Assembly: GCA_951406725.2 (NCBI GenBank)
Contig: OX597824.1
Coordinates: 9,796,001 to 9,860,000 of the forward strand
Source of the DNA: Octopus vulgaris
Lineage: Eukaryota
Length of the DNA stretch: 64,000 bases
Reading direction: 5' to 3'
The translations under genes were made by a program, and so were the position numbers. The notes beneath the pieces were generated by a model. That model was not told the origin of the DNA and searched no databases. It saw only the letters and a list, made by a program, of their open reading frames with translations. Positions 1 to 64,000 of this stretch are shown piece by piece (positions within the stretch are counted from its first letter, which is position 1; each line of letters starts with the position of its first letter).

Positions 1-150
1 TGAAGCAAAAGAAGGCTTTCACAATCATTGATCCTCGAAAGTAAAGCGTGTCAGATTTTATCTTTGAGGAACTGTATTTATATGATATTTGCCATAGCAA
101 CTACAACTAAAATATTAGTAGACTTTCACGCAGTTTGACATCATTGATTA

Positions 151-587
151 TTTTCTACTCTAAGCACAAGGCTCGAAATTTGGTGAGGGAGGGGCCAGTC
201 GATTAGATCGACCCCAAGATGCGACTGGTACTTAATTTATTAACTCCGAAAGGATGAAAGACAAAGTTGACCCAGGTGGAATTTGGACTCAGAACGTAAA
301 TACAGACGAAATACCGCTAAGCATTTTGCCCGGCGTGCTAAAGATGCTTTTTTTTTTTTCTTACTGCCCACAAGGGGCTACACACAGAGGGGACAAACAA
401 GGGTAGACAAACGAATTAAGTGGATTACAACGACCCTAGTGCGTAACTGGTACTTAATTTAATCGACCCCGAAAGGATGAAAGGTAAAGTCGACCTCGGC
501 GGAATTTGAACTCTGAACGTAACGGCAGACGAAATACGGCTACGCATTTCGCCCAGCGTACTAACGTTTCTACCAGCTCACCGCCTT
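151..587 (-). mobile_element. SINE family A composite: a copy with tail A1 (346-587) joined to a copy with tail A2 (151-345)
   Basis: tRNA-like head AAGGCGGTGAGCTGGTAGAA with B-box-like GAGTTCAAATTCC; body duplicated; whole unit flanked by ~19-bp TSD agtt(t/c)gacatcatt(g/a)atta (132-150 / 588-606). Confidence 0.85.
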
Positions 588-1926
588 AGTTCGACATCAT
601 TAATTACAACATTTCTTTCACAAAAGCTGTTCTGTAATAAACATTAGAAAACCATCAAAATTATTATGCATTTAAGAAGATACAGTTTGTCCTTTGACAT
701 TGAATTATGACCTTATGCTAAAGAAAAATGCTGCATTCTTAGATTTTGGTAAGGATCCAAGGGATTCAGCAGACGCTAGTGGTTTTACAAAGCTTTATAT
801 CTCAAATTCAAATTCAATTAGATTTCAATCTATACGTGGCACTATATAGTAATAATCGTCTGTAAAAATCTATGGAATTTAAGAGGCCAATAGCTACAGA
901 AATTCAAACTAAATTTCAATGAATCATATTTGAAAACTATAGTTAACATAAAACTTAACATGGTTAATTTTCTTGACATAACATTCAATTTTGCGATTTT
1001 CAAACAACACCGTTATAGGAGACTCAACCAAGCATGATGATATATTAATATAAATTAAAACCACCCATCAACTATCTTAAATAATTAATCAAAAATATTA
1101 GTCGTCGCCTTTCTATCATTTCATACGATAATGATGAGATTAACAACTTCGTAACTCAATACGAACGAGGCATTAAATCGTAGCGGTTTCAAAGATAAAA
1201 ATATTTTCATAACAAATAGTTACGATAACGTACAGACTTGAAAACAGAAATTGTAAAAGTGTTATATAATTCTCCTCTTCGTATTGACGTTTAGGCTAAT
1301 ATTACCAAATAAATTTTTTAATTTTTAGATAAACATTTTGCAGAGTGATCATAAATATTAAAAAATTGTCTTTAACAAAAATTTTAAGATTAACTATTTG
1401 GAACAGAATATTTCATTGCATAATTATCTTGTAGCAATAATTAAAAGAAAAACATAATTTCCAGAATTATGAATCCTGTTCAGAACAACAAATCCAGCAA
1501 TCGGAGTCGCCCTTAACACTTTACCTACCAAACACATTTTGCGCCATATTTGCTTCTGCACCAGCCGTCGAATTTTATTATAAATTATACGTTTTTTTTT
1601 TTTAATTTATCTAACCATGTGTATGTGTGTCTGTGTCTGTGTGCGTGCATGTATGTGTATGTCTGTGTGTGTGTGCGCGGGTGCATGTGGGTGTGTGCAT
1701 GTGTGTGCATGTGTGTGTGTATGTGTTGGATGTGCGTGTGTGTGTGCATGTGTGTGTCTACATGTGAGTGTATGTGTGTTGGATGTGCATGTGTGTGTCT
1801 GCATATGTGTTGGATGTGCGTGTGTGTGTGCATGTGTGTATTTAATGTGTGTACGAGCGTGTTTGTGTGTGTGTGTGTGTGTGCATATGTGTGAGCATGT
1901 GTGTGTGTGCTGTAACTCACTATATA

Positions 1927-2492
1927 TTGGGTTGTCCGGAAAGTTCGTGCCGATTTTTAAAGGAAAGAAAAAGGTCAATAAATACTTGCCATTACATTTT
2001 TAATCAACCAAATATGAACCATTTTGTTGCACAATGCGTCTCCATCTTTCCTTTAACTTGAAAATTCCCTCTTCCCAGAATTGAGGCGGTTTCATGGCAA
2101 AGAATTCATCAAGGTATCTTTTTACATCGTCCAAGGAATTGAAATTTTTACAATTAAGACTATTCTGCAGAGACCTGAATAAGTGGAAATCCGAAAGAGC
2201 AATATCTGGTGAATGTGGAGGGTAGAGTAACACATCCCAGCCGAGCTGCAGCACTTTTTGTCTGGTTCACAAAGCATCAAGTGCCGAAAATGAACTGTCT
2301 TACCTTCCAATTTAAAGGGTTACTGAATGAACACAGGTTATAGGAACATAAACCTTCTTCCACGAAAAGATAGCTTAATCTGTGCTCTAAATGGAGGTGT
2401 AGTAAAATCCTATTTTATGGACTCAACCATGTTCTAAAATAAGTCGAAAGGTAAGCTACTATGAATTGGCATGAACTTTCCGGACAACCGAA
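1927..2492 (-). mobile_element. Internally deleted mariner transposon
   Basis: ~30-bp TIRs ttgggttgtccggaaagttcgtgccgattt / gaattggcatgaactttccggacaaccgaa; TA at both ends; transposase N-terminus (MEGKTVHFRHLML) joined to the C-terminus. Confidence 0.92.
2000..2254 (-). pseudogene. Mariner transposase C-terminal remnant
   Basis: LGWDVLLYPPHSPDIALSDFHLFRSLQN matches the mariner HPPYSPDLAPSDF motif; ends with a typical WRRIVQQNGSYLVD. Confidence 0.9.
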
Positions 2493-3006
2493 TACATTTC
2501 CACCGCCATATTAAGAATATAGCGTGAGGAATCACCAGTGATTCCTACTTTAGGCAAAGTGAAACAGAACAGGTTACACATATATATATTGTTTTCAGGT
2601 ATCAACCATAAAGTATTCAATTAATAAGCAATATATTGATCTCGTAGAAAACCAATTTATATTTAGGTTCGACCAACCAGTTGCCTGCTGGTTATTGTTA
2701 TCTTCGTATTATTGCATAATACGGATTCCCAGACCAGGCATTATTGTGACTCATACCCACACGTGTTCTGTTTGCAATCCATTTATGAGAAGATTGCAGA
2801 GCACTTCAAAATTTTCAGCATTGAACTGCGTTTTATCGCTTTCAGCCCATTTATACATTGCTTTCGGGGCTTTTTGTAGCTTTGCGTTGTCATCAGAATC
2901 CTTGACATCCTGTGATACTTTTTTTTTTTTTTATTGTCAGTGTAGCTGATGAGAATGGCTGACTGTATGGCTAAGAGGGTGTTGAGTGAGCCAGTGACGG
3001 TACGCT

Positions 3007-3445
3007 TTTCTTTTCTACTCTAGGCACAAGGCCCAAAATTTTTGGGGGAGTGGGGGAACCAGTCGATTAGATCGACCCCAGTACGCAACTGGTTCTTAAT
3101 TTATCGACCCCAAAAGGATGAAAGGCAAATCGACCTCGGCGAAATTTGAACTCGGAGCGTAAAGACAGACGAAATACCACGAAGTATTTCGCCCGGCGTG
3201 CTAATGCTTCTTATTTCTTTATATTGCCCACCAGGGGCTAAACATGGAGGGGACAAACAAAGACAGACAAAGGGGTTACGTCGATTACATCGATCCAGTG
3301 CATAACTGGTACTTTATTTATCGACCCCGAAAGGATAAAAGGGAAAGTCGACCTCGTCGGAATTTGAACTCACAACGCAACGACAGACGAAATATGGCTA
3401 CGCATTTCGCCCAGCGTGCTAACGCTTCTGCCAGCTCGGCGCCTT
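3007..3445 (-). mobile_element. SINE family A composite (A1 copy joined to A2 copy)
   Basis: Same architecture as 151-587; TSD cagtgacggt(a/g)c(g/c)ct at ~2993 and ~3446. Confidence 0.85.
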
Positions 3446-3464
3446 CAGTGACGGTGCCCTGCTT

Positions 3465-3716
3465 AAAACTGGTGTCTTCTCAGAGAGAGCACCGTTAGCT
3501 GTATTTGCTTAAGTCTTGCCTCTTAAAGTCATGAAACCACTTCTCTAGATTTCCTACCATGTCGAAGTTATGTGCTTCGTGACGAGTCATTCTGTGGCGA
3601 ATTTTATCGAAGGCCTTTACAAAATCGAGATATATCACATCCACGTGTGAATTGTCGAGCTGTTGTTTATAAGAACAGTCCAGCAGTAACCGATCAGAGA
3701 AGCAAATACAGAACAA
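3465..3716 (-). pseudogene. CR1-like LINE RT fragment (inverted 5' part)
   Basis: VDVIYLDFVKAFDKIRH matches the CR1-type RT motif DVIYLDFSKAFDKVPH. Confidence 0.8.
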
Positions 3717-4248
3717 ATTTCATGCATATTTAAATGTCGCTGAAATTAATTCACAGATACAAATGAGCTGAACGTATACAAATGAGCTAAACCTCATTTA
3801 GCAATGGGCAAATGAAATTTAATGCATTAAAATTTCAGGTTCTGCATTACGAAGGGAACACACATAAATCACATAATTAGACACCAGGTAACACAATGAC
3901 TTAGAGCAATTATGACTTACTGGACATAGGAGTAATCATGTCAAATGATGCATCTTTCATTGGCCAGATCACCAAACTGACCTCTAAATACAGACATCAT
4001 ATAAGATAGATTCCATGAATCTTCGTGACAAGAGAACCGGTAATTATACTGGTTCTACGGAAAAGCTTAGTTCTGCTCACAATTTCGGTATCCAAATGCG
4101 TTCGGTCTTACAGAAGATATTGAAGGGTTACGAAGAACGTTCACCAGCAAAATACCTTCGGTTAAAAGCCTTAATTACAGGAAACGTCTGAAAACTATGC
4201 GTTTCTTCTCTTTTGAACGCCGAAGAGAGCAATATATCATTATATATG

Positions 4249-4417
4249 TGTTGTGTAGACGCCCCCAGATGATGAAGTAGGCTAGCCCAATACGTAGATA
4301 TAGAGGGAGAAGTTTAGACGTCGGGAGTTGAGGAGAGGTCATCGGAACATGCGATATAACAGTGGCGACGATGAATTCGTAGCTCATACAACCACTGTGT
4401 AGTATTGCGATATAACA
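4249..4417. mobile_element. Short solo LTR (169 bp)
   Basis: TGTT...AACA termini; perfect 5-bp TSD ATATG (4244-4248 / 4418-4422); splits the LINE reading IIIY|VWTI. Confidence 0.7.
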
Positions 4418-4498
4418 ATATGTATGGACAATCTTGGAGGGAGTATGTTCCAAATTTCGGCATTAAAGAGAATTTTAATGCACGAACTGGAAGATACA

Positions 4499-4730
4499 TA
4501 TTTCTTTACTACCTACAAGGGGCTACACACAGAGGGGACAAACAAGGACAGACAAACGGAGTAAGTCGATTACATCGACCCCAGTGTGTAACTGGTACTT
4601 ATTTAATCGACCCCGAAAGGATGAAAGGCAAAGTCGACCTCGGCGGAATTTGAACTCACAACGTAACGGCAGACGAAATACCTCTAAGCATTTCGCCCGG
4701 AGTGCTAACGAGTCTGCCAGCTCGCCGCCT
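4499..4730 (-). mobile_element. SINE family A (tail A1)
   Basis: Full head-to-tail match to the other copies. Confidence 0.9.
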
Positions 4731-5272
4731 TACGTTTCTGCCAGCTCGCTTCCATATTCACCACCTTCGAAATCACGAGTAGAGCCACTCTATTGTCCTC
4801 AATATATAACTGCCCTCAATTGCTCAAATGGCTACCTCAAGAAATCAGAAATATAGAAAAGAGCGCTACTGAAACATAAAAGGGAAGACATTGGATAAAC
4901 TCTTAACGATGATACCGGATCAGCCAACCATTCAAAGATATTCACGAAGAAGACCATCTGCTATGAATTCAATCATAGACCGACTTCCAGCCATAAGGCG
5001 ACAGCAAAACTCAAAGAAAGCAAATTAAGGCGCTGCTCCAAAATGGCTGCGGTCTTACTACTGAAACCACTTAAAGAATAAAAAAATTCATAAAAGGATA
5101 TTCATATAAATATATATTTAATGTATTCATGCCAGTGTGTGTGTGTGCGCGTGCGAGTGTGTGCGCGCGTGCGTGTGTGGAGAAAGAGAGAGAGATGGAG
5201 GATAGGTAGAGATTTAAATATATTTGTAGGTAGACAGACAAACAGACATGAAGATAGATGAATGGATGGATG

Positions 5273-5358
<86 letters not shown>

Positions 5359-5744
5359 GATGGGTTATATATTGTATAGAAGGAACAAGGAATTTGAATA
5401 TGTGTGTGTATACGATACACAAAATTATGAGCTGCCAATCAGAAAGATGAATATTACCAATCAGAAAAAAATATATTTCTGTAGGAACTGAAATATTGTT
5501 TCCAACTAACTAAATAGATGCCAGGTTGCTAGGCAACTGTGATATAAACTTAAGTATTTGGTTGTGATACACGCACACACACACACACGCACACACACAC
5601 ACACATACATATTTTTGTTTACCTGAGGATTTTTTTTCTTTGTTATTTCATTTTCTTTCATCGGAATCAATATTTTACGTAAATTATAAGTTGTACTATA
5701 TTTCTCCGATGTCACGATAACAGTTACTTAAAATGAAAGCATCG

Positions 5745-5745
5745 C

Positions 5746-5776
<31 letters not shown>

Positions 5777-6099
5777 GTTGTTGTTGTTGTTGTTGTTGTT
5801 GTTCTTATTGTTGTTGTTGTTGTTGTTATCTATTTATTTAATTTTATTATCACCATTATCATCTTCTTTATCATCACCATCATTGTTATTATTATTGTCA
5901 TTATTATTATTATTAGTAGTAGTAGTAGTAGTATTAGTAGTAGTAGTAGTAGTAGTAGTAGTATCATTATTATTTTTTTATTATTATTATTAAAATTATT
6001 ATTATTATTATTATCATTATTGTTGTTGTTGTTATCTATTTATTTTTATTATTATCACATTTATCATCTTCTTTATCATCAAAGATTACTATTATTGCC

Positions 6100-6170
<71 letters not shown>

Positions 6171-6267
6171 CATTATTATTATTATTATTATCATTATTAT
6201 TATCATTATTGTTGTTGTTATCTATTTATTTTTATTATTATCACATTTATCATCTTTATCATCAAAG

Positions 6268-6333
<66 letters not shown>

Positions 6334-6335
6334 AC
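5745..6335. repeat. Compound (TAT)n/(TGT)n/(TAG)n microsatellite with internal ~190-bp duplications
   Basis: Unit ttatctatttatttttattattatcacatttatcatc recurs at ~6032 and ~6218. Confidence 0.9.
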
Positions 6336-6462
6336 TATTGCTGGTGGTACTGTTCGGTAATACCGCACCTTTTACACAACTAATTCCAACATAAATTACT
6401 CATTCTCTTTGCTTCTTCCTTCCAGTTGCAGAGTAGTTGTTTAATGTGTTCCAATGCCCCCA

Positions 6463-6550
<88 letters not shown>

Positions 6551-7169
6551 GTATATATACACCGCATACATTTCATTCTTTTATAGCAGTTTTATGATCA
6601 ACGTTATATCATCTCTCAGCTCGTAAAATTGAATTCATACTTTCTCACCTCTAACCGAACGAGTTTTCACCTTATGTAGATCATACAATCACAAAATGAA
6701 ATACTAACACTTTATTTATTATAGAACATTATGGAAAGATATTTAAATTTTCTTTTCTATTTTTTTTTTTTTTTTTTTTCAGATTCCAATATTACATTTT
6801 CAGTATAATCTTCGTGTTATTAGTTGAGGTTTTGATTGCCAGAAACGGTATGTTTGTGAGATTGCACTCATATTTTCCCATCTTAACATTACATTTAATT
6901 AAAATATAAATATTACTGTTATCGCTGGCGGTTATGTTAAGTAAGAATATGGATGCTTTTAATTCCAACATTAATTACGACCCTAAGTACCAGTCTAGAG
7001 CAAAGAACGTCAGCCGAAATGCCTTCCGATGTCTATTCTAGTTCTGTACTTTCTGAGTTCAAATCCTGATTTCTCACAGAAAAGGGGTTACATTTCTTTT
7101 AAGAATTTTGACCGTTGGCCTGGGGCTAAAAATAACTACCAGCAAGTACTATATGACTTTTCTGTATTA

Positions 7170-7203
7170 GTCTGCTGGAAAATACACCGCAAAGCCCATT
7201 TCA

Positions 7204-7239
<36 letters not shown>

Positions 7240-7474
7240 GAAGCCCGTTCTGTATATGTATATATCTGCATGTCTGTGTTTGTCCCCCAGCATCGCTTGA
7301 CAACCGATGCTGGTGAGTTTACGTCCCCGTAACTTTGCGGTTCGGCAAAAGAGTCCGATAGAATAAGTACTGGGCTTACAAAGAATAAGTCCTGGGGTCG
7401 ATTTCCTCGACTAAAGGTGGTGTTCCAGCATGGTCGCAGTCAAATGACTGAAACAAGTAAACGAGTAAAAGAGT
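7170..7474 (+). mobile_element. SINE family B (3' part)
   Basis: tgtgtttgtcccc..catcgcttgacaacc...ccagcatggtcgcagtcaaatgactgaaacaagtaaa. Confidence 0.85.
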
Positions 7475-7835
7475 ACCATTACTCTTCCGTGGTTTTCAAC
7501 ATCAGAGACGCCATTATCCAAAGTATCCTTCGATTAAGACGATCGGTCGTGATTTAAGAGAAATGTAACTGTTATTTTCAACAGATCAATCAATGGCGAA
7601 GATACTTCCTCACCGGATCACGTGGTTGCTTTTGTTCTTTAGCTCCGGACCGGCCCTAATCATCTTGTATTTTATTCTAATATAGTCTTGAATTACATAT
7701 TTTTTAAAGATTCTAGGGCGTCATTTTCAAAAAGAATTTTGTTGTTAGTTCAAGTAAGGCGAATATCCACAAAAGTGGCACTCTATCTCTCTCTCTCTCT
7801 ACCTCTCTCTCTGCCTCTCTCTCTCTCTCTCTTTC

Positions 7836-7872
<37 letters not shown>

Positions 7873-8239
7873 TTATCTATCTATCTATCTTTAGCTCTAT
7901 AGCACCAGTGGAGAGATACGAACTTGAGATTCTTTGAATGATCAGTCGGTAGCCTATGAGCAAACTTTTCACCACTGAGCCATACTGCAGTCAGTTGCAC
8001 ACATACACACACACACACACATACACGCGCGCGCGCGCTGGACGTATATATATATATATATATATCATTAATATTTCATTTTTAATCGATGAGGTTTACA
8101 AATTGACGTTTTGTGAATGGCATTGCCGACGATGATAATTTTGGATCTTAAGTCACTTCGAAACTTCTGACCATCATAATAGATATAGATGTGTGTGTGT
8201 GTGTTTGTATTTATGCATGTATGTATGTATGTATGTATG

Positions 8240-8273
<34 letters not shown>

Positions 8274-8348
8274 TGTATGTATGTATATATGTATTTATAT
8301 ATATATGTGTGTATATATGTGTGTGTAGACAGACAGACAGATAGATAT

Positions 8349-8457
<109 letters not shown>

Positions 8458-8458
8458 G

Positions 8459-8508
<50 letters not shown>

Positions 8509-8522
8509 AATCATATATGTTC

Positions 8523-8575
<53 letters not shown>

Positions 8576-8643
8576 CTGTGTGTGTATTTCTTTTCTTTCC
8601 CTTTGTTTTTTTTTCGTTGTTTCTCCGTTTTTCCCCCTCATTC

Positions 8644-8679
8644 TTTTCTGTCGAAGAGCATAGGCTCGAAACGTCAAAG
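8644..8679 (+). ncRNA. Variant minimal hammerhead motif in a Penelope-like repeat
   Basis: tttt CTGTCGA A GAGC atag GCTC GAAA CG TC aaag; same family as 45290 and 56658. Confidence 0.5.
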
Positions 8680-9140
8680 ACTTTTCCATTCTTCCCGAGC
8701 GTTGAATTAATATACCTGCTTGTTTTCTGTAAATTTGAACTAATTTAGATAGCTAGCTAGAGAGATAGATATGTATGTTTCTCCTGCTTCTTCTAACAAA
8801 GCCATAAATACACACATACACACAGAAATTGATATACAGTTTCTGTCGACGAAACTCCAGTCAGTAGGTGACGAAATATCTATTTCCTTTTTCCTTTTTT
8901 TCTTGGTAGACATACATATTTCTTGCAAAATTAACAAGCCTAAAGCTATCGTTCAATCTTGCTATTCCTCCAACTATGTCTTTTAATGATTTGCTTTAAT
9001 GCTATTTCGTTTAATAATATTTGTTTTCCATCGAAAAATAACAAAACAGAAGACGAAAAGAAAGAGATAATATTTCGGACTCTCTTGCCAAGGAACAATG
9101 ACATTTCTTCAGTTGATGCTGTTATTATTATTGTTCTGCG

Positions 9141-9497
9141 TGGAGGAGCATTGGCCCAGTGGTTAGGGCAGCAGATTTGCGGTCGTGATATCGCGGTTTC
9201 GATTCCCAGACCGGGCATTGTGAGTGTTTATTGAGCGAAAACACTTAAAGCTACACGATGCTCCACCCTGCTGTACTCTTTCACCACAGCTTTCTCTCAC
9301 ACATTCTTCCTGTTTCTGTTGTACCTGTATTTCGAAGGGCCAGCCACGCTGATTCCCTCCACCACCACCCGAGAACTACGTTATGGGTACACGTGTCTGT
9401 GGAGTGCTCAGCCACTTACACGTTAGTTTCACGAGCGAGCTGTTCCATTGATCAGATCAACTGGAACCCTTGTCGTCGTAACCGACGGAGAGCCACG
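9141..9497 (+). mobile_element. SINE family C (tRNA-Arg-like head), tail i
   Basis: A box TGGCCCAGTGG, B-box-like GGTTTCGATTCC; tail ...gtcgtcgtaaccgacggag. Confidence 0.85.
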
Positions 9498-10009
9498 ACG
9501 ATTGTCTAACCCTCTCGTTCTAATGGAGTAGAACTCTGATCAGAGACATTCTAATAATGACCCACCTGTTTTTTGTTCTTGCACTGTTATACCAGGTCCT
9601 TCATTTTCTTAATGCGGTATGGTAGATAAGATGTTATTTAGAGAAATTTGACAGCCATTTCATTCCTCGGGAGTCGATAAAATTATGGAGCTGTCAAGTA
9701 CTGGCATTGATAGAATTGATTAATCATATATACTTCAAAATTTCTGGCGCAAGCGTTGCTTTGTGGTAAGAAATTTGCTTCCCAAACACAAGATCCCGGG
9801 TTCTTTCCCACTGCGAGGCACCTTGGTCAAAGACTTCTACTTATGTACCGAACCGATCAAAGCTTTGTGAGAGGATTTTCGTAGATGGAAATTGGAAGAA
9901 GCCTGTGTATGTATATATATATATATATATATGTGGGGGGGGGGGGGTTCTAGATTCTAGAAATTTTCTAGATATTTGGGTTTTCTAGATTCTAATTGAC
10001 TTTCTTCTC

Positions 10010-10234
10010 TCTTTCTCTTTTTATTCTTTTATTGTTTCAGTCATTTGGCTGTGGCCATGCTGGAGCACCACCTTTAGTCGACCAAATCGACCCCAGGACT
10101 TATAAGCCTCGTACTTTTTCTATCGGGTCTCTTTTGCCGAACCGCTAAGTTACGGAGACATAAACACACCAGCTTAGGTTGTCAAGCGATGTTGGGGGGA
10201 CAAACACAGACACACAAACATATACACACACACA

Positions 10235-10333
<99 letters not shown>

Positions 10334-10994
10334 ACGTATGTATGTATATATATATACCACAAAATAAGCAACAAGAATGGATCGGTAGTTTAGTACAATT
10401 GTTTCATACTATAAACATTTTATTTAAAGCTGCAAATATTACAGCAAGTATAATGTTAAGTAATCTTCAGCTAATTTCATATAGGTTTTCCAAACATCTT
10501 AGAGAGTGTAAATATACTTAAAAAGTTATAGATGTGTTTTATCGAAAGCGTAGGAGTGGCTGTGTGGTAAGTAGCTTGCTTACCAGCCACATGGTTCGGG
10601 GTTCAGTCCCACTGCGTGGCACCTTGGGCAAGTGTCTTCTACTATAGCCTCGGGCCGAGCAAAGCCTTGTGAGCGGATTTGGTAGACGAAAACTGAAAGA
10701 AGCCCGACTGAAAGAGCTCACATCTATAACATTATAAGTATATTTACACTCCCTAAGATGTTTGGAAAACCTATATGAATTTAGCTGAAGATTACTTAAC
10801 ATTATATTTGCTGTAATATTTGCAGCTTTAATAAATTGTTATAGTATGAAACAATTGTACTAAACTACCGATCCATTCTTGTTGCTTATTTTTTGGTTAT
10901 AATCACCCCACATAATTTTATGGGTAATACCATAAAAAATTCTGGTGCATCTAAGTTAAGTACCATATTCATTTGGATCTAAATTGTTTTGCTG

Positions 10995-11037
<43 letters not shown>

Positions 11038-11210
11038 TGCATATATACGACGGGCTTCTTTCAGTTACTGTCTACCAAATCCACTCAAAAGGCTTTGGTT
11101 GGCCCGAGGCTATTGTAGAAGACACTTGCCCAAGGTGCCACGCAGTGGGACTGAACCCGGAACCATGTGGCTGGTAAGCAAGCTACTTACCACACAGCCA
11201 CTCCTACGCC
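10010..11210 (-). mobile_element. SINE family B split by a rearranged ~640-bp insert in its internal microsatellite
   Basis: Tail 10010-10220, head 11048-11210, extra inverted head at 10533-10707. Confidence 0.8.
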
Positions 11211-11792
11211 TTCGATAAAACAAAAAGAAGAAGAAAAAGATTGTACTGTTATCTGCACGGTGACTTATAATACGAATCTTCAAAGATAAGAAATTTCATT
11301 ATTATGTCATTAAACAATGTGATTTTTAATTTAATAATTTATTAATGTCATGATAATAACGTTTCTTATCGTGGTATTATTAAAATATTAAATTAGAAAT
11401 TATGTATTTAATTCGTGACTGAAAAGTTATTACAGTAGCATTAAGAATTTTAAAATACTTTTTTAGAAATTCAAATCAAAATATTGAAATATCGCTGGTT
11501 TTAACATTGATATGAATATTGAACGCGATTTGTGGATGCTGGAGGGAGAAACTTATGTAGGTGAAATATTTAATTAATACTTTTTGGGGCTTTTTTTGTT
11601 TGTCTTTTTAATCAAACATATCATTGCGTTTGTACATTGACTTCCATTGTAGCATTCATGGAAGTTTCTTGAATTCAATCAAACACATTGTTTTGATCTA
11701 TTTCGTATGAATCGAACCGTCATTGATGCGAGAATACAATATGAATATATGAATTTAAGCGCCTGTATGTATGCATGTATGGTATGTGTGTA

Positions 11793-12023
11793 CGGTGGGG
11801 AGCTGGCAGAAACGTTAACACGCCAGGCGAAATGCTTAGCAGTATTTCGTCTGCCGCTACGTTCTTAGTTCAAATTCCGCCGAGGTCGACTTTGCCTTTC
11901 ATCCTTTCGGGGTCGATAAATTAAGGATCAGTTACGCACTGGGGTCGATGTAATCGACTTAATCCGTTTGTCTGTCCTTGTTTGTCCTCTCTGTGTTTAG
12001 CCTGCTGTGGGTAGTAAAGAAAT
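11793..12023 (+). mobile_element. SINE family A (tail A1)
   Basis: Full length; TSD ggtatg(t/g)gtg(t/c)acggtgg. Confidence 0.9.
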
Positions 12024-12038
12024 AGGTATGGGTGCACG

Positions 12039-12420
12039 GTGGATGCGCAGTGGCCCAGTGGTTAGGGCAGCGGACTCGCAGTCGTAGGATCGCGGTTTCG
12101 ATTCCCAGACCGGGCGTTGTGAGTGTTTATTGAGCGAAAACACCTAAAGCTCCACGATGCTCCGGCAGGGGATGGTGGCGAACCCTGTTGTACTTTTTCA
12201 CCACAACTTTCTCCCACTCTTTCTTCCTGTTTCAGTTGTACCTGCATTTCGAAGGGCCAGCCTTGTCACACTCTGTGTCAGGCTGAATCTCCCCTGAGAA
12301 CTACGTTAAGGGTACACGTTTCTGTGGAGTGCTCAACCACTTGCACGTTAATTTCACGAGCAGGCTGTTCCGCTGATCGGATCAACTGGAACTCTCGTCG
12401 TCGTAACCGACGGAGAACCA
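12039..12420 (+). mobile_element. SINE family C, tail i
   Basis: tRNA-like head with TCG at the anticodon position; same tail as 9141. Confidence 0.9.
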
Positions 12421-12758
12421 CGAATGTGTGTACGCATGTATATACGTCTGTGTGCGTGTGTATGTTTAGATTATATTTTCTAGACGATATTCTAAGCGAG
12501 AATTAAATCATAGCCATCGCCTTGATATGCTTTTGATACAAGTGTTATCTACTTGGTTGATGTGTGTTTGTGTGTTTTTTTTGGTAGGGTATGTGCGAGA
12601 GTTTTCTGTATATTATTTATAATCGGTAAAAAATTGCAAAATTACAAAAGTGGGTCAAAGAGCAAGACTTTCGTACAGAACTCTCAGCAAAGTGGTCCGC
12701 GCCATACGCGAAACTCTTAGCTCTTGAGTCACTTTTGCGCCTTTCAACCGATTAAAAC

Positions 12759-12793
<35 letters not shown>

Positions 12794-12912
12794 TATATTT
12801 GTACATATATATACATATATATAAATTTTCTATGTGTATATGTATGCATATGTATATACGCATGTATGTTTGTATGTACGTATGCCGAGAACTATTCTGC
12901 TTGCCTTATCAA

Positions 12913-13400
<488 letters not shown>

Positions 13401-14570
13401 ATATAGATCATACTCTTATCTCCATTCAGTCTGCTGTTTCAGTCTTTCTCCATTTCTCTGCCTTCCTTTATTTCTTCTCCCTCTCCGCCTCTCTCTTTAT
13501 CTTTCTCTTTCTCTTTTTTTCTCCTTCTTTCTCACTCCACCTTCTCTACCCCTCCCCCCTCTCTCTCTTTCTCTTGTATATATGTTCATTATTTATATAT
13601 GGCCTCGCACAAATGTTATTGTAAGAAAGCATCAGATCGCTGCCAGCCCTGTATGATGAAGCATTTGTATTGAAGATGGAAACTTTGCAAGAAAGCTTTA
13701 TATTCCATCAACTGAAACGGAGCCTTTTGTTTCGTCGTGAAATAAAGATCATATACAGCCGACGGCTGTTCAAGTTTACTCACCTAACTCGTCATAACTG
13801 CTATTCATGTCTCTATGACGTAACAATGGCATAGAAAATTGATAATCTTTTGCTTAGGCAAAAAGCAAACAAGACCACAATGAAATTGTGTTACTTTGTA
13901 AATAATTCGAGCTTTGATTGCCCCCGAAAATTATTGATTTTGCGTTTTATTTTGCTGAGGTGAAAAAAAATAAACAAACAGTAAATGTATATTGTTTTTG
14001 TTGCTATTTTTTTTTAACATTTCCTCGTTTGTAAAGCAGTTAATTGGCAGAATCTTTCGTATTTTTGATAGAATCCCTCACATTATCTATTCCGATTCTC
14101 AGCACACTGAGTTCAAATCCCGGTGAAGTCAGCTCAGCTCTCGGCGTCGATATCTAAAGCACTACATCAGCGATTGACGATGGATTGGTAGAACTTTTAA
14201 AGGGTCTGGCAAGATGTTTTGTAATATCTCCTTCGGCTTTTTTTTGGCCTTCTTGGGGTAACGCATCGGAAGACACTGGAGTCAAGCAATATCCGGTGGT
14301 CTTTCCATCCATTGATTAATTTCACATTTCTAAACTAACTATATGAAATATATTTGGAATACAAGACAATATGACGGATTTTAAGTATGAATATTATGGA
14401 TTATTGAAGAAGAATAACCAAGGAAGTATATATGGATTTAAAGACTCTCATCAAAAGCAGTAAATTTCAATTTTTAATTTATCTTTCAAACAAACACCAG
14501 TTTATAGTTTTACTTCAAATTTTTTTTTAAAAACTACCATTCGATATGTTATACAGAATTCAAATTTTAT

Positions 14571-14660
14571 ATCCCTGAAGAGCAGAAGCGTTGTCTATAA
14601 ATGCTTATCAATATAGGATTTCATTATAGGGACAACTCTTCTGTGAAACGATCGTAAGAC
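14571..14660 (+). ncRNA. Type I hammerhead motif with long stem II
   Basis: CTGAAGA GCAGAAG..TTGTC..TATAA-loop-TTATAG GGACAA..CTTCTGT GAAA C GATC G TA; stem I imperfect. Confidence 0.6.
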
Positions 14661-15022
14661 GCTTAAAAAATTAATTCAAAACTTTTAAACTGTCATATAC
14701 ATTATATATCTATACTTATACATATTTACATATATTTTTATACATATTTATATTTATTTAGTTATATATTTTTAATACAACAATTATTTTTCACATGTGT
14801 ATATCTATCTGAGGAGTTTTAATATTGATTTCCTAATATTATTAATGATATATTAGTAAAAAAATATATATGTATATAATCGCTCGTATTAAATATATAA
14901 ATACTTTAATACTTTGATACAATAGAGCACTCAATATCAATTCAGTATATAATATTCTCATTGAATATATTTAACTAAAGATTCATATGTATATATATAT
15001 GAATTTTTATATACACTCATAC

Positions 15023-15073
<51 letters not shown>

Positions 15074-15076
<3 letters not shown>

Positions 15077-15141
15077 CAATATGTATAAAGGTACGTATCT
15101 ATGATTACATATATATGTACGTATTTATGAATATGTACGTA

Positions 15142-15199
<58 letters not shown>

Positions 15200-15267
15200 T
15201 ACGTACATATTCATAAATACGTACATATATATGTAATCATAGATACGTACCTTTATACATATTGCTG
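15074..15267. repeat. Perfect ~190-bp palindrome centred on (AT)n
   Basis: agcaatatgtataaaggtacgtatctatgattac... mirrored exactly by ...gtaatcatagatacgtacctttatacatattgct. Confidence 0.95.
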
Positions 15268-15719
15268 TATTTCGAGATGGTCATTTTTAATTTTTGACCA
15301 AATAAACACACGCACCATATATTCGTTCTTCACTCGTTTATTACTGTTCTTATTCTAACTAATGCCCATTGTCCGGAAATCTTTCGTCACACGTCTGTCA
15401 CCTCCTCAACAACATTTTCCTTCTTCGTGTGTGTTGAGATGCTTATTCCATTCTGTTCTATGATGTGTATCCTTATATGCGTATGCGTCTGTTTGTGTGT
15501 ATTTGTGTACGTATGTGTATGTGTGTGTATACATGTGTGTGTATACATGTGTGTGTATACATGTGTGTGTGTGTCATTGTTCTTAGTAGCACTATGCCCC
15601 TCCCCCAGCCCCGTCCCCTACCCCGTTGCCGCTGCTGCTGCCCTTGAACCCGACTTTTTGTACCGTTCTTGTAACCCACTGTGTTTGTGTGTTCGTCCAC
15701 GCTGCTACCATCGTGGAAG

Positions 15720-15751
<32 letters not shown>

Positions 15752-16778
15752 GGTGGTAGTAGTGGTGGCTATTTATCCTTCAGAGCTAACTGCTTCTACC
15801 AGAGATTGTATTGCAGACTTGAGAGAAAGGATCCTAAATATAAACCATTCTTGACCTGCAATTTATTACACTAACAACAACCCAGAGTAGCTTTTATAGA
15901 TTCCCGAACAAGTATTCTTATATTCAGCACCGGTTCTTAGTAAATAAAAATTGACATCTCAGAAACGTGTAATTGTAATTGATGTTAATGTAGTACAGTG
16001 CTATTTATAATGGTTTCTTTTAAAAGCTCGGCGAAGGAGAGAAATACGCAAATTCGTCCCATGCAGCACTCTGTGAAGGATTGTCTGCACATATTTAGTT
16101 GAAATGTGAAAGGTTTTGCTAATGCAATTCTCTCACCGCTGCATAAAGTTACTGAAGAAAAGTAATAAGTTAAAAGCTATTTTGCAGACGTAATTTCATT
16201 TTTGCTTCAAAACACGATAGAAAGTCGTTCTAACATTGCCGGGCTTTAGTTTTAGTTTAACATAAAAATTGTCAAACATAATGTAATTGGATTTACGTTG
16301 CAAGAGAATAATAACAATCCATCGTTTGCGAATGTATTCGTTTTAGTAATGTTGAAATATATAAACAAAGCATATTTATAAGTAACATCCAGAATCAGAA
16401 GAAACCAATGAAAGTTAGACTCAGTAAATCCAAGAGGGAAATGTGACACTTAAAGCAAATTAAGTTGCTGTGTGGGAACGAAATGATTCGCCATTTTGGG
16501 CAGAGGTTTTTTATGTTACTTTTGTGAGTCGTAACGTAGAATCGTTAAAATTCCGCATTTTCAAGATTAGTAGTAAATGGTCAGAGAGGCGACGCTCTGC
16601 AGCAGACACAATTCACTTCAAATTCAATTGATTAGAACTACACGATATGAAGTGCTTTGCTCAACGATGCCATGCACTGCTAGACTCTGAGATTTAATTC
16701 GAAACCTTACGATATTAAATAAAGTAGACTTACCAGTAGGCCACGTGACCTTTATTCTGGTCACGCGCTCTTTATTCT

Positions 16779-17008
16779 TATTTCTTTACTACCCACAAGG
16801 GGCTACACACAGAGAGGACAAACAAGGACAGACAAACGGATCAAGTCGATTATAACGACCCCAGTGCGTAACTGGTACTTATTTAATCGACCCCGAAAGG
16901 ATGAAAGGCAAAGTCGACCTCGGCGGAATTTGAACTCAGAACGTAGCGGCAGACGAAATACGGCTACGCATTTCGCCTGGCGTGCTAACGTTTCTGCCAA
17001 CTCGCTGC
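16779..17008 (-). mobile_element. SINE family A (tail A1)
   Basis: Full length; TSD cgcgctctttattct. Confidence 0.9.
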
Positions 17009-17489
17009 CATGGCGCGCTCTTTATTCTACTAACACAAAAATGTTACTTCCTTTTTTTGCTCCCCTTTTCAGTAATTTCTCTGTTATTGTGCTTGGGTGA
17101 TTTCATATATATTAAGACTAAATATTGGTATTGTGCGTTTAAAAACTATTCACTTCATTGTTTGTTTTGCTGTCAGTCTATCTTCCTAACACCCTAAGGT
17201 ACCCATACTTCATTTAGCAAAGCACGATGGATTAGCTCAATTGTGAGAGCGTTGGAAAACTGCTTTGCGGTATTTCTTCTGGATCTCTACGATCTGAGTT
17301 CGGATGCCTCCGGCGTCAATTTCTTCCTTCGTCGATAAAATAATGTATCAGCTATGAAATTTCGTTCCTGTCGAATTTTATCCCTAATTTTGTGGTTATA
17401 GAACCTAGCTGTTCTTTCTAGCGTGTTGAATCCCACGAGTGGATTCCTTATGTGTTTAAATGTACACTGTATCTTATGACTAATGATGG

Positions 17490-17871
17490 AAGCACTCCGT
17501 CGGTTACGACGATGAGGGTTCCGGTTGATCCGAATCAACGGAACAGCCTGCTCGTGAAATTAACGTGTAAGTGGCTGAGCACTCCACAGACACGTGTACC
17601 CTTAACGTAGTTCTCGGGGATATTCAGCGTGACACAGAGAGTGACAAGGCCGGCCCTTTGAAATACAGGTACAACAGAAACAGGAAGTAAGAGTAAGAGA
17701 AAGTTGTGGTGAAAGAGTACAGCAGGGATCACCACCATCCCCTGCCGGAGCATCGTGGAGCTTTTAGGTGTTTTCGCTCAATAAATACTCACAACGCCCG
17801 GTCTGGGAATCGAAACCGCGATCCTACGACTGCGAGCCCGCTGCCCTAACCGCTGGGCCATTGCGCCTCCA
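17490..17871 (-). mobile_element. SINE family C, tail i
   Basis: Full length; TSD cttatgactaat. Confidence 0.9.
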
Positions 17872-17970
17872 CCTTATGACTAATACATAGTCTTTGGACT
17901 ACATTTTTACACGTTAGGCCACTGGAAATGGAAATTTTAATTAATTTCCATTTCCCTTTCATATGATTAA

Positions 17971-18060
<90 letters not shown>

Positions 18061-18703
18061 GTAAATTTAAGGAGAAGCAGGTTAGGCAAGTCGATATACA
18101 AAACATCCTTACATTTGCTCCTCTAGCTGCTCAAGTTTAAAGCTGTTGAGCACTACGAGGTGTATTCTATACGGAGAATATCTGTCTCTCATCTATAAAC
18201 TATATATACGTATGTGTTTGCGTGTAACTCTATCATTCTGTGTGACGAATTTCTGCTCAATTTTTGCAATAAGTTTCTACCACACTCTGAAGCTATTCTA
18301 AAACAAACACTCCTAAAGTATTGCGAACTGGGATGGATCTCGGGATGCTGTGATCGAGAAACAAATTTCTTAAGTTAACCACACAACCGTACATATCTAG
18401 CTATATATACAGTTGTAAAATGGAAACGTAATCTTGTGTATTGTAAAAGACTTTGAGGAGACGAGATAACTACATTTTTATGTAATTCCATTTACTTGCT
18501 CTCTGATACGGCGTATTTACGTCAAACGAATTAAAAGTTCCTGAGGTAATACGCACACACAGACACACAGACACACATGTGCTTTATTTGTATCTGTGTG
18601 TGTATATATATATATATGTATATATACATATATACATATATATACATATATACATATATACACACACAAAGACACATACATATATATATATATATATATA
18701 CAC

Positions 18704-18835
<132 letters not shown>

Positions 18836-19201
18836 CACTAGTCAGACAAATTACATGATCCAATTCCAATATTCGAATTGGATCAAGTAAATTGTCTGAT
18901 GAACACTTCATTAATTGTTTAATTAAGCTGGAAACTCGGAGCGATAATGAAGGTTCTATAATAGTGTGTATTTGTAAATAGGTGTGTGCGTACTCATATT
19001 TACAGAGGTGGGGAGAATGGGAGACAGAGAGAGAGGCTGATATATAGATAGGTAGGTAAAGATAGATAGAGAGAGAGAGAGATAGACAAGCGGATAGACA
19101 GACAAACAGATACAGAGATAAGTACGTACGTACATACATACATACATACATACATACATACATACATACATACATACAGAAACATAGTTATAGAAAGACA
19201 C

Positions 19202-19948
<747 letters not shown>

Positions 19949-20201
19949 GCGGCATAAAGCTATATTTTATCACACAAGTTGAATTATATGTAAATCAAAT
20001 TTATTGCATAACCCCCAAGGATAACCAGTTTGTATTGCTAATAAAATTATTTATTAGTTGCTGTCAACGAACTGGAAATTTGATTTAATCACCATTTTAT
20101 AATACATACTTATACATGTATATATATATCTATATATGTTTGTGTGAGTGCGCGTGTGTGCATTATATACACAGATATATGTGTTACATACACATACATG
20201 C

Positions 20202-20241
<40 letters not shown>

Positions 20242-20406
20242 TCGTCGACTATAACTTTATCGTTGCCATGACACATGCATGATGTCACCAAACGAAAGCT
20301 AATTTGCTCTCATTGACCAAATATCGAAGTCTGTAATTTTAAATTAATCAAAAATTCTTGTTAGTAAACTCGAGGGTGATTCGCCAGCTTTATAGTTCGA
20401 GATTAT

Positions 20407-20948
20407 AAGGCGGCGAGCTTGCAGAAACGTTAACACGCGGGGCGAAATGCGTAGCCGTATTTTGTCTACCGTTACGTTCTGGGTTCAAATTCCGCCGAGG
20501 TCGACTTTGCCTTTCATCCTTTCGGGGTCGATTAAATAAGTACCAGTTACGCACTGGGGTCGATGTAATCGACTTAATCCGTTTGTCTGTCCTTGTTTGT
20601 CCCCACTGTGTTTAGCCCCTTGTGGGTAGTAAAGAAAATGGTATTTCGTCTGCCGTTACGTTCTGAGTTCAAATTCCGCCGAGGTCGACTTTGCCTTTCA
20701 TCCTTTCGGGGTCGATTAAATAAGTACCAGTTACGCACTGGGGTCGATGTGTTTGACCCCAGATTCGCTTGACAACCGATGGTGGCGTGTTTACGTCCTC
20801 GTAACTTAGTGGTTCGGCAAAAGAGACCGGTAGAATAAGTACCAGACTTACAAAGAATAAGTCCTGGGCTAGATTTGCTCGACTAAAGACGGTGTCTGTC
20901 CTTGTTTGTCCCCTCTGTGTTTAGCCCCTTGTGGGAAATAAAGAAATA
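20407..20948 (+). mobile_element. SINE family A head-body-tail-body-tail dimer containing a family B fragment (~20750-20893)
   Basis: Tail runs into ggtatttcgtctgcc at ~20640; outer TSD tatagttcgaga(t/g)tat. Confidence 0.85.
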
Positions 20949-20980
20949 TATAGTTCGAGAGTATGGAAAAGTCACTATGA

Positions 20981-21232
20981 TTGAACATAGAGATAATGTT
21001 TCGGGGCTTTTTTCTTTTTATTTTTTTCTTGGCTTTGTTGTTCGTAAGTTCGATCTCTGGAATATCCAGTGCTTTTTATAATGTTTTCTTCGGTTTCGTG
21101 AAGGCCAAACGTGTGGAAGTCTCAGCTGACGGATACCAGATGATATCCAGTAATCGGTCGATATATCGAAGGTCTATAAATTGCTCTATCTCTGACAGCG
21201 TTCTGCACAGGACACACCCCCAAGGAACGTGA
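20981..21232 (+). pseudogene. Ancient LINE RT relic (Rex1/Babar- or L2-like)
   Basis: ISSAFYNV resembles DFSSAFNTI; ISSNRSIY..NCSISD..HPQGT resembles LSNRxQxV..SD..GxPQG. Confidence 0.45.
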
Positions 21233-21549
21233 CTCGAACTGAATCAGTCTGCCAAGCTCGTTAATAGGTATCATCCATAGTAATTAAACAACAGAGCCAT
21301 GATATAATTATATAATTAATGAGTGCTTCATTCGTTTCATTGGTTGAGGTCGACTCCCCGCTTGTTTCTAACTGTAACTAGAATCATTCATGTCTTGGCG
21401 GTGACCTGGCAGAATTGTTAGAGCGTCGAACAAAATACTCTGCGATATTTATTCCGGCTCTGAGTTCGGATCCCGCAGAGGTTAACTTTGCATTTCATTT
21501 TTCCGAAATCGACAAAAAATGTACCAATCGATAGTATTTCGTACTCCCT

Positions 21550-21768
21550 TCTCTTTACTCTTTTACTTGTTTCGGTCATTTGACAGTGACCATGCTGGAG
21601 CACCGTCTTTAGTCGAGCAAATCTACCCCAGGACTTATTCTTTGTAAGCCTGGTACTTATTCTTCGGTCTCTTTTGCCGAACCACTAAGTTACGGGGACG
21701 TAAACACGCCACCATCGGTTGTCAAGCGAATCTGGGGTCAAACACAGACACACAAACATATACACACA

Positions 21769-21815
<47 letters not shown>

Positions 21816-21908
21816 GACGGGCTTCTTTCAGTTTCCGTCAACCAAATCCATTCACAAGGCTTTGGTCGGCCCGAGGCTATAGTAGAAGACACTTGCCCAA
21901 GGTGCCAC
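21550..21908 (-). mobile_element. SINE family B (5'-truncated), followed by an inverted B tail fragment (21909-22012)
   Basis: Matches the other B copies. Confidence 0.85.
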
Positions 21909-22040
21909 TAGGCTTACAAAGAATAAGTCCTTGGGTAGATTTGCTCAATTAAAGGCGGTGCTCCAGTATGGTCGCAATCAAATGACTGAAACAAGTAAAA
22001 GAGTAAAGAGAGTATTATTATTATAATTATTATTATTATT

Positions 22041-22510
22041 GAGTGAGCGAGCAGAGCATGCCATCGAAGTGACACTGGGGTAAAATATACGAAGCCCAGT
22101 ATACCCATCATGACTACCCGTCTGATAAGGGTACACCAGGCACATGCATCACAACCATATGTGCGCGACATGGTGATCTCATATCAAGATAAACAGCACA
22201 TGACCTTGCAGGTGGAGCCCAGTTAGAATTTTCTTCAGATCGAGTAACCCATCTCGCTCAAAAGGTCCCTGAATAAGGCTTGTTTAAGGATGTTGAACGA
22301 AACACCCATGTTTCCAGAGGTGAATTATTCAAACCCCAAAGAATCCTTCTCAACACATGGCTATGATGCTCCCCCACTACTTCTGCTCGTGATCAGAGAT
22401 GCACATATCGTCAGCCACTAAGGGACATGCTCAACTGGTTAAGGTCAAACAACTGACAAGCAAATCTGTGGTATTGAGCAGAATATTTGCTGTAGCCCTT
22501 CTTTTATACC
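22041..22510. mobile_element. Interspersed repeat embedded in (ATT)n; possible 3' UTR of a microsatellite-targeting non-LTR element
   Basis: 470-bp complex sequence with (ATT)n on both sides. Confidence 0.5.
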
Positions 22511-22511
22511 A

Positions 22512-22565
<54 letters not shown>

Positions 22566-22834
22566 GTATGGCAGCAAGCTGGCAGAATCGTTAGCACACC
22601 ACGTAAAATACTTTGCGGTATTTCCTTCGTCTTTACGTTCTGAAGTTCAAATTGCTCACTGGGGGTCGCTGTAATCGACTTACCTCCTCCCCCGAAATTT
22701 CTGGCCTTCAGCCAATATTTAAAAACCATTATTACTATCGTTGCTCTACAACAACGAAAGCTATTACATATTCGTACAAATGCTTTTACTCACTAATTTA
22801 ATTAGCAGCTATGCTATTTTGAGACTTGGTTACT

Positions 22835-23250
22835 AAAAGTCTCCTCAAATTTCAAGAATCTTTCTTAGAATTCTCACAGAAGACAGTACAGCACTTTGCA
22901 GCGGGTCAACAAGACGTGTCTCATTCCCAATATCCTTCAGTTTCTTAAGTAGCAGTTTCGCCATTGCTTCAAGTAGAAACAATCTTTACACTTCGTGTTT
23001 CGCAACCTCTTCATCTCTCTGGCAAGGTCTTGATGTTCCTCAATTTTCTCAGTTTCCGAAATATCCACTTTGCTATCATATGGCTTTGCAAATTCTATGA
23101 TCTTACATTTTGTTGTTGTTGTTGTTGTTGTTGTTTTCTGTTCTCCACGCTCATATCCGGTTTCTTTGCTTCAATAGCAATGATCAATCTCTATGGAGAA
23201 ATCCTATAAAATCCAGCGATAATCACTCACCAGGACAGCCCCTCTATAAT
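22835..23250 (-). pseudogene. R4/Dong-like non-LTR restriction-like endonuclease relic
   Basis: Minus strand reads DFSIEIDH..IEAKKPDM..IIEFAKPYDSKVDISETEKIEEHQDLAREMKRL..LQSAVLSSVRILRK (PD..D/E..EK RLE pattern). Confidence 0.7.
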
Positions 23251-23869
23251 AATTATTGCTGCTATTGTTTTTTGTTGTTTTTGTTGTTGCTGTTGTGGTT
23301 GTCGTTGTTGTTTCCTTCTAACTCATTTAGATGGTTAAAAATTTTGCTCAGAGAATTAGCTACAACGTTATTCAATTGTAATCAAAGGATTTCATTTTTA
23401 TTTTAAATCTTCTTTCAAACGAGGATTATTGCTGAACATTTTGGAAAGTAAACCCTGTACTGGGGTTAGACAACATTTGTATTCTACCCTCTATTTGTAC
23501 GTTAAAAAATGGCTGCTCGAGTTTCGTAAACTAACTTCTGATACAAATAACATTGAACAAAGCAATCCAGCTATCAAACAAAATGAAAGCAAAATGCAAA
23601 AATAATATTAATGAATACACAAATAAATAATAGAAAAGGATAAACTAATGACATTTCAGCGAAGAAAATTAACATAGCAGACGACACTTTTGACAACCAC
23701 AACGACAGAAATAGCAAGCAAAGCACCCTCAAGCTATATGCTACCACTTCAAAGTGGACATGTTAGATAATTCAGTGTGACATAAACCAGATTTAGAATA
23801 TGACGGAATTTCTACGGACGGAATGTCTTTCATCATAAGTCTGTTCGAGTAAAGCCAACAGCAGAAGCA

Positions 23870-24260
23870 GTGGAGGTGCCATGGCCCAATGGTTAGGGCA
23901 GCGGACTCGCGGTTTCGATTCCCAGACCGGGCGTTGTGTGTATTTATTGAGCGAAACCACCTAACGCTCCACAAGGCTCCGGCAGAGAGTGGTGGTGACC
24001 CCTGTTGTACTCTTTCGCCCCAACTTTCTCTCACTCTTTCTTCCTGTTTCTTGTCCCCGACTTCCTACGCAACCACTGAGCCTGGATGCGCGTTCATCCA
24101 TCCGTCGATGCTCTCGGTGTCGGGGGTTGACCTGCTTTCTCTTCTGCGGGTCTTACGAATAGCAAAGGACCACGTTTCGGACTTCTCCCATTACAGAGGC
24201 GCGATCTTGCGAGCTCTGGGACGAAGACTGCTTCGTTCAACAAACAAACAAACAAACAAA
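23870..24260 (+). mobile_element. SINE family C, tail ii with (CAAA)n end
   Basis: Same head as 12039; different 3' half shared with 52357. Confidence 0.9.
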
Positions 24261-24284
24261 CAGCAGCAGCAACGCACATGTATA

Positions 24285-24868
24285 CTGGTTTGAAATGTTG
24301 GTACAGCGTTTTTGAGGTAGGGAATAAGTTGATTACATCGGCCCCAGTGTTCAACTGGTACTTATTTTATTGAACCCGGAAGGATGAAAGGCAACGTAGA
24401 CCTCAGAGGAATTTGAACTCAGAACGTAAGAACGGACGAAATACCTATTTCACAAGGGGCTAAACACAGAGAGGACAAACAAGGACAGACAAACGGATTA
24501 AGTCAATTACATCGACCCAAGTGCGTAACTGGTACTTATTTAATCGACCTCGAAAGGATGAAAGGCAAAGTCGACTTCGGCGGAATTTGAACTCAGAACG
24601 TAACGGCAGACGAAATACCTATTTCTTTACTACCCGCAAGGGGCTAAACACAGAGGGGACAAACAAGGACAGACAAACGGATTAAGTCGATTATATCGAC
24701 CCCAGTGCATAACTGGTACTTATTTAATCGACCCCGAAATAAGTCGACCTCGGCGGTATTTGAAAACAAAGTCGACCTCGGCGGTATTTGAACTCAGAAC
24801 GTAGCGGCAGACGAAATACGGCTCCACATTTCGCCCGGCGTGTTAACGTTTCTGCCAGCTCGCCGCCT
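24285..24868 (-). mobile_element. SINE family A triple nest
   Basis: Two tail-to-GGTATTTCG junctions (~24445, ~24617); innermost host has an A2-like tail. Confidence 0.85.
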
Positions 24869-25531
24869 CAACATATGAGTATGTTAATGTATATGTTAGC
24901 GAATATAGACAGTTCTCGGCGCCATATTACTTAATCAACCATACCGGGTGAACATTTTGTTTAACTGTCTGAAAGAAGATCTAAAATTGTCCTTAACATC
25001 TGGAAATATTGATACAAACGCTACGTTCAACTATTTAAATTTATTTGAAGAGTTATTTTGCATAGGGATTTTGCAGTGGAGAGAAACCTTTGCATGTTTA
25101 TTTTTCACGATATTAATTTATGCCATTTGAAAGTTCAACAACTACAAATGGAATGGAAAGAAAAATAGTATATTTTACCAGCTTTTTTATATTATTATTG
25201 TTGTTGTTTGTGAGTCTGCATACTGAAAGCCAGTGTCTCCAGTTTTGAGGTTTTGTAGGGAAATATGGTTTTATTTATAGATATGATGAGATAAAGTAAA
25301 CAAAACAAAAAAAAAATGAGAAGACAATGCAGAATTTAAAATGTAAGAAATGTTGTCTTTTTCAATCTCAGGCGGCGGCTGATATTAAAATCTGAAAGAT
25401 GTAGAGCTACAGATTGAAATCTAAGAAAAGAAAAGCCTGACATATTTAAGCAAGAAAGAACAGAAAACCAGTGAGAGCAAAAAACACAGGTCTAAAATTA
25501 CACATCTTTGAGGTGTGGTTTCAGTGTTATT

Positions 25532-25763
25532 AAGGCGGCGAGCTGGCGGAAACGTTAGCACGCCGGGCGAAATGCTTAACGGTATTTTGCTTGTCGTTAC
25601 GTTGTGAGTTCAAATTCCGCCGAGGTTGACTTTGCCTTTCATCCTTTCGGGGTCGATAAATTAAGTATCAGTTACGCACTGGGGTCGATGTAATCGACTT
25701 AATCCGTTTGTCGCTCCTTGTTTGTCCCTTCTGTGTTTAGCCCCTTTTGGGTAGTAAAGAAAT
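25532..25763 (+). mobile_element. SINE family A (tail A1)
   Basis: Full length; 20-bp TSD ggt(g/a)tggtttcagtgttatt. Confidence 0.92.
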
Positions 25764-25849
25764 AGGTATGGTTTCAGTGTTATTTCATTTAGAAATCCAT
25801 CCTTTCTTTCGTCTGCCGCTACGTTCTGAGTTCAAATTCCGCCGCGGTC

Positions 25850-26392
25850 GGAATTTGTCCGTCCTGTTATAGAACAGGGCGGCCATCACCTCCCTTGCCT
25901 CAATTTCTGGTGGTACTTCGTTTATTCGGACGCGTGCTGTTCTCCTTCCCATGTATGTTGGGAGTAGCACCACCTCCTTCGTTTTCAGAGGACTCACTGA
26001 GTGCTCTTGGTCTTTTTCGGCCGTCTCAAATCTGTCCTCTATTGTTCCATATGCCCGGCCCCTCGCTATGTATTTTATATCTTTTCATATAGGGGCCAGG
26101 CATTTTTCTATTTCGTACTTTTCGAAGTGCTTGAATTTCTTCGATGAAGGACAGTACGTTTTGTAAACGACAGTCCTTCTCTTCTGGTTATCAACACTAG
26201 GGAGGGTGAGATCTTTATATCCCTACCCTCCTCTTTCATTCTCTCAAAAAGCTCGGAGAGCTTCTCCATTTCTATAACAATACTTTTAGAAGTTACAGCG
26301 GCTACTGCCGCGAACTTTTTTGCAGGCTCATGCAGCTGGTTCGTTTCTTGGATTATTTCGACCGACATATTCGTTCGAAATAAATGATACAC
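25850..26392 (-). pseudogene. LINE ORF1-like relic (probably Tx1/L1 type)
   Basis: Coding-like frameshifted segments MEKLSELFERMKEEG.. and VVLLPTYMGRRTARVRINEVPPEIE, resembling RRM-type ORF1. Confidence 0.5.
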
Positions 26393-26399
26393 AATTTAA

Positions 26400-26750
26400 T
26401 CCTAGAAAAAGGGAAACCTATACTTTTTTTTCTCTTAACGAGGACAACAGTTCAAATCCCACCCCTGCTGGGGCGGGGGCGAGACGTAGCAACAAAGCCC
26501 ACAACGTTCGAAATTTTTTTTTTTCACACAGTAATAAAATATAGAATCCAAAAAAAACGGGAAACCTATAATATTTTTTTTCCTCACAACGAGGACAACA
26601 GTTCAAATCTCACCCACGCTAGTGGCTGATGCCACAATAGAGCCTACAACGGCTAAAATTTAATTTTTCTCGCAATTATAAATTGCTTATCCCAAAAAAC
26701 GGGAAACCCCTAAATTTTTTTCCTCTTAATGAGGATAATAGTTCAAATTA
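26400..26750. repeat. ~147-bp tandem repeat, ~2.4 copies
   Basis: gggaaacc...tcctc(t/a)(t/c)aa(c/t)gagga(c/t)aa(c/t)agttcaaat recurs at ~26411, ~26559 and ~26701. Confidence 0.85.
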
Positions 26751-26845
26751 ATTGAAACGTCAGTAAGAAACGAAGATGACTAATTTGTCAATAATAAGCA
26801 ACTATTAACTTCCTTATCTCTATTTTCTTTTCTCCTTTTAAATGA

Positions 26846-26896
<51 letters not shown>

Positions 26897-26900
<4 letters not shown>

Positions 26901-26937
26901 GTTCGGTGTGTGGTAAAGCAATTTTTTTGCTGAACCC

Positions 26938-26987
<50 letters not shown>

Positions 26988-27176
26988 GGGTTCAGCAAAA
27001 AAATTGCTTTACCACACACCGAACTATTAGAAATAGCAGCCAAAGAATTTAGCTATTTCCTCTACCTTAAGAAGAGTCTCCTAGATAATGTATACTCAAA
27101 AACATTACACGTAGAGGAAATAGCTAAATAGTTCGGTGTGTGGTAAAGCAAGTTTTTTTGCTAAACCCTAATTATA
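26897..27176. repeat. Compound palindrome X-(TA)n-X'-Y-spacer-Y'-X
   Basis: X = aatagttcggtgtgtggtaaagcaa...aaccctaatta; Y = atttagctatttcctctac. Confidence 0.9.
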
Positions 27177-27546
27177 TAAAATAATGTTTAAATTTACCGT
27201 AAATGGTCCTTTTACATACTGAACATTGCTTGCTAAAATTATTAATTACTAATTAATTAATTAATTAATGTTACCCTTATTAATATTGACTATATATATA
27301 TTAGAAGGTTTGGAGATGATGTACAGGTATTTTATATTAGAAGAAATGAGGTACTCAGAAATTCGGATGGTTTTATATTTACAGATATTTATTTGTATAT
27401 TATATGTTTTTATACATCATATAACTTATATCATATATCATATATTAGCGCTTTTGTCCATTCTAGTGGAATTTTCAAATTCAACTATGTTCTTGTGGAA
27501 AAGTTTTGACCATTTTATAGTGTTATTGAGTGTGTAGTCAAGTGTG

Positions 27547-27612
<66 letters not shown>

Positions 27613-27630
27613 TGAGTTTACATCTCGTCC

Positions 27631-27693
<63 letters not shown>

Positions 27694-27795
27694 GGAGTAA
27701 ACACATAAATGTGAAACAAGGTGGAAAAAAGAGTACTCAAATACCAGTGGTAGAGTAATATGCTTTATTTAAAGCAGCAGAAAATTCAACAAAAC

Positions 27796-27833
27796 CTGTT
27801 ACTCTGAGTTTCCCGTTGCCGTTCATCGGACAG
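27796..27833 (-). ncRNA. Minimal type I hammerhead motif
   Basis: ctgt CCGATGA acggcaacgg GAAA ctcagag TA acag. Confidence 0.65.
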
Positions 27834-27851
27834 TTTTTGCTAGAATCAAAA

Positions 27852-27889
27852 CTGTCCGATGAACGGCAACGGGAAACTCAGAGTAACAG
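27852..27889 (+). ncRNA. Minimal type I hammerhead motif
   Basis: ctgt CCGATGA acggcaacgg GAAA ctcagag TA acag; stem I ctgt/acag. Confidence 0.65.
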
Positions 27890-27937
27890 GTTTTGTTGAA
27901 TTTTCTGCTGCTTTAAATAAAGTATATATATATATAT

Positions 27938-28053
27938 ACTCTTTTACTCTTTTACTTGTTTCAGTCATTTTGACTGCGGCCATGCTGGAACACCGCCTTT
28001 TTTTTAGTCGAGCAAATCGACCCCAGGACTTATTCTTTGTAAGCCTAGTACTT

Positions 28054-28102
<49 letters not shown>

Positions 28103-28250
28103 GACGGGCTTCTTTCAGTTTCCCTCTACCAAATCCACTCACAAGGCTTTGGTCGGCCCGAGGCTACAGTAGAAGACACTTGCCCAAGGTGCCACGCACT
28201 GGGACTGAACCCGGAACCGTGTGGTTGATAAGCAAGCTACTTACCACACA

Positions 28251-28254
<4 letters not shown>
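27938..28254 (-). mobile_element. SINE family B, internally deleted
   Basis: Head and tail present, joined by (TA)n. Confidence 0.85.
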
Positions 28255-28340
<86 letters not shown>

Positions 28341-28585
28341 TATAAGTAAGATTTTAATGATTTCCATAATTTATATTGATTTTATAACTTGTATTCTTAT
28401 CTTATGTGTATCGAATTATATGATATATATGTATAATGCAGAGGTTCTCATTTTGTTGAATGAATAAATAATCCAAAATTCTAATATCCCAAAGGATTGA
28501 TGAAGTTCAAACTAAACTTTTCCTCCATTTTTATTGATAATATAATATAATATATATTTATATATAAATATAATAATATATAAAA

Positions 28586-28619
<34 letters not shown>

Positions 28620-28687
28620 TTATATATATATATTATATATATTATCTTAATGAAACTAAATTTTTCATTTTAATTATAATATATATA

Positions 28688-28807
<120 letters not shown>

Positions 28808-28886
28808 GCCGATAGCCGATATATATATATATATAGATATTAAACTAAATATTTATATATATCCATTTATATAATTTGTATTATAT

Positions 28887-29021
<135 letters not shown>

Positions 29022-30005
29022 CGAGATAAAGGCTAGCCGATAATTGACGTAATGAGTTTAAAGAAAAGGTTGCGAGATCAGATTTGAGATATTGAATATT
29101 TCTTGAAATCCAGCAGAATAAATGACGAATGGAAAATGTATACAGATGCGAATTCATTGAAATGAACACGAAAGTGGATTGCGAATTTGGTTTGATAAGA
29201 TCTTAACACTATTCTCTACCTACCATTAATATGGATAAATGAGAAACTTTTATGCTTCTCTCGTTGGTTGAAGGCATAAAACTTTGTAGGAGTAGAACTG
29301 TGTTCCATTGAACAGTCTTCAATGCATGTCTATAGTTCATTGAATCGATCTCGATGCTGCGAGGTAAAAATTGATTAGAGCGAACATTTTTAACTCAGAG
29401 GAACGAGAGAAAATACTATGAAGAATTTAATCTTGTGTTCTAGTGCTCCAGAAAACATTGCTTTCCATCGAAGGGATGAATTAAAGTTCAAAAGGGCAAT
29501 ATTTCTAAAGGAGATAAAATGAACGAGTGAATGCACGAATGAAAGAATGTGTGAATGAATGAATGAATTCATAGAGCTAAGAGTAAAGGGAAACGTTATT
29601 GACGAATGAGAATAATAGATTAAAGTACAAACTTACTGAGAATGAGAATATTAAGCAAACTTGAAGAGAGACGGAGACACAAAGGACCCAACAAGCTGTA
29701 TGTACGCATGCGCGTATGTGTGTATGTATATATATATATATATGCATGTATGTATGTATGTACGCATGTATGTAGGTATGCATGAATGTAAGAATGCATG
29801 TATATATATGTATGTATGAATAGAACATGTATGCATGTATGTATGTATATGTATATATCTATGCATGGAAGTATATTTTTATGAATGTATCTATGTATGT
29901 ATGCATATGGATGTACGTGAATGTATGCGTTCATGGATATATTTATGTGGGACACAATGCAGTTTATGTATGTATGCACGTATTTAGATCGCTATGGAGT
30001 TTAAA

Positions 30006-30094
<89 letters not shown>

Positions 30095-30158
30095 GTATTT
30101 ATGTATATATATATATGTATGTATATATATATATATATATACACAGATATATATACAC

Positions 30159-30198
<40 letters not shown>

Positions 30199-30204
30199 TT
30201 ATAT

Positions 30205-30499
30205 TTTGTTTGTTCTTCTCGAGCCATGTCTGGCTCATAAGGGCCGGTTTCCCGGTTTCCTTGGCGTATAGGTTCACCACAAGGACGGGTCGCCGGTCCG
30301 TCGCAGGTGAGCTGCAAGATGCAGGAGGAAAGAGTGAGAGAAAGTTGTGTCGAAAGAGTTAGAAGTTTGCCATTACCTTTTGCCGGAGCCGCGTGGAGCT
30401 CAGGTGTTTCGCTCATAAACACTCACATCGCCCGGTCTAAGATTCGATACCGCGATCACTCGACCGCGAGTCCGCAGCTCTAACCACTAGGCCATGTGC

Positions 30500-30503
<4 letters not shown>
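30205..30503 (-). mobile_element. SINE family C relative, tail iii-like
   Basis: tRNA head; gcgacggaccggcgacccgtcc...gaaaccgggaaaccggccc as in 48520. Confidence 0.8.
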
Positions 30504-30580
<77 letters not shown>

Positions 30581-31228
30581 TACGCAGGTGAATGTGTTTG
30601 TGTGAACGGGTGTGTATGTGCGTGTGTGTGTGTATGTGTGTATACGTGTGTGCGTGTGTGTGTGTGTATAGGTGTGTGCGTGTGTGTGTGTATGTGTGCG
30701 CGTGTGTGTGAGTGCGTGTGTATGTGTATGTATGCATGTGCGTGTGCATGTATGTGTATGTGTGTGCGTGTGTATGTGTATGTGTATGTATGCGTGTGTG
30801 TGTGTGTGTGTGCGTGTTTAAATAAATATGAATCTTATTACGGTGTCGTTTCTACCAACAGTATAGACGTGTCTTGTCAAAATTTACAAGTTCAAAGCTC
30901 CATTAAAAGCCATTAAAAAAAACATTAAAAAAACCATTAAGCCAATGTTGAACTTTGATGCTACATGATACTTAATTCGCTTTTTGTGTCAGAGGGGAGA
31001 CGGGTGGGCAATGAAGTATTCATCATTCTTCTATTAGTAAAAATTCGATAAATATCAAAACTGTCTTTGACCCACACTGATGAGTGATGCTGTTGTCGAT
31101 GATGTGGCAATTATTGTCGTTCTTGTTACTGATTACATGCCACACACCGCAGATCATCTTCGACTGAGTAGTTCTATGATCGCTGGGGTTCCACTTTTGA
31201 CCATCCCACCATTTATTCAGACCTAATA

Positions 31229-31661
31229 CGAGGGGTGTATGAAAAGTTTTGAGCCTGACCTAGAAACAGGGCTGCTAGGTAGCTGAAACAATTTTTTCTG
31301 GTAAGTAATGCTCCGACCCACACCCCAGTGGATACCATGGCAACAATTTGTGATTGTGGATACGTACTTGTTCCCCACCCGCGTTATTCGCTAGACTTAG
31401 CCCCCTCTAACTTTCATCTATTCCCCAAAATGAAAGAAGCCCTGTCTGGTCGCCGTTTTGCCAGTGACAATGACGCCATAGACGCTGTAGGAAGTTTCTT
31501 TCAGTCTCAAACAAAAAAGATAATAGCGCTTCAGCACTGCTGGAGAAAGTGTTCAGCCATCGAAAAATAAGTCATGAGAAGTCTTGTTGAAAAATAAATC
31601 ATGAGAAGTCTTGTACTACGTTTTGTTCATTTGAGACTCAAGACTTTTCATACACTCCTCG
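31229..31661 (+). mobile_element. Internally deleted mariner transposon
   Basis: TIRs cgaggggtgtatgaaaagttttgag / ctcaagacttttcatacactcctcg; TA flanks; ORF 31328-31570 contains VPHPRYSLDLAPSNFHLFPKMKE. Confidence 0.92.
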
Positions 31662-32307
31662 TATATGTAGAACAATCTGTCGCATTTAAGGCACCTACGA
31701 CTATATTTTCTAGTGTGTTGTTTTTAAAGGCAGTGTCGTATGATTCGAGGGAGATTTAGCTACAATTTCTAACAGGTTTCAGCCTTGGAGATACTGCTCC
31801 TTCATTATCTCATATTGTAATGCCAACTCACAATTGCAATATTCGCTCTCAAACACCTAAAGACGTTTAGTTCAAAATACCTGAAGAGATTTAATTCAAA
31901 GACCGCAGAGGTTTCCTCAAAAACATAGAAATCAAACCAGTGTTCCATCTCAAACTATTAATGGATATCTGAAATCATTTTTCTTTTTTAGTGACCCAGT
32001 CTCAACATCAGTGATGGAACGTAGATTAATTAGACCAGCTAATACGAGTAATATTAACTAGTGTCGAGCATTGTTTGTGAACTTAACCAACAAGTTTGCA
32101 GTCAAACCAATACAGGAGTTCTCGTGTTGTTGCTCAGTATGTTAAAAAGGGCAGCTGAATAACCCGCAATGGACATCATATCATCATAAAACCTTCAAAG
32201 TGGATAAACCGGATTGGAGAGTCTATTAGTCGGATCCATCATACCTGACTCTGAGTTTGGCCTCATCAACAACGGTAGCAATAACAACCAGACGGTAGTG
32301 AAGTGAC

Positions 32308-32540
32308 AAGGCGGCGAGCTGGCAGAATCGTTAGCAAGCCGGGCGAAATGCGTAGCCGTATTTCGTCTGCCGTTACGTTCTGAGTTCAAATTCCGCCGAG
32401 GTCGATTTTGCCTTTCACCCTTTCGGGGTCGATAAATTAAGTACCAGTTATGCACTGGGGTCGATGTAATCGACTTAATACATTTGTCTGTCTTTGTTTG
32501 TCCTCTCTGTGTTTAGCCCCTTGTGGGTAGTAAAGAAACA
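32308..32540 (+). mobile_element. SINE family A (tail A1)
   Basis: Full length; TSD ggtagtgaagtgaca. Confidence 0.92.
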
Positions 32541-32720
32541 GGTAGTGAAGTGACAAAACTAAATTATGGTTTCACGGAATGTATCAATAATGCAAACCAT
32601 CAACGCTGAGTAGGGATATCAACCAGAGTAGCGGTAGCCATGTTGACTTAAAATAATTTTCTTGGGGCTTAACTAAGTATCTATCTTGAGGCTACGATCG
32701 TTGATAGACTCGGTATATGT

Positions 32721-33120
32721 ATTTCTTTATTTCCCACAGGGGGCTAAATATAGAGGGGACAAACAAGGACAGACAAAGGACCGACCAGTTACGCATTGGG
32801 GTCGATGTGATCTGGTACTTATTTAATCGACCCCGAAAGGATGAAAGGCAAAGTCGACCTCGGCGGAATTTGAACTTATAACGTAACGGCTGACGAAATA
32901 CCTATTTCTTTACTATCCACAAGGGGATAAACACAGAGAAGACAAATATACAGATTAAGTCGATTATATCGACCCCAGTGCGTAACTGGTACTTATTTAT
33001 CGACCCCGAAAGGATGAAAGGCAAAGTCGACCTCGGCGGAATTTGAACTCAGAACGTAACGGCTGACGAAATACCGCTAAGCATTTCGCCCGGCGTGCTA
33101 ACGTTTCTGCCAGCTCACCT
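32721..33120 (-). mobile_element. SINE family A dimer/nest
   Basis: Tail-to-GGTATTTCG junction at ~32900; outer TSD ctcggtatat. Confidence 0.85.
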
Positions 33121-33344
33121 CGGTATATTGGCAGCCATGGCTACTCGACTACATAATGCTCGACTCACGACTACATAATGCTTACTTTGTGGTAATAGCA
33201 AGATCTCAATCTTATGAGCTCGATTCTCGAATAGACTGAGTTTACGATTCGTTCATTAGACACGATAAAATAAGAACCAATCAAGTACTGATCAATGTGT
33301 TGTTGCATCTTTCACTTTTTTTCTGTCTTTGTAGAAAGACGGTG

Positions 33345-33610
33345 TGTCCAGGTTTTGGTAGGCCCCTACCCTAGACCGGTATGGTCAACGCCCTTAATAT
33401 TCACCTTGAAGTCAGCAGCTGTGGATAAACATTGACAGGGAAATAAGTCCAGAGGGTGGAAACGTTCTGAGGAGGAAGTAACGTGGCTATAAGAGTTAAT
33501 GCACAGAATATGGCTGACGAGAAGAGGAGAGTGGAGTTGAGTCATAAAGGGTTGCACCTTTCCAAACTCCGTCCCAACCCTCTCTAAACGTGTGTGGCCT
33601 GGGCCTACAT
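33345..33610 (-). pseudogene. Possible LINE (L2/CR1/Jockey group) ORF2 C-terminal relic
   Basis: INSYSH..PLDLFP..ADFKVNI weakly resembles the NSF..WNxLP..FP..FK end motif. Confidence 0.35.
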
Positions 33611-33850
33611 TAAGAATCATTGCATGAAAAGCAGTTTGCTTTTTGTTGTTGTTGTTGTTGTTGTTGTTCTTTTTTTGTTTTTTGCTTCTTTATCTGCTTT
33701 GTCTGTAGATGTCATAGATGTAGAATACTTTGGAAAATCCAAAGATTTCTGGCGAGAAGATTAATGGTCTATCAAAATGTACAGCAACAATTGAAGTCAT
33801 TAATAACACGTTTATCTACCATGAAGATTTGGCATTCTAAAACGAAAGAA

Positions 33851-33895
<45 letters not shown>

Positions 33896-34319
33896 AAAGA
33901 GCAAGTGTGAGTGAGTGTGTGTCTGTGAGTGCGAAGTGTGCGATGGCATGTGTGTCAATGTTTCACTGGAAAGGTTAGTGACGATGGAGTGTGTAGATAT
34001 AAAGATAAGGAAAGAAGGAAGAGAATAAGAGTACGGGGGAATAAGAGTACGAGAGAATATGAGAATGGAAACGAAGACGCATTCGAAGACAAAATACCGT
34101 TGTCTATGTACATATGTGTTTGTGTGTGTGTGTGCGTGTGTCTGTGTGTGCATGTGTACGTATGTGTATGTATGTATTTAAAACATGTATGCGGTAATGT
34201 GTATGCATGTAGATATATGTGTCTGTATGCATTTATAGGTATTATTATGTGTGTATCTCCATGTTTATATAAGATATATGCATGTATGCATATGTACACT
34301 CACACACACACACGCATAA

Positions 34320-34752
<433 letters not shown>

Positions 34753-35316
34753 GTATGTATGTATGTATGTATCTATGTGTGCATGTTTGTATGTGTGTGT
34801 ATGTATGCATAAATAAATATACATATGCATCATACATGTTTATATAAATGTATGTATGCATATATATATATGCATGTGTGTGTGTATGTATGCATGTATG
34901 CATATGTATATATGAGTCTTCATATGTATAAATAGATACACATATACACATATATATAAACATATATACAAACAGTGATTCACTTGCTCATTACTCAGAG
35001 TTTCACGCTTACACACACACACACACATAAACAAGCAGGACACACACACACACACACACACGCACGAACACACACAAACAAACAAGCAGCACACGCGTAT
35101 ACACATGCACACGCACACACACGCAACCTATCACTCATGCGATCTTTCATAGTGGCAACTCACGTGTTGCGTGTATGTATATATTTCTATTTATGCATAG
35201 ACAGACAACCAGACAGACAGACAAACAGACAGATGGGCAGATAGATAGACAGACATGTTAAGAAAGAAAGACTCACAGACAGGCAGATAGATACATAGAT
35301 GGATGGATGGATAAAC

Positions 35317-35513
<197 letters not shown>

Positions 35514-35654
35514 CAGAGGGATGGAAAATTAGATAGACAGCCGGATGGACAGATAGACAAATAGACAGCCGGATTGACAAATAGATAGACAGATAGACAA
35601 ACGGACAGATAGACTGACAGACGGCTGGACTGATAGACGGACAGATGGATATAT

Positions 35655-35921
35655 AGCTTTCTTTATTAGGCACACAGGGCCGAACACAGAGGGGACAAAA
35701 TACAATATAGAGCTTTGAAAATAGAAAAAAAAAGGGAGGAAAAAATTCCGATCAAAAGGGGTCGTGCAAAAAAAAAATGATCCGATCAAAAGGGATCCTG
35801 TATCACATAACAGAGTAAAAATGTAAAAAAAAAACAGATTACGTTTATCAGTGGAAAGAAAAGCCTACGAAAAAAAACTGCGGTAACCTCAGGCAGGGGG
35901 AAAAAAACATAAGAGCAAAAT

Positions 35922-35989
<68 letters not shown>

Positions 35990-37520
35990 GGATTTACAGG
36001 ATCATGCTCAAAGTGGTTTCGTCATTCGCGCGTACCATCTTTTCTACATTCACCCACCTTTTATTCAATCTATTCTCACCTTCCTTTTCAAGTGGTACTT
36101 GAAAAAGGTTGATGAGCGATTGGCCAGAGAGGAAAGTGCTTGTCTGTAAACCTTTCGCTCGAGTCCACCACACACATTCTTTCACCATAGCCACCAGTGC
36201 AATGAAAACTGCCTAGCCTTCCCGGGAAGGTGGCAGAGCAATTTTCACAATATCCTCGGCCGACAACCGAATTCGTCCCACACACAACAGCAGTCGTTCG
36301 GCATAAGCACACGGGTCCGAAATGGTTGGAGTGCGTGCAGAACGGTTTCGTCGCTCTAACCGCAACTCAGGCAAGTCGGTCCGGGGTCTCTCGAACTGTG
36401 CCTGTAGAGCTTATCTCGAACGAGCAATACGCCTCGAAAGCACTGACAGGCCAGCGATCTCTGGTGATTGTCCATAGGTCCCGGCCCGAAAGTTGTCCTG
36501 AAAAGGCAAGTCAGGTGTTACTCGTCGATGCCCAGATTCTCCCCGAGAACGTCGTTGCACCTCCCCTCCACTAATCCTCTATAGAACGCCTTCGTAGAAT
36601 CAAAGTCGCACAAGTTTCGTCCCGGACGGCAGGGTTGTTTGAGAGCAAGGCAGCACTCGCGGTGCCATTCGCCTAGCCTCGGTCTCTGTTTGACCCACGA
36701 CTGCAGTTCGGCCTAAGAGACGAGCTGCGGAAAAGCGCGCCGCACGAACGGCAACCACTCCTCTTCACCGTCGTCTGTGAAGCGCCGGAGATGTCGCAGT
36801 GTCAGCGCATGTCTGCGCATCAACTACGGCATGCCCAGCCCTCCATTTAGCGGGTGTTGACAGCAAATGGATCGCCTAAACATCGGAAGGCTTCCCTTCC
36901 ACAAAAAGCGGAGTAGCATGCGTTCCAGTTTGGTGATGGTAGGGTCGGGACAAGGTACGACGGTCAGACGGTAATCGATGACGGATGCGATGTACGCGTT
37001 CACCACCTCAACCCGACCTTTAAGGATAGCTTCCTCTCGGCACATTGCTAGGTGAGAATGGCCACCCTAGTCGTTATCTCGTCCCAGTTCTTCTCCATTT
37101 GGAGGTCCGGACCGAAACAGACCCCGAGCAATTTAACCGGTCCGTCGATCAAGCGTCTCACGATGGAGACGCTTTTGGACGACTTGGGCTTGCTTCTCCA
37201 GGTGCCGAGCCCCAAGCCCACTGACTTTTCCCAGTTAATTTTTCCTCGTTAGCTCTTCGTATTCTTTTAGTGTCTCGCGGACGAGGTCGATATGCTTGTG
37301 GCTCGACAATATGACGGTAATATCATCCGTATGCAGACACTCTCCTCCCGCACCCCAGTTCTCACGGGATGCCTCTCAGCGTCGCCAGTTCTCGCAGTCG
37401 TAGCTCTAGAGTCAATACTTTCAGAAGCGACGAGAGGGGGCATCCTTGGCGGACCGAACGCTTGATGTTAAATGGTCTGGACAGATGACCATTTACGCGA
37501 ACTATCGAACGGATGCTGTT
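35655..37520 (-). mobile_element. Decayed Tx1/L1-like LINE, 5'-truncated
   Basis: RT motifs SIVRVNGHLSRPFNIKRSVRQGCPLS and RFLWKG...NGGLGMP; C-terminus homologous to ORF 50782; 3' tail ...aataaagaaag beside GATA-rich sequence. Confidence 0.88.
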
Positions 37521-38185
37521 GTCATGGATACTCCTGCCCGGCACGGCGCATGTCTGCTCAAGAACACAACGCGTCGCCCGGTCCAGGAATCGAAACCACA
37601 ATCTTACTATCATGGTGCTGACACTAAGCCACGCGCCTCCACAATCTACCTAAGGCTATTGTTTGTTTGTTTTTTGTTTAATATTATTTGACCTAATTAA
37701 AGGTCTAGTTTTCTTAATTCGATATTCAAACCTAGAATCAGAATAGGGACGACCTTATAACAGTTTATATAGCTGTTTAAGGTTACCTAATCTTCGTCTC
37801 ACCTTCTTTGCACTCAAAAATTATAGCCACCTGCCAAATGTAATATTAGCTAAACCTACTTGCACTTATTTCGATTCAGACCACGTCAGTGGATGGACCT
37901 TGAATAAATTGGCACAGACTAATGAGCAGATGAAAGTAACTGGATGCGAATGCAATTGCGAGATATCTGTGCTGCAGAAACGTGAGTCGAACACATTTAA
38001 ACCAAATGTGCTGTGTAATAATAATTGGTTGTGGAAACAAAAATGTGTCGATGTATTACTAAACTCCGTATTCATGGTAATTGTCATATATAACTAGATA
38101 AATATTATAAGAAAAACAGACAGACAGACAAACAAACAGACAGACAGACAGACTGACAGACAGACTGACAGACAGACAGACAGAC

Positions 38186-38237
<52 letters not shown>

Positions 38238-38250
38238 GGATGGATGGATG

Positions 38251-38322
<72 letters not shown>

Positions 38323-38471
38323 TGCTTGTTTGTTTGCATGTATGCATGTGAGTATATATTCGTATATATATATATTTCTATTTTTGCAAATATGCAAACA
38401 GACAGATAGACAAACAGATAGACAGATAGACTGACAAAAAGGAAAAAAAAGAAAGGAAAAGAAAGAAGGAA

Positions 38472-38516
<45 letters not shown>

Positions 38517-38539
38517 TAGATATACAACTAGATAGATAA

Positions 38540-38612
<73 letters not shown>

Positions 38613-38629
38613 CAGATAGTTAGACAGAC

Positions 38630-38684
<55 letters not shown>

Positions 38685-39089
38685 CAGACAGACCGACAGA
38701 CAGACTGATAGATAAACAGACGGACATACATCAGAGGGGAAACCTTAGAAGGAGAGAAAGAAGTTAAAGAGTTGAGAAGAGAATTTCAGATCGAGTGTCA
38801 GAATGTCCATGAGGAATTTAATGACAAAGAATACGTTTTAGAACAAAAGAGAGAGAAGACAAAAAATGTAGACATAGAGAATGAGAGGTAAAAGAGAGAA
38901 AGAGGAAGAGATGGAGAGAGGTGGGGGGGGGGGTTCAAGTAGGTTTAGAAAAGATTTAATATGCCAAGGCAGCAGCGAAATGTAAAGGCAGGATTCGTAT
39001 CGGAGAAAAAACCGCGGCATCTCAAACGCTTCCCGTTTTACCACCTCCTCTCGGCACAGCATCGTCAGCATTAATTTTGCAGCAAGCAG

Positions 39090-39109
39090 TAGTGGTGGTG
39101 GTGGTGGTG

Positions 39110-39175
<66 letters not shown>

Positions 39176-39597
39176 ATAATTTACGAAGAAGAAGAAAAGA
39201 GGAAGAAGGAGAGGGGAGTAGGAAGAAGAAGAAGAAGAAGAAGAAGAAGAAAAGGAAGAGAAAAGGAAGAAGAAAAGGAAGAAGAAGAAAAGAAGAAGAA
39301 GAAGAAGAAGAAGAAGAAGAAGAAGAAGAAGAAGAAGAAGAAGAAGAAGAAGAAGAAGAAGAAGAAGAAGAAGAAGAAGAAGAAGAAGAAGAAGAAGAAG
39401 AAGAAGAAGAAGAAGAAGAAGGAAGAAGAAGAAAGAAGAAGAAGAAGAAGAAAAGGAAGAAGAAGAAGAAGAAGAAGAAGAAGAAGAAGAAGAAGAAGAA
39501 GAAAAGGAAGAAGAAGAAGAAGAAGAAGAAGAAGAAGAAGAAGAAGAAGAAGAAGAAGAAGAAGAAGAAGAAGAAGAAGAAGAAGAAGAAGAAGAAG

Positions 39598-39626
<29 letters not shown>
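39090..39626. repeat. (GTG)n(GTA)n followed by ~440-bp (GAA)n polypurine tract
   Basis: Direct reading. Confidence 0.97.
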
Positions 39627-39628
<2 letters not shown>

Positions 39629-40060
39629 CGTGGGAGTGGTAGCAGTGGTGGTGCCACTAAGCGCACAAGACGACTCCATCTCCAGTCTTTTCACCGACAT
39701 ATTTTTACTATTTTTATCATTAAAGGTAGATTAGTCTGAACGGCCAAAGGCGTATGTACTGTATGTATGTATGTATAGTATATATGCAGGTGTGTATGTG
39801 TGTATGAAAGTATGTCTATATGAATTATTCTTATATGTATCTATATACAAAAACAGTATAAATGGGAAAACATGTATACGCTACATGTGTATGTATACAT
39901 GCATAGGCACACATACAAACTACAGCTTTTCAGCGTATGTATGGAGATTATATATATATATACACACACAAAAATACATACATATATACATACATAATAT
40001 ACAGATATACATATACAAACACATATATACATATATGTATATATATGTATATACATATGA

Positions 40061-40121
<61 letters not shown>

Positions 40122-40160
40122 TATATACACATACATATATACATAAATATATATATATAT

Positions 40161-40585
40161 GTAATTCAATGTCTTACGGCTGTTTCTGCGATATCCCCGA
40201 GTATGGGATATTGTGTCATCAGAGACAAAGAGGGGAAAATAGGGAAAATGAGAAGGGTATATATTAATGAAATGACGACATATATGAAGGGAGTAAATGA
40301 ATAAGGAAATGGGGAGAGAGAAGAAAAAAGAAGCATAAAAGTTGATAGTTCAACTTTCCGATGTTGTAGAACTTGTGCACTTCTTTCTACGACATCGGAA
40401 AGTTGAACAATGAACTTTTATGCTTCATTTTTCTTCTCTCTCTTCATCTCCTTATTCCTTTACTCCCTTCCTATATATCTTCATTTCATTAATATACACC
40501 CTTCTCAATTTCCCTGTTTGTCTGTGATGACGGAATATCTCATACTGGGGGACATCCCTGGACAGCCGTAAGGCTTTGAATTCCT
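40161..40585. mobile_element. ~425-bp imperfect fold-back Penelope-like element with terminal hammerheads
   Basis: Arms pair to a centre near 40375 (aactttccgatgttgtagaa / ttctacgacatcggaaagtt); adjoins (TA)n. Confidence 0.75.
40171..40226 (-). ncRNA. Type I hammerhead motif (canonical core)
   Basis: gtct CTGATGA caca atatccc-atactcg-gggatat cgca GAAA C agcc G TA agac. Confidence 0.72.
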
Positions 40586-40655
40586 TTCAATAATGATAAC
40601 GTATATGACATGAGATGTTTGCCTTGCCTTAACGTTTGTTGTCCTCTTTAAACAT

Positions 40656-40701
<46 letters not shown>

Positions 40702-40707
40702 AACACA

Positions 40708-41020
<313 letters not shown>

Positions 41021-41140
41021 CACCACTCGTGTTCGACATCTCCTTTTGAAATATATATATATATATATATATATATACGTTTAAATATTTGTTGTGCAAG
41101 ATTGGCTAAACTGGCAATATGACCATTCCGAAATATAACA

Positions 41141-41199
<59 letters not shown>

Positions 41200-41268
41200 A
41201 GAACTTTTTACGTAATGAGATAAAAATAAAAAATGCTGAGTAGATATTAGAACATTTATAGATAGAAG

Positions 41269-41320
41269 GTCTTACAGCTGTTTCTAGGATATTTATTAAT
41301 TATATCCCTTCATCGGAGAC
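41269..41320 (-). ncRNA. Type I hammerhead motif in a Penelope-like repeat (~41195-41460)
   Basis: gtct CCGATGA a gggatat..atatcct a GAAA C AGCT G TA agac; palindromic loop III. Confidence 0.7.
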
Positions 41321-41465
41321 GGTGTGAGAGGATGGTTAGGCCATAGTTAATTTAGATGTGATACAAAATAGAGAGTGAGGTGGAGGAAAGAAAATAGATG
41401 GAAGATATTTAGATATGTTGAAGTTGTAGATCCATTTTTTAGGCAGAATGGTATATATGTAAGAT

Positions 41466-41519
<54 letters not shown>

Positions 41520-41920
41520 GAGTATGTGAACAAACGAATGAAAAGAGTACTTGACCAAGAATATTGGAGTTATATTGTATTTAATAATCGGTTCACTGGT
41601 CTCCACATTCTCAGATATACGGTGTAGGAATAGACAGGATCTATAAAAAAAGTTTCTAATCATTGCTAGGATTAAATATTTAGGCTTCCATTATTAGTCA
41701 GTTCAGATCTTGTGGGTAGTTTAGTTTCTTTAGCGACAGCAATTCCTTTATTGTATGGTTGACGTAGTAGAGTAGACTGGACATGGCGTCAGTTTGGTCA
41801 GAGTAAGCGGCAACAGCTACGAGGGAAAGTAGTTGGCGATAATGATAATAACGCTGATAAGAAAATAATTTCAATATGTGATATAACAAGGATTGCAAAT
41901 CTCTGTACAAGAAAATGTGT

Positions 41921-41986
<66 letters not shown>

Positions 41987-42142
41987 TTGTGTGTGTGTAT
42001 TTGTGTGAAGAGGGAGAGCTTTGTCGTAGCTAATGGCAGATACAGTACGCTTAGCGATATTTATCAAAATTGGTAAATGTTTTTCTTTATATCTTCTGGT
42101 GTTACAATTATTTCTAGTCAAACTTCTAAGGCTCCCTTTCAA

Positions 42143-43240
42143 ATGTTAACAACATCTTTACTATTTTTTTCCATGCAGATGGAGTCTATGAAGTATTTTT
42201 TGTCTCCCTAAACAAATATAAAAATATGGCCGACATTTGTTGAAAGCTACCAAACGGAAGTTATTCACATCCAAATGGATGGACGCAGTTTGAGCGATTT
42301 TATAAAACATAAAATCATTTCAAGTTATACAATAATCTCCTTGAAATCTTCTGCAGCAGACTTTAGATGTGCTGTGAAATCAAAATCCGATGTTCGACAA
42401 AACAACGAAAGAAATAAAAGGAAATAAAAAGAAAAGAAAAATCCAACAAAAACGAAATCATTTTCGTCGGTAACTAATGTTATTTTAGTTAGAAATCAAA
42501 GCAAACATTTTTCTGTAAGTTAAGATGGAACGAAACATTAAATAGGGACACTAGTTGAGAGATGTAACATTTGACACCGCCATATTTTTTTGTTTACAAA
42601 GTAAAATGTTCTCTGATGGATATTGCCGCACTTCTCACACAAATTACTCCCAATTTCTATTTGCAGTTGTAGTCGTAATATTTTGCTGAAAGCATCAAGA
42701 TTCATGGAAGAGCAGAAAACCATATCTTGTGGAGAGTAAACACAATAAACTATACTTTCAAATAACATTTATTATTCGGCTTAAGCAATCAGGACTCGTT
42801 CGCGAGTGTTAGTATTTCTGTTTCTCTGCAAACGAATGCCATATACATGTAGAATATATCAGACATTTTGGCAATTTATTTGAAGGCATAACATTTATTG
42901 CTTTGTCTTTTTTTCTTTTCTGGGAAGCAAAATTATTTATTTTAATTCCTTATCAATACAGTACGTATTAGATCGACTGATCGAAGAACTTTATTGCAAA
43001 AGCATGTTGTCTCGTTTATTTATCCCTCCTCCTCGGCAATATGTAAATATTGCGCTGTTTTCGTAAGAGAAAAATAGATTGCATTAGTGAATTTAAAACT
43101 AGACTCAATATTATTTTAGATACGATGTAAGTTTCTAATCGTGAGATCCGCTGAGAACGAAAGCCAATTTATTGCATATATATAAATATCTGTTTTTTTA
43201 TGCTAATGTCAGCCGAAAAGTTTGCTGATCAATGATAGCG
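42143..43240 (+). repeat. Left arm of ~1.1-kb inverted duplication
   Basis: Reverse complement of 46470-47563; twin ORFs 42538-42768(-) and 46943-47173(+) differ by one residue. Confidence 0.95.
42220..42520 (+). promoter_or_regulatory. Candidate promoter and non-coding first exon (mirrored on the minus strand at ~47190-47490)
   Basis: In order: YY1-like AATATGGCCG, ETS-like CGGAAGT, TATAAAA at 42301, A-rich leader, donor GTAAGT at 42515. Confidence 0.35.
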
Positions 43241-43629
43241 TCGTGTTTTTATTGGCCAAAGACGCTCCCAAGATAATAACATCACACCAGGATAGATAGG
43301 ACGAAGGATTAATCGTAATTTAAGTAAATTTAGCATAAAAAATTATTCCGCTTCTTATCTAATCTACGTCGCATTCAATTAAATTTTGCGCTGCAAAAGC
43401 TGAACACATTTTCCGATGTCTTTATTGTACACAGCAAAGTCAGCCTCACTACATTGTTCTTCCATTAGAGAATATCTCAGCAGATGTTACATGGTAATAT
43501 TGGAAATATTTTATTCATTATAAACAGATTATCTTTTTCCATTTGGGGCATTTTATGTGAATTCTAAAGACCTGGGTTTGTGTGACGAGTGAAATGTGTA
43601 TGTAAAGCCCGTGATCCACATATATATAT

Positions 43630-43863
43630 ACTCTTTCACTCTTTTACTCTTTTACTTGTTTCTGCCATTTGACTGCGGCCATGCTGGAGCACCACCTTTA
43701 GTCGAGCAAATCGAACCGAGGACTTATTGTTTGTAAGCCTAGAACTTATTCTATCGGTCTCGTATGCCGAACCGCCAAGTTACGGGAACGTAAACACACC
43801 AGCATCAGTTGTCAAGCGATGTTTGAGGGGTGGGCAAACACAGACACACAAATACACACCCAA

Positions 43864-43894
<31 letters not shown>

Positions 43895-44162
43895 TATGAC
43901 GAGGCAATAGTAAAAGATACTTGCCTAAGGTACCACAAAGTGGGACTGAACCTGGAACCATGTGGTTGGTAAGCAAGCTACTCCTGCGCCTATACATATA
44001 CATATATACGACAGGCTTCTTTCAGTTTCCGTCTACCAAATCCACTCACAAGGCTTTGGTAGGTCCGAGGCTGTAGTAGAAGACACTTGCCCAAGGTGCC
44101 ACGCAGTGGGAATGAACCCTGAACCATGTGGTTGGTTAGCAAGCTGCTTACCACACAGCCAC
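43630..44162 (-). mobile_element. SINE family B with duplicated head
   Basis: Tail 43630-43860; heads at ~43897-43992 and ~44008-44162. Confidence 0.85.
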
Positions 44163-44480
44163 TATATATATTTTCTATGCACTGTTTACATGATTATAAA
44201 CTAAAAGGGTTCTAAAGAAATTTTGGAGATTACCAGTTATAAATATTTTTATCATCAGTCATCCCAATCCTCAATTAACGTCTACTTTTCCAAACTTGCA
44301 TGGGTCAGATGGAATTGGCTGAGGCAGATTTTCCACGGATGGATATCCTTCCTGATATCAATATTCACCTGCTTCCGAGCAAGGTAATATTTCTCCATGA
44401 CCAGAAATGTTCTTCCTGGAAGAACGGAAAGGAACGTTGATTCTCATTAACGACCATCACATGATTTCAAGACAGGAGTC

Positions 44481-44537
<57 letters not shown>

Positions 44538-44791
44538 GGCGCGTATATGTCAGGCTTTTTTCAGTTTCCGTGACAAATCCACTTTGGTCAGCCTGAGACT
44601 AAAGTAGAAAATACCAGCAAAACAACCCACATAGGTTGATCACATGACCAGACGGTTGACAAGCAAGCTTTATAACCATACGGCTACACCTGCGCCTATG
44701 GAATATTATCCTCTTAAAAACAAAGGAAAATATTACATATTTATGTAATTTTAATTTTTAATTTTCAGTTTACACAAATACACACGCACAC

Positions 44792-44823
<32 letters not shown>

Positions 44824-44977
44824 CGGAATATTACACGTATATACTACTATTATGCCTATAAAACGGATTTACAACTTCAACACCCATACATATCTTACAT
44901 CTATTTTCTTTCCTCCACCTCACTCTCTATTTGTATCACATCGAAACTAACTATGACTTAACTTTTCATCTCACACC

Positions 44978-45032
44978 GTCTCCGATGAAGGGATATTATT
45001 ATTAATTAATATTCTAGAAACAGCTGTAAGAC
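44978..45032 (+). ncRNA. Type I hammerhead motif in a Penelope-like repeat (~44860-45098)
   Basis: gtct CCGATGA a gggatatt..aatattct a GAAA C AGCT G TA agac; same family as 41269. Confidence 0.7.
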
Positions 45033-45118
45033 ATTCTATCTATAAATGCTCTAATATCTATACAGCCTTGTTTTTTTATCTCATTACGCGAAAAATCCAT
45101 ATATATATGTATGTATGC

Positions 45119-45453
<335 letters not shown>

Positions 45454-45481
45454 GATATATGATATATAGATATATATAATA

Positions 45482-45537
<56 letters not shown>

Positions 45538-45562
45538 TATAGATATATATATGTAGATATAA

Positions 45563-45608
<46 letters not shown>

Positions 45609-45612
45609 CACA

Positions 45613-45727
<115 letters not shown>

Positions 45728-46469
45728 CTGGCTTTTTCAGTTAGCGTCTTTCAGTAGGCTTTGATCGACCCAGTATTACAAAGACGGCATTTGCCCAAAG
45801 TGCCACGCTATGAGATTGAACCTGGAAACCATGTAATTGAATACCAAACTTCTTACCATACAGTCACGCCTGCGCCTGTTTATATAGTAAAGATTTCGAA
45901 TTCCTTACCCACACACATTTTTCCATTTTCTCAACCTAAATTATTATGAGATCCAACATTGTTCAGATCAGGTGTGCTTTGTTTGAGATTATTGGACGTC
46001 ACACAGTGAAGAGAAGTACAGGGAAAAGTATTTATTTGAGTAGAAATAAAATAATTCTATCTCGAATATATAACAAGGAAATTAGACAATATTATTATGA
46101 TTTAGTCTTTAAAAATTGTTAAAATGAAGGACAGCTCGTTTTAAAAAATTTACGAAGTTCGGAAGAAAACAACCCAGCGTCTCAAATCTGCATTCATGAA
46201 ACCGCAATAAGAAAAATATAAATCATTTTGAGGAAGAAAAAAACAATACTGTTTACGTTTGATGTGGCGAGGACGAGTAAGCTTCATGTCGGACAGAAAA
46301 TGTTGAAAGCTTTGAGGTTTTTAGAAAACATTTCAAAGAAATTCGTTCCACCACGAGTTAACTATTTTGGCCAAAGAGAAAAAAATCTACGAAGTCTGTA
46401 TGTAACTGAATCTTGTATACACCATTGTAGTCAGTGAAAGTACAAATCTCTTATAGAATATTTTGGTAT

Positions 46470-47563
46470 TCTTTCATCAACCAGAAAGCGTTCGAGCTGG
46501 TATTTGCTTAGAAAAACAAATATTCATGATTGCAATTAACTAGCATTCATTTTCTCTTGATCTCACGATTAGAAACTTACCTTTTATCTAAAATATTCTT
46601 CTGTTTGGTTTTAAATTCTCTAATGTAATCTATTTTTCATTTGGAAAAACCCACCGCAATGTTTACAGATTGCAGAGAGTGAGAGATACGAAAACGAGGC
46701 AACATACTTTCGTAATAAAGTTTTTCCATCAGTCGATCCAATACGAACTACTTTGATAAGAGATGAAAATAAATAATTTTGCTTTCCAGAAAAGAAAAAA
46801 AAGACAAAGCAATAAAATGTTATGCCTTCAAATAAATTGCCAAAATGTCTGATATATTCTACATGTATATGGCATTCGTTTGCAGAGAAACAGAAATACT
46901 AACACTCGCGAACGAGTCCTGATTGCTTAAGCCGAATAATAAATGTTATTTGAAAGTATAGTTTATTGTGTTTACTCTCCACAAGATATGGTTTTCTGCT
47001 CTTCCATGAATCTTGATGCTTTCAGCAAAATATTACGACTACAACTGCAAATAGAAATTGTCAGTAATTTGTGTGAGAAGTGCGGCAATATCCATCAGAG
47101 AACATTTTACTTTGTAAACAAAAAAATATGGCGGTGTCAAATGTTACATCTCTCAACTAGTGTCCCTATTTAATGTTTCGTTCCATCTTAACTTACAGAG
47201 AAATGTTTGCTTTGATTTCTAACTAAAATAACATTAGTTACCGACGAAAATGATTTCGTTTTTGTTGGATTTTTCTTCTTTTTATTTCCTTTTATTTCTT
47301 TCGTTGTTTTGTCGAACATCGGATTTTGATTTCACAGCACATCTAAAGTCTGCTGCAGAAGATTTCAAGGAGATTATTGTATAACTTGAAATGATTTTAT
47401 GTTTTATAAAATCGCTCAAACTGCGTCCATCCATTTGGATGTGAATAACTTCCGTTTGGTAGCTTTTAACAAATGTCGGCCATATTTTTAGATGTGTTCA
47501 GGGAGAAAAAATACTTCATAGACTCCATCTGCATGGAAAAGAATAGTTAAGATGTTGTTAACA
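46470..47563 (-). repeat. Right arm of ~1.1-kb inverted duplication
   Basis: See 42143-43240. Confidence 0.95.
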
Positions 47564-47734
47564 TGTTTAATAAAAAAGAACCTTTAAATGTTTGGCTAGA
47601 AACAATTCTCCGGTGAGAAAGAAGTAAATTATTAGACATCATTATTATAGATTCTGTTAAATCTGTCTGTAACATAACATCTGGTTTCATTTTCAACATC
47701 CCACATTTCTCTCATCGCTCCCTCTCTCTGTAAG

Positions 47735-48354
47735 TATATATGTATGTGTGTATGTATGTTCGTACGTATTACGTGCTTGCATACGTATGTATGTATGTAT
47801 GTATGTATGTATGTATGTATGTATGTATGTATGTATGTATGTATGTATGTATGTATATATGTATGTATGTATGTATGTACGTATGTATGTATGTATGTAT
47901 GTATGTATGTGTGTACGTATGTATGTATGTGTGTACGTATGTATGTATGTATGTATGAATGTATGTGTGTACGTATGTATGTATGTATGTATGTATGTAT
48001 GTATGTATGTGTGTACGTATGTATGTATGTATGTATGTATGTACGTATGTATGTGTGTATGTATGTATGTATGCATGTGTGTATGTATGTACGTACGTAC
48101 GTACGTATGTATACATGTATACATGTATGTATTATGTATGTATGTATGTATGTATGTATATATGTATGTAAGTATGTATGTATGTATGTATGAATGGATG
48201 TATGTATGTATGTACGTATGTATGTATGTATTATGTATGTATGTGTGTATGTATGTATGTATGTATGTATGAATGGATGTATGTATGTATGTATGTATGT
48301 ATGTATGTATGTATGTATGTATGTATGTATGTATGTATGTATGTATGTATGTAT
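47735..48354. repeat. (TATG)n microsatellite
   Basis: Direct reading. Confidence 0.97.
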
Positions 48355-48519
48355 AGACACAGATACACACATATATTTCTCAACACAGTGGTTGAAAACA
48401 TTAAGCTACCACTTTCGAAAATAAAAACATTTCTTCTATTAAATGAAGTTTATCAGAAAAGGGAAGGAAAATTATGAATCTCGGTCCTTTAAATTTTACT
48501 CGTATATAAACTGAACTTG

Positions 48520-48820
48520 TGGAGGCGCAATGGCCCGGTGGTTAGGGCAGCTGACTCGCGGTTTCGATTCCCAGACCGGGCGTTGTGTGTGTTTATTGCG
48601 CGAAAACACCTAAAAGCTCCACAAGGCTTCGGCAGGGGGTGGTGACGACCCCTCTTGTACTCTTTCGCCCCAACTTTCTCTCACTCTTTCTTCCTGTTTC
48701 TTGAGTAACGCTGCGATGGACTGGCGTCCCGTCCAGCTGGTGGGGAGGGCACATACGTCACAGAAACCGGGAAACCGGGCCCATGAGCCTGGCTAGGTTT
48801 GAAAAGGGCGCATAAAACAA
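48520..48820 (+). mobile_element. SINE family C, tail iii
   Basis: Shared head; then gctgcgatggactggcgtcccgtccag...gaaaccgggaaaccgggccc. Confidence 0.88.
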
Positions 48821-49227
48821 AATAAAAAATATGAATCAAACTTATGAATAAATATTTCTTTTTCTCTGATAATCTTTCGTAAGTTCATTTCTTCATAGTA
48901 AACAATGCCATATATTTAACTCTCTAGTTGTTAGTGCTTTACCTCGTTCTCGAGCCCCAAACATAAAGAACGTAGACGAATCATTCACTCAGTCCACTTC
49001 CGAAGAACGCGTAATTTCCTGAAGAGAATCAACGATGCAGCGAAAGTCTTCTATCTCTGTTTTTACCTCGATTTCTCACCTAATACAGCCCCCACCTCAC
49101 TTATCTGTCGCACTCTCAGTTTTTCTCTCTCTCTCTCTCTTTCTTTCTTTCTCTCTCGCTCTCTCTCCCTTTCTATCTTTATCTTTTCTCTCTCTTTCTA
49201 CCTCTATCTTTCTCTCTCTCTCTCTAT

Positions 49228-49324
<97 letters not shown>

Positions 49325-49367
49325 ATGCATATACATATATATGTATGTATATATATATATATATATA

Positions 49368-49398
<31 letters not shown>

Positions 49399-49408
49399 GC
49401 TCTCTCTT

Positions 49409-49469
<61 letters not shown>

Positions 49470-50115
49470 TTGCATCTATATATTTATGCATGCATATACA
49501 CAGACCACGCATATAATTTCTCGCTAAACACATTAGAGCAACAACTTTCGAAAACAGAAAATTTATTCTTTTAAAAAAAAAACGTTTGTTACGTAAAGAA
49601 AAGAAAATTACTAATCTCCGTTCTTTAAATTTCGCATAAAAAAAACTTACGAACAAACCATTCGTTTTTCTTTATTAAAGTTTAACACTATACTTTCTTC
49701 ACGGTAGGAAATGCCATCTCTCCAGCTGTCTACTTATCCATCTTTCACTGGTTTTACCTCGAGCTCTCATCCAATTCAGAAGAAACCTAGACGGCTACAG
49801 GTACTGTCCTTCTCTTCAGTTTTCTCCTTTCAGTCATTTCAGAAAATATTTGAATGGTTATTTTCTTACAGCTATTTCTTCGAAATTAATTTATATTAGT
49901 GAGTTGTTTGTCATGAACGAAGTATGTGAACCTGAGAATCTCACAGGCGTCCTAATTATGAAAATGTTTAGATTCACTAAAAGTGCTGAATACACAGATA
50001 TTGATGGATTGTCGAAAATTCCTTTCTGTGGTTTGTAGTTTATAATGCTGTATGTAGAAATAAACACAGTTAAAATTTAATATGTATCCATGTAGGCAGA
50101 CAGATAGATAGACAA

Positions 50116-50158
<43 letters not shown>

Positions 50159-50355
50159 TGTTTCTTTATTAGCCACACAGGGCTGCACACAGATAGAACA
50201 AATTACAAGGTAGAGCTTTTCTTTTTAAGGTTTAAAAAAAAAAAAAAAAAAAGGAAGGGGGAGTTTCGATCAAAAGGGATCGTAAAAGGAGAGAAAGAGG
50301 ACAAAAAAAAGGGGGGGGGTTAAAAAAAGGGGGAGAGGAAAAAAAAAAAAAAAAA

Positions 50356-50358
<3 letters not shown>
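50159..50358 (-). mobile_element. Tx1-like LINE 3' end (copy 1, ~200 bp) in (GATA)n
   Basis: Nearly identical to the 3' end of copy 2; GATA arrays on both sides. Confidence 0.85.
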
Positions 50359-51978
<1,620 letters not shown>

Positions 51979-52356
51979 GGATGGATGGATAGATAGACAA
52001 ACAGACAGACATTATCAAATGGTATCCTTCGTCTTTTAATGAAGTAAGATCTGATTTCAGGAAGATTTGGCTGTTATACTTAGTCAGACGAGCAGCTTCA
52101 TATATACACCCTCATTGTATCATAGCCCGATCATGTCTTATTGCTTCAATTCCATATTTCTGAGATGGGGAATTTTATATTATGTTTTACTAGTCGGAGT
52201 GGTGTCCTCATCTTTATTGTTGCTTTGACTACGTTTGGGTTGTGAATGTTCCACCGTACGGAAGAAAAAAGGCCGGAGCTTACACAACCGAAACCTAGTA
52301 AAAACAGCGATCAAGATGGGAACACCACTCCGAATTATGCATAATGCTACTGTTGC

Positions 52357-52725
52357 TGTTTGTTTTGTTTGTTTGTTGAGCGAAGCGGTCTTCGTCCCAG
52401 AGCTCGCAAGATCGCGCCTCAGGATTGTAGTGGGAGAAGTCCGAAACGTGGTCCTTTGCTATTCGTAAGACCCTCAGAAGAGAAAGCAGGTCAACCCCCG
52501 ACACCGAGAGCATCGACGGATGGATGAATGTGCATCCAGGCTCAGCGGTTGCGTAGGAAGTCGGGGACAAGAAACAGGAAGAAAGAGTGAGAGAAAGTTG
52601 GAGTGAAAGAGTACAACAGGGGTCTCCACCACCCACTGCCGGAGCCTCGTGGAGCTTTAGGTGTTTTCGCTCAATAAACACAAACAACGCCCAGCCTGGG
52701 GATCGAAACCGTGATCCTCCGACCG
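52357..52725 (-). mobile_element. SINE family C, tail ii
   Basis: Matches 23870-24260. Confidence 0.9.
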
Positions 52726-53097
52726 TTGCTGTCGTTATCGTAGTTGTCTAGCTCCAGCTCATCTCTGACCAAACACGCATTCTATGACCAACTTATTTTA
52801 CTTAAACTCAATGTATCCAGGATTACATAATTCAAAATGGTCATTCATTCATTTTTTTAGGAAGTCCGGTACAGATTGAGGAATTTAGAAGTTATACTGG
52901 CGATACCATGTATAAGTAGAGACGTCGTTGTCGTTTGGTTCTGGATAAAAACCGAAATAAACATTGACAAAAGCGTAGATGTGACCGTGTGGTAAGAAGC
53001 TTGCTTCTCAAGAACAAGGATCCGGGTTCAGCCCTCACCCACATAGAGGTTATCTTGGTAGTTCTTAAAGTGCTACAATACGTATCATCAGCATACC

Positions 53098-53326
53098 TAT
53101 TTCTTTACTACCCACAAGGGGCTAAACATAGAGGGGACAAACAAGGACAGACAAACGGATTAAATCGATTACATCGACCCCAGTGCGTAACTGGTACTTA
53201 ATTTATCGACCCCGAAAGGATGAAAGGCAAAGTCGACCTCGGCGGAATTTGAACTCAGAACGTAGCAGCAGACGAAATACGGCTACGCATTTCGACCGGT
53301 GTGCTAACGGTTCTGCCAGTTCGCCG
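53098..53326 (-). mobile_element. SINE family A (tail A1)
   Basis: Full length; TSD gtatcatcagcatacc (GGTATG... on the element strand). Confidence 0.92.
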
Positions 53327-54129
53327 TATCATCAGCATACCGGGAGCCATTCCATTACCTATACATCTCTAGAATTTAATATTTGCCTCTGTACCAAGCC
53401 AAAATCAATCACTATAAAATTAGAAAGAAATGAAAGTAAAAAAAAAACAAAAACATGCCTCCTCTGATTCCATATTACATTAGTAATATTCCTCCGAAGT
53501 AAAAATGAGATTACTTAAATCCGGTTGTAGTATCGAAATCGGAAAGGATCGATTATAAAAGGGGAAGAACAAATGCAAAGAAATTTATTTATCCGCATTA
53601 ATAAATTTTCTGTAATTGTGAAATTGCTGTACCCTGTTCGGTGCACTGAGCAATTAATCAATTTAAAATAACAGATCGAATGCAGGAGATTGGAATGAAA
53701 TATATATAATCTAATTAAAGCGTTCTAATTAGAGATACAACAGTCATTTCATCAAGGCTGTGATGAGAACGAGATACACAAGAACGAGGAGATTGTAAGT
53801 AAGAAAAGCTCGTTGCTTTTGGGGGAGGAAAACAAAACAGGGACGAGAGGCTGATTGATTTAATTAGAGAATAGAAAACGAGGAATACAGAGGAGGAGGA
53901 GGGAGAGAGAGGGAGAGAGGGAGAGAGGGAGAGAGGGAGAAAGAGAGTGAAGCAGAAAGTCATGAAGGGGAATGGGTAAAAATAATGAGGCGGGTAAAAG
54001 AAGGCTGGAAATGGAAAGAAAAAAAATGGAAACGTGAGGCTGTGGGACTTCATTAGAGAAGGAAGATGATGAAAGAGAGAAAGAGAGAGCAGGAAAGAAA
54101 GAAAGAAGAAAAAGGAAAGAGAGAGTAGA

Positions 54130-54166
<37 letters not shown>

Positions 54167-54185
54167 TCTTTCTTATATATATATA

Positions 54186-54567
54186 CTAGCAGTATCGCCC
54201 GGCGTTGCTCAGGTTTGTAAGGGAAATAACTATAAAGCATTTTTAGAGAGTTATAGCCAAAAAATAGCAAAAAAATGGGAAAAAATGATGGTAAATTTTT
54301 TTTGAGATTTAAAAAAGGTGGAGTTGCGTCCCTAGACAGTTTGTGGTTCGTGTTTCTGATTCTCGACCCCATGTCGAATTTATCGATTTTTTCAGAACTG
54401 GGGGAACTTTTCAAAATTTTCGCTGCGTTAGTTTTGAATTATGACATTGGGCTATGTGTGTGTCAAGTTTCATCAGAATCGGTTGAAAGATGTGGTCAGG
54501 GTGAGGGTACAAGCAAACAGACACACAGAAACACGCACAGACAAACTGCCGTTTATATAGAGAGAGA
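54186..54567 (-). mobile_element. Non-autonomous Helitron
   Basis: Minus strand reads A|TC..TATATAAA...subterminal hairpin c(c/t)gagcaacgccgggc..CTAG|T; no TSD. Confidence 0.75.
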
Positions 54568-54656
54568 TAAATACATATGTATATATCGATAGATACATAC
54601 GTACATAGATGTATATATATATGTTGTGGTGCAACTGAGCACTGTATACAATAATT

Positions 54657-54689
<33 letters not shown>

Positions 54690-54732
54690 GCATTATATAC
54701 ATATGCGTGTATATATATATATATATATATAT

Positions 54733-54797
<65 letters not shown>

Positions 54798-54987
54798 TAT
54801 AAATATTTGTATATATATATATATATACATATACACACTCACGTGCATACACACCCTAACCCTAATAGCAGCGCGTATGCATAGGCTTGCGTTGATATAT
54901 ATATGTCCATGAGAGTGTATGCGTGTAATTGTACGTCTGTACGTATGAACGGATGTGTATAGTATATGTACGCATACACTATATACG

Positions 54988-55023
<36 letters not shown>

Positions 55024-55925
55024 AGCGTGCGTGCACACGCATACGCACACACAGACACAGGCACACACACATCCGACTAGTTTACCGGTTAAAAGAGAAA
55101 CGTTTTAATTTTTCATAATTTTATAATATGTATAATGGCATGTAGACAAGAATAATCTCCTGTAGTCAGAGATAATCCTTTGCAGAAACGAATAATCCTG
55201 CCCATAACGGAATGAACATGCTGCATTCTATAGAATCAAAAGAAATTCAATTTATTCCTTACAGAAAACTGATTCTAAGTGAAGAGCGAAATCTGGCGAT
55301 GTAAGATTAATGTCGCTTCTTTCTTTCTTTCCTTCTGTTCTTTCTCTTTAGACTTCATTTCTGTTGTAATTCGATTTTCCCCCCTGTTGCCTCTCAGCTA
55401 TATTAAGCATATTCGCAACCCCCCGACCCGTGTTGCAGCCTCCGTCGTAACATGTTGACCTTCAAGAAAGCGCGGTCAAATCACTAGGAAGTCTAATCGT
55501 CGGGTTTTAAGCAAGGAAGGACGCGTGTGGATAACGCAGAGGTGGACGTCTTTTAGTAACTGAGCAGGCTGTGGCTGGCTGGCTGGATGGATGGATGGAT
55601 GGATGGATGGATGGATGGATGGATGGATAGATGGATGGATGGATGGATGGATGGATGGATGGATGGATGGATGGATGGATGGATGGATGGAGTGCTTTTG
55701 ATGGTAGAGTCTTAAAAGGGAATTTAAAAAGGAGGACATATTGGAAAACGTTGCCCTGGAGATATATATAGACACAGACACACAGACACTTATATGCATG
55801 TATGTATGTATGTATGTATGTATGTATGTATGTATGTATGTATGTATTCATGTATGTATATATGTATGTAGGTAGGTAGGTAGGTAGGTAGGTATGTATG
55901 TATGCATGTATGTATGTATGCATGC

Positions 55926-55958
<33 letters not shown>

Positions 55959-56139
55959 TGTATGTATGTATGTATGTATGTATGCATGTATGCAGGTATG
56001 TATGTATGTATGTATGTATGCGTGTATATATGTATGTATGTATGCGTGTATGTATGTATGTATGTATGTATGAATGTATGTATGTATGTATGTATGTATG
56101 TATGTATGTATGTATGTATGTATGTATGTATCTGTGTAT

Positions 56140-56545
56140 ACTCTTTTACTTGTTTCAGTCATTTGACTGCGGCCATGCTGGAGCACCGCCTTCAGTCGAG
56201 CAAATCGACTCCAGGACTTATTCTTTGTAAGCCTAGTACTTATTCTATCGGTCTCTTTTGCCGAACCGCTAAGTTACGGAGACGTAAACACACCACCCTC
56301 GGTTTCAAGCGATGTTGGGGAGGGGGGCAAACACAGACACACAAACATATACACACATACATATATATATACACATATATACGACAGGCTTCTTTTAGTT
56401 TCCGTCTACCAAATCCATTCACAAGGCTTAGGTCGGCCCGTGGCTATAGTAGAAGACACTTGCCCAAGGTGCCACACAGTGGGACTGAACCCGGAACCAT
56501 GTGGTTGGGAAGCAAGTTGCTTACCACACAGCCATTCCTGCGCCT
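56140..56545 (-). mobile_element. SINE family B, full length
   Basis: tRNA-like head, CORE-like caccttgggcaagtgtctt, internal (TA)/(TG) run, tail. Confidence 0.92.
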
Positions 56546-56593
56546 ATGTATATATATATATATATATATATATACCGCCATAATAGATCGTTA

Positions 56594-56783
56594 GCCACCA
56601 CACACATTTTCTCTCTTTTTTTCTCTCCTTCTTTCTCTCCTTGTTTTTTCTGTGTCCCTTTCTGTAGAAGAGCGTAGGCTCGAAACGTAAAAGACTTTTT
56701 CTATTCCTGAGCGTTATACTAATACATCTGTTTGTTTCGTACACCACCTGTCTTCGTCTTTTGTTTTTTTCGTAAAATCTCCC
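56594..56783 (+). mobile_element. Penelope-like repeat with variant hammerhead (56658-56693)
   Basis: cttt CTGTAGA A GAGC gtag GCTC GAAA CG TA aaag. Confidence 0.65.
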
Positions 56784-56984
56784 TATATATATATTATATA
56801 TTATATATTATATAACATATATTGGTGTGGGTTAAGAAGTTTGCTTCCCAACCATATGGTTCCGGGTTCAGTCCCATTGCATGGTACCTTGGGCATGTGT
56901 CTTCTACTATAGCACATGGCCGACCAAAGCTTGTAAGTGGATTCGGTAGACGTAAACTGAATGTGTGTGTGTGTGTGTGTGTGT

Positions 56985-57016
<32 letters not shown>

Positions 57017-57094
57017 CTATGTGTGTGTGTGTCTGTGTGTGTTCCTACATGTGTTTCTTTGTTTGTGTGTTTGTCCCCACCAGAGAAAAGAGGG

Positions 57095-57297
57095 TAGCGT
57101 TAGGTCGTCGGGCTAAATTCTTAGCGGTATTTCGTCCGTCTATACGTTCTGAGATCAAATTCCTCCGTGGTCCACTTTGCCTTTCATCCTCTCGGAGGTC
57201 TATAAATTAAGTACCAGTTAAATACTGGGGTCGATGTAATCTACTAGTCCCCTCCCCCAAAATGTCAGGCCTTGTGCCTATAGTAGAAAGAATTATG
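57095..57297 (+). mobile_element. SINE family A with tail A2
   Basis: A body followed by tcccctcccccaaaatgtcaggccttgtgcctatagtagaaag. Confidence 0.8.
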
Positions 57298-57925
57298 TAG
57301 ACAAAAGGTAATGGTTTATGTATCCTATATATCGAGTGTGTCACTCATAAAAATGAGTGATATGTTGAGTGACATTTCGATTTCAGTGACGCCAGAGAAG
57401 TAAGGATCTGAAAATGTAAAATACATCTAGTTTACTATAACAGGGTGCGTCAGTTTCTTTGAAGTCATTTGTATGAATTGGTGCAAATAATTTTGGAAAT
57501 CCTTTTATCATACCTATCCAGTGAAACCTCCGTTGGCATCAATGACTGCTTCAACATATATATATATATTTATAATAATAAGGGTTTTTTGCTTAAACCA
57601 CATACCGAAAATTTTAGAAATAGCAGCCAAAAGACTACTATTTCTTTTTGTTCATTTCCTTTATCAACATAATATTCCTCATAAATCTAGAAATGCTAAA
57701 AATAACTTACCTCTTATATTTTCGATCAAGCGACATCGAAAAATATAAAAGCCAACCAGCATATCCACATTTACATAGACAAGTGAATTCGTATTTCCCT
57801 CCAGAATTCTACCACGTGAGTCACAAAATAGTAATGCCGAAAAAATTATTCAAATTTTTACCGAATATGGTCCTTTTCCATACCGAAATACTACTAGGTG
57901 AAATTTGTTGATTTTATTAAATTAA

Positions 57926-58017
<92 letters not shown>

Positions 58018-58019
<2 letters not shown>

Positions 58020-58192
58020 GTTGGACAAAATAATGAACACACCTTAAAATTTCAAGCAAATTTATTTTAGTATTGGGGTAGGACCGCCTTTGGCAGTAAT
58101 TAAAGGTTGAATTCTACGAGGAATGAACTCGTATGAATTTTGAATTGTTTCAAAAGGAATTTGTGTCCATTCTTCAGCTAAAACAGTCTCCG
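58018..58192 (-). mobile_element. Tc1-like transposon 3' end fragment
   Basis: Minus strand reads ETVLAEEWTQIPFETIQNSYEFIPRRIQPLITAKGGPTP, a Tc1 transposase C-terminus, followed by a TIR-like end. Confidence 0.8.
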
Positions 58193-58324
58193 GGTCTTTA
58201 TTGATCCCGGGATGATGAAAGACAAAGTTGATATGATGTGTGTATATGTGTGTGGTGCTAAATATGTCTGATTCCTAGTTTGTACATAACTACAGCGCAA
58301 AGGAAATCTCGCTTTACCATCACA

Positions 58325-58645
58325 AATTAAGCCCTTCTCTCTCTAAGGAGCAATACGCCATCGACGACTTTTCAGCACTGTTCTCAACCCTGGACTCTCT
58401 TTCCCTGAAGGATGACCTTCCACTCTCCAGTTTCCTTAGTTTTGAATTGTCACCTATAGGTTTGTCGGTCCTACGCAAACCCATTTTTACATATGGGAAG
58501 AGGTGGTCCATATTGGTCTGGTGTCAATCCCTTGGCCCTCTCCTGAACAGGAGAACCTACCAGGAGTTTGTATTCCACTGGCATAGCTCCTGGGGCCTTC
58601 GGGACACACAAACCAACATACCGCAACAAGGAGTGGACTTATGAC
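58325..58645 (-). mobile_element. Possible RTE-like LINE 5' fragment
   Basis: GC-richer island; ctggcatagctc...acacacaaacc..cgcaacaagg resembles RTE 5' regions (from memory). Confidence 0.3.
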
Positions 58646-59450
58646 TGTGCATAACAAATAAAAATGATGACGTCATCGCTGTTTCTTCAAAATATGATTC
58701 TTCCATAGATTTTATAAAACACGAATTTGGATTTTTTCTGTTTTTTGTTTGAATTTAAAAATTTAAGCTAAATAGTTAAATTCTCTAAATAGTTTTGTTT
58801 TGATTTCTTTTTCCTATTTTAAGAATAAAAATGGATGAAAGTTTCAAAAATAATTTAAAATCGATAGAAAATATTTTAAAGAAGGAATATTAAGCAAAAA
58901 TATGATTGCATGCAATGTTTTCTTCATAATTTCGTCATTTTCTCACAATGATGTTTTTCAAAAGACAAAGGAAAAACGAAAAAAAAAACTGGTAGTTTAA
59001 ATGAAACAGACGAAAATAATATAATACGTCAGTCGAAATTTAAAACTATGAAGAAAATTCTTGTGAAAAATATGATTGAAATATGATTGAATTATGTTGG
59101 CTGTTTTCTTATGTTCTTCCTTCCTTTCGCTCATTCTTTCGTATAAAAATAAAATGTGTAACTCAGAGGCAAATCGTTATTTACTAATATAGAAATATAG
59201 AAAATATGTATAACCACATTTCTTATAGTGTTGTAATTGTACACTAGCTACAGTTTGTGAGTGCGTATAAATATAGATAGATACATACATACATACATAC
59301 ATACATACATACATACATACATACATACATACATACATACATACATACATACATACATACATAGATAGATAGATAGATCTGCGTATTTATTATTCCTATA
59401 CGCATATAGGCATTAGATAGATATACAATCATATATATATAGTAATTATG

Positions 59451-61080
<1,630 letters not shown>

Positions 61081-61810
61081 AAGCCTAGTACTTATTCTAT
61101 TAGTTTGTTCTTGTGAAACCAGTAAGTTATGTGGGTGTAAATAAATGAACAGCAATTGTGAAGCAGTGATGAGGCCGAAACACAGAGACAAAGACACACA
61201 CATGCACATACATATATACATACATACATAGGACGAGCTTCTTCAAGTTTCCGTCTACCATATCCACTCACAAGGCTTTGGTCGGCTTGAGGTTAAAGTA
61301 GAAAGTACTCGACCAGTGGGGACTGAACCCGGAACTATGTGGTTGAGAAGCAAATACTTTATCACACAGCCACGCCTGTGTGACTAACAGCAACAAAAAA
61401 CTAAAGATTTTTAAAATGAACGCCAGCATCTATAGATTTTCTGGAGCCCCCATAGACTTCAGACTGAATTATGATGTGCGTAAAGTTATTGATAAATGAT
61501 AAACGTAAGCAATTAGCAGCTATCAGTAACAACTTATAAGCTGGGGATTTCAGTGTGAAAGAATCATTCCACAAAAATTGAAATCTATGAAGTAAAATAC
61601 ACTGCAAGTGATGAGAGGATGGGAAAATAAGTTAAATGTATCAATTACAATGAGGACGGCATAAAACAAGTACATTCGGAAAGAGTTCGTAGCAGCTAGT
61701 CTTTCTCAAAATATTTTTACTAAGACTACACACATACATTATATATATATATATAATGTATGTGTGTGCATATATACATATCTATATATGTATGTGTATA
61801 TATATGTATG

Positions 61811-61934
<124 letters not shown>

Positions 61935-62063
61935 CTACCGCAGGCGAAACTCATGGCAGGATTTTCACTGAAAACGCGAAAATCTGGAATAAATACTACA
62001 AGACATCCAACTCGACTTTCTTACAATTCCAACAATCCACCTAACCGTATTAGTCTTTTTTTT

Positions 62064-62360
62064 TTACTGACCCTGAAAGGAACAAAGGCAAAGTTGACCT
62101 CGGTAAGATTTGAACTTGGAACACCGAGGATCGGACCAAATACCTATTTCTTTACTACCCACAAGGGGATAAACACAAAGGAGACAAACAAGGACAGATA
62201 AACGGATTAAGTCGATTACATCGACCCCAGTGCGTAACTGGTACTTATGTAATCGACCCCGAAAGGATGAAAGGCAAAGTCGACCTCGGCGGAATTTGAA
62301 CTCAGAACGTAGCGGCAGACCAAATACCGCGAAGCATTCTATCCGACGCTCTAACACCAG
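62064..62360 (-). mobile_element. Young SINE A nested in an old diverged SINE A
   Basis: Tail aaagaaata followed by ggtatttggtcc...aagttcaaatcttaccgaggtcaactttgcc. Confidence 0.85.
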
Positions 62361-62384
62361 TTCCCCTTTATTTTACCTCTCTCT

Positions 62385-62797
62385 CTTTTTTACTCTTTTA
62401 CTAGTTTCAGTCATTTGACTGCGGCCATGCTGGAGCACCGCATTTAATCGAGCAACTCGACCCCGGGACTTATTCCTTTGTAAGCCCAGTACTTATTCTA
62501 TCGGTCTCTTTTGCCGAACCGCTAAGTGACGGGGACATAAACACACCAGCATCGGTTGTCAAGCAATGCTAGGGGGACAAACACAGACACACAAAAACAC
62601 ACACGCATATATATATATATATATACATATATACGACGGGCTTCTTTCGGTTTCCGTCTACCAAATCCACTCACAAGGCTTTGGTCGGCCCAAGGCTATA
62701 GTAGAAGACACCTGCCCAAGGTGCCACGCAGTGGAACTGAACCTGGAACCATGTGGTTGGTAAACAAGCTACTTACCACACAGCCACTCCTGCGCCT
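62385..62797 (-). mobile_element. SINE family B, full length
   Basis: Matches 56140-56545. Confidence 0.92.
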
Positions 62798-64000
62798 ATT
62801 TATCTATTTATTTATTTATTTATTTATTGAGAAAATGTGAACTGTCTCTATTAGCGTTGTTGAATATAACTTAAATGTCGAATTCTCCATCGAAAGAGAG
62901 TTAGAGGTTGGTATTTACGATAGATACGTAAATGTGACTACGTGTACTGGGGTCTCTCATGAACTATATAACTATATGCGTGTATAGAACGTGAGTGAAG
63001 TGTGTTCGTTAGTGTCACCAGCAATGGTATGTACACGTTAGCGATAACTAATAAGAGAATGCTTTGCATACGAAGCAAAAAAAAAACTAATCGAAGGAAG
63101 TTCGTTGTAGGTATGTCAGTATGTGTTCTATGGAAAGCACCAATATTGCAGGTATAATTTAATGGCAATGAAACACTTTAATATAAAATTCAAGTCTTCA
63201 AAGGAATATTTACATGTACTTAATACATACTTTTTTTTTTATTAAATCGTTTCTTGAAATAACGCTTTCCTTTGAGGGAGGAAAAAAAATAATTTATTCA
63301 ATTAGGTTACAAAAGTAATTCAACATGAATTATAAATTAAAGGAAACGTTTTTGGGGGCGGTGAAGCAGCGAAAGTAAAATTAGATCAGAAAAAAACTCT
63401 CCACAAAAGAATATAAGAAAGCATTTTTTTTTCTAAATCTTTGTAAGTGGTACTTCATAGAATGTGTAGGCATTTTCAAAATTTCTAGCGAGCACGCACG
63501 CGGTATGGTGAATGCAGATACGTCTTTGAATAGTATGGCAAGTTTTAGACCTTGCACAAAAGTAATTTTAATAGTTGATAAATGTACCAGCGGAATACAT
63601 AAAACATTTACTTAAAGGTTCGTTCTTCCTGCACATGATAAAACGGATTTATTTTGTCCACTTCAGGCACTTTTAAACATAAAATAGCATTCAAGACAGC
63701 TGCATTTTACGCTTACGTGAATGCATGTCCACAAACTACCACATGCATGCAAATACTAATTTTTGGAGTACTTGCATTCATACACCTACGTACTTACATA
63801 TAGATGTGTGTCGGTGTGTGTATGTATCTGTCTGTCTGTCAGTCTGTGTGTGTGTATGTATGTATGTATGTATGTATGTATGTATGCATGTATGTATGTA
63901 TGTATGTATGTATGGATGGATGGATGGATGTGTGTATGTATGTGTGCATGCATGTATGTATGTATGTAATGTATGTATGTATGGATGTATGTATGGATGT

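Follow-up and report, generated by a model that had tools for sequence, protein, structure and literature searches.

Self-joining of an octopus SINE at a fixed internal site, with probable replacement of the head of the older copy

Introduction

At positions 20407-20948 of a 64,000-nucleotide stretch of the Octopus vulgaris genome (the window), the complete tail of one SINE runs directly into the interior of another copy of the same family. The question raised by this locus is how such a join arises with one head and a single pair of outer target-site duplications (TSDs). The initial annotation proposed that this family, A, inserts by target priming at an internal GGTATTT site of resident copies and that the 5' end of the cDNA is resolved by homology, which would rejuvenate old copies and build multimers. 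No description of self-nesting of octopus SINE A was found in the open-access main texts searched.

Results

The family comprises A1, a SINE with a 233-nt consensus (majority sequence of 60 copies), and its older relative A2 (majority sequence of 48 copies). The two have positions 1-168 in common and differ in their tails, and the bodies of monomers diverge from the consensus by 0.035 for A1 and 0.091 for A2. A1 is short, non-coding, dispersed and flanked by TSDs, as is typical of LINE-dependent SINEs. A TSD was detected in 27 of 38 A1 monomers (median 16 bp); these duplications start immediately 3' of the tail, and their first bases are GGTA, AGAA or TATA. The target class tracks the tail subfamily, with type TG found at GGTA in 29 of 46 cases and type CA at AGAA or TATA in 32 of 43, and the first four target bases are predictable from the tail. 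The A1 monomer at 32308-32540 (plus strand), with a TSD beginning GGTA, serves as the reference for a normal insertion, and similar monomers lie at 11792-12024, 25532-25764 and 53330-53098. Among insertions whose TSD copies disagree close to the tail, the class motif is better matched by the 3' copy in five cases and by the 5' copy in one, with two ties. A T4 run is absent from both the A1 and the A2 consensus. ARAGORN found no tRNA gene in the SINE, and Rfam gave no match up to E = 5; box-like motifs were noted by eye, among them one in the head that resembles an A box. At three loci (L011, L129 and L150) A1 is inserted, with an ordinary TSD, at GGTAAG or AGAAGC within the head of a different SINE.

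All five junctions between an A1 tail and GGTATTT that had been claimed for the window are present in its sequence. On the plus strand GGTATTT stands at 20640-20646, after a tail that reads AAAGAAAAT, and on the minus strand at 24619-24613, 24445-24439 (where the tail has been shortened by a deletion), 32902-32896 and 62144-62138. Each of the arrays of the window has one head, and the outer TSD is single where visible, at 20391-20406 and 20949-20964 (16 bp, one mismatch) and around 33124-32720 (10 bp), also in agreement with the initial reading.

The array at 20407 lies wholly on the plus strand. Between the left (20391-20406) and right (20949-20964) outer TSD copies, the single head occupies 20407-20455, which corresponds to consensus 1-49 and carries the A1-type G45, with C50 following at 20456; G45 and C50 are each found in 0 of 20 A2 monomers. 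This head belongs to unit 1 (20407-20639), a full A1 of 233 nt with a tail of the GGTA-targeting class, and the junction at 20640-20646 equals consensus +50 to +56. Unit 2 (20640-20948) is a headless A1 body with a different tail type, and is inferred to be the resident. A resident unit 2 would lead one to expect what is seen, a first unit of the GGTA class with G45 and C50 and an outer TSD opening with TATA; both units are A1 and are not datable apart. Unit 2 is interrupted at 20750-20893 by a fragment of another abundant SINE-like repeat with BLAST matches elsewhere in the window. The fragment replaces about positions 160-177, displacing some 17 nt of unit 2, is without ends of its own and perhaps came from break repair or a template switch.

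The other arrays of the window are on the minus strand. The trimer at 24321-24868 has one head, +50 junctions at 24619 and 24445, and an old and diverged last unit. In the dimer at 32720-33124, with its +50 junction at 32902 and the outer TSD of 10 bp, both units share a private base at +61. At 62060-62378 a young body lies within a very old resident, with the junction at 62144. There the downstream unit is far more diverged than the upstream body (21% vs 2%), as had been claimed, a private G57 is found on both sides and marks an inner TSD, and the old head has been kept. This locus is an atypical, kept-head case and an exception among the arrays.

Self-joining at +50 is a real feature of the whole genome. 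Junctions were searched for in the genome that contains the window (2.8 Gb, 227 contigs) and in a sample of 1.264 Mb made up of the window and 120 evenly placed 10-kb stretches from 30 contigs. In the sample, 45 of 126 complete A1 tails are joined exactly to +50 and a further three with a small indel, while other joins lead to +17 (5), to the antisense strand (3) and to +179 of one array (3). Genome-wide, the exact 30-nt junction pattern has 17,341 matches, 14,406 with an A1-type body and 2,935 with an A2-type body; the reversed pattern, used as a control, has 0. Scaled up from the sample, the number of junctions would be about 10^5. The junction is nearly invariant, reading GGTATTT in 34 of 42, and the tally of junction positions gives a fixed peak at +50 and not a uniform spread along the SINE. 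Of 61 sampled sites with a GGTA-class insertion, 33 are +50 arrays, whereas 73 of 1,830 GGTAT motifs lie in the +50 context (p = 4e-30), so the motif alone is insufficient to explain the preference. Of the sampled arrays, 24 have two units, eight have three and one has four.

The relative age of the units was read from arrays ending in an A2 unit (old-last arrays). Their first bodies diverge by 0.036 and their last units by 0.086, close to the values for A1 and A2 monomers respectively. The first body is less diverged than the last unit in 31 of 37 such arrays, with four showing the reverse (p = 4e-6), and the upstream unit is therefore the younger, as the initial annotation had anticipated. 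Since the first and last units of A1-last arrays are equally diverged, those arrays are not datable by the age of heads or units. The outer TSD of old-last arrays is perfect in 3 of 24, as against 19 of 38 A1 monomers (p = 0.003) and 3 of 17 A2 monomers. It is detected at all in 8 of 24, as against 27 of 38 A1 monomers (p = 0.004), where detection hinges on the chosen score cut-off and shuffled flanks yield a TSD in 0-2 of 60.

The head of the resident was probably replaced in most cases and not kept, leaving a young head on an old locus with an old outer TSD. Over positions 13-49, differences amount to 63 of 1,048 sites in the heads of 31 old-last arrays, 73 of 1,442 in 43 A1 monomers and 84 of 664 in 20 A2 monomers, the last being a small reference; 22 of the 31 arrays come from pattern-selected loci and nine from the even sample. 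The old fraction of the array heads is 0.13 (95% CI -0.15 to 0.39), and in the bootstrap P(f>=0.52) is 0.004. The A1-type G45 is found in 7 of 31 old-last array heads and in 0 of 20 A2 monomers (p = 0.034). The A2 state at 63/65 is present in 2 of 31 first units and in 21 of 31 last units, and eight of the 31 last units show the A1 state. A second head is present in 1 of 105 seamless-type arrays. This count, like the comparison of head ages, covers arrays whose head aligns from position 13 or earlier, which is so in 105 of 129 +50 arrays.

A general rule by which the resident head is kept, the join falling inside the 15-bp overhang, was also considered. It was rejected, since an old fraction of 1 was reached in no bootstrap replicate and the first and last units of A2-last arrays share 0 of 22 rare variants at positions 50-66, although it fits single cases such as 62141. 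Head divergence climbs weakly with the divergence of the last unit (rho 0.19, p = 0.03, n = 121), which indicates that some heads have been kept (62141 and L017). Among the nine arrays with last-unit divergence above 0.15, four have a head above 0.2, some of them being simply headless, and there is some indication that kept heads are commoner with very old residents. An apparent old signal at 101-142 was an artefact of unmasked subfamily sites and disappeared after masking. Two of 20 A2 monomers (L119 and L158 (-2084)) have the A1 state at 63/65, and could be arrays collapsed to a monomer with a new head.

Double-headed forms with a duplication of about 15 bp, together with a LINE at the same site, support nesting by target priming. 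The +50 site followed by a complete new head has 157 exact matches genome-wide. Many of the 30 double-headed loci that were read open with an old head, which is followed by a site duplication of about 15 bp, then by a complete new A1 and finally by the old body, and at several of them (L274, L278, L289 and L290) private bases are found on both TSD copies. Tandem repeats of head plus TSD, with a period of 64-65 bp and up to eight units, are found at G000:C10:17996024-17996506 and at L282/L283, and grew from double-headed nests.

The LINE was reached through a pattern search for tails other than A1 at +50, which returned mostly mutated A1 tails, and a tblastn match among those loci. Its final 59 nt align with the A1 tail, and its 3' ends lie at the +50/51 sequence in 30 of 30 copies. 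In the five full-length copies, for which the 5' ends are known, the resident head (1-65) is directly upstream in 5 of 5. The LINE has no homology to the resident head, which these insertions keep. ORF2 contains the Pfam domains Exo_endo_phos (APE), RVT_1 and zf-RVT, and ORF1 contains zf-CCHC. An ORF2 with APE and reverse transcriptase, a CCHC ORF1 and a fixed target inside a repeat are traits of the Tx1 type, and from its domain layout the family presumably belongs to the Tx1 clade. All five full-length copies sit in C50 heads with the junction TTCGTATTTC, while SINE junctions read GGTATTTC. For this reason this LINE need not be the actual mobiliser of the SINE, and GGTA-class copies may owe their movement to a sister family. 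In three of the five insertions (L361-L365) the upstream TSD copy has T at +63 and the downstream copy has C, and T at +63 is missing from 28 of 30 downstream flanks of this LINE; its RNA may extend at least 14 nt into target-like sequence, or the 3' side may also have been converted.

The window itself contains, at 50785-51492 (minus strand), the 3'-terminal part of an ORF2 (zf-RVT) from a young LINE whose tail resembles the A1 tail. It was rejected as the +50 LINE, given that it belongs to a (TATC)n-targeting family and is a relative. That family, found at 35658-35699, 50161-51671 (minus strand) and L211-L240, inserts in microsatellites and stacks in tandem. It is very young, with all 150 scored matches 100% identical over 179 aa.

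Some units were added by local copying. The two units of A1-A1 dimers are near-identical in 6 of 29, and the remainder are as unlike as random copies. The first units have tails of the GGTA-class types (TG, TA) in 24 of the 27 tabulated, and the last units are mixed. Where an array has at least three units, neighbours other than the last differ by 0.056, compared with 0.098 for random pairs, and have rare variants in common, which indicates that local copying adds units later. About one fifth of the dimers and many of the longer arrays contain locally copied units. Homogenisation of the kind seen in satellites may hold in part for the longer arrays and for those six dimers, and does not hold for most dimers.

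A second self-insertion site lies at +17 (AGAAACG) and serves tails of the AGAA class, with 906 exact matches genome-wide; a second head is found in 0 of 16 dimers joined there. Two joins in the window, both on the minus strand, belong here: at 3011-3445 A1 is joined to an A2 body at +17, the AGAA site, and at 151-587 near +17 to +24. The claim of a GGTATTT site therefore stands as a fixed site at +50, amended by this second site and by a LINE with a related tail at +50. At L116 (about 6318-6728, minus strand) the A1 3' end recurs three times between two full copies, as 55-nt repeats that begin with the target sequence TATATTCC, which looks like repeated re-priming at one site.

Discussion

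Taken together, the data make it probable that a young A1 joins +50 of an older relative by target priming with LINE enzymes, and that the 5' end of its cDNA replaces the head of the resident. Insertion by target priming into an older resident, as originally proposed, is supported by the double-headed nests, by the LINE and by the ages of the units. The proposal that the 5' end is resolved by homology is supported by the contrast between the SINE, about 99% single-headed, and the LINE, which has no such homology and keeps the head in 5 of 5.

In the mechanism envisaged, a LINE endonuclease would make two nicks, one at +50 in the bottom strand and one near +65 in the top strand, as the positions read from the TSDs suggest. 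The SINE RNA would read past its own tail into the target duplication (GGUAUUUCG). This read-through is suggested by the 3' TSD copy being closer to the class motif (five vs one) and by the lack of a T4 run in the consensus. The 3' end of the read-through RNA would then base-pair with the nicked strand and prime, and reverse transcription would proceed to +1. The end of the cDNA would anneal to the resident head and displace the old strand over 1-65, much as a prime-editing flap does, with repair presumably favouring the cDNA, perhaps aided by the second nick near +65. The expected product is an array in which the only head is young, the older body has lost its own and the outer duplication is still the old one of the resident, and arrays of three or more would grow by repeated rounds and by local duplication of units, through unequal exchange or re-priming.

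Ordinary nested insertion would give two heads, one of which could later be lost by recombination between the 65-bp direct repeats. Double-headed forms do exist (157 exact matches) and arrays do recombine, as the similarity of adjacent non-last units (0.056 vs 0.098) indicates. Nonetheless, the double-headed class is about 1% (157 vs 17,341, and 1 of 105 in arrays) although the longer, 184-bp repeats persist, and a crossover equally likely anywhere in 1-65 would put the old fraction of positions 13-49 at 0.52, where 0.13 is observed (P = 0.004), which renders this route unlikely. Alternatively, a dimer could form in a single event, the reverse transcriptase copying one SINE RNA to +50, using the GGUAUUU microhomology to switch to another RNA at its 3' end and inserting the product into an empty site. 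The single young head, the single outer TSD and the restriction of joins to the sense orientation would all follow, and one of the relatives, relative E, appears from contig pieces and depth to be without the whole element at 20407, which two later events would fit equally well. However, the outer TSDs of A2-last arrays have decayed like those of A2 monomers (found in 8 of 24 vs 27 of 38 A1 monomers, p = 0.004), and targeting at the level of DNA is shown by the private bases in inner TSDs and by the LINE found at the same site. We regard a template jump as decidedly improbable.

Events between DNA copies, with no new insertion, could also produce such arrays, either by tandem duplication of the 184-bp unit or by ectopic gene conversion of a monomer by a dimer or its cDNA, which would bring in a head together with a unit. 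They are favoured by the units lying within 2.5% of each other in 6 of 29 A1-A1 dimers and by the sharing of about one fifth of rare variants between adjacent units where A1 is downstream (2% in controls), and conversion from a dimer donor would likewise leave a young head with an old TSD. Duplication, however, cannot place a young A1 unit before an old A2 unit, and is refuted as the main origin of most dimers, in which the two units are no more alike than random copies. Conversion would be expected to extend frequently beyond +50 and bring donor alleles into the last unit, but the A2 state at 63/65 is retained in 21 of 31 last units (eight show the A1 state). As a general explanation these events seem improbable. 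Descent of all dimers from one or a few dimeric master genes would account for the near-invariant junction (GGTATTT in 34 of 42). It is hardly credible given that the A2 last units differ pairwise by 0.164 (minimum 0.077, with 0 of 325 pairs below 0.05), much as free A2 copies do (0.181), and that first and last units occur in many subfamily pairings. The pairwise value of 0.164 refutes, for A2-last arrays, a single Alu-like dimeric master with shared diagnostic variants; the comparison of variants proposed in the initial annotation thus reveals no dimeric master, the downstream units being as unlike each other as free copies are. A few A1-A1 dimeric sources are possible.

Replacement of the resident head after target priming bears on the two remaining proposals. 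Rejuvenation of old copies holds at the level of sequence alone, in that a young head stands on an old locus. That nesting builds multimers holds for most dimers, which have independent templates, and has to be qualified where units are local copies, as in about six of 29 A1-A1 dimers and for many of the units in longer arrays. More tentatively, the family may run a self-renewing cycle, a form of natural prime editing. Read-through RNAs of nested copies would pair at +50 and their 5' homology arm would rewrite older heads at some 10^5 loci, each time creating a new source with the right guide, so that the choice of target would be inherited through the target duplication of the source.

The replacement of the head may work like the 'anneal' 5' junctions of R2, in which, according to the parts of the sources available, the 3' end of the cDNA pairs with upstream target homology to give a seamless junction without duplication, and joins imprecisely where homology is lacking (PMC11331408, PMC13580325). 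In the same way, the SINE junction is seamless with 5' homology (about 99% single-headed), and the LINE without it was joined with the head kept in 5 of 5. R2 is autonomous, has a restriction-like endonuclease, targets rDNA and borrows about 28 nt of host rRNA. In the octopus system, unlike R2, a non-autonomous SINE would supply the homology arm from its 5' end, insert into members of the same family and overwrite their older alleles. The partner LINE is not of the R2 family, since it has an APE domain and targets a SINE.

Crocodilian SINEU-3 and Tx1-Mar, as far as the available part of their description goes, have a common site within a Mariner element, with tandem insertions arising by sequential events (PMC4494074). 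The octopus case likewise pairs a SINE with a LINE, presumably of the Tx1 type, that prefers the same site within a repeat and forms tandem insertions; the target of SINEU-3 is, however, Mariner and not a SINE, its tandem copies sandwich a TSD, and the part of that account available describes no head replacement. In the blood clam, TSD-(SINE)n-TSD arrays are explained by unequal recombination in the portions available (PMC11481361), and the same holds for the SINE-derived satellites of reptiles (PMC10702118). As described there, they resemble the octopus arrays in having one complete head, headless repeated units and a single outer TSD. Their first units are, in those same portions, truncated at the tail, whereas the octopus arrays have complete tails, two templates of different age in most dimers and a LINE that shares the target.

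Young retro-copies also replace part of an older relative in the retrotransposition-mediated gene conversion of Alu and in L1 chimeras with endogenous L1. Those conversions are rare and not known to have a fixed site, while for the octopus SINE replacement is apparently the usual outcome at a fixed site that takes about half of the GGTA-class insertions. No direct account of Alu gene conversion was found in the literature searched, including the part of PMC1920257 available.

The ingredients are known separately, namely a site-specific LINE with a passenger SINE, annealed 5' junctions and retro-gene conversion. Here they combine, so that a SINE would edit its own older copies at scale and the resident head would usually be overwritten. 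The age of a copy judged from its head would be wrong for a large share of the family, and an intact promoter region could be restored to old loci with no seam to be seen. The genome would also preserve, on a very large scale, 5' junctions that were resolved by homology in insertions by an APE-type enzyme, and includes both a control without homology (the LINE) and an unresolved class of 1%. Such a record is relevant to the way non-LTR elements make their second strand and join their 5' ends, and to tools for RNA-templated insertion.

At the locus of the window the contigs of relatives are swamped by other SINE copies and give only a hint of an empty site in relative E, and at L097 they gave none that was locus-specific; an allele predating the insertion was read at neither locus. 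Relative E has much less contig depth, summed across the tail-to-+50 junction, than relatives A, C and D, depth not being equal to copy number; this is a weak hint that the burst of nesting post-dates the split from relative E. Tails of A2 enter A2 bodies near +52 or precede other A heads at L036 (7120), L076 (4065), L074 and L113, and the older subfamily may also have nested in itself.
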